NCBI GenBank assembly: GCA_033442325.1 | Contig: JAWQFM010000009.1 | Location: 987,729-1,051,728, forward strand | Direction of reading: 5' to 3' | DNA length: 64,000 bases | Origin: Salpingoeca rosetta | Taxonomy: Eukaryota; Protista; Choanoflagellata | Part shown: piece after piece, positions 1 through 64,000 of the stretch | Position numbering within the stretch: the first letter of the stretch is position 1 | How the letters are laid out: the number at the start of each line of letters is the position of its first letter | Translations under genes and position numbers: made by a program | Notes under the pieces: generated by a model | The model's database searches: none | What the model was told of the DNA's origin: nothing | Seen by the model: the letters and a program-made list of their open reading frames with translations, nothing else

Positions 1-984
1 ATAGTCAATGTCTGAGGAGATGGGGATGAAGTTCAAGCAAACACATCAAGGAGTGGTTGCATGTGAGACATTGGAGAGAGAGAGAGAGTGTGTGTGTGTG
101 TGTGGATGCAAAGACACCCCCTCCCGCACACATGCACACATGCACACATGCATATATACACACGCGCCGCCCCCACTCCCCCACGCCCACGCCACGCCCA
201 CGCGTACCGTTGCCTTGGTACGTCTTCTGCCAGATCTCCTTGATGATGCGGTTGATGGACTCCATCTTCAACGCATGGAACTTGACAATCGCGCTACAGG
301 CAGAAATCAACACGAAGCAATGCCACACGTGCATCGTACGCAGGTGACGGTGAGCGAACACGCCAGTGATCCACCAAACCACAAAGGCGAGCGCTGTTCA
401 ACACAAAGGCGTGGCCACAGTGTCCGTGGTGTTATCAGGCAAACGATGACAGCAGCCATGACAACAGCGACAAGGAGCTGCAAGGCAACTCCTACTCACT
501 TGTCGAGGGCCGAGTAGTACTTGTTCAGATCCTCCTGCAGCTGTTTCGTTGCCTGGCATTCAATACTCTTTCGCTGAAACTCTGCATCCACGTTCTTCAG
601 ATGCGGCTTGCCCAAATCTTCTTCGTCCACCTACATTCACATGCACATGCTTATGTGGGGTCAGCCAAGCACAGGTGATCCCGCGAAGACATGTGTGCGT
701 TGACTCACATTGTGTTCACATACAGATACACACATACATACACACACATGCATACGCACCTGGAGCTTGTTGAGGAGTTCGCTGCGGCGGCCGGTGAGTG
801 TGTGCTTGAGCTGCAAGAGTCTGTCTCGTTCTTCCTCCAGCTCGCTACGATCACCAAGGTCACCCTCATCCTCGTCTTGCTCTGTTGCGTTGGAGACAAA
901 ACACGGCTACGGTGAGAGGGTGGTGGCAGCAGCGGTTGAGACTTCATCACCACACTCAATTCGACACGCACACACATAAACACA

Positions 985-1054
<70 letters not shown>

Positions 1055-1494
1055 CGCACACACATGCGCACGATGACCACCTGTCATTTCCTGGCGCAGG
1101 GCGTCAGTCTCTGCCTTGACGCGTTGCATCTCCTCCTCCTTCTCCCTGTGCCGCAGGTTTGCCTCGATGTTTGCGCGGTACTGCTTATGCGTGGACACGT
1201 CGGATGAGAGCTGCGACATGTGGCGGTCGAGGTCCTTAATGCGGTCGGAGAGCTCGCGCTGGTCGCGCTGCCGCTCCTCCAACTCCTCCTTGCACTTGGC
1301 AAGCCGCTGCCGCTGCCCAGAGGCAACATACCTGGCCGCGCAGCGTTTGTGTGAGGGCGAGAGAGTGTGAGAGTGTGTGTGAGAGTGTGTGAGAGTGTGT
1401 GTGAGAGAGTGTGTGAGTGGGAGTGGGAGTGCGCATGGGAAATGTTGGGTTGAGCTGGGTTGTGTGCAGCAGGTGATCGAAGCAGGCGTTCGCG

Positions 1495-1586
<92 letters not shown>

Positions 1587-4446
1587 TTGATGTCTGATTC
1601 AATGGCGTCGAGGCGGTTGATGCAGCGCGAGATTTTGTTGACCTCCCGTTGGCTCTTCTCCAACACCTGCTCGCGTTCGTGCTGCAAATCCCGCCGCTCA
1701 CGGTCCGCATCCTCCATCGCCTTCTCGTACTGCTGCTGGTCCGTCCTCAACGCCTGCATACACGCACATGGAGGATACCACGTGCATGTCACGCATACAC
1801 GCACACGTCACTGGTGCAAGTTTCGCTCGTCCCATATCACAACACAGCACATCCACATCCACACACACACACACACACCTTGCGCTGGTCTTGTGTGGCC
1901 GTGAGTTCTTGCGACTGCGCTTGAATCTGCTCGCGCAGGCGCCTGCAGAACAAGATCACAAAGCAAAACGGCAGACCATCTGATGAGAAACTTGCAGAAT
2001 GCTCCAGTGCTTTGTGTGCGACGTGGCATGTGGGTGTTTGTGTTTACGGTGTGGCTGCTTACGCTTGCTGCGCCAATGCCTGATGCACTTTCGCCAGCTC
2101 ATCCTTCCTTGTTGACACGCCCTGCACACGCACGCCACATGTTGCAAGCCAACGTGACTCGGATGAGCTCGTCGCATGCACGCACGCACACACATGCACA
2201 TGCACACACACACGCAAACACACACGCACACACACGCACACACACACTCGGAAAGGGGAATAGAAGCGCAATTGCATATGAGTGGACATGCACGCATGTG
2301 CGCACTTGATATGCACGTGTACGTCAACACCCACCTGCTGCGTTTGCACACATGCACTCTGCAGTTTTCCTCGACGACGCACAACGTCGCTCTCCTCCTG
2401 CAACAGCTCCTCCCTGCAATGTCAGCCGCCAAGTCACGACAACGACATGAAGAGGCGGATGAGGTGACATCTCATTTCAATGCAGCGAGAGAAGAGCACC
2501 CGAGGATTGTGTGCAAGGGTTGTGGCAGCCGAACACAGCGGCGCACACACATGTTATCTCACCGCTTTCGTTGAAGCTTCTGCAGCTCCTGCTCAGCCTC
2601 ATCCAACGTGATGGTGTCGCCTGTGTACATATGTCGCGCGCATGTGTGTTGGGATTTGCAAGGATGGGTGCATCCACATGTTCAGTGTGTGTGTGGGGGG
2701 GCAGGGCACCAAAACAAGTGTGGCGATGTGGAGACTGCCAGATACACACACACACACACACCCGAGGTGAGGCGGGACGTGAGGCTGCTGATCTCCTTGG
2801 TGTAGGTGTTGATGCGCTGCTGTGACGCCTTAAGATCCTTTGCCACATCGCACAGAGCGCGCAGACGCTGGATGGCGTCCTTCGTGTCATCAATGTGGCT
2901 CTCAGTCTGCACACACAAGAAGCATAAGTGGAGCAGCGACGCGTATCGTGTCAACATCGCGTGACCACACCAAGGGCAGCAGCAACAGCCACTCTAATCG
3001 CCACAACCATTACAACCACAGGCACCTTTTCAACAACCACAGGCACCACCACGACCATGACACAATACCTTCTCTTTCTCGGCCTCAAGTTCCTCGATTT
3101 CGTTGTCGAGCGCGGCCAAATCGCCCTCGTGCTCCGACATGCGCTCCTCCTGCCGCTGGAACCGCTTCGCCTCCATCTGAAGCCCCTTCAACCTGAATCA
3201 CGGGCAAGCAAAGAGGCAAGCAGCGGTCAGCACTGGCAACCTGAATGGACGCGTCCGGCGGCACAGCAACCAACCCATGCATGCACACGCAAGCAAGCGC
3301 TGGACTCACTTGTCGACTTTTTGCTGTTGTACCGTCACGCTCTCGGCATCGCCTGAGCTCTCCAACGAGAACCGTTGCATCTTCTCCTCAATCTGTCAAT
3401 GATGGGGGTTAGGAGGGAGTAGGGATGCGACGCAAGAAGAGGGCGAAAGGAGAGGGTGTGTTTATGTGTGTAAGTGTGTGAGTATGTGAGAGTGCGTTTG
3501 AGCGAGTGTGTGTGTGTGTGTGAGTGTGTGCATGTGTGCGCGTGTTTGATGTGACCTGGATGCATGTCAGGTGTGGTTGTGAAAGTGACTGTCCACCACG
3601 CACGTACCAGGCGCAGGCAGTCCTCTGCTTCCTGATCTGAGGCGAAATCACGCTGACAGACAAAGCAGGCGTGCGTCTGTTGAGATTTCTGCTTGATGAC
3701 CCTGTACACCTTTGCCATGGCCGGGCGCAGGTCTTGCATGCTGCGCCACAAAGCGGAAGAACGAGACGCGTGAGGAAACAGAGACGCGTGAGGAAACAGA
3801 GACGCGTGAGGAAACAGAGACGCCAAGGAGAGTAATTTGATACCCATACAACACAGACAAACACACACACACACAGACAAACACACATACACACACATTC
3901 AGCAACCATGGTGTGACCTTCGCATATCGCGCAGGGCGGCCTCTGCTTCCTTGAGAGCGTCGTCCAGCGGTTTTTCTGGGCACTCCTTCGCCAGCCGCTG
4001 CGACCACGCGCTGTGCTCCTGCTGCAACGTTTCAAGAGACTGCTTGATGGCCGACTGACGCGCGTTCTTGTCGGCCAAGTGCTGCACAACAGCATCGCGG
4101 TTGCGGTTGGCGTTGTCCAGGTGTCGCTCCTGCGATCTGTGAGTGTGTGTGTGTGTGGGGGGGGGGATGTGGGTAAGAGTGACAGTGTGTGTAAAGGCGT
4201 AAAGGTGACCGTGTGAGAGTATGTGAGCATGTGAGTGTGGTGGTAAAATGTCAGTTGCAGCAAACACCCAAGCCTAACACATGTGCTCCCGCACACACAC
4301 ACACACACATACCCGTGTTCACATGCACATGCACACATTTCTGTACGTACTGCAGGGCGCCGACAACTGCGGCGTGGTAGCGGTCTGGTGAGAGCTGATC
4401 GCCAGCAGCATCCTCCAGCTCAGACCCGTGCTTCTTCAGACTACCG

Positions 4447-4502
<56 letters not shown>

Positions 4503-4832
4503 TGTGTGCACGTTCATGGAAATGAAAGTGTGGGAGCGCGGTGGTCAGCGGTGACGAGCCAGCGAATACATCCGAATTAGGAGTGAATGGTAGGCAGTAT
4601 CAGAGACACCCAACATGAGCAGGGCAGCAGAACGGTGTGCGCCTGTACACTACTGCAATGAACAAGGGCATGGCTGGTGCCGTCGTAAACAGCACAACGC
4701 ACATCTTGTCGACGCGCTGCTTGCTCTGTTCCATGGCATCCTTCGTTGTCTGGATCTTGCGTTGCAGCTCCTCATCCTGGCGGATCCGGCGCAGGCGCTC
4801 GCTACCAGTGTGAGATGTGTGTATTTGGGTGT

Positions 4833-4907
<75 letters not shown>

Positions 4908-6469
4908 CGAGTGTGAGCAAGAGAATGCGAAGGAAAACACGTAAATGCAGAGGTGGACAAGGTTGCCGTGCATTGAGAACCAAGTCACATCCACAGAGTA
5001 CACACAAAACCACAACACACACACACACACACACGCCACACGCTACACACCACACCACAACACACACACACACACACACACACACCACCATCAACACCAC
5101 ACAACGCACGTTGCCCTTTTCAGCTGTTGTTGGGTGTCTTTCTTCTGCTTTTCGATGTTCTTCTCTGCAATCTCCGCCTCAAACGCCTTGAGCGCGTCGT
5201 CTGCGTGCTTGTGCTCAAGCTCCTGCCCATATGCATGCGTACGTGCGTGTGTTGTGTGTGTGTGGGGGGTGCCACCAGTCCACGGTCAGCTGGCGCACAC
5301 CGCGCACACGCACAAATGAATAGACGACGACGATAAGTAGCGCATGGTACTCATATCATGTGAGTTTGTGTGTGTATGGTCGACGTACGGCTGTGTTGAC
5401 GAGCGCCTCCAGCGACTGCACGTCTGTTGTTTGTGCCGGCGCCTGCTCCAGCTGCTGCGTCAGCGAGCGGATCGTCTTGCGGCACTTGTCCTGTGTGTTG
5501 TGTGAGTGTGCGTGTGAGAGAGAGAGTGTGTGTGTGTGAGTGAGTGAGTGAGTTAGTGAGAGTGAGACAATGTGTGTCAGTCATGCTCCCTCGTGCGTGT
5601 ATATGTGCAGTTGTGCGAACGGAACGTTCAGACGCTGCCGCCACCATTTTGATACCTCCGTCTGCTTGAGATGCTGCAAGCGCGCTTGCAGTTGATTGAA
5701 TTTTGCACGCTTCTGCTCGTGCTTCTCGTCAACACGGCTCTGCTTCTGGTCGTAGCTCGCCTGCACACGCATGCAGCGAAGAGGATCACCTCGGTGAACG
5801 TTTTGATGTGATCACCAAGAGGGTTTTTTTTTGGGGGGGGGGGTGCAGTGGGGTGCAGTGCAACCTTCGGCCACTTGGAGCGAATCTCACGTGCCACGCA
5901 ACCATCGAACACGTGCGCAGGCAGAGTCATAGACACACAGATATACACATACACACACGTACACACACGTACACACACACACACACCACCACCACCACCA
6001 CCACCACCACCACCACACATACACGCACGCACACACACGCACGCACACACGCGCGCACCTTTGTTTCCTTCATGCGGGCCTCGGCGTCCTTGAGCTGTCC
6101 CTGTAGATACTCGAGGAACGCCTCAGGCTCAACCACATCTGTCAACAGGCAGCAAGCAGGCGCACAATCAACTGTATGCAGATGCGCGATGTGCACTGCA
6201 CTGACGTTGAAAACGAAAGCATGCTCACAATCACAGTTGTACTTGCACGCAATCACAGAGGTCACGCATGTACAGACACGCACACACACACACACATACA
6301 CACGCGCGCACCAGCGATGGCGAGCTCTCGACATAGGTCAACGACGAGCTGCTTGCGGTCTTGCAGCTTTCGCTTGTGCTCCTAAAGGCGGCAACACGGC
6401 AGGGGCAACGGCAACGCGTTGGTTTAGCAGCGACCTTGCCAAAACACAAACATGGGCACACAAAAAAGT

Positions 6470-6512
<43 letters not shown>

Positions 6513-7516
6513 GTGCTTGCTTGAGAGTAGGCGCCAAGGTCTGTCTTGAGGTCGGAGAGCTGGTGCTCCAGCCGCCGCAATTTCTCCTTTGCCTTGTCAG
6601 ACTCGGCCTTTGTCTACACGCACGCAGGAGGGAAAAAACAACAAATGGCAACAGGGTGCCGCACCACGTTTGTGTATGTGTGATTGTGTGTACGATTGTA
6701 GAGGTGTATTGGACGAGGATGAGGGTGATTGCAGACAACGATATGACGCCGATGACGACGAGGATGATGCTGTTGTGGTCACCGTTTGCATTGTGTATTG
6801 TGATTGCTCACCTCTTGAAACTTCTGGCGCTTGCTCGCCACCTCTGATTCGTACTGTCGCAGTTTCTGCTTCAAATCCTCGGTCGAGTCTGTCATTGTGA
6901 AGGAAATGGAGGCGGGAAGTGTGGGTGTTGTGGGCAAACATGCTGTGCGTGAGACAGGCTTTTGGTAGCAACATCCGAGCACGAAACACGCAACACCCGC
7001 GATTGTCAGCAGCCTTTCATCACACACGCACACACACGCACACACACACACACACACACGCACGAAATACACACACGCACATACATCGACGTGATGTTCA
7101 CCTGGGAGATGCGGGGAGAGCAAGCGGGCGCTCTCGCTGTGCTGCTGTTTCAGATGCTTATAGCGGTCTTGGAGAATGGCTGAAGACGAGAAGATGAGAA
7201 CAGGAAGCAGCATCAAATGAATGCGTGCAAGAGCGAAGGTGTGTGTGTGGGCGTGTGTGTGGTTGTGCGCAGTATTGTGTTGAAACGGGTTTGACACCCA
7301 CCAAGCTTCGTCTTGCGTTCATGAATGCGGGCCGAGAGCTCATCCAAGCGGTCCAGTTTCGTCTGCAAGTGTTGTAGTCATGCCAGCAACGCACGCATTT
7401 ACACATGCACGAGATCCATCATCGGTAATTTGATCAGGAGCAGCAAGAAATCCAGGAACCACACGCAAGCATGTGAGCGTGTTCACACACACACACACAC
7501 ACACGCACACACACAC

Positions 7517-7591
<75 letters not shown>

Positions 7592-7732
7592 ACGCATACG
7601 CACACGCACCGTTTTTCCGCAGCCGTTGGCGCCAATGATGACAGTCATTGGGTGCAGGAACTCGATGACCTGATGCGACTCTGGATCATACGAGCGCACG
7701 CCCTTGATCAGCAGCTTCTCCACTGTAGACAT
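1..7732 (-). CDS. RAD50: DNA repair protein RAD50 (multi-exon; 3' end continues beyond left edge)
   Basis: Exon 1 (7732-7610) reads [41 protein letters not shown], with a Walker A motif. Long coiled-coil exons follow. Zinc hook [10 protein letters not shown] lies near 3650-3675. C-terminal exons read [34 protein letters not shown] (~300-205) and DIDY at the window edge, all typical of RAD50. Confidence 0.93.
3762..3823. repeat. 18-bp minisatellite (gagacgcgtgaggaaaca) x3
   Basis: Visible directly in the RAD50 intron just upstream of the zinc-hook exon. Confidence 0.9.
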
Positions 7733-8018
7733 GGCGGCAGTCCCTCACACAACACGCGGGCGAGGGGTCAGCACAGTGACAGTTGGGGGGGGGGGGACTC
7801 AGGACGTCGTGCACTGGCTGAGGTGGGGTGGGTGGTCGTCGAGACACAGCTGCTGTTGTCCGCTTGCTTGCTTGCTTGGCAGTCGTGTTTGTGCGGGTTC
7901 TGTTTCTTCTCGTTTTTCCCGCGCAATTTCAACAAGGAGAAAAAACATAAGGGCAAAGACAGCAGGAGAAAGCAAACAGCAGGAGGAGAACACAAACACA
8001 CACACACACACAACACAA

Positions 8019-8057
<39 letters not shown>

Positions 8058-8072
8058 CACAACACGGCAGCG

Positions 8073-8993
8073 ATGGCGCAGTTGTTGCGACATGTGCGGT
8101 GCATGGCGACGCGGGTGACGCGCTTGCGTGTGGGGGATTCTGCGGAGATGCGAAAGCGGTTCACAATGGAGGAGGTGAAGGCGTTTGCGGAGCTCAGCGG
8201 GGACGACAACCCGCTGCACACAGACCAAGACTACGCAGCCAACACCCGATTCGGCAAATGCATCGTCCACGGCGTCCTCATGAACGGGTGTGTGTGTGTG
8301 TGTGTCTTGTTTGTGTTGATGTGTGCGCACGTGCGATTATGATCCCTCTCGCACACACTCACACACATACTCATGCTACACACAAACTTACACATTCACA
8401 CACGCACACACACTCTCTGTGTCTCTCTCCCGTGCTCACACAAACACAAAAACACATGCAACGTCAGGCTCATTTCCGCCATCATGGGCGCAAAGCTTCC
8501 TGGTGAAGGCACCATCTATCTTTCCCAAGAGATTGCATTCAGGGTATGTGCGAACTTGCATGGTGTCTGTTATGACCTCAGTGTCATCAAGGACGTCGTC
8601 GATGCATCACACAATCGTGCGCAACTCGCCCTCCCTTGCCTTCAACACACACGCACACGCTCACTCACACACACACGCTCACTCACTCACACGCTCTCAC
8701 TCACTCACAAACACACGCACTCACCCACGCGCTCACTCACTCACAAACACACTCACCCACTCCTCCACTCACTCACTGACTCACACGCACACTGCATCAT
8801 GCAGGGCCCACTGTATGTTGGCGATGAGGCTGTGGCGCGTGTTGAAGTGTTGGACATCCGCAAGGACAAGCCTGTTGTCACCTTTGCCACGCAGTGCTTC
8901 AACTCAAGCGGCGATCTGCTCATGGACGGCAAGGGGAAAGTCATGATCCCCAAAGACACACACGCCAACTCCATCGAGCAGGCCGACAACTGA
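8073..8993 (+). CDS. MaoC-like hydroxyacyl-thioester dehydratase (HTD2-like, probably mitochondrial); exons 8073-8287, 8468-8543, 8805-8993
   Basis: Hydratase-2 motif FAELSGDDNPLHTDQDYA, followed by [41 protein letters not shown]. The basic N-terminus resembles a transit peptide. GT-AG junctions keep the frame. Confidence 0.88.
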
Positions 8994-10016
8994 TCCACAT
9001 TCTATGTGCGTGTGCATGTGCGTGTGTGCGTGTGTCGGTGTGTGTCAGTGTGTCGGTGTGTCGGTGTGTCGGTGTGTGTCAGTGTGTGTCGTTGTCCCTT
9101 ACTCTTCCTCTGCTTCCTGTTCTTCTGCTTCTGCTTCTGCTGCTTCTTCTCTGTGCTGCCTTCATATCTGTCTGTCGCCTGTCGCGATTGTTACGTATTG
9201 CGACACCATTAAAACTCCTCCCCGCCAGCAGTTGGATTGCGTAGTGTGCGCGATGTCGCTAACGACGCGGTTTCTCTTGGGTATCTTTGGGCAATCGTCG
9301 GCCTCGCACGCGCTTCCCAGAAAAAAAAAAATTACCCGCCCACTTTGCTGTGCCGAGCCTGCCTTTCTTGCTTGTGTGTGTGAGGGTGGCGTTGTCGTTG
9401 GGTCGCTTGTGCGCCCCTCACCATTTCCTACGACTTTTGGCTTTGTGTGTGTCTCGTGCTGCCTGTGCATGTGTTGGAACACGAGCCTCCAAGGTCGCGC
9501 TAACCCAATACAAGGTACATGACAGTGTGTAGCAGTGGAACCGTGTGTCAGGAGGGAAACACTCCCGTAGACACACACGCGCACCCCGCAGTGTGCTTGT
9601 GGTTCCGAACCACAGACTTCTCTTCTTTTCTCCGCTCTCTGACGTTGTGACCGATAGTCTGTGCGGGATGTGTGATGTTGTTATGTTACAACATGGCACA
9701 CGCAGTCGTCGTGTTGTCGCTTCCTCACTTGCGCGCAACCACTGCCGACCTTGTTTGCGTAACTCCCCTCGTCCTTTTTGCTCTCATCCCCCTCTTTCTC
9801 CCCTCCTGCTCGCTGCTTGTCTCGACGCAACCTGCAACTGCCACTCACGCGCACTCACACCATCACACCATCACAAACACCCTCGCATGCACTGCCTCGC
9901 TCACTTGACTTGCTTCTGATCTCAACCAATCACTTGTGCAGGTCACGGGCGATAAGCCTGCCAGCGACATAATAGCGGTTGTGTGTTCTGTTTCTTGATC
10001 AATCGACACCAGGACC

Positions 10017-14997
<4,981 letters not shown>

Positions 14998-16217
14998 CGT
15001 GCCAGCTCGGCTGAGGCATCTCTCATACCAGGCAGCACCGGGTCTGCCCCTGATGAGGATGGTGCCTTTATGTTTTAGGCCCCCGCATTAGCTTAATTTG
15101 CTATCTGTCTCTCATTCCCTCTTCGTGTGTTTATACGATGCCCATCGGCTGCTGCTTCGCTCTGCTAATTGGTTGCTTTTGGTGGTTTTCCAACCACTTT
15201 CCCGCCTGTCTTTTGGCCATCTCTCATCTTCCCCCTCCCCCCAATCTCTTCCGTCTCCTCCATTTTTGTGGTCGTCTCCTGGCTATGTTGACTGTCTCAA
15301 GCCCTGCCCACAATTCCTCTTGCTGCTTTTCTCGTCGGCGTCTTCTGGGTGTGCTGTGGCTGTCTTGTTCACTCACACACATCTTTTTTTCCTTCGAAAT
15401 TGACTCTTTGTGGCTTCTTCAGCCCATGAGGTAATCGATTCCCCCCTCCTTCCCCTTCCATTTACTTGCGCCTCCTTTTCTTGTTTCTTTGGCCTTTCTA
15501 CGGCAGCGCAATAAGCACTCCACTTCCTTTTCTTTCGTGACCGTGCGTCCCTCCTTCTATGGCCGCATTGCTTGTGTCCCCATCGCTGTTTGTCGTTGCC
15601 TCTGTGCGTGTTCCTTCTTGTCCCCAGTTGGTACATTGATGTAGGCTTGATATGCCTGTTGTTTCTGCTCACGCCACACCCCCCCCCCTGGCCAATCCAT
15701 AGTCATAGCGAGCCAGTGCTTTTGTCTTCTTGTTTTGTGGCCAATTTGGGGGACTCGTGATGAGAAGGCGTCTTGTCATGCTTGTCAGACTGACTGCAGT
15801 TCGGCTCGACCAGTCCTGTCCGGCTTGTTGTGTTTCTCGCTGTTCGCTTGTCGTCTTCGACCGATCGTCGTACCCTCAACGAACAGTGTTGTTTCATTAT
15901 TTTTCTCTCCTGATCCTGATCCTGATCCTGTTCCTGATCATCGTTGGACTTCACAATGTCCTTGCTTCCTGATTGTTCGTTGTCCTACAGCATGTTTCGC
16001 TGCGCTGTGCCATGATGTAGGACTGTTTCTTAAAAGGATAACAACGCGCAACACAATTTCAGGCCGTATGGCGCCAGGAGAGAGGATGAGGAGAACAAGG
16101 AGGAGGCAGTGTGTTCGACGCAATTGGAGGCAGGGTGTGGTGATGGTTTCAACTACGTGATGGTGGGGACTGCGAGGATGGCATGGCAGCGCCCGGTGCG
16201 CGGATGGCTGTGTCCTT

Positions 16218-20230
<4,013 letters not shown>

Positions 20231-20270
20231 CTTGCTTGCTGAATGTTGATTAAAGTTATTCATCACTTTT

Positions 20271-20286
20271 CGCCAATCTTGGCAAC
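20271..20286 (-). promoter_or_regulatory. Candidate RFX X-box (GTTGCCAAG half-site in an imperfect palindrome) in the divergent AFK-like/AK9 promoter
   Basis: cgccaatcttggcaac, whose reverse complement is GTTGCCAAGATTGGCG, lies in the 281-bp gap between two head-to-head ATGs. Confidence 0.4.
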
Positions 20287-20511
20287 GAGCAAACTTTGCG
20301 CTTCAACAACACTGCTGCTTGTTGTCTGCCAGCTTGTTCAACAACGTTGTCTGCTTCGCTGTTTGCTTGTTGGCGTGTGTGCGTTGGCTTGATTCCTTGC
20401 ACGGATACACAGCTGACAAAGGGTCTGTCTGAGGCGCAGCGACATCTCAACTTGCCGACCCATCACAGCGCTGTGTTCTGCCACCGTTTCTACCACCATT
20501 GACCAAGGACC

Positions 20512-21760
20512 ATGGCGACGACGGGAAACGATCAAGTGTTGCTGGAGCCGTTTGACGACTCCGAGGCTGCCTTTAAGCAGGCGGCTGCACCCGTCCCTCG
20601 CATCGCAGTCATCGCCAACGTTGTAGGTTGCTGTTATGATGGTGGTGGTGATGGTGTGTGTGTGTGTGGGGGGGGGTTGGTTGTATTGGCGTGTGTGTGT
20701 GTGTGGGGGGGGGGGTGGTTGTGTTGGCGTGTGGGTGTGGGTGTGTGTGTGCGTAGGGTGTGTGCGTGTGTGTGTGCGTGGGGGGTGTGTGTGTGTATGT
20801 TGTGTGTGCGTTCGTGTTGAGTGTAGCCCATTGTGGTGGAGCTCAAGCAACGGTGTGCACAATGCATGTCATACATCACTGTGCAGGAGCCGCAAGCCAG
20901 GAATATCGGCGAGCATCTTGCTGCCTACTGGAACTGCGAGCTGATTGAGCCCGTGGCCATCCTCGAAGCTGCTGTCAAAGGTACCGCATTCCTGGGTGTG
21001 GTTTGATGATTATCCTCCCCAGCTCAACCGCTCATCAAGCCCTTGTCCTTTCCTCGTCTGTGCCTGTGTCTGTCTGTCTGTCTGTTTGTTTGTATGTATG
21101 CCTGTCTGTCTGTGTGTATGCGTGTGTCTCACTCACTGACATTTGTTGCTGTACGCTGTGTCTGGTGTTGTTTCTTGTTGCTGTTGCAGATGGCGTTGCC
21201 GAGCTGGAGCGCCGGAAGAAGTTGGAGGCCAAGCGCCGGCGGAGAGCCGCCAAGCGCGCTCAGAAGAAGGCAGAAGCTGGAGAGGACGGTGACGATGACA
21301 AGACAGGGGGTGACGACGACGACAAGGAAGCCGACGGGGCTGGGCCTGATGGTGATGACGACGCTGGTGATGATGATGAGGAGGAGGAGGATGATGAGGA
21401 AGAGGAAGAGAAGGGTGACGATGAATCCATCCAGCCACGTCGTGTCGATGCTGACGGACGACCCATCTACCACTCTGGCACGTTTGGCTCTGGTGATGGC
21501 GAGGAGGACGAAGAAGAGTTTGACCCGGACGAGGAGGAGCCAGACCCGGAGGTCGCGCGCAGAACCGAGTTGTATCGCTTCAAACCACGCCCCCTGGAGT
21601 CGGCCACCAAGCTCACCATGCAGGTGTGGCGTCTTGCATCGTGACCAGGGCTTTTGTGTTTGATTGTGAAGATGGTGGTGCTTGGAAGGTTTACGTGCGT
21701 GTGAATCGACGTGACCCTGTTCGATGAGGTCCTCCATGCACGCCCGACGCACAACGCACG

Positions 21761-21833
<73 letters not shown>

Positions 21834-22294
21834 CACACAACGTACGCCCATGCACACACTGCCTCACCCCGTTGCACACACGGTCGATGCGTTTGCTTGT
21901 GTGCAGGTTGCTGAGGCGCTGTTGGGCGGGGAGGCCGTCAGCAGCGACGATGTGATTGCACTCATGGCGGAGCGCGCCGCATCCCCTCGTGCCCAGCTCA
22001 GAGGTGCGTGACTGAAGACCTTGATAGCAATGATGACGATGATCATGGTGGATGGATGGATGGATGGATGGATGGATTGTTGTGTTCGTTGCAAGACATT
22101 AAGTGACATGCTCGCTACACCATGCGAAACACCTGTTTGCTGTGTTTGTCCTTGACATGCCACACAACACTGTGCTGTGCTTGTGTGTGCAGGGTACGTT
22201 GTGGTTGTGGACATGGCTGCGGGCGACACGGCTCAGCAGGTGCTCGCCAACATGCAGGATTGGGAGTTCAAACCAAACTACATCTTCCACCTCA

Positions 22295-22329
<35 letters not shown>

Positions 22330-23476
22330 CGTTGGAGGGCTGCGCGTTCTGGCTGCAGGAAGTGACTCCATCGCTATTCTGCTTCTCACGACGAACACAC
22401 ATACACGCACGTCCATGTCTGCATCATGGTTGTGGTTGCGAGCAGGAGGCGGCGAGTGACCTGAGTGCACAGGTTGCATCGATCATGCAAGACTTCCGCA
22501 CAGGCGTTCTTCTCTGCGATTCCCTCTGTGCTTCGGTGGGACGACGAAGATAGTTGGCTGTGGAGGGGAGAGATATGGCCGGTGGATGGGCCTGTGGATG
22601 TGTCTGTGAACGGATGGGGTTGGATGTGAATGGATGTGCTGAAGACGAGAGAAGGTCTTGTTTGTGTACTCGCCAGTTCTTACATCAACCTTCATGCTCT
22701 AGTGACGTGCTCACATCCGCTTGCGCATATGTGTATCTCACCTTGTGCGCTTCGCCTTTCACACAATCGTCAGGCGATGGACGGCGCTGATGTTGCTGAC
22801 AGCGGCGGTGCCGGGAGCGAAGACGAGGATGAAGAAGAAGAAGAGGACGCAGGGGAGGACGAGGAGGACATGCTGAGCGAAGATGCAACGGCATTCACAA
22901 CCCCGCGCGATAACGTTCGTTGCCGCATTTGCTGTCGTGCACGTGCACTTGCAATGTGCGACATCATCTGTGGCCCCGTCTCCAGCAACACTCGCGCCTC
23001 TGTGGTGACGGCGTTGATCGTCACCAACTTGCGTCATGTGTACGGATGCTGTCACCCACGCCACAACCCTGACGATCTCCATACAATCATCATCATTTTC
23101 ACCCTCGCCACCATCACCACCGCCATCACCACCACCATCACCCTCACAACCATCGCTGTCACCACCACCACCACCACCACTGCCACCATCACCACCACCA
23201 ACAACAGTCCATGCCGCAGCATGCCCCACCTGGTGAGGAGACGCTCCTGCAGTTTTGTCTGCGGCGCCCACGCGACGTTCGCATCACCAGCGCCAACACC
23301 AGCACCAGCACTGGTAGCACATCAGACACCCCTGCCCTTCGTCCCGTGTCTGCCAGCACGGAGGCTGTGCAGAGAAAGCTGCGAACAATGCGGGCGCAAT
23401 ATTGCATTGCCCTCAACGGAATTGCGCCGCTCCACTCCTCCGTCAACGCCATTTCCGTACGCCGCCTCCTGCTCTG

Positions 23477-23516
<40 letters not shown>

Positions 23517-26500
23517 TGCGCGCGCGCGTGAGTGTCGTGTGTCGTGTGTGCTTGTGAGTGATCGCACGTGTTTGTGAGTGTATTTGTTCCTTCGCGCACC
23601 TTTGACCGCGACAAATCCATGACGTTCTTGTATGCAGGGGTTCTTGCATGAGCACGGCTTTATGCCAACCATCGACCCAATCGCCCTCAAGCCCGATGAA
23701 ACAGAGTGTGCGTTTCATCCGATACTGACACACACCCCACAAGTGCCTGCGCCTCCTTGTCTGTCCACGACACATGGGCATGTTGATGGTGTTCACAGAG
23801 CAAAATGCTCAACCATCCACCTTCACACCCTTTCACACCCACATTCACACACATTCACACCCACATTCACACACTTTCACATTCACACACTTTCACATCC
23901 ACACACTTGCAGTCTCGAGCGATGCGGAGATGTTTGAGGTGCTGAGCACGCTCTCGCTGCACGATGAGTTGGACGAGGAGGACTCGGAGCTGCTCGCGTG
24001 GACGTGGCAGCCAGGTCCGTTGCACCTGATCTGGCTTTTGATGCTGGCAGTCATGGGCAGTCAGTCAGCATGTTGGGCTTGCGTTTGCCAACGGTTGAAT
24101 GAAGCACCAGCGTCATTGTTGTGTATCGCTGACTTACTCACTCTTGCATGCACATCGCCACCTTCCACGCCTCATGCTCCACGACCCAGGTCCCTTTGGT
24201 CCCTACTGCCCTGTTGCCTTGCACCTTGAGGGCGAGTTGAAGCGCGGCAGGGCGGCGTTGGCGGTTGTGTTCCAGGGCCGCCTCTACCTTCTCTCGTCTG
24301 AGACAGCACGCTCCGCGTTCCTGTCCAACCCGCGCACATATGTGTGTCGTCCCAAGCGCGTGCCATGCCGTGTGGTCATCACGGGTGGGGAAGCGTCCAA
24401 GATGAGCACGATTGCCAACGCGTTTCTCTCGTCCCGCCCCGATGGGGGTGAGATTGGCATCTTTGACCTGGGCGACATGCTTCCAGAGGATGACGCAACA
24501 GACGACCAGAAGAACGATGCTGTCCGCAACATGATCGATGTCCTCGCATCCTCAAAGGTGTGTGGGTTGTTTGGTTGTGTGTTCTTTTGTTAGTACGTGC
24601 GTGTGCGTGTGTGTGCGTGTGTGTGCGTGTGTTTGCGAGTGGAGGAACCGCGTTTTGCCATGGCGTATGCATGCAGTTTATGCTTCAATTGTGCTGCTGT
24701 TTCTTTTTCGACTCAACCGCTCACTACTCCCCTCCTCGCCCACTTGTTCATCTTTGGTAGTCGTGGGTGGCGCACGTGAGCATTGACAAGCTTGCAGACA
24801 CGGTCCACAAGCTGATTGGTACGCCCGCTGCGCCGCACACGGTTGCTGTGCTGCGCCCTCCTCCCCGCCCTGCGCTGCCAGAGATTGTTGTTCCGGGCCC
24901 AGACAGCGACGACGAGGAGGAAGGTGCGTGTGCGTGTATGTAATATTTGTGTGCGTCGATGCGCACGTGATACAACGTTCATGCCCTTCTTCCTTGAGTG
25001 TGTGACTGCACCTGCCGTCTTCCGCTTCGCTCTGCTGCACACACACACACACACACACACATGCACACACACACATGCACACACAAATACACAAGTATTC
25101 ACGCCGTCGACCCCCACGTTGCTCTGCCCCCGTCCTTGTTTTTTTGCACTTCCCTCCAATTGCCAGCGTCCGTTGGCGTGAAGAAGCCGATTGCTGCTGA
25201 TCCGCGCGTCGAGATTGTGCAGGCGGCAATCAGCGAACTGCAGCAGAAGGGCGCAATTGCGTTTGGACTCAAACACACGTCGGCCGAGTGCCCCATGGAG
25301 GTGGAGGCAGACGTGCTCGCTGACATGCACTTCCACGCCAACATGACATTCAAGGTGCGGGCCGTCTGCTCGATAATCGAGCCGCCGCCACTGCTGCTGC
25401 TGCTCTTTCCATTGTCCATTGCAGACTGGCTTTCAACTGCACTCACCAACACTTTGCATGCGTGCAATCCCTGATGCCTCTTGGATTGCACACACACACA
25501 CACGCACCCTCACCCTCATCCTCACACTGTTGTGAATCCTCCCACACACACGCTTGCAACCACACAAACATACGCTCTGTCATGCACCATAACTCCTGCT
25601 TCTCTCTGCTTCCGCTTAGTTGGCCCCGCGCGAGACGCGAGACATGTTCGCAGACGCAGCCGAGGAAGACCAGCCCAACTTCAACTTTGGTGACACTGGG
25701 AGGTACGCAATGGTTGCAATGATAACGACGACGATTTGCACAGTGGGGGTGCTGGCGCAGTGGCGTGTCTTTGTTGCCTGTTAACTGCAACTGTGTGTGC
25801 TGTGCATCGTTCACTGTCCGTGACGTTGTTGTACAGTGGCAGCTCACCTCACCGCTTGATCCACCATTCCTTCTCAATCCTTCCTCCCCCCCGCAAACAC
25901 AAACACACACTCTCTCTTTCTTTCTGCCACGATGTCGTGGCAGGTTTTGCCCCGTTGCGCTGCAAGAGAAGGGTGTGCTTGCGCCCGGTGTTCCAGACTA
26001 CGCCGCGCGGTTTGAAGGACGCGTGTACCGTTTCACCAGCGAGACGGCGCGCTCACAGTTCCAGGTCGCCCCGTACCAGTTTGTGTCCACCACCAAACCA
26101 CAGTCGCTGCCGCCACCACGCGTGTGCTTTATTGGGCCCTCTGGTGCGGGCAAGACGGTGTTTGCCAAGCGCATTGCCAAGGAGCACAGCCTGCATGTTG
26201 TCGACTTCCCCGAGCTGCTGCGGTCTGTGGCGCAGGACCCGACGCACGAAGCACACGAGGCCGTACAGGCGCACGTGGAGAACCCCGACGACGCGCCGCT
26301 GGCATCGGACATGGCGGTGGCGGTGGTGAAGATGCTGTGGCGACAGGAGCCGTTCAAGACTGGTGGATTTATCCTTGAGGGGTTTCCACGCAACGGTAAG
26401 AGCGGTGACGGAAGTGCACGTGATTGTGGGTGTCTGTTTGCTTTGAGCATGTTGCACTGATGTGAGCGAACTTGAAAACACACCACCAGTTTACACAGAC

Positions 26501-26573
26501 ACGCACGCACGCACACACACTCACACTCACATAAATACATTCACACACAAATACATTCACACACACACACACA

Positions 26574-26616
<43 letters not shown>

Positions 26617-29600
26617 GCACGCACGCACGCACGCACACACACTCACACTCACACAAATACATTCACACACAAATACATTCACACCCTGTGTTCCTGCAGA
26701 TGAGGATCTTCGTGTTGCCACGGAGGCGTCGCTGTACCCCGACGCTGTGCTCAACTTCAGCCTGACAGCGCACGTTGCTGCGCGCCGCCTGCTCGACGCG
26801 GCCATGAAGGCCTTTATTGCCAAGCGAAACGCAATCATCGCCGATCGCAAGGCGGAGCGGGAGCGCAAAGCAGCAGAGCGCCAGAAGCGGCGAGAGGCGT
26901 TTATGGCTGAGCAGGAGAAGCGGCGGCTGGAGTTTGAAGAAAACCTCAGGCAGCGCATCGAAGCAGGTGACATGTTGCTGCGTGCCTTGTTTGGGGTGGG
27001 AGGGGAGCTTTCACTTGGATAAGTTATTGAGCGGGGAAGAGGGGTGGGTGGTCTCAAGAGAGCCGCTTGCATGGGGAACAAGGCTTGCACGTCGTGTCCA
27101 TGCGAAGCAATGTCTTCAGCTGCATGTTGTCATTGTCTTTGCATATGTTTTTTTCCTCCTCACGCTTTCGTTGACCATTTCGCGGGCTGCAGGGGAGGAC
27201 GTGGAGGAGGAGGAGTTTGTTGAGGAGGAGTACCAGTCCGCTGGAGAGGAGGAAGGCGAGGAAGACGAGATGGAAGAAGAACCCCTCGAAACAGGTTTGT
27301 TTGTACATCGACGCAGCAGATGCGTGTATGTGTGTGGATAGACTACTTCTGTCGGTCGAACGATGCATTGTTAATGCATGCTGACAAACACTTGCACGCA
27401 ACCCCCCCTCTCTCTCTCAACACAGGCTTTTCACACACTTACTCACGCTTCCTCTCATTCATTCCCTCCCTGTGCATCTGTCTTCATCCATCTGTCTCCC
27501 CCTTTCTTGTCCGCACATACACACATACACACCTACACACACACGCACGCACGCACGCACGTACACACATGCACACATGCACACACACGCAATGCACTGC
27601 ATGCGCCTGCTTGCAGATGAGCAAGCGCGGGACCGCATCCGGGCCGAGCTGGTAGATGTGCATGAGCGCGTGGCGGAGGCTGCCGCTGCCGCTGCTGACT
27701 CAGCACGCGACGAGTTCAGGGTGACGTCGTTCACCGTCAACGCTGACTATGGCATGTCCCGCGTGTTTGGTGTGCTGCAGCGAAGGCTGAAGCCCCTCTT
27801 GCAGGACAGGGAGGCTGTGCTGGACTTTTGCTACCCGTGCACGCTGGACCACGCTGAGGAGCTGTTGGAGAAGGGCCTGTGCTCGCTCTCCGTGTTTGGG
27901 CACTGGGATCCCGTTGACGTTTTCAACAACAAGGCGGCCATGCCCACGCTGCAGCCCCGCTTTGCTGCCGTGTACCGCAACCGCGTGTACCATTTCACCA
28001 GCAGCGACACCAGGGAGGCGTTTGTGCGGCGCCCGCGCAAGTTCCTGGCCAAGCACCCGCAGGTGCTGCCGGCGCTGTTCCCGGCACCGCGGATGGCCCT
28101 CATTGTGGTTGGGCCGCCGCGAATCGGAAAAACATCGCTGTGCCGCCGCCTTGCTGACGACTACAACGTGCCGCTCCTCAACACGCCCGCCATCCTTGAA
28201 CGCCTTCTCGCGCAGCACCCAGATTCTGGTGGGTGATGTGTGCCTGTATGTGTATTTGTGCGTGTTCACATGTGTGTTTGCCCGTGAATGTGCATGTATG
28301 TGTGTGTTTACATGTGTGTGCGTATGTGTGCATGAATGTGCTTGCATGTATGTGTGTGTGTGCGTCAGTGTGTGAATGGTGAAGATGCAAACTTGTGCGA
28401 CCCTTGACCTCTATTTCATTCAACGAACTCACGGTAGCATGCACGACTGCAATGCAATTCGACGCAACACCAACATCAACACAGTGCTGGCGTCGCAGGT
28501 GCGGTCGTGCCTGATCACGGGCGCCACGCTCTCACGCGACCTCGTTGCCCGCGCTGTTGAAATGGCGTTTTTTGATCCCCAGTGCTGCGCACGCGGATTC
28601 ATCTTTGACGCAGACGCCATCGACCTCCAATCGGTGTGAACGCTCTCTTGCGTGTGTGTGTGGGTGCTTACATATGTGTGTGTGTGTGTTGTGCTGTGCT
28701 GTGTATGTACGCTGTGCTGTGTGGTGCGCGTGTGCGTGTGTGTCCGTCCTTGTGCCGTTGTCATCACAATTTCTGTTCCTTCTTTGGTGCCCCTTCTTCA
28801 CATGCGTGTCGCCAATACCATACATTTCTGACCGATCATTTGCTTGTGTTGTGTGACAGCTGCAGCAGTGGGCGAGCGAAGCGCTTGGTGTGTTTGCAGT
28901 GATTGAGTTGACTGCAACGCTTGACGCGTGTCTCACCCGCAGCCAACAGCTTCGTGCCGGCGCAATGGCAAACGAAGCGGTGCGTCTGCTGTGCAGTTGT
29001 GTGTGTTTGTTTGTGTGTATTTGCTTGTTCGTTTGTTCGTTCGTTTGCTTGTTTGTTCGTTCGTTTGTTCGTTCGTTTGCTTGTTTGTTCGTTCGTTTGT
29101 TCGTTCGTTTGCTTGTTTGTTCGTTCGTTTGTTCGTTCGTTTGTTCGTTTGTTTGTTTGTTTGTTTGTTTGTTTGTTTGTTTGTTTGTTTGTTTGTTTGT
29201 TTGTTTGTTTGTTTGTTTGTTTGTTTGTTTGTTTGTTTGTGTGTATGTGTGTGTTTGTCTGCGTGTGTCAGGGCATGCGTGTATATGGTCATCGACACAA
29301 CGTCACACATCTCGATCTCAAACCCACACCAACAACAAACACTTGTCCTCGCTGATGCTTCCCTCTCCCCCACCACATCCCCTTCCCCTCCTTCCTCCCG
29401 TCCACTACAGGAGCACGACTCTGATGCTGTTGTGCGCGCACGCTTTGACGGGTACACGGCGTGTGTGGCGCCCGCCCGCACGCACTGCATTGAGGAGTAC
29501 CGCAACTGGTACGAGATTCCAGGCACACGCAACATGTGGGCCCAGTTTTACGCCGCGCGTGCCGTGTGCGACTGCGTACTGCGGGCGATTGGCACGAACA

Positions 29601-30902
29601 AGGCGCTGCAGGAGGCCGGGCGACCCGCACCGCTTCACCGCATGTGCACACCAACGTCCACCATCCGTGATGCCCTCTCGTCAAAGTTTGACGTCCTGTG
29701 CCCCGTCAGGTCAGTACGGCAATGTGTATGCGCATGTGTGTGCGTGTATGTGTGTTGACACTACCCCTCTGTCAAGGTGAATCCGAAATGCATTGAGCTT
29801 ACACCAAACGCTGTGCATGCTTGTGACCGCGCACTCCGACATTTCTGTCTTTCGTCTGCGTGTGCAGGTGGGCTGACCACCAAGAGCTTGTGCGCACGCG
29901 CTTTGACGTGATGGCGCACAGCGTCGAATACGGCGGCGAGATCTTCAAGCTCGCAGGCGAAGAGGAACTCAACACGTTTGTTGCAGACCCACAGGTGTGC
30001 GAATGCGCGCGCTTGTGTGTCTGTGTGTCTCTGTGTGTGTATGTGTCTGTGTGTGTGTCTGTGTGTGAATAACGAGTGGAGGGAGAGGTGCGTTGCTGTT
30101 TGTTCGTTTGTTCGTTTGTTTGTCTGTTTGTGTATTTGTCTGTTTGTTTGTACAGTTTGCATGCGTACCATTGCCGGGGGTATGTGAGTTGCTTGCTGTC
30201 CGCTTTCGTGTTATCTCGACACCACACCTCACCTCAACCTTGGCACTTGTCCCCACCGGCATGTGCATGTGTGCGTGTGCGTGTGTGTGCGTGTGTGTGT
30301 GTGTGCGTGCGTGTGCATGTGTGTGTGTGTGTGTGTGTGTGCAGAAGTACACGGAGGCGGATGCGCCCGAGCACTTGCCGGAACATGTGGACGAATCGTC
30401 CGTCAAGCTCCTCTTCCCGCAATCCGTGAGTCACTGTGTCCCCACCTGCGTTGTCTTGTGACTGGTTATATCCACCAATGCGTCTTCTTGTCTGTGTGTC
30501 TCACCTGCACGTACGTCCACTCGCCTGTTTACTTGCATTGCACGGCACGATGTGTGTGCGTGCTTGCATGTGTGCGTGGCATGTGTATCGCTTGTGCGTT
30601 TGCTCTGCTCTGCGAGTCTGTTTATTCACTGACCTTTCACGTTTCGTTTTTGGTGACCACCTCACGTGGTTTTGCTGTCACTGCCGTGCCGCCGTTACAT
30701 CAGATGGAATTTGGCGCCTTTTGCCCCGTCTCATATGTGCAGAGCGGAAACAACCCCGAAGCGATCACGCCCGGCGCTGTCCAGTACGTCGCAAAGTTCA
30801 AGGACGCCTTCTACGCAATGGCAACTAAGAATGCGGTGCGTCCATTTATGTGCGTGTGTGTGTGTGTGTGTACGTGTATGTGCGTGCGTGCGTGCGTCCA
30901 TT

Positions 30903-30968
<66 letters not shown>

Positions 30969-31657
30969 GACTTTTGGGTGCGAGGGGTGTGCATTTTTCA
31001 TTCGTATGTTGAAGAGGATCCGTCGTTTTCTTAGATTGCACCTGATTTTGTTTCCAAGTGCTTTGACGACCCATGACGCATTTTACCGTCTCATCCCATC
31101 TCATCCCAACTCCGCCTGCATGTTGATTCAGCTTGCGGAGTTTATGAAGACACCGCACAAGTTTGCAGACGTGGTACTGCCCGACAAGATCCCTCGCCCC
31201 ACAACGCCAGTGGTGAGACGGGCTCATGCCAACTGCATGCCGTCACAGGCATTCATCTTGCTTGCTTGTGTCTGTGTGTGCTTGTGTCTGTGTGCGTGTG
31301 TCTGTGTGCGTGCGTGCGTGCGTGCGTGCGTGTGCGTGTGTGTGTGCGCGCGCGTGCGCGTGCGTGTTCTCTGGAATCATGAATGCGTGCGGACTCCAGC
31401 TCACTTGCGTCGCATTGCATCAACTGTTGCCGTACAGAACGTGACAACGCTGCCGATGCTGGCATACATGGACTTTACGGTTGCCCAGACCATCACCAAG
31501 GCGTTGACAGCCGTGGGCTTGAAGCGGCCCAAGTTCCCATTTCTCTCACCTACTCAATCGGCCATCTTGTACATTGCAACCTACCTCAAGGCACACAACA
31601 AAGGGTGCGAACATCACACACACGACTATAACATGGCCGCTCACTGTTACACATTCA

Positions 31658-31707
<50 letters not shown>

Positions 31708-31721
31708 CACATTCACTTACA

Positions 31722-31761
<40 letters not shown>

Positions 31762-32106
31762 CACATTCACTTACACTCACACTTGAACCCCCCCCCACCA
31801 CGCCAAACACACCCGCTCTCTCTCTCACACACACACACACATTCACACACATTCACACTCACTCCGTCATGCACTCGTACGCTCCACAGGGCATCCCAGT
31901 TTTCGAGGCAAAAGTGGCAGCAAAAGTTGCGAAAGTTTGAGGAGCGTTCTGACATGTTGCTATATCTGGCGAGGACGATGCAAGCGCGCTTCGACATGAA
32001 CCACCCCGTCGACGTGCAGCACAAGCTCTCGCAGTTCTTCTCCTTGCAGCCGCCCACACCTCACCCACAACTCAAGGCCAAATCCGTCACCACAACCCTT
32101 CCCTGA
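20512..32106 (+). CDS. AK9: Adenylate kinase 9-like flagellar protein (several AK modules and YHS-like domains; multi-exon)
   Basis: Repeated FCPV/YCPV..G...A..F.G..Y.F YHS-like motifs. P-loops GPSGAGKT (~26133) and GPPRIGKT (~28111), plus [10 protein letters not shown] and acidic tracts. The C-terminus [42 protein letters not shown] is characteristic of AK9. Confidence 0.85.
29005..29240. repeat. (TTTG/TTCG)n microsatellite
   Basis: Visible directly in an AK9 intron. Confidence 0.95.
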
Positions 32107-32107
32107 A

Positions 32108-32215
<108 letters not shown>

Positions 32216-32532
32216 GCGCGTTTCTTTCTTTTCTCTCCCCCCCCCCCACCCCTTCCAGAGTGTTGTGTGTTGTCCTTTAAATAGTACAGTGACCTATATT
32301 TTCCTCCAATTTTTTTTTCTTGGATGTGTATTCTTGTGCACACAACACAGCCATTCAACCAACACGGCTGACGCAGCACGACTGAACTGGAGGACAGGCA
32401 CGCTCGAGAGTGGGTACGGGGTGCGACGACACGACCACCAGGCAGAGAGCAGCGAGTGGCTGCACGTGTGCAGAAGAGAGACAGCAGCAAGAAGGCTGCA
32501 GCAGCATAGGTCGTTGTGAGCGGCAACAAACG

Positions 32533-43322
<10,790 letters not shown>

Positions 43323-43874
43323 TCGCACATGCGCACGACAGCGCAGCCAACTTAGTAGGAGGCCCAGCTCATGTTCAAGCAGTGAGAAAGTGAGCGAGAA
43401 AGTGAGCGAGAGAGTGAGTGTGTGTGTGTGTGTGTTTGAGTGTGTGTGTGTGTGTGATGTGAAATGTAGAGTTTGTCTGTGTCTCCGTGTGTGCGTGCGC
43501 ATGCTAGTGTGTTTGTGTGCATGTTGAGTGCGAGCACATCTGGCGTGGTGTTCAAGATGGTGGTTGTGGTTCATAGGAGGGCTCGCGGTACCTGTTGGGC
43601 AAAGTTGTTTTGCAGTGTGTGTGTGTGTGTGTGTGGCTTTTCTTGTTGTTGTTGTTGCTGTTGTTGTTGTTGTTGTGGTTTTATGTGCTTGGTCGTGGCG
43701 CGTGAACAGCATACCCATGATCCAAAGGCTCAACGACACCACCATGAAACGAAATCAATCAACACAAAGACAGCACACGAGTGGTGCGAAACGTAACGCT
43801 GTGGTGTACACTAATTCACGCACACTCAACGACAGAAGAAAGATATCGCACTCCTGGTACCCTCCCTCCACACA

Positions 43875-43960
<86 letters not shown>

Positions 43961-43977
43961 CAGCTGCGTGTCACGAC

Positions 43978-44208
43978 TCAGATGGCGGCCATTGGGTTGT
44001 CGAGGAGGTCATTTGATGATGCCTCGTCCTTTTTGCTCTTCTCCTCTTCTGCCGCAAGTTCTGATTTGATCTCCGTGAACACGTGTACAAAGTCCCATTC
44101 TTTGTCCTCCTGTGTGTCGACATGTGACAGAGCAAGGTCATACATGTGAGCATATCTCAAACAGGCGCAGCTAGCATTTGTGTGTGCGTGTGTGTGTATG
44201 TGTGTGAC

Positions 44209-44285
<77 letters not shown>

Positions 44286-44351
44286 TTCTTTCCCCCACAC
44301 ACACCCTCTTTCTCACACTCACACACTCACACACACACACACACACACACA

Positions 44352-44430
<79 letters not shown>

Positions 44431-45681
44431 GCCTCTGTGTGTGGGTTGCGCTTCTTTGTTGACACCTGACCTCTTTGAGGAGGTGGCTTGGTGTGAGATT
44501 GTTGATAAGGAGCTTCAGGTCGACGCCAGAGTCCGTCTGGTGGTGGACGTTGGATGCATGGTGACAGAAAAGAATGCGATGTGAGCGTATTGTGTGCAGT
44601 GGTGTGCGTGGGTGCACGCGTGCGAGCCTCAAAGCTTGATGGCCCAACGACGACGCTCTGACACGAGCATAGATGCATGATCGGGGTCAAACATAACCGA
44701 CATATCTGAGGCAAGCAGGAAGCGAAGGCTGGGGTCAACACACCTGTGTGAAGGAGAGGGTGCTGGACAGTTCCTTGTCCAGGTCTGCCATGGTCGCCAT
44801 TTGGATGTTTGCGGTGGGCGCCTCAGCAACCTTTGTGGTGATGTCTTCCTCTTCCTCCACCTGATCCTGCAGCTCCGGGATCTCGGGAATGTCTGAGTCG
44901 TCATGTGCGGGGGTTGGTAGAACGGGAAAGGGTGAGGTCCGCTTGGGCAAGACGTGGGGGCAATCACAATTGTCTTGCATGCAAATGTGCACACAGAGAG
45001 CACAGCAACTCACCATCGTCAGAGTCTTCCTCCACAGGAACTGTCATCTTCAGCCGCTCACTAACAATGACGCAGAGTGAATGCAAACATCGCTGGTGAG
45101 TACAACAAACGACATGTGCGGCTCGGCGTGGGTGTGCTTGTGTGTGCGTGCTTGTGTATTTGTGTGTGTGTGTGTGTGCGTGCATGTGTGTGCTTGCATG
45201 TGCGCGCATGTGTGTGCTTGCGTGTGCGTGCATGTGTGTGCTTGTGCATGTGCGTGTACATGTGTGCGTGTGTGTGTGTGTGTCATGGCGTGGGCATGTT
45301 GGCGCATCAGAAAAGAAGAAAGCAACGGCGTTGGCACATCAACACACACTGCGCAACGCACTCTTCCTCGGGAGCCGACTCGCCGCGGTTCCTCCTACAA
45401 TACCATCACAGCGAAGAGAAAGCAGTGTTCAGAGGCATGTATGTGCTTAACGTGCGTTGTGCTTGAAAAAAGAATCATCCAAGGGAGGCCATTGCCAAAA
45501 TCACACATACACACACATACAAGCACACACACACATAAGCACACACACACACATAAGCTCGCATACACAAGCACACACGCAAGAACACACAAGCACACAC
45601 ATGCAGCGTTGCGCACCGTGTGGTCTTTCCCTTGCTCTCATCGCCCCAGCCACCCTGCTTCACAACAGGCACATCCGCCAT
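43978..45681 (-). CDS. IFT43: Intraflagellar transport protein 43 (multi-exon)
   Basis: MADVPVVKQGGWG.. followed by DIPEIPELQDQVEEEEDITTKVAEAP..MADLDKEL, GVDLKLL..L.P and EDKEWDFVHVFTEIKSEL. This matches the IFT43 signature (DIP.IP.L; D.T..VA..P; W.F..LF.E). Confidence 0.85.
44208..44421. repeat. Compound (TGTC)n-(CA)n-(TC)n microsatellite
   Basis: Visible directly in the last IFT43 intron. Confidence 0.95.
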
Positions 45682-46121
45682 CTTCTGTGTCGTTGGTCGG
45701 TTTCAGTCTCCGCAAACAACACCACAAGTTTTTCAGAGCACAGACAAAAAAAAATCGAGTTTCGCGCACTTGCGCTCAGTGACAAACATAGGAAAACATT
45801 GGTGAAGAATCTACTTCTCCCCTGCCTTGTTTCCGGTTGTACACGTGAGTGGGAGTTGGGCGACGCAAGAACTGCTGTGGTGTTGTGTGTGTGTGTGCGT
45901 GTGTGTATGCGTGCGTGTGTGTGTGTGTGTGTGGTTGTGTGTGTGTGTGTGTGTGTCTGTGTGTGGTTGTGGGGGTCATGCGTGTAGGGTGATGGTGGTG
46001 CGGCCTTCGTCTCGGCCATGCGCTGTGTGCTCGCTGTGTGCTCGCTGCCACTCTTCTCACCTTTGTTCCAAAACAAACACGCATCACACTTGTGCATAGG
46101 ATAGCTGAGCTCGTCTGCACC

Positions 46122-47805
46122 ATGGCGACAGCAACTCGCTCCCTCTTCCAGCTGGTCGGCCGGCAGGTGACCGCGTCTGTTCGTCAGACCACTGCCGTCA
46201 ACCCGCTTGGTAAGTGTGTACGAACTGCACGAACGCCGCGCATGGGTTCCTGTCGTCGGAGAGCACTGCATATGCCAGTGCAGAGCTCCTTGCTGCGAGG
46301 CGGGGCAGCGGTCATGCAAGCTAACATAACAAACAGAGCAGTGAGCGCTCACACATGTGTACAACATGTTGCGCCCGCATGGTGCACGCATATATACACA
46401 CACGAGTGGTCCCACACGCCAATAGCACACTCTGTCATGCACTCACACGCACGCACACACTCATACACACACTCTCTCTTAACGTACAACACACCAAACG
46501 TGCACAACCACACAACCCTGCACATGCGTGCGTGCACTTGCAGTGCGCTGCATGTCCCAGTTTGTTCGTGAGAAGCCCCACGTCAACATCGGTACCATCG
46601 GTCACGTCGATCACGGCAAGACCACCCTCACAGCTGCCATCACCAAGGGTGAGTTGCCAGCCAAGCAAGCAAGGCCTGCATGTGCGCTGCTCGTACTGCT
46701 TGCGGCTCCCAACTTGCCGTTGCAGCCACAGTCCTCCCATGCCCGCTGCTGCTTGCTTCTGCCTGCACCTCACCCACGTATTCCGCTCACCAATGTGCTG
46801 TGCGCGCGTGCGTGCGTGCCGGCGTATCTATGCATGCTTCCGTGCGTTCACCTCTGCTCTGCCATGTTGCTGACCTGCACCACCACATTAGTGTTGTCCG
46901 AGGAGGGCCATGCTCAGTACACTGACTACAGCAACATTGACAAGGCTCCTGAGGGTGAGCGACTCTGCGTGCATGTGTGTATGCGTGCGTATGTGTGGAG
47001 GGGATGTGCGTGCTTGTCTTTTTCTGCGCTTACCTGTGTACCTGCTTGTCCGCGCTTTCTTGTTTGTGGATGTTTATTTGTGTCCGAGTTGCGGTTGCCC
47101 TGTGTTCCCTTGGCTGCACGACCACTGCTGCTTCCAATTTTGCCACCTGCCACACGCTGTAGTGTCGGCTTTTTCCAAGCAAGCAACACTGCTCTTACCC
47201 TTTGCCTCCCCCCCCCCCCTCCATCATGAAACACCACCGCCGATGACAGAGCGTGTCCGCGGTATCACGATTTCCACTGCCCACGTCGAGTACGAGACTG
47301 ACAAGCGCCACTATGCCCACGTCGACTGCCCTGGCCACGCCGATTACATCAAGAACATGATCACCGGTGCTGCCCAGGTGTGAACATGTGTTCAACACCA
47401 CTGTGTTATCTCTTCACGCTTTTTCGTGAGCTGCATGGAGGCCGCATGCCTGCGTTCATTCCTTAACTCGTGGTTTGGGCGTTGCACACATGGACGCTGA
47501 CGCAACCCTCGCACACACACGCACACACACACGCACACACTCACACACATGCGCCGTCCCTGTGTTTGGCGATGGTCTTTTGGCAGATGGACGGTGCCAT
47601 CCTTGTTGTCAGCGCCACTGATGGCCAGATGCCCCAGACCCGCGAGCACATTCTTCTTGCCAAGCAGGTTGGCGTTGAGCGTATTGTTGTCTACATCAAC
47701 AAGGCGGACATGGTTGACGACGAGGAGCTTCTCGAACTGGTGCGCCAACAACACCACTGTTACTGCTGATACCGCTTTGTTGTTGTTGTTGTTGTTGTTG
47801 TTATT

Positions 47806-47882
<77 letters not shown>

Positions 47883-48448
47883 AAGGGGTGCAAGAAAGAA
47901 AGCAGCGTAAGATAGCTGTTGATTTTTTTCGTATCTACAGAGGCTGTGCTCACTGCTTCTGTCGTGCGTGCAATGTGATCGTGCTCCAACCCAACATACA
48001 TGCATTCACACACAGGTCGAGATGGAGATTCGTGAGCTGCTGTCCTCTTACGGTTACGATGGCGATGAGACCCCAGTTGTCACCGGCTCTGCTCTCTGCG
48101 CTATTGAGGTCGGCTGGAAGAAGCAATGCTCTGCTCGCACTCTGTGTGTCGTGTTGTGTTGTTGGCTTGTTTTTGGGCCTGTTGAATGGTTGACAGTGAG
48201 ATGGTGTTATGCCAATGGACCGTCATGTTGTGTTGATGCACTTACACAAGTTCAATTGGGTTGCGTTCCCAGGGTAAGGACGACAAGATTGGCAAGGACT
48301 CAATCAAGGCTCTCATGAACGCTGTTGATGAGTGGTGCGTCTAGTTGCAAGTCCTCCTCTGCATACTGTGTGCGTGCGTGTGTGTGTGTTTGGTTGTGTC
48401 GTGTTCTCCTGTCCCATTTGGTTCGGTACCCACTCGGACACACCCATG

Positions 48449-48544
<96 letters not shown>

Positions 48545-49047
48545 CTCCCCCCCTGTCTTGGTGGATAGGATCCCTGACCCTGAGCGCGATCTTGACAAGC
48601 CGTTCCTGATGCCTGTCGAGAACGCCTTTTCCATCTCTGGCCGCGGTACTGTTGTCACGGGCAAGGTTGAACGCGGTGTGATCAACAAGGGCGATGAGGT
48701 TGAGATTATTGGCTACGGTTCCACCATCAAGACCACCGTCACCGGTGTGGAGATGTTCCACAAGCAGCTCGTGAGTTTGGTGTGTGTGTGTGGGGGGGTG
48801 TTTGTGCGTGTGTGTTTGGTGATTGCTGTCCCTGCGTTCTTGTTGTTCTTCTTAGCTTTTTTCCGCTTGCTGTCACTTATACGTCAGCCATGACAGCCGC
48901 TAACGTCGCCATCGCAACGATTGCTACCACGTGCTGCATGTGGTTGTTTTTGCGTGCCAGGATCAAGGTCAGGCTGGCGACAACCTCGGTGCGCTCTGCC
49001 GCGGTCTCAAGCGCGAGGAGATTCGCAAGGGCCAGGTCAGTGACGAC

Positions 49048-49117
<70 letters not shown>

Positions 49118-49782
49118 CCTGTGCGCTGGTGTTTGGCGTGTTTGGCGTGATGACCTTTTGCAGTTTCAGTCGGAGCAGCGCTACATGTACTCTACTTGTG
49201 CGCAGAGCCACTTCATGGCATGTGCTCACAATGCATCCCATCGTGCGCGTGCATGTATGTCCACAAAAATCAGGTCATGTGCAAGCCCGGTACTGTTAAG
49301 TCCCACACCAAGTTTCAGACACAGCTGTACGTGCTGAGCAAGGAGGAGGGTGGCCGCCACACGCCGTTTGTTGATGGCTACCGCCCCCAGCTGTTCACCC
49401 GCACTGGCGATATTACGTGCACGGTCAAGCTGCCTGATGGCAAGATGGTCATGCCTGGCGAGGACGCAAGCTGCGAGATTGAGCTTATCACCGACATTCC
49501 GCTCGAGGTGTGTGTGTGTGTGTGTGTTCGTTTGCCCTGCTGAATGTGTTTGCTTGTGTTTGTTCGCTTTTTGCACTGCTACATCTCGTGGGATGCTGCG
49601 TCCTGCCTGCATGGCGCTTCCGTACCAACCCTCTTTCATCCTTGCCTCTCAAACTCATCAACCACCACCCCCTTCCCACTTACATCATCAATGCTCTGTG
49701 AACACAGGAGGGCCAGCGCTTCACTGTGCGCGAGGGCCACAAGACTGTCGGCACGGGCATCGTCTCCAAGATCATTGCCTGA
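46122..49782 (+). CDS. TUFM: Mitochondrial elongation factor Tu (multi-exon)
   Basis: Presequence [15 protein letters not shown], then [71 protein letters not shown] and C-terminal [20 protein letters not shown]. Confidence 0.96.
47777..47882. repeat. (TTG)n trinucleotide microsatellite
   Basis: Visible directly in a TUFM intron. It produces spurious poly-L/T/Q ORFs. Confidence 0.95.
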
Positions 49783-50260
49783 GCGGCCAAGTCCAGCATG
49801 TCTTTGTGTATGTCGTCATTCCTTCGTCTTTGTCTTCTCTTTGACTCATCGTTGTGGCTGTCGTGCTGTGACGGCATGTCGCATTGCCTAATTCCTGTGA
49901 ATGCTCGTTGTGGTCGTATTCGCTGTGTTTTGTGTTGAATGGTTGCTTGTGCTTGCCTTTGTTGTTGGTGGTTGGTTGTGAATACGTTTCAACTTGGCCC
50001 AGCCGAATACATACATCATACAGCGGACAGTTTATCGAGGAGATGACTAAAAAAGCACGCAGTGGGCAATGATAAGCAGCGATCACAGCCTACCCATTTG
50101 CCACAGCGAAGAGCTTGTGGTATCTACCTGTCATTGTATTTAGGCTTGCTTCATTGGTATTTGTATTGGGCTGTGTTCGGCATCACGACCGCGATGGACA
50201 CGTGGCAAAGCAGATCAGCAACTCTGGCGACACACAGCCACAGCCACAGCCACAGCCACA

Positions 50261-50313
<53 letters not shown>

Positions 50314-50685
50314 CCAAACAGTGGAATTCCTTTCCGAAGAGGAAGGAAGCGGACACATGGCAGAGAGAGGCGCGATGAAAAGAGGGTGACATGCATTCAG
50401 GCATTTGAGGCGGGATGGGGTGAAAGCTAGGAACAAATCCATGCACCGCAGGTGCATCGATCGACAAGAAGCGAGGTAGCAGAACGGAGGACTCGTGTGG
50501 GGACAGAACACTGGAGTGCTGTTGGTCAAGCACGTCATCGGTTGTAGATCAAAGCATATGTTGGTTGCCACGCTTGGAAAGAGGGCACTGGAAACGGATG
50601 AAAGGCCAGGGCACATAGCCCTTGGCGCAAGAATGAAGGCCGGACTGCTTGGTGGAATGCCAGTCGGCGAGCCGAGCGGCGCCCC

Positions 50686-53600
50686 TCATATGCATTCGGC
50701 AGGGCAATTGGTGAGGATGATGCTGTCGTAGTTGTTCACGCATGTGGCAGTGAAGTCCTGACAGTCGACGCTGGTGAGATTATTGCTGCCGAAAGCCAGG
50801 TGTCCAAGGAAAACGGTTCCAGTCACGCTGGTAATGCTGCCGAAGCTGATGCTGGTGAGGGCCTCATTTCCGCCCACTGCAATATCGCCGTCCACAGTGC
50901 TGATGGCACCAAAGTCAATGGTGGTGAGGGCAGGCTGTGAAGTGATGCGGAAGCTGCCGGTACGGGTTAGAGCGGGGAAGCTGAGAGAAGTAAGCGCATT
51001 GTTTTGCACGACTTCGACAGCGCCAGATGTATTGGTGAGACTGTTCAAAGTAATGCCAGCAAGTTTGGCGTTCCTGGCAATGAGTATCGTGTTGTCGACG
51101 GCCTCGACGGCACCAAAATCGACACTAGTCAGAACGCTGTTGTCCATGACGCTAACAGCGCCCACAGTGGTGAGAACGCTGCCAAAGTCGATTGACGGGA
51201 GGCCACTGTTGTCGCTGAACTGCAAGAAAGTTTGTACCGTGGTGATGTTGCCAAAGTCGACACTGGTCAGCGCACCGTTGGCTCTAATTTCGACGAAGGC
51301 ACCCACAGTCGTGATGCTATCAAAGTCGACGCTGGTCAGCGCACCGTTGCCGCTAAATTCGATGGAGGTACCCACAGCCGTGATGCTGCCAAAGTCGACG
51401 CTGGTCAGCGCATCGTTGTCCTTGAAAGCGACACCACCCTCGACATTTGTGATCAGACCAAAGTTGATACTGGGCAGTGCATTGTTGTTGCCAAAGAGGA
51501 TGTTATCGAAGGTGCGGATGTTGCGAAAGTTGATGCTGGTCAGCGCCCTGTTATCGGTGAACTTGGCCTCGTCAATGCTGGTCAGTGAGCTGCCAAAGTC
51601 CACCGACGAAAGGGCGACATGGTTGTCGAAAGTGATGGATTCGAGGCTGGTGATGCTGCCAAAGTCGACACTGGTCAGCGCATTGTTGATGTCGAACTTA
51701 ATGTGTGTGCGGACAAAAGTAATGCTGCTAAAGTTGACGCTGCTCAGCGCATCGTTGTCGAGAAACTCGACGTAGTCACCCACATTGGTGAGGGCGCTGC
51801 CAAAGTCAATCAGTGGAAGGGCGTCATTGTCCTCGAACTTGGCATAAGTGGTGATTTGGGTGATGACGCCAAAGTCGACGCTGGTCAGTTTGTTGTTGTC
51901 GTGGAAGAGCACGTGTTGATCCACGAGGTTAATGTTAGCAAAGTCCAAGCTGGTCAGCGCATAGTTTGTGTCTATCTGAACGTGCCCTCCGACAGTGGTC
52001 ACGCTGCCAAAGTCAATGTCAGTTAGGGCAACGTTGTTTTTGAGCTCAATGCAGCCAGCCACGTTGGTGACGGCGCTAAAGTCGAAGCTGGTCAGGGCGT
52101 CATGGAAGTCCACGAAGACGCACCCGCTAAGCTCAGCGAGGATGTCGCCGAGGTTGATGCGGGGGAGAGCGTCGTTGTCGTGGAATTTCAAGTCGTTGCC
52201 GACCTCCTTGATGCCGCCAAAGTCGATGCTCGTCAGGTTTTGATTCGAGGACAAAACCGCGCTACCCACATAAGTGAGAGCGTTGCCAAAGCTGATGCTG
52301 GGCAGGGCATCGTTGGCTGCGAAAGTCACAGTACCCTTCACACTGACAATGTCGCTAAAGTCAACGCTGGTCAGGTCGGCATTTGAAAGGAAGTTGAGGT
52401 TACCCTCGACGCGAATGATTGCGCCAAGGCTGACGCTGGGGAGGACGGCGTTGTTGCTGAAGGTAATGTCCCCAGTCACATTGGTGATTGCGCCAAAGTC
52501 GACGCTGTCAAGCTTGTTGTTGAAGAGAAAGGAGATGTACACAGGCACAACGGTAAGGGTGTTACCAAAGTCAACACTGACAAGGCGTGAGTTCCTGACA
52601 AACTCAATGTATCCGCCCAGGTTGATGAGGATGTCGCCGAAGCCCATGTGCGGGAGGGCGTCATTGTCGTCAAATTTGATGTGTTGGGCAATGCTGGTGA
52701 TGCTGGCAAAATCAACACTGGTCAGGTTGTCGTTGTTGTAGAATCGGACATAACCGCCAATGGTCGTGACACCGCCGAAGTCTGCGCTTGTCAGGGCAGC
52801 GTTTGTCTCGATGTTCACAAAGCCACCCACAGCAGTGAGCGTGCCCCCAAAGTTCACAAGTGGGAGAGCGCTATTCATCACAGCGGTGATGGATGCGGTC
52901 ACATTGGTGATACTGCCAAAGTCAATGCTGGCCAAGGCACTGTTTTGAAGGAAACGGATGTCGCCGTGGACCTTAGTGATGCTGCCGAAATCAATGCTGG
53001 TCAGGTTGTCGTTGGTCCGAAACTCAATTGTACCCGCTCTGGTGAGAGTGCCCCCGAAGTCCATCAATGGGAGGCCGTCATTGTCTAAGAAGTAGACGTG
53101 TCTGTCAACGTTTGTCACACTGCCAAAGTCGACGCTGGTCAGGGCGTCGTTGTCGTCGAAGAGGACGTAGTCAGCACTGGTCACGCTGCCAAAGTCGACG
53201 CTGGTCAGGGCATCGTTACTGCGAAGCTCAATGTAGCCACCAAGGTACTTGAAAGTCTCGCCAAAGCTGACCAATGGAAGGCCATCGTTGTCATCAAACT
53301 TGATGTAGCCACCCACGTTGGTGATGCTGCCAAAGTCAACACTGGTCAGCGCATCATTGTCGTAGAAGAAGACATGGCCAGTGACCAGGGAAATGTCACC
53401 AAAATAGACGCTGGGCAGGGCATCGTTGGTGTCAAACTGTATGTAATCACCCACTTGAGTGGTGCTGCCAAAGTCAATGCTGGTGAGGTCGTCGTTGTCG
53501 TTGAAGTAGATGTGACCATGAACGTCGGCGATATTGCCGAAGCTCACGCTGGCCAATGCACCGTTGCTGCTGAACTCAACATAGTCGTCCACAAGCGTGA

Positions 53601-56600
53601 ACACATTGCCAAAGTCAATTAGTGGAAGGCCGTCGTTGTCATCAAACTTGACGTGGCCACCGACACTGGTGACGCCGCCAAAGCCAACGTTGGTCAGCGC
53701 ATCGTTGTCGTCGAAAAAGATGTAACCGCCCACCTGGGCAATGCTGCCAAAGTCAACGCTGGTCAGCGCGCTGTTAGCGCTGAACTCGACGTAGTCACTC
53801 ACATCGGTGAGGATGCTGCCAAAGTCAATGACTGGAAGGGCACCATTCGCTTCAAAGTCAATGCAGCCACCAACGCTGGTGATGACACCGAAGTCGATGC
53901 TGGCCAGCATGTTGTTGGACGAGATTGAGATGCACCCACCAACGCTGGTAAGGACCTTGCCGAAGTCGATGCGGGGGAGGGCATCGTTGTTGTCGAATGC
54001 GACGTATTCGACAACGTTCTCGATACTGCCAAAGTTGACACTCGTCAGGTTGCTGTTGGAGAAGAAGCTGATGCACCCGTCGACGGCTGTGATGCCGCCC
54101 CCAAAGTCAAACACCTCCAGCACATCATTATCGATCAGTGTCACGTTGTCCACCACACGCCCACTCTCGACACCAAACGGATCACCGGCCCACTTCACTG
54201 CGCCACCAACGTCGTGCAGTGACCCAAGGTCAATGACACGCATTGGGTTGCTGCTCATGTCCAGGTCGCCGCCGACAGCTGACAGCAGACCGAGGTGGAC
54301 GGAAGAAATGCTGTTGTCGCTAATGTCGATGTCACCAGTGACATTTTTCACGACGCCAAAGTTGACGCTAATCAGGTTGCTGACGGAGGTGAAGCTGATG
54401 CACCCGTCGACGGCTGTGATGCCGCCCCCAAAGTCAAACACCTCCAGCACATCATCATCGATCAGTGTCACGTTGTCCACCACACGCCCACTCTCGATAC
54501 CAAACGGATCACCAGCCCACTTCACCGCACCACCGACATCCTGCAGTGACCCAAGGTCAATGACACGCATTGGGTTGCTGCTCATGTCCAGGTCCCCACC
54601 AATCGCTGTCAGCGCACCGAGGCGAAGGGATGAGATGCTGTTGCCACTGACGTCAACATAACTGCCGACCGTCGCCACGATGCCAAAATTGACGCTCGTG
54701 AGGTTGCTGTTGGAGGTGAGGTTGATGCACTCATCCACTCTGCTGATGCCGCCCAAGTTGACGCTAATCAGGTTGCTGACGGAGGTGAAGCTGATGCACC
54801 CGTCGACGGCTGTGATGCCGCCCCCAAAGTCAAACACCTCCAGCACATCATCATCGATCAGTGTCACGTTGTCCACCACACGCCCACTCTCGATACCAAA
54901 CGGATCACCAGCCCACTTCACCGCACCACCGACATCCTGCAGTGACCCAAGGTCAATGACACGCATTGGGTTGCTGCTCATGTCAACGCTGCCGCCAACA
55001 GTTGTCACAGCGCCAAAGTCGATACTCGTCAGGTTGCTGTTGCTCATGTCGAGGTCACCACCAACGGCTGAGAGCAGGCCAAGGCGAAGGGAAGAAATGC
55101 TGTTGTCGCTCATGTCAACGCTGCCGCCAACAGTTGTCACAGCGCCAAAGTCGATACTCGTCAGGTTGCTGTTGCTCATGTCGAGGTCGCCACCAACGGC
55201 TGAGAGTAGGCCAAGGAGAAGGGAAGAAATGCTGTTGTCGCTCATGTCAATGTTGCCGGTGACATTTGTCACAACACCAAAGTCAATGCTGGTGATGCTG
55301 TTGTTGCTCATGTCGAGGTCGCCATCAACGTTTGCCAGCAAGCCGAAGTTGATCGCAGTAATGCTGTTGTCGTTCAGGGCCACGGTCCCACCGACGGACG
55401 TCAAGTTTCCAAAGTCAACTGACACCAGCGAGCCTCCGCTGCCAACGACATCGCCGCCAACATGCACAACTGATCCAAACTGAAGCGAGGAAAGGGAGGT
55501 GTTGAGGGATACGGATCCTGCGACGCTGTTCAAGGCGTAAAACTCATCGCAGCAGCAGTTCACGACGGAGGCAGCGGTGCAAAATGCATTTGCGACGAAT
55601 TCAAGCCGGGAGACGGGGTTCGCACAGTCCAGGGTGACGTTGCTCACGCAAGACTTGCTCTTGCTGCTGGACGCGATTGTTAGCACGGAGACTGGTACGG
55701 CTACACTGGCGATGACAGCGATCAACAGCATCGCCAAGAGAGTCTTGCTCCTCCAGCGCGTCCCGTGCTTCAATTCAACCGTGCCACCAGTCTCCAGCCC
55801 AAACGACTTGAGGTCAGCGGGTGCATGCTTCATCTTCAGCGACGACGAGGAAGATGACCCCGTGTTGAAAGTGTTGTTGCTGGTTAGCTTGTTGTGCGTT
55901 GGCTGCTGAACTTGCGGCTCTTTCTGCGTGGTAGCAAGCGTAGCGCTGCTCAGTGCTGTCTCGGTGACTGGGTCATGTGCAACGGCAACGACGGGAAGCG
56001 TGGCCTTCTTCTGCTGGCCAGCTGGCGTGACTTGCTCGATTCTGCACTGCAGCTGAGCAGAATGTGATATGTACGCGTGTGGTATGTGCGTGGAGCTGGG
56101 GTCAGGAATCGAGCTTTTATGAACGCATCAGGTAGTCAGGTAGGTAAAGTGGTGGGGCAATATGTGGGGATGGTGTCGCATCAGCAGCAATTGCAGCGGC
56201 AAATACATGTGGCGTACCGTGTGTGACATTGTCTCTTGGTTGGCTGAAAGATGGTCAAGCGCAGTCTCAAGGCTGTCCGGCTGCAGCAGCAGCTTCTTGT
56301 CGAGAACATAGAGCCCAGTATCATCCTGGGATAGTGCATGGTGCTCGACCTTGTCTTCCCCAATAACCTGGGAGTGGAAAGATGGACATGTGTCAAGGAG
56401 AGGGTCATCATCACTGGCGTTGTGAATACTTCGGTGGGTGGCTTCTTGACACACGCCGCAACACAGTTACATACAAGCGGAGGTGCTCAGGCACAGCAGC
56501 AAACCAAACAAAGGCACCACCCATTCCAAACATACAAGGCTGATGGCGAGCTGGTTGTCGGATTTGGTTCGCCGCACCACGTAGTCCCCGGGTGCGCAGC

Positions 56601-57073
56601 CGGCACGGTCGAGAAGGAGCACAGCGGCTTCTGCTTTGCCCATCTTGTGGATATTGGGGGGCGGCAGTCCGCCATCGCCATGGTGATGCAGCTGCAGCTG
56701 GGGCGCAGTTGTTGTTGGCGTCTCAGGTACCGTCTACCAGGGTTGATGCGGTGACAAAAAAAGGCAAGGTCCAGTGAGGGATCGTTGTTGCTACAACTCA
56801 GACAGAGGCAAGGTGTCACTCGACCAAACACGAAATACAGCAGAGAGAACCAAAACATATCCCCAACAAGAGCAACAACGAGAAAGAACTGGGGGGGGGG
56901 GATCCAGATACAGGACGCACACACGCACAGACACACAGAGGGAGGCACACGCACTAGGGGGATCCAGATACAGGCACGCACACAGACACAGACACACAGA
57001 GGGAGGCACACACGCACGCACACACACACACGCACACACACACACGCACACACACACACGCACGCACACACAC

Positions 57074-57114
<41 letters not shown>

Positions 57115-57559
57115 GCCCTTGGTTGTCCTGAACCTCGAGTTTGGCGATGATCTTGTCAATCAAGTCGACAGGCACATCCGCGCTCTCATCGGGGTTCCAC
57201 GAAAAGTGAACGACATGGTCGGTGAGTTGGGCCTGAGCCTTCGGCTCCTCGAATTGGTCACACATCTTCACGAGGAAGAACCGCTTGTCGTGGTGCAAGA
57301 TGTACTGCAGTTCCTCGTGGGTGCTGAAGTCGCTGTCTGTCTGCTCCCCATACGTCCGTGTGCCAAGCAAAACGGCCATCCGGCAGCCATGCAAGGATCG
57401 AACCACCGTCCTGGCCGCATCTTCTCCAGATGAAGCATCGCCGATGAATACGTCAATGCCACGGGCCTTGAGGGCTTCTTCCAGAACCTTGCCAGCGTGC
57501 TGCGCCTCGCTGAAGCAAAGCGAGATGAAGACATCAACGCCCTGCGATGGCATGGTCAT
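50686..57559 (-). CDS. Putative type II membrane receptor TIR-SH2-linker-TM-(L-domain/LRR-like solenoid), about 2050 aa; exons 57559-57134 (or -57110), 56733-56536, 56367-56218, 56052-50686
   Basis: All junctions are phase-0 GT..AG and continue in frame into the 1715-aa ORF (56052-55833 = 73 codons, no stop). TIR: [35 protein letters not shown]2: [54 protein letters not shown]: [29 protein letters not shown]. About 22-23 aa repeats of the type [23 protein letters not shown] follow. Confidence 0.8.
54064..54983. repeat. Three near-identical ~200-bp intragenic copies (about 54064-54267, 54359-54595, 54756-54983)
   Basis: DNA encoding [13 protein letters not shown](Q/H)[14 protein letters not shown](I/V)[13 protein letters not shown](D/N)[21 protein letters not shown] occurs three times with few substitutions. 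Confidence 0.9.
54976..55250. repeat. 132-bp (44-codon) tandem duplication within the ectodomain exon
   Basis: gctcatgtcaacgctgccgccaacagttgtcacagcgcc... starts at 54976 and again at 55108. A third partial copy begins near 55240. Confidence 0.9.
56218..56733 (-). other. SH2 domain split over two exons (56733-56536, 56367-56218)
   Basis: Manual translation. The FLVR-equivalent GDYVVRR keeps its Arg at 56574-56572. alphaA is KAEAAVLL, betaD is VEHHAL and alphaB is SLETALDHL. Confidence 0.75.
57134..57559 (-). other. TIR (TIR_2-like) domain exon
   Basis: betaA DVFIS, alpha[14 protein letters not shown], beta[11 protein letters not shown] and alpha[10 protein letters not shown]. The GAG-GAA Glu codons lie at 57316-57311. 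Confidence 0.82.
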
Positions 57560-58206
57560 AGTGGTGGTGGTGGTGTGGGACGGAAATGAACGATTACCCC
57601 TAGGGGATGGATGAAGGAAACAGCGCGGGAAAGGGGAAAATAAGGGATACATTTCGAGGGGTGAAACAATTTGTCTCGAAAAGATGGGTAGGCGTTGATG
57701 GGAACAGCGTTACAGTTTGTTGCATATTCTTTATTTGAGGGAAATAGCTTGAGGTGTTGAGAACGGACGTTTCATCAGTGCATGTAAGCTTGACGATCGG
57801 GTCCTCGTCAGAAAGGCCATAAACTTGAGTGAGGAGGGAAATAGTTTGAGGAGTTCAAAACAACTTTTCTCAACGTGGTGCCACATGCAATCAGCACCAC
57901 GCTTCTGTCATGTTAACCAATTTTCGGCCTGGGCAGATGAGAGTCCCAGATTGCATAGGTGCACATCCAGCGTTTCGGCGGATTTCATTCATGATGTCTC
58001 ATGATGTGATCGAGGGCGATGTCTGCTGGCCACGGCAAGTGAGAAATCCACCGGCCCATTGTATCGTATCCGTTTAGTCAGTGAAATAAACAGCTGCGCA
58101 ATAAACATGACCGACCGTGGTCGCATGCATCGAACAAACTTCAGATGCTGTTGATGTGTCGAATAACATAATGTAACAACATCCGACAGGGCAGTTGCAC
58201 ATGAAT

Positions 58207-59660
58207 TCATTGACGAGTGGAAAGCAAGCTGCCGGACTGCCCAGCGTCATCGCGTGCACTACGCTGCAGCAGCTTCGACAGGGATTCTGTATCCGATCGA
58301 AGCTTGACAATCTGAAGAAGCAAGCAACGCCCCCCCCCCCAAGTGCAGGAAATGACAGGAAGGTGAGGAACCAGAGGTGCATACAATCAGAAAGCCGCAG
58401 GCACGCGCGTGCACAGGCAAAGAGACAGCCAGACAGGCAGGCAGGTAGACGGACAGACAGACAGACAGGCAGACAGACAGACAGGCAGGCGGGCAGGCAC
58501 ACAAACAAAAACAAAGACGCACACACAGACACACAACAAACACACGGGCCCTAACCTCCTGCAACGCATCCTGCATTTGTTTCCGCAACACCTTCTGCTG
58601 TGCCCGTTGCGCATAAGCATCTGGATCCGTGTCAGGTCCGACTTTGGGTGGGAGTGGGGCAGCGGCCTGAAGTTGGGTGTCGGGAAGGGTATTGGTGAGT
58701 AACGGGGGTGGCATTTGGTGTCACACGTGGTGTCACAGCGGGGCGAGTGAAACGTGTGACAGGTGACAGTGCTGACAAGAGGTGTTGCGCAAAGCACAGA
58801 CATGGATCTGTCACTGCGTGACCTTACCTCCTCGCTCTTTGAAAGTGTTGCCTGAAGTGTGTCGAACCTGTGCACAAAACAATGTGAAAGGTTGGGCTGA
58901 CACCGTGAATCCGGGAAACGAGCGATTGGAGGACGCTCAAAAATCTTGTAGCAAAAGCGCCAGCTGAAGCAGGGAATCACAACACGACAGCATAACAGCT
59001 CGACGCGACACATACACACCCACACACGCACACACAGACGGACACACAGACACACAGACACACACACAAGCAAACAAGCAAACAAACAACTCAACAAACA
59101 AAAACCAAGGAGCAACACTCGCAGGCTACGCTGTATGCGTGCATGTGTGTGTGCGTGTGTGTGCGTGTGCGTGAGGCGCAAAGCACCCGCCAGCACCTCT
59201 GTTTAAAGTTCCGGATGAGCCGCTGCTGCCGCTGAAGCTCAAGGTCCAGTTTCGTGGACGGCGGTTTCAAGTCCTTGGATGGAGGACCTGTGGCGCAGCG
59301 CGACCGTGGGTGCGTGCGCATGTGAATTTGAATCAGTAGAGTGTGAGACCTGAACTCAAGGGATGACGTAGACTGCAACAGAAGGTGTATAAAATGCCGT
59401 GCACAGACATACACACAGACACATGCACGCGCAAACACACGCGCACTCGCGCGAACACACACGCACACGGGCATGCAAGCAACAAGCGGACGTCCGTGCA
59501 CACCACCCAAGCCCACCAAATGTTTCCACAGCCTTGGTTGGTTCCTGTTTGTCCTGCTGTTGAAGCCGAGTGTCCACACCATGTACCTTCATCAATACTT
59601 TCTCTTGTGTTCTGATTTGAATGCAAGCAAGAACAAACACGTGAATGCATGGGTGAGCGG

Positions 59661-59696
<36 letters not shown>

Positions 59697-62399
59697 TGTA
59701 GGACAACTTGTCGACACAGAACAAAGCACACATCAGCTCAATAGCTGGGAAGAAGCAAACCATATTCAGAACGTGCAGCACGCACACACCACGCACACTC
59801 AACAAACGTACATACAGAACAGCAGGCATACACGCACACACGCAAGCACACACACACACGCACGCGCACGCGCACACACACACGCTGTTATCACAGCCAA
59901 CCCACTTGCTGATAGTCTTGAGCAAGGTGTTCTCCCGCTGGAGCTGCTTCAGGGCCCGCGTCTGCTCGGCCAACTTGTTTCGCAGGTTTGCCAACATGTG
60001 CTCCTCCTCCTCTGCATGCCCAGACACTGCGGTTGACGCTGTGGATAATGTCCACGCAGGCGCTGTCCCTGTTGTTGTCAGATTAATGCTTGCAGGGATT
60101 CGGCCGCCTGATGTAGTGGTTGCGTTGCTGTGGGGCGGTGGTCTGTGGTCTCTGCTGTCACGACGGCTCGAGTGCTTTCTGCTGTTGCGCGACGTGTTCA
60201 GGGATGCGTTCAAGGGCATGTTCATGGACGCATGCAGGGCATTGCGGGCTGCGCGGCGATGTTGATTGATGGGAGGAAGCGTGCGAGCGCCCTGCTCGCT
60301 CTTGCAAGCACGTGCTCTGCTTCTTCGATCTGCATACTTGTGACGCTGGTGACGCTGGTGATGATGGTTGCGGGGGTTGTGGTGATGCTGGCTGCGGGCG
60401 TGGTGGTGGGAGGGCGACCGGGACGATGGAGACGAGGAGTAGCGAGTGCTCGGTGGAGACCACGCGGTTGCTGCTGGAGACGTGGGCGACACGTCGCTTG
60501 CACATGCCGATGACGTGGACAATGACCCGCTGTGCTGCTCACCCTGACTAGAGTGATGTTGCAGGTGCTGCTGTCGTTGTCGTTGGCGTTGCTGTCGTGG
60601 CTGGTGCTGCTCGTGGCGATTGTGCGGTGTGTTGGGGTCAACGGAGAGGACGGAGCATCCGACCCAGCGGCGCACAATGCTGTTGTGGTGCTGCCACGCC
60701 TGGCGCCGGAAGTAGCGCCTGATCACTGACAGCTGGCAGCGCAGCGTAAACAGCAGCATCACGCGCGCATCCTCCCTGTGTTGGGTGTGTGAGAGTGTAC
60801 GGTTGTTAGGGGGGGGGGAGTCAAAGGGGTTATGTGTGGATCGTTGACATGGTGATGAAAGGTCAGCAATGAGAAAGGTGAAGGCTGAACGTAACGACGG
60901 AACGGTGTGAATGAGAGAGAACGTCAAAACGTGACGGTCGCCCGAAGACAGTGAAGGGCAGAGCAGGGGGTGCTAACAGCAGCACAGCAGTACGCACGGT
61001 GGTGTTTCGGTGACGATGGCACGTCGTTTGAGTGCGTTGCAGGTTCGCCATGCAGTCTGGCAGATCAACACGGCCCGCTGCACGAGTAGTTGGCCCGTGT
61101 GCCCACCCTGAAAATGTGTGTGTGCGTGTGTGCGTGTGCGTGTGTGCGTGTGCGTGTGTGCGTGTGCGTGTGCGTGTGTGTGTGCGCGTGTGTGTGCGTG
61201 TGCGTGCGTGTCAGCAGCAGTGGTGGCCAGGATATCATAGTCTGAGCACGTCCATGCAACTGCAGCATTGCTCACATTCTGCAAGATGCGTTCGGCACAC
61301 GGCCCGGCGCGTGCGCTGTAGGCGATATCAAGTGCAGTTCCTATCGAAAAGGAGAAGGGGGAAGGAAAGAAGGACGATGTGTGCTGCAGATGAGCAGGGA
61401 GGAATGCGGCGGGAAGTTTCGTCGACGAACAGACATCACACCATTGCGCTGACACGCACGTGCACACACGCACACACGCACACGTGGCATACACATACAC
61501 ACACACGTAGCAGACGCACGTCGAGCCGTGGACATGGCGTTGATGGGGGCGCCGCGGACGATGAGGGTGAATGCGAGTTGGGAGTAGCCGCCAGCAGCCG
61601 CCAGGTGCAGTGCCGTCTCCCCGCGCTTGTTCGTGTGCGTAGTAGAAGCATTTGTGGACAGCAGGCAGTCAACAGCGGCGCCGTTGCCCTGTGATGCCAT
61701 ACAATCGGTGTACGGCGTAAAGGTTGTGAGTGAGAGCGTGTATGTGTGTGTGTGTGTATGTGTGTATGTGTGTGTGCCCTGTGCGCGCGCACGTGGGTGT
61801 GCATGTGCATGCGCATGTGTGTCCTATGCTTTCCTCCAACAAACGAACTCACGGCGGCGCATGCGATGAGGAGCGGCGTCATGCCATCCTCGTCCTCCGC
61901 ATCAACGCCGTCCGCATCCAATTCCACCAGTCGCTCAACAGCCGAAACCTTTCAAAAAAAAAAAAAAAAACAAAGAGGGGGGGGGAAGGGGACGGCATGT
62001 GCGCGTGTACATGTGCGGGTGTACATGTGCGCATAGGGTGTGTATGGAATGTTCAGTGAGTCAGCAAGGACCGCCCAATGATGAGCGCTGCTCGGAACAC
62101 GCACACGATAGCTTCAAGCACGGTGCAGACAACACCCTGCTCCAGCATGGGTCTGCTGCGCACCAAGTCTGGGTGCTGGCACGCGTAATGAAGCGGTCGC
62201 CGCTGCGAAGTGTCCGCGATGGCCAGCGAAGACGGCGCCTGCTCTGCAACGGCTTCCAACACTTCCTGCCCATGCGATCAGCGATATGCACGGTTGGTTC
62301 ATTGTTTGTTTGTGTGTGTATGTGTGTGTGTATGTGTGTGTATGTGTGTGTGTATGTGTGTGTATGTGTGTGGTGGGTCGGGGTGTATGAGCGTGTGAA

Positions 62400-62487
<88 letters not shown>

Positions 62488-63119
62488 GAGCCCAAAGCTG
62501 GCAGTCTTGGTGAGGAGTACACGGGCTCTGCTATGTTGCGCAATGTCGTGTCATGAAGAGCATCAGCGGCGCATCGAATACGCGCGTGTTTGCGGACCTT
62601 GCAGCGATGTTGCACAGCGAGGGAGGCCGGGGTTGCGCCGCTTCCATCCGCAATCTGAGCAAACACAAGAGATACGAGAGGGATGAGCGGCATTGACGAG
62701 CCAGGGGAGCAGGACACATGGTGATCCAGCTGCGGGGAGTTGATAGGCACGCCAACGACAAGTGCAGCGGAAGGGCGGGTTAAAGGAACATGAGGAAAGT
62801 CAAACGACGACAACGCCGTCACAACCTCAGCGTTTGCGCCTGCGTTGAGCAGCATCAACGCAAGCGGAGAAAATCCCTTTGCAATGGCAGTGTGCAGTGC
62901 AGTATTTCCATCGTTGTTGGTTTCGTCAATGACAGCCTGATGGTGATGAGGTGACATTGTGATGACGGAATCAGCGGGGGTAGGGACTGTGGGTGCTGGA
63001 GTATTGCAGAAAACACAGAACAAAAGCACATGCACGCGGAAGAATGTTGTCGTGGCAACATTACGACACAGACACACACACACACAGACACAGACACAGA
63101 CACAGACACACACACGCAC

Positions 63120-63150
<31 letters not shown>

Positions 63151-64000
63151 CAAACACACACACGCACACAGACAGACAGACAGACACAAACACACGCACA
63201 AATACACTCCTCTCTGGCTCAATGACCGCGTGCATACAGCAGCGCACCTTGCACGGATCAAGCAGGAGATCCACGGTTGGACGATCGCCAGAGGCGACGG
63301 CGGCGTGCAGGGGCGTCTCACCGTTGTCGTTTGCACGTGTTGGTGATATCCCCTGTGCGAGCAGGTAGCGCACTGTGCCCGTCTGCCCGCCTGCTGCTGC
63401 CGTGTGCATGATTGTTGTCGTCTCCGCAGCGCTGTCCCCTGCACTTGACGCAAGCAGCAGCTGTAGCGCAATTTGTGTTGCGTTGAGTTGTGTGTTGCGA
63501 TATGTGAGTTGTGTGTTGCGTTGTGTGAAGAGGGGATGGTTATGAGCTGTGGGAATGCACCGAGAGTGTGTGTGAGACAGAGAGACAGAGCAAGAGAGAA
63601 ACACGCGCAGGAAACCACACACACACACACCTTGAGCGTCTCTGGGCGGTCTCCCTGTACTGCGTAGTGCAGTGCGTCGAATCCCTGTGCATCTTGGATG
63701 AATGGATTTGCACCACCGGCCAGAAGAGACTGTACAATCTGCACGCACACGCACACACGCACACGCACACACACATGCACCCAAAACACATGCAATCAAA
63801 GGATGAAATACCCATGGATGAGGGAAGAAAACGGGAAGTGTGCGTTGAAGTGCATGAGCAAGTTGTCTGTGGCAATTCTCATGCTGTCAGAGTTCATACC
63901 GCTCCGCATTCTCTGCAGCGTTCTCCCACAGCAGAACAGCAAACAACCACGATCAACCGCACACAGACACACTCACACAGACACAGACACAGACACACAC
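58207..64000 (-). CDS. Ankyrin-repeat protein with IQ-like motifs, low-complexity region and C-terminal coiled coil (5' end beyond right edge)
   Basis: Many ankyrin motifs: [67 protein letters not shown] lies near 61040-61075. Coiled coil [23 protein letters not shown]. The inferred last exon [20 protein letters not shown] ends at 58207. Confidence 0.75.

Follow-up and report, generated by a model that had tools for sequence, protein, structure and literature searches.

A Salpingoeca rosetta gene encoding N-terminal TIR and SH2 domains, a predicted type II membrane helix, and a long LRR ectodomain

Introduction

TIR domains connect anti-phage defence in bacteria with immunity in plants, SARM1, and Toll signalling in animals. 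Animal TLRs and IL-1Rs are type I proteins, with the ectodomain at the N-terminus and the TIR domain at the C-terminus. According to a previous study, TLRs of animals and choanoflagellates share the order signal peptide, LRR, TM, and TIR, while choanoflagellate Kinase TLRs are also type I and carry the kinase between TM and TIR; no type II form was described, and both MyD88 and IRAK were reported missing from choanoflagellates (Richter et al. 2018, PMC6040629). The combination of TIR and SH2 in choanoflagellates was already reported in the same study, in which these proteins were described as "lacking a transmembrane domain" (Richter et al. 2018, PMC6040629).

Here, we describe a minus-strand gene found in a 64,000-nt stretch of S. 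rosetta DNA (hereafter the window). Its product begins with a TIR and then an SH2 domain, followed by a linker devoid of tyrosine and a single hydrophobic helix; a Cys-rich cap, approximately 66 LRRs, and a C-terminal Cys cap make up the rest, in this order. Its domain order is not that of TLRs, the TIR domain being located at aa 1-142, the TM at aa 362-384, and the repeats at aa 441-2016.

Gene Structure and Transcripts

The locus is one four-exon S. rosetta gene, which is transcribed into a single spliced mRNA. A preliminary description of this DNA had joined a free-standing 1715-aa repeat ORF (50686-55833, minus strand) and a separate TIR ORF, both of which are present in the ORF list, into one spliced gene through three phase-0 GT-AG junctions; this has been confirmed by assembled RNA contigs from runs X4 and X5 and by a raw read from run X18. 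The two contigs (1674 and 1675 nt, from one study) are collinear with the four exons and join the segments 57627..57134, 56733..56536, 56367..56218, and 56052..<55300. No surplus letters occur at the contig joints, and the introns are bounded by CT..AC on the plus strand, which reads GT..AG in the direction of the gene. One raw RNA-seq read of run X18, which belongs to a second study, crosses 56733|57134; the X18 raw reads are confined to exons, and their direction is consistent with minus-strand RNA. Transcript coverage is low: the two contigs have depths of 11 and 19, only one of two runs contributed raw reads, and just one of these reads crosses a junction. The contigs end about 80 nt past 55300, and over the remaining 4.5 kb the gene is connected by the open frame alone.

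The X4 and X5 contigs begin at 57627/57628, which gives the 5' untranslated leader a minimum extent of 57560-57628, and inspection of the sequence revealed that this leader, from 57627 where the contig begins up to 57559, contains no ATG. The coding part of exon 1 (57134-57559) encodes aa 1-142 with the TIR domain; exon 2 (56536-56733) encodes aa 143-208, with a spacer rich in Pro and Thr ahead of the N-terminal SH2 half; exon 3 (56218-56367) encodes the C-terminal half of SH2 (aa 209-258); exon 4 starts with the linker at 56052 and runs to the TGA stop codon (50686-50688). All introns are GT..AG and in phase 0. Intron 1 (56734-57133, 400 nt) is absent from both contigs and from one X18 raw read; a (GT)n microsatellite is located inside it, at about 56969-57121. 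Intron 2 (56368-56535, 168 nt) corresponds to a contig joint from 56365/7 to 56534/6 with a two-letter ambiguity; its length is divisible by three, yet it contains an in-frame stop. Intron 3 (56053-56217, 165 nt) was located from the spliced contigs and the sequence. The acceptors at 56733, 56367, and 56052 are where they had been claimed, with GT donors present after 57134, 56536, and 56218; these three exon ends had not been given before and are placed by the present analysis. When the four exons are joined, the frame is open for 6141 nt, equal to 2046 aa.

TIR Domain

Pfam TIR_2 (PF13676) matched exon 1 at aa 10-120 with 29.3 bits against a cut-off of 28, a margin of just 1.3 bits, and the six-frame genome search gave 29.1 bits at the locus. 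When the TIR exon was compared with PDB sequences by phmmer, nothing was returned at E <= 1, so that profile and fold searches were required. The AlphaFold (AF2) model of the domain (pLDDT 88.7, pTM 0.85) consists of five strands alternating with helices. Foldseek returned 93 PDB matches of this model at E <= 0.001, of which the best 50 listed are all TIR domains; SARM1, RUN1, TIR-1, and AbTir were the best (TM 0.65-0.70), with 22-26% identity to SARM1. The TIR profile matched solely Roq1, RPV1/RUN1, and SARM1 in PDB. The TIR_2 score, the AF2 fold, and the Foldseek matches thus agree on the identity of the domain, and its assignment to the SARM1/plant/bacterial type, not the TLR/MyD88 type, is supported.

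A glutamate, E83 (codon start 57313), is invariant in the family alignment (53/53 sequences) and, in the AF2 model, is among the first residues of helix 80-89, which follows strand 61-66. By motif position, we take E83 to be the putative equivalent of SARM1 E642 and of the RUN1 catalytic glutamate E100; the RUN1 PDB entry among the Foldseek matches is titled as an E100A mutant. The invariance of E83, together with best structure and profile matches that are all NAD-cleaving TIRs, suggests selection on catalysis. The domain deviates at two nearly invariant family positions, with Cys for Arg at 15 and Gly for Cys at 40.

SH2 Domain

Exons 2 and 3, searched separately, gave no match to Pfam SH2 (PF00017), and none of the 127 matches of a six-frame Pfam SH2 search of the genome is located at this locus. 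Since the two SH2 halves are too short to score alone, the missing Pfam match was not counted against SH2. An HMM made from 13 Pfam-verified S. rosetta SH2s matched aa 172-256 across the exon junction (31.8 bits, E = 1.7e-9), and the same HMM gave E > 0.4 on unrelated proteins. An SH2 profile made from the family only, covering both exon halves, matched 42 PDB chains, all of which are SH2; ZAP-70 came first (E = 7e-12), and ZAP-70/Syk are the closest to the profile in PDB.

The FLVR (betaB5) arginine is present as R196 in the motif GDYVVRR and is aligned with the FLLR arginine of ZAP-70; the binding positions are also occupied by K175 at the alphaA position (exon 2) and by H217, the betaD His (exon 3). 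For exon 2, a paralogous exon with 65% identity was found in the genome, and exon 3 weakly matched the C-terminal half of a Pfam-verified SH2 at C23:867593-867736. Against the Pfam SH2 cut-off of 21, the closest paralogue SH2, which is 58% identical, scored 22.5, the annotated paralogue PTSG_02597 scored 18.9, and the metagenomic protein P0201 scored 25.2. The SH2 domain across two small exons, as first read from the letters, is therefore supported by two profile searches and by the conserved R196.

Membrane Helix and Topology

Exon 4 starts with a low-complexity linker (aa 259-361, 55744-56052), across which the transcript contigs are continuous. The linker contains zero tyrosines and holds an ATG at 55833, which is the start of the free-standing ORF and is located 31 residues ahead of the hydrophobic helix. 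This helix (aa 362-384, 55675-55743) is the sole segment with a Kyte-Doolittle 19-residue mean above 2 (2.69; next best 1.43), and is flanked by K, R, R, K on its N side and K, K on its C side, a positive-inside bias that is weak (+3 vs +1). The N-terminus of the protein is not hydrophobic and is unlike a signal peptide, and the C-terminus has no hydrophobic tail. A single hydrophobic segment preceded by basic residues, with no N-terminal signal peptide, is thus present as claimed, which corresponds to a signal-anchor pattern (one internal hydrophobic helix without a cleavable signal peptide).

As no signal peptide precedes approximately 360 N-terminal residues of cytosol-only domains, the helix would act as a signal anchor. 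The NxS/T sequons are distributed unevenly, with 23 located C-terminal of the helix (predicted outside) and one N-terminal of it (predicted inside), and the paired cysteines are almost all C-terminal (six and four in the caps, plus repeat pairs). Judged from these sequence features, we infer a type II topology, in which TIR and SH2 would be cytosolic, and about 1660 residues of disulfide-capped solenoid bearing N-glycosylation sequons would be outside.

Predicted LRR Ectodomain

The predicted extracellular part begins with an N-terminal Cys-rich cap (55507-55671), which contains six Cys, including a CCC motif at aa 424-426. It is followed by approximately 66 BspA-type LRR repeats of 22-24 aa each (50776-55506), spanning aa 441-2016, and by a C-terminal cap (50689-50775) with four Cys at aa 2022, 2029, 2041, and 2045. 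The repeat unit was 22-24 aa in 47 of the 58 segments cut. According to Pfam, exon 4 matches LRR_5 (PF13306) with 110.1 bits against a cut-off of 27.7, as well as Recep_L_domain with 30 bits. The AF2 model of the repeat solenoid (pLDDT 92.4) shows regular short strands, and all of its Foldseek matches are LRR proteins, the first being gut-bacterial LRR cell-surface proteins (4gt6, 4fs7); TM values of these matches are low (0.27-0.46), and a single match has an E below 0.001. The Cys-capped repeat solenoid proposed earlier is borne out by the LRR_5 score, the AF2 model, and the Cys at both ends.

In sequence, the ectodomain is closest to metagenomic LRR_5/Recep_L proteins (21-37% identity), several of which are named bacterial by their sources. 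Recent internal duplications were detected by TRF, with a period of 327 nt at 54027-54754 and a period of 132 nt at 54976-55330.

Paralogues and Family

S. rosetta has at least five TIR-TM-LRR paralogues, as well as relatives with other membrane parts. The genome contains 35 TIR paralogues and 41 matches to the juxtamembrane-cap module; the two co-occur at C9, C4, C8, C10, C35, and weakly C13, while approximately 35 of the 41 cap-plus-repeat matches have no TIR nearby. At C10, the TIR and cap matches were both reported in a 2367-aa open frame, so that this paralogue is probably one ORF without introns; the C10, C35, C13, and C32 paralogues are known from match coordinates and reported open-frame lengths alone. 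The S. rosetta TIRs of this subfamily (about 35) are also fused to ARM, Ank, Roc-COR, WD40, and helicase.

Four paralogues, PTSG_02597 (728 aa), PTSG_03080 (860 aa), PTSG_05359 (597 aa), and PTSG_02868 (612 aa), are annotated as hypothetical or uncharacterized proteins. Their N-terminal TIRs are 45-60% identical to that of the window's gene, and three of the four have an SH2 with 44-58% identity; TIR-SH2 on a membrane part is thus already present in public annotation (PTSG_02597, PTSG_03080, PTSG_05359). PTSG_02597 and PTSG_03080 share the TM, the CCC cap, the repeats, and the C-terminal cap with the window's gene in equal domain order, whereas the window's gene has approximately 66 repeats instead of about 10-17, and a linker without tyrosine. 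Paralogues carry acidic Tyr motifs, such as YEEI in PTSG_02597. A four-helix LHFPL/claudin-like domain replaces the single TM and LRR in PTSG_05359, while PTSG_02868 lacks SH2 and has a propeller-like ectodomain.

The gene's own public protein model was not found with an exon-4 query in the 983-3129 aa range (top match 23%, none above 37% identity), nor with PTSG_02597 and PTSG_03080 queries (paralogues only), nor in an exhaustive TIR search (best 60%); these protein searches were length-limited or over cluster representatives, so the absence of the model is unproven. Protein searches with the TIR and with paralogue queries found no TIR-SH2-TM orthologue outside S. rosetta; the only other TIR+SH2 protein found was P0201, a metagenomic protein of 340 aa without TM, and metagenomes also contain TIR-TM-Kelch (P0187) and similar proteins. 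The preliminary description had known of no described receptor with this architecture. This stands for the literature searched, in which we found no paper describing TIR-SH2-TM-LRR, and TIR+SH2 is mentioned there without TM; it does not stand for the databases, where paralogues are already deposited as hypothetical proteins.

Proposed Mechanism and Alternative Explanations

Our main reading, which we put at roughly 55%, is that of a cell-surface receptor that binds ligand through its LRRs, clusters its TIR domains to give an NAD or nucleotide output, and is linked to tyrosine kinases by its SH2. The long LRR rod would bind an extracellular and probably multivalent ligand, e.g., a bacterial or cell-surface structure; ligand binding would cluster the receptors, so that juxtaposed TIR domains meet. 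As the TIR is of the SARM1/plant/bacterial type and has a glutamate at the putative catalytic position, clustering would most likely lead to NAD+ cleavage or to a nucleotide signal, as known from SARM1 and plant TIR receptors, and not to MyD88-type adaptor recruitment. The Syk/ZAP-70-like SH2 may tie the receptor to a large tyrosine-kinase network, either by docking on phosphorylated partners or by recruiting them. The receptor's own linker is tyrosine-free while acidic Tyr motifs occur in the paralogues, so it might hetero-associate with phosphorylated paralogues or with receptor kinases. As for its origin, the gene may have arisen when TIR and SH2 exons, all in phase 0, were placed ahead of a signal-anchored LRR surface-protein gene; the signal-anchored LRR surface-protein family has approximately 40 members in the genome. 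A broader and doubtful extension is that the family represents independently invented, ligand-gated and membrane-spanning TIR enzymes ("inverted TLRs"), whose LRR, propeller, or tetraspan outer parts would sense bacteria or other cells, with the SARM1-like TIR turning clustering into an NAD-derived signal and SH2 leading to tyrosine kinases.

Bacterial and protist BspA-type LRR proteins typically act as adhesins at the surface, and the protein may be mainly structural or adhesive, helping, for example, to capture prey on the collar, to attach the cell to a substrate, or to make contact between the cells of a rosette. The LRR rod would then be the functional part, with TIR-SH2 merely anchoring it or regulating its trafficking or turnover. 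The LRR_5 match, the LRR cell-surface proteins of gut bacteria among the top fold matches, and the recent repeat duplications, which are common in adhesins, are all consistent with this, and the largely TIR-less cap-plus-repeat family indicates that the ectodomain works without TIR-SH2 in most members. However, E83 and R196 are intact in several paralogues, and the membrane parts that carry the signalling domains vary from an LRR rod to a propeller or a four-helix LHFPL-like domain; such variety is more in line with a transferable signalling cassette than with an anchor, and we regard a mainly adhesive role as unlikely.

Animal receptor TIRs signal through homotypic assembly, and the protein could instead be a receptor with a non-enzymatic scaffold TIR, as in TLR, MyD88, and IL-1R, whose output would pass through SH2 and tyrosine kinases. 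The subfamily TIRs on many partner domains could act as TIR-TIR adaptors, and the departures of this copy from two nearly invariant positions point in the same direction, whereas the best structure and profile matches are all NAD-cleaving and the glutamate is kept throughout the family alignment, which makes a scaffold TIR rather less likely still.

Finally, an internal promoter in intron 3/exon 4 that yields a separate, signal-anchored ectodomain protein from ATG 55833 as the main product, with the TIR-SH2 fusion as a minor one, is very improbable: the 1715-aa ORF has its own ATG ahead of the helix, most family members appear TIR-less, and the reads are too sparse to exclude a start within the gene, but the X18 depth of exon 1 (1.6-3.7) is similar to that at the start of exon 4 (0.5-4.4), the sole assembled transcripts are of the joined form in two runs, no read-start cluster was reported within the gene, and the annotated paralogues are equally fused, with C10 apparently holding TIR and cap in one frame.

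Significance

The signalling-receptor reading touches on the question of how TIRs reached the cell surface before animals arose. With the predicted topology, an enzyme-type TIR would have been coupled to a surface LRR a second time and in the opposite orientation, in a close relative of animals, and joined to SH2, a hallmark of the phosphotyrosine signalling expanded in this lineage. If true, inverted TLRs would represent innate surface sensing of a kind found in neither animals nor plants. The locus is also a warning: the intron-split SH2 falls below Pfam thresholds, and no public model of the gene surfaced in the protein searches, so domain surveys may have missed or mis-scored the class; the TIR+SH2 proteins described as lacking TM may be an example. 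S. rosetta is transfectable and gene-editable, with known bacterial cues; in such a tractable organism, the ligand, the NADase output, and the pTyr coupling should be directly testable.

Comparison with Known Systems

The TIR domain resembles those of SARM1, C. elegans TIR-1, RUN1, and Roq1 in its fold and profile matches, and probably also in the glutamate that opens the helix following strand C. SARM1, TIR-1, and plant TIR-NLRs are soluble and switched on by ARM/SAM or NB-LRR, whereas the TIR here is tethered to a predicted receptor. The SH2 is similar to that of Syk/ZAP-70 in keeping the FLVR Arg and the betaD His, but it is single instead of tandem, has Lys instead of Arg at alphaA, and is not accompanied by a kinase domain. 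Choanoflagellate Kinase TLRs, Kinase TIRs, and TIR+SH2 proteins are likewise lineage-specific fusions of TIR with phosphotyrosine signalling.

The same 22-24 residue period, consensus, and beta-solenoid occur in BspA-like LRR_5 surface proteins (Bacteroidota, Trichomonas, Entamoeba) and in Recep_L proteins; unlike the S. rosetta gene, the BspA-like proteins have no cytosolic signalling domains. The likeness to TLRs consists of three parts: a Cys-capped LRR-type solenoid predicted to face outward, a single transmembrane helix, and a TIR domain predicted to be intracellular. In comparison with TLRs, however, the S. rosetta gene is reversed, with an N-terminal TIR, no signal peptide, and a predicted type II orientation; its repeats are BspA-type LRR_5, its TIR is SARM1/plant/bacterial-like, and its SH2 is extra. 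The earlier view of an independently assembled receptor fits with a TIR unlike those of TLR/MyD88 and with repeats of LRR_5 instead of the TLR type, and the S. rosetta protein is a TLR analogue, not a member of the TLR family.

Gene structure and transcription

The ORF listing contains a free-standing ORF of 1715 aa (50686-55833) and a separate ORF with TIR-like sequence, which the preliminary description had linked on the minus strand into one spliced gene with three phase-0 GT-AG junctions. Joining of exons 57559-57134, 56733-56536, 56367-56218, and 56052-50686 gives 6141 nt encoding 2046 aa with one terminal stop and phase-0 introns; AG precedes each acceptor (56733, 56367, and 56052, minus strand), and GT donors follow 57134, 56536, and 56218. 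RNA evidence for the region 55300-58300 came from two runs of raw RNA-seq reads and two sets of contigs. The contigs of X4 and X5 (assembled runs of one study; 1674 and 1675 nt, respectively) cover 57627/8-57134, 56733-56534, 56365-56218, and 56052-55300 plus about 80 nt further. Their joints contain no extra letters, and on the plus strand the introns have the ends CT..AC; the second joint is ambiguous by 2 letters, with 56367|56536 among the options. Since the contigs lack three introns found in the genome, they are derived from RNA. One raw read of X18, a run from another study, crosses 56733|57134; the remaining X18 reads are confined to exons 1, 2, and 4, and their first mate lies on the plus strand, as a standard stranded library would give for minus-strand RNA. 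Read depth is similar in exon 1 and at the start of exon 4. Joined contigs, junction read, and open frame all bear out the single spliced gene, and the observation as a whole is confirmed. RNA coverage of the gene is low and the contigs were followed to about 80 nt past 55300; for the last 4.5 kb of exon 4, continuity is predicted because the frame stays open and the repeats are regular.

The leader of the receptor transcript is at least 68 nt long and has no ATG. The upstream minus-strand gene (58027-58300 and beyond) has its poly(A) site near 58059-58072, with loose T-runs before 58059 and reads beginning at 58072; therefore, the receptor gene is a separate transcription unit. About 430 nt of intergenic sequence lie between the end of this neighbour and the receptor transcript start; expression of the neighbour is high, with a contig depth of about 355 and a raw depth of 15-60. 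Expression of the receptor gene (55600-57560) depended on the sample: X18 covered the exons 1-4x, and X17, a run of the same study with similar sampling and 3x more reads than X18 on the neighbouring gene, had no read on the receptor gene. On the other side, a plus-strand ORF fragment (49196-49543) in tail-to-tail arrangement with the receptor gene encodes what was recognised by eye as a conserved C-terminal region of EF-Tu; it is probably an exon of the organellar elongation factor Tu gene.

Intron 1 is filled in large part by a long (GT)n/(GC-GT) microsatellite (56969-57121). GT runs of similar kind, coding for Cys/Val, follow the TIR exon in the paralogues on contigs C4, C14, and C30 (L062, L064, and L065), so intron position and microsatellite seem conserved. 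Intron 2 (56368-56535) is 168 nt long, a multiple of three, so that exons 2 and 3 lie in a common genomic reading frame; it contains an in-frame TAA, and its retention would thus cut the protein short inside the SH2 domain.

TIR and SH2 domains

Exon 1 matches Pfam TIR_2 with 29.3 bits (cut-off 28). Searched exhaustively, a set of 1.84 billion representatives yielded 620 relatives, 338 of them below E 1e-10. F11, S13, E18, L30, G71, E83, K98, C100, and W121 are invariant among 53 aligned relatives. The AlphaFold model from this 53-sequence alignment (pLDDT 88.7, pTM 0.85) has strands alternating with helices, and its best Foldseek matches in PDB are human SARM1 (identity up to 26%), grapevine RUN1, C. 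elegans TIR-1, AbTir, and TIR-STING, with TM scores of 0.65-0.70. The TIR assignment of the preliminary description is thus upheld by HMM and structural model. Among PDB sequences, the family profile matches Roq1, RPV1/RUN1, and SARM1 only. E83 is located in the motif F-S-T-x-E-E-L, at the start of the helix after strand C; judged by this motif and the sequences of plant TIRs and SARM1, it would occupy the position of their catalytic glutamate. Judged from sequence and model, the SARM1, plant, and bacterial matches indicate that the receptor TIR is of enzyme type, not of TLR/MyD88 type. This TIR (57134-57559) deviates from its family in Cys15 and Gly40, which replace a near-invariant Arg and a near-invariant Cys, respectively.

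The SH2 domain had been assigned to the two small exons. Neither exon 2 alone nor exon 3 alone has a Pfam match, and a six-frame genome scan with Pfam SH2 gave 127 matches, none at the receptor locus. An HMM was built from 13 full-length, Pfam-verified SH2 domains of the S. rosetta genome and searched on the spliced protein plus 270 other proteins; it recovered aa 172-256, across the exon 2/3 junction, with 31.8 bits (E 1.7e-9), together with the annotated paralogues PTSG_02597 and PTSG_03080 and one metagenomic protein, all others having E > 0.4. A second profile of TIR-linked SH2 regions only, which included the receptor's two exon halves as rows, matched 42 PDB sequences, all of them SH2, with ZAP-70 best (E 7e-12), followed by Syk and BTK. 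The domain was hence recovered by two independent profile tests. Its nearest paralogous SH2, 58% identical and above the Pfam threshold, is that of PTSG_05359, which like PTSG_03080 is named 'SH2 domain-containing' in UniProt. The domain keeps R196, the arginine of the FLVR motif, and H217, the histidine of betaD, and has lysine (K175) in place of the alphaA arginine. Elsewhere in the genome, a 1572-aa open frame (C23:867593-868264) contains a tandem pair of SH2 domains; of all SH2 domains in the genome, these come closest to the receptor SH2 in their C-terminal motif (H-L-x-T/S-N-x-E-S-M). The frame may represent the source lineage of the cassette's SH2.

Membrane topology and ectodomain

The sole strongly hydrophobic segment is aa 362-384 (mean 2.69, next best 1.43), with four basic residues and one acidic residue in the preceding 15 and two basic and one acidic in the following 15, in agreement with the single helix preceded by basic residues described earlier. 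The protein opens directly with TIR, as do all paralogues, so the claimed absence of a signal peptide also holds; the C-terminus has no hydrophobic tail. N-x-S/T sequons number one in the 361 residues before the helix and 23 in the 1661 residues after it. To our knowledge, TIR and SH2 are cytosolic wherever their location is known, so N-in/C-out (type II) is the reasonable reading of the topology. Tyrosine is absent from the cytosolic linker (55744-56052, aa 259-361). In PTSG_02597, PTSG_03080, and PTSG_05359, the linker has acidic Tyr motifs; one of these, YEEI, is similar to a classic SH2 ligand.

After the helix come six Cys, including a CCC motif, then repeats, some with paired Cys, and four Cys at the end. 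Pfam detects LRR_5 (BspA-type LRR, 110 bits) and Recep_L_domain (30 bits) in the ectodomain. When cut at the F-G anchor, the ectodomain falls into 58 segments, mostly single units of 22-24 residues; a few hold an insert or two or more units, so the count is about 66 repeats. The array includes recent duplications with periods of 327 and 132 nt (84-91% identity), among them a 109-residue block in three copies. The last 303 residues, with 36 homologous segments, gave a beta-solenoid model (pLDDT 92.4), consistent with the Cys-capped solenoid that had been proposed. Its fold matches are all LRR, headed by cell-surface LRR proteins of Faecalibacterium and Bacteroides and followed by TSH/FSH receptor and Toll ectodomains; their TM scores are low, and for solenoids that differ in curvature this is expected. 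The nearest sequence relatives of the ectodomain are metagenomic LRR_5/Recep_L proteins (21-37% identity), several of them source-named bacterial.

Related genes

In the S. rosetta assembly (55.4 Mb, 68 contigs), of which the window is C9:987729-1051728, the receptor TIR has 35 matches, the two SH2 exons have clear paralogues on C14 and C4, and the juxtamembrane-plus-cap (CCC) module has 41 matches, most without a TIR nearby. Several of the latter lie in open frames of 1000-2400 aa, and cap-module proteins form a large and apparently undescribed family of predicted signal-anchored LRR_5 surface proteins. The search for paralogues with the same order found TIR and cap as same-strand neighbours, at most about 2.5 kb apart, on C9 (the receptor), C4 (PTSG_02597), C8 (PTSG_03080), C10, C35, and weakly C13. 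Both C10 matches fall in a 2367-aa open frame, suggesting a single ORF without splicing. Other membrane partners occur as well: on C30, a TM-like helix comes after another TIR; PTSG_02868 has the order TIR-TM-propeller; and PTSG_05359 (C14:1320421-1321532; L064, L074, and L079) combines TIR-SH2 with a four-helix L_HMGIC_fpl/LHFPL/claudin-like domain (Pfam 51 bits). In PTSG_05359, the matches to TIR and to the first SH2 half both report a 320-aa frame, so these two parts are probably not separated by an intron. Given these pairings and partners and the mostly TIR-less cap genes, the likeliest history is that a TIR-SH2 cassette with phase-0 intron bounds came to stand before signal-anchored surface proteins on several occasions, or that duplication spread it.

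Possible function and comparison with known receptors

The architecture reading is supported. As a type II surface receptor, the protein would be clustered by ligand, bringing its TIR domains together. The likeliest output would be NAD+ cleavage or nucleotide signalling, because the TIR is SARM1/plant-like with an invariant Glu and because MyD88, together with IRAK, is reported absent from choanoflagellates (PMC6040629). SH2 would link the receptor to tyrosine-phosphorylated partners, and the tyrosine-free linker beside the Tyr motifs of paralogue linkers suggests docking in trans. An adhesin with a regulatory tail is a rival explanation, to be set beside the bacterial cell-surface LRR matches on one side and the invariant glutamate on the other. 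A TIR of scaffold type is another; the structural and profile matches point to the enzyme type, with E83 placed by motif. A separate product consisting of the ectodomain only would correspond to the free-standing ORF, and the contigs run from exon 1 into exon 4.

Two other choanoflagellates, S. urceolata and Microstomoeca roanoka, also have the receptor TIR subfamily, and many metagenomic proteins combine it with other partners, e.g., TIR-TM-Kelch and TM-less TIR-SH2; protein searches of limited reach found no TIR-SH2-TM protein outside S. rosetta. Neither TIR nor Toll nor SH2 is mentioned in the S. rosetta genome paper; in the literature searched, with incomplete coverage, the paralogue PTSG gene ids are unnamed and no choanoflagellate TIR receptor of type II was found described. 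The claim of an undescribed architecture therefore stands for the literature searched, but the paralogues are visible in databases. Choanozoan TLRs have been defined as LRR-TM-TIR, Kinase TLRs and Kinase TIRs have been described (Richter et al. 2018, PMC6040629), and SH2 has been listed among TIR-associated domains in intracellular proteins 'lacking a transmembrane domain' (PMC6040629). The receptor gene, one of a small S. rosetta family, encodes a TIR receptor variant that can be seen in databases but had not been described before.

What the first reader, a model, noticed from the sequence alone, without database searches (positions are those of the whole stretch)
57134..57559. Receptor TIR retains the catalytic-position glutamate: possible ligand-gated NADase
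Seen: the alphaC region reads [11 protein letters not shown]. Established: enzymatic TIRs (SARM1, plant TNL, bacterial Thoeris/TIR_2) use a Glu at the equivalent W/C-x-x-E-L position to cleave NAD+ upon oligomerisation, whereas TLR TIRs act as scaffolds. Inference: ectodomain clustering could trigger NAD+ depletion or cyclic-ADPR-type messenger production instead of MyD88 recruitment.
Basis: partly seen in the sequence, partly recalled or inferred. Interest (0 to 1): 0.7.

Follow-up and report, generated by a model that had tools for sequence, protein, structure and literature searches.

The report
Receptor TIR domain keeps catalytic glutamate
A giant surface receptor of the choanoflagellate Salpingoeca rosetta begins with a cytosolic TIR domain that keeps the glutamate used by NAD-cleaving TIR enzymes. 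The same copy has lost an arginine whose identical change kills human SARM1, so enzyme activity is possible but doubtful and untested.

Summary

Three independent alignments place Glu83 on the catalytic glutamate of canonical TIRs (Roq1 E86 and two TIR_2 domains of the same genome). Glu83 is kept in 151 of 155 domains from the 150 best database relatives.

A spliced RNA contig joins this exon in frame to an SH2-like region, one transmembrane helix and a 1,659-aa BspA-type LRR ectodomain. It is therefore a receptor TIR, in inverted (type II) order.

The NADase inference is weaker.
- This copy has Cys15 where 95% of its family, plant TIRs and SARM1 (R569) have Arg. Human SARM1 R569C is NADase-dead.
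- The WxxxE tryptophan is absent.
- In a 2026 screen, only 14-20% of animal and protist glutamate-bearing TIRs were active when tested as isolated domains.

My reading is an enzyme-lineage TIR that in this copy probably works mainly by clustering-driven assembly (0.45). A ligand-gated NADase is the main rival (0.3).

The glutamate is ordinary: most non-TLR eukaryotic TIRs keep it, and this scan has reported similar S. rosetta TIRs on other DNA.

The parts
57134..57559 (-). Coding exon 1: N-terminal cytosolic TIR domain (142 aa; fold spans residues 10-141)
   Evidence: ORF and translation; Pfam TIR_2 29.3 bits; AlphaFold pLDDT 89.3; Foldseek and VIA matches to SARM1 and RUN1 TIRs; RNA contig covers 57628-57134
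57296..57328 (-). [11 protein letters not shown], residues 78-88: end of the CC loop plus helix alphaC
   Evidence: Translation; helix 80-89 in the model
57311..57313 (-). Glu83 codon (GAA): glutamate at the catalytic position of NAD-cleaving TIRs
   Evidence: Aligned to Roq1 E86 and to the CxxE glutamate of own-genome TIR_2 domains; Glu in 26 of 30 paralogues and 151 of 155 database domains
57515..57517 (-). Cys15 codon (TGC) where the family has Arg; it aligns to SARM1 R569
   Evidence: Codon read; family Arg in 135 of 142; alignment dvfiSlrf to DVFISYRR of SARM1; no variant letters in runs X4 and X12; R569C is loss of function in SARM1
56734..57133 (-). Intron 1 (400 nt, GT..AG) holding a (CA)n microsatellite
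   Evidence: Joint 56733/57134 in RNA contig X4 and in one raw RNA-seq read of X18
56536..56733 (-). Exon 2: linker plus the N-terminal half of an SH2-like domain
   Evidence: Joints in the RNA contig; Pfam SH2 only E 0.16; the paralogue exon gives E 0.024
56368..56535 (-). Intron 2 (168 nt, GT..AG)
   Evidence: Joint in RNA contig X4
56218..56367 (-). Exon 3: putative C-terminal half of the SH2-like domain
   Evidence: Joints in the RNA contig; no Pfam hit on its own
56053..56217 (-). Intron 3 (165 nt, GT..AG, keeps the frame)
   Evidence: Joint in RNA contig X4
50686..56052 (-). Exon 4: 103-aa linker, single TM helix, 1,659-aa BspA-type LRR ectodomain, stop codon
   Evidence: Open frame; Pfam LRR_5 2.5e-32; RNA contig runs 56052-55300
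55669..55743 (-). The only strongly hydrophobic segment ([25 protein letters not shown]), with K/R-rich flank on the TIR side
   Evidence: Hydropathy scan

Best explanation
Shown: the exon encodes the N-terminal cytosolic TIR domain of a 2,046-aa single-pass type II membrane protein of Salpingoeca rosetta. The order is TIR, SH2-like region, TM helix, then a giant BspA-type LRR ectodomain. The TIR belongs to a large, poorly annotated TIR_2-type subfamily with at least 35 copies in this genome and 1,178 cluster representatives in public data. In that subfamily the alphaC glutamate (Glu83 here) sits at the catalytic position of NAD-cleaving TIRs and is 97% conserved, together with an Arg that aligns to SARM1 R569. 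Inferred: the subfamily descends from NAD+-processing TIR enzymes and mostly still consists of them. With Phe in place of the WxxxE Trp, its members are more likely hydrolases than cyclases. Inferred for this copy: the Arg is replaced by Cys15, so NAD+ binding is probably crippled and the glutamate is an inherited feature, not proof of activity. The receptor most likely signals when ectodomain engagement clusters the cytosolic tails. The TIR would then nucleate TIR-TIR assemblies with itself or with Arg-bearing cytosolic paralogues (TIR-ARM and others), the SH2-like module would dock on phosphotyrosine partners, and any NAD+ turnover by this copy would be weak.
For: The spliced RNA contig joins the four exons in frame, and RNA-seq reads lie on exons only. 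There is a single TM helix, with 23 N-glycosylation sequons and 18 Cys after it. TIR fold. Glu83 is placed at the catalytic position by three alignments. Family conservation: Glu 151 of 155, Arg15 135 of 142, with the window copy deviating at Cys15, Gly40 and Arg93. Its three closest paralogues keep Arg. Cys15 aligns to SARM1 R569 with top posterior probability. R569C abolishes SARM1 NADase, and R569/R570 bind the NAD diphosphate. Loss of Arg15 and loss of Glu83 co-occur in the family: 4 of 15 against 3 of 154. The family TIR is fused to ARM, Roc-COR, WD40, PDZ, helicase and receptor ectodomains, as effector TIRs are. Organism: locus L032 is identical to the UniProt F2UB80 fragment of S. rosetta.
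Against: Glu83 and the whole surrounding motif (Y70, G71, T74, F78, S79, T80, L84) and the BB-loop Gly45 are intact. This suggests continued selection on the pocket. Some active TIRs lack the Arg pair, for example TeTIR, so Cys15 need not be fatal. The copy deviates at 5 of 37 conserved positions, which is within the family's range: 31% of relatives deviate as much. No residue-level 3D superposition could be made. No binding partner is known. The SH2 assignment is below Pfam thresholds. The homodimer prediction gave no verdict.
Confidence: 0.45

Rival explanations
1. One reading: this receptor TIR is itself a competent NAD+-cleaving enzyme. It is silent as a monomer and switched on when ligand binding clusters the ectodomains. 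It then depletes NAD+ or makes ADPR- or cADPR-type messengers.
For: Glu83 is at the catalytic position and 97% conserved. The best sequence and Foldseek matches are SARM1, with plant enzymatic TIRs among the top VIA matches. The pocket motif and Gly45 are intact. Another S. rosetta TIR and human TLR4 TIR are reported to make cADPR. TIR enzymes are generally activated by oligomerisation.
Against: Cys15 stands at the SARM1 R569 position, and R569C is NADase-dead. There is no WxxxE Trp, which matters for cyclisation and for SARM1 activity. Only 14-20% of animal and protist glutamate-bearing TIRs were active as isolated domains. Dictyostelium TirB and TirD keep the glutamate yet are inactive. The tested S. 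rosetta TIR belongs to another subfamily.
Confidence: 0.3
2. The whole subfamily is non-enzymatic. Glu83, Arg15 and the KMC motif are conserved for folding or for a TIR-TIR or partner interface, and all members act as adaptor or scaffold domains.
Against: Scaffold-type TLR and IL-1R TIRs have mostly lost this glutamate, whereas this family keeps it at 97% despite about 39% mean column identity. Arg15 and Glu83 match two SARM1 active-site residues and tend to be lost together. The domain partners (Roc-COR, WD40, ARM) resemble those of effector TIRs.
Confidence: 0.15
3. The TIR uses the glutamate on a substrate other than NAD+, for example nucleic acid to 2',3'-cNMP as reported for plant TIRs, or a base-exchange or ADP-ribosyl-transfer reaction.
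For: Plant TIRs are reported to have a second, nucleic-acid-directed activity, and SARM1 has base-exchange and transferase activities (titles and abstracts). Loss of the diphosphate-binding Arg could shift substrate preference.
Against: There is no specific evidence in this sequence. It is pure extrapolation.
Confidence: 0.07

Closest known systems
SARM1 / TIR-1 TIR domain (animal NAD+ hydrolase)
   Different: There is no ARM-SAM-SAM context. The TIR is N-terminal on a membrane receptor. This copy has Cys at R569 and Phe at R570. There is no Trp equivalent to W638. It is not a SARM1 orthologue.
Plant TNL TIR domains (Roq1, RUN1/RPV1, L6)
   Different: There is no NB-ARC switch. The protein is membrane-spanning with an extracellular sensor. 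The CC loop is 4 residues longer. WCxxEL is replaced by FSTxEEL.
Animal Toll-like receptors (including TLR4 TIR, reported to make cADPR)
   Same: LRR-type ectodomain, one TM helix and a cytosolic TIR. A receptor-borne TIR with reported catalysis now has a precedent.
   Different: The order is inverted (TIR at the N-terminus, type II, no signal peptide). The repeats are BspA/LRR_5 type. An SH2-like module lies between TIR and membrane. The TIR is of the TIR_2/SARM1-like kind, not the TLR clade. Choanoflagellates lack MyD88.
S. rosetta F2UB80 TIR (cADPR producer in the 2026 Hurieva preprint)
   Same: Same genome (locus L032). Keeps the catalytic glutamate. It shows that choanoflagellate TIRs can be enzymes.
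   Different: A different TIR subfamily (DNVLLEW motif, C-terminal TIR on a 1,352-aa protein). It was not found as a paralogue of the window TIR at E <= 0.01.
Dictyostelium TirB/TirD
   Same: Eukaryotic TIRs that keep the putative catalytic glutamate.
   Different: They showed no NADase activity in vitro, and TirD toxicity is independent of the glutamate. This is a precedent for 'glutamate kept, enzyme not'.

Membership tests
TIR domain (Pfam TIR_2, STIR clan) | Profile score over the curated cut-off | tested here: met
   29.3 bits against a cut-off of 28, E 1.3e-6. The margin is narrow, and relatives score 19-27 bits.
TIR domain (Pfam TIR_2, STIR clan) | Flavodoxin-like fold of five beta-alpha units that superposes on solved TIRs | tested here: met
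NAD+-cleaving (catalytic) TIRs | Glutamate protruding from alphaC at the catalytic position | tested here: met
   Glu83 aligns to Roq1 E86 and to the CxxE glutamate of two canonical TIR_2 domains. It lies in the first turn of alphaC. The Calpha-distance test used in the literature (within 3 A of ThsB E85) could not be run because no coordinates were available.
NAD+-cleaving (catalytic) TIRs | Aromatic Trp of the WxxxE motif that stacks on the substrate | tested here: not met
   Position -4 is Ser79. Phe78 is at -5 (family: F 73%, Y 14%, C 8%). The role of the Trp is described.
NAD+-cleaving (catalytic) TIRs | Basic residue(s) after strand bA that bind the NAD diphosphate (SARM1 R569/R570) | tested here: not met
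   This copy has Cys15 and Phe16. The family has Arg15 in 95%. R569C is dead in SARM1. Not all active TIRs have this pair.
NAD+-cleaving (catalytic) TIRs | Glutamate-dependent NAD+ consumption or ADPR/cADPR production | not testable with these tools
   This needs biochemistry.
NAD+-cleaving (catalytic) TIRs | Self-association that builds the composite active site | tested here: inconclusive
   The two-copy complex prediction returned no verdict.
SARM1 orthologues | ARM-SAM-SAM-TIR architecture | tested here: not met
   The architecture is TIR, SH2-like region, TM helix, LRR_5.
Toll-like receptors | Signal peptide, N-terminal LRR ectodomain, TM helix, C-terminal TIR of the TLR clade | tested here: not met
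   The TIR is at the N-terminus, the TM helix is at residues 362-386 of 2,046, and the ectodomain is C-terminal. The repeats are LRR_5/BspA type.

The most novel reading that the evidence does not exclude
[quoted passage not shown] Ligand-driven clustering of a BspA-type ectodomain would switch on an N-terminal SARM1-like TIR, which cleaves NAD+ into a second messenger, with an SH2 module coupling this to phosphotyrosine signalling. That would mean receptor-coupled TIR catalysis predates, and may be ancestral to, the scaffold mode of animal TLRs.
Probability: 0.25. Interest if true: 0.7.

Novelty: new variant of a known kind. Interest (0 to 1): 0.4.

Why it matters
TIR domains signal in two ways. 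In bacteria, plants and SARM1 they act as NAD+-consuming enzymes. In classical animal TLRs they act as scaffolds. Choanoflagellates sit at the point where these two modes could be compared, and this gene places an enzyme-lineage TIR directly on a surface receptor. The gene also has Arg-bearing sister receptors. Together they form a natural pair for asking whether receptor clustering can gate TIR catalysis, and which residues besides the glutamate decide it. The finding also serves as a caution: the glutamate alone is a poor predictor of activity. In addition, most members of this family score below the Pfam TIR_2 cut-off, so annotation-based TIR surveys may under-count it.

Tried and rejected
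- A single-sequence search of the PDB found no TIR. Only the family profiles did.
- The first profile (30 paralogues) aligned only as far as strand bC. The catalytic region was reached only with the 129-sequence profile, and only for Roq1. SARM1 alignments still stop at residue ~60, so Glu83 to E642 is inferred through Roq1 and the fold, not shown directly.
- Exact look-up of the 1,715-aa ORF as an annotated protein found nothing on record.
- Complex prediction of two TIR copies returned no verdict, which is neither support nor evidence against.
- Pfam finds SH2 only weakly on separate exons (E 0.16 and 0.024). No SH2 hit appeared at E <= 0.001 in the probable full-length paralogue models P0003 and P0004.
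- The SH2-like domain as a whole and the full-length protein were therefore not scanned or folded.
- I rejected 'two separate genes' (TIR-SH2 adaptor plus LRR receptor), because one contig carries all three splice joints in frame.
- I rejected an assembly error at Cys15, because two independent runs show no differing letters.
- I rejected 'SARM1 orthologue' and 'TLR' on architecture.
- The language-model atlas search returned only generic bacterial TIR_2 and ThsB clusters.
It skipped the repeat at 56969-57121.

Full report
**1. What is at the coordinates**

The minus strand of 57559-57134 is an ATG-started open exon of 142 codons. The string [11 protein letters not shown] is present as residues 78-88. 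Glu83 is the codon at 57313-57311.

The exon is a TIR domain by several tests.
- Pfam TIR_2 scores 29.3 bits against a cut-off of 28, E 1.3e-6.
- A profile of its paralogues hits the TIR domains of Roq1, RPV1/RUN1, SARM1 and bacterial PdTIR in the PDB.
- An AlphaFold model built on that alignment has mean pLDDT 89.3 and pTM 0.85. It shows the canonical order bA 10-13, aA 16-32, bB 37-39, aB 48-58, bC 61-66, aC 80-89, bD 94-98, aD 106-111, bE 117-120, aE 131-141.
- The top 28 Foldseek hits are all SARM1/TIR-1 TIR domains (best E 4.5e-6, 21-26% identity), followed by plant and bacterial TIRs.

**2. Organism and gene**

The window lies in a 55.4-Mb assembly. Another TIR locus of that assembly (L032) translates identically, over about 190 residues, to the fragment of UniProt F2UB80 of Salpingoeca rosetta ATCC 50818 that is printed in a preprint's supplementary table. 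The genome is therefore S. rosetta or something nearly identical.

A 1,675-nt contig from run X4 lacks three GT-AG introns of 400, 168 and 165 nt. It joins 57628-57134, 56733-56536, 56367-56218 and 56052 onward, all in frame. Raw stranded RNA-seq reads of run X18 lie on the exons only, and one read spans the first joint.

The product is 142 + 66 + 50 + 1,788 = 2,046 residues.
- The N-terminal TIR comes first.
- An SH2-like stretch follows, split over exons 2 and 3. Pfam gives only E 0.16 and E 0.024 for the paralogue exon.
- A 103-residue linker comes next.
- The only strongly hydrophobic segment is at 55743-55669.
- The last part is a 1,659-residue BspA-type LRR region (Pfam LRR_5, 2.5e-32) with 23 N-glycosylation sequons and 18 cysteines.

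With no signal peptide and the K/R-rich flank on the TIR side of the helix, this is a type II receptor with a cytosolic TIR. The SH2-like domain and the full-length protein were therefore not scanned or folded as wholes.

**3. Is the glutamate at the catalytic position?**

Three alignments agree.
- The 129-sequence family profile aligns to Roq1 (E 2.3e-5) through helix alphaC. The family's 'feeL' lies on Roq1 L84-E85-E86-L87, after a CC loop 4 residues longer than in Roq1. Glu83 therefore matches E86.
- hhalign of the family against two canonical TIR_2 domains of the same genome puts Glu83 on the glutamate of YCRKEV and of NCKKEF.
- The model puts Glu83 in the first turn of alphaC. The literature places the catalytic glutamate in the same helix, protruding from alphaC into the pocket.

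Posterior probabilities in this stretch of the Roq1 alignment are only middling. I also had no coordinates for a Calpha-distance test, so the equivalence is well supported but not proven at the atomic level.

**4. The family**

The genome holds at least 35 exons related to this TIR. An exhaustive profile search of 1.84 billion representatives finds 1,178 at E <= 0.001 and 182 at E <= 1e-30.

In 155 domains from the best 150 proteins, several positions are nearly fixed.
- Glu83 is Glu in 151 and Gln in 4.
- Leu84, Gly71, Tyr70, Cys100 and Trp121 are nearly invariant.
- Glu82 varies freely.

Such conservation, at about 39% mean column identity, argues for a functional glutamate. Scaffold-type TLR and IL-1R TIRs have mostly lost it.

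The family TIR is fused to ARM repeats, LRR-Roc-COR, WD40, PDZ, a helicase, a Ras GTPase and, in a metagenome contig, the C-terminus of a type I NHL/Laminin-G receptor. Two of the three closest paralogues carry SH2-like exons, and one of these continues into LRR repeats. The third goes from the TIR straight into a TM segment. None of 19 members scanned reaches the Pfam TIR_2 cut-off, so the family is easy to miss.

**5. Why the NADase inference is weaker for this copy**

The window's TIR departs from its family at three strongly conserved positions: Cys15 (Arg in 95%), Gly40 (Cys in 89%) and Arg93 (Pro in 85%). Its three closest paralogues keep Arg15. The TGC codon is confirmed by two runs.

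The high-confidence start of the SARM1 alignment puts the family Arg on SARM1 R569. R569 and R570 recognise the NAD diphosphate. The natural human variant R569C, which is the same substitution, is a complete NADase loss of function.

Across the family, the Arg and the Glu tend to be lost together. Glu is lost in 4 of 15 Arg-less copies against 3 of 154 Arg-bearing ones (Fisher p 0.001, not corrected for phylogeny). This fits one shared site.

The Trp of the WxxxE motif is also absent from most of the family: position -4 is Ser and Phe stands at -5. That Trp is crucial for cyclisation and important in SARM1 and L6.

Base rates are sobering. Among glutamate-bearing TIRs tested as isolated domains, 12 of 61 animal and 4 of 29 protist ones gave a product. 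Dictyostelium TirB and TirD keep the glutamate but are inactive.

On the other side, the rest of the pocket motif and the BB-loop glycine are intact, and some active TIRs (TeTIR) lack the Arg pair. Overall the copy is not unusually degenerate, with 5 of 37 conserved positions changed.

**6. Verdict**

I think the most likely mechanism (0.45) has two parts.
- The TIR comes from an enzymatic lineage, but its NAD-phosphate contact is damaged in this copy.
- It therefore acts mainly as a clustering-driven assembly module, possibly recruiting Arg-bearing cytosolic paralogues and SH2 partners.

A wholly non-enzymatic family (0.15) and another substrate (0.07) are less likely.

**7. Comparison and novelty**

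The glutamate itself is ordinary. Most non-TLR eukaryotic TIRs keep it, an S. rosetta TIR of another subfamily already makes cADPR, and even human TLR4 TIR is reported to do so. TIR-SH2 combinations in choanoflagellates were noted in 2018. This scan has also reported similar glutamate-bearing TIRs elsewhere in the same genome.

What is unusual is the inverted, SH2-containing receptor context and the natural Arg-to-Cys change. Together with the Arg-bearing sister receptors, this gene makes a neat test case. It is not a SARM1 orthologue and not a TLR.

Noticed in passing
L032 (G000:C13:1706318-1706632, minus): This locus translates identically to the fragment of S. rosetta UniProt F2UB80 whose TIR is reported to make cADPR (2026 preprint, Table S4). 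That fixes the organism. This TIR (DNVLLEW motif) is a different subfamily from the window's.
   Followed up: partly
Family of the window TIR (P0001-P0150; L002-L012, L033-L052): None of 19 members scanned reaches the Pfam TIR_2 cut-off (19-27 bits, or no hit at E <= 0.001). The family has 1,178 cluster representatives at E <= 0.001, so it is largely invisible to threshold-based TIR annotation.
   Followed up: partly
Family alignment, columns of residues 15 and 83: Loss of the Arg (SARM1 R569 position) and loss of the catalytic-position Glu co-occur: Arg+Glu 151, Arg without Glu 3, no Arg with Glu 11, neither 4 (Fisher p 0.0012, not phylogenetically corrected).
   Followed up: partly
L054 (G000:C4:543200-553199), L053 (C14:1311500-1321499), L055 (C4:1718000-1727999): The three closest paralogues (55-57% identical TIRs, all with Arg15) also look like N-terminal-TIR membrane proteins. 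L054 has an SH2-like exon and a shorter LRR_5-like ORF. L053 has both SH2-like exons and a match to the linker before the TM. L055 goes from the TIR into an ORF with a TM segment and has no SH2 match.
   Followed up: partly
L006-L008 and L009/L012: Other paralogues are single-exon TIR-ARM-repeat proteins (Pfam Arm and ARM_LRRK2). Others are a TIR followed by about 270 residues with no Pfam hit.
   Followed up: partly
L056 (JGI metagenome contig, gene 1001-5284; protein P0067): The same TIR family occurs at the C-terminus of an intronless 1,427-aa NHL / Laminin_G / Ephrin-receptor-like protein. This is the opposite (type I-like) arrangement to the window's receptor.
   Followed up: no
window 56734-57133: Intron 1 holds a long (CA)n microsatellite (about 57000-57113) and a tandem duplication of about 60 nt starting GGATCCAGATACAGG at 56900 and 56960. 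The read tool skipped 56969-57121 as repeat.
   Followed up: no
window 57650-57652: An in-frame ATG lies 31 codons upstream of the TIR start, just beyond the 5' end (57628) of the RNA contig. If the transcript starts further upstream, the protein would carry a short N-terminal extension.
   Followed up: no
window 50686-55600: The ectodomain ORF gives many overlapping antisense and off-frame ORFs and spurious Pfam hits (DUF2292, CobW_C_DAAF9) because of its roughly 24-residue repeats. These are artefacts of the repeat.
   Followed up: no
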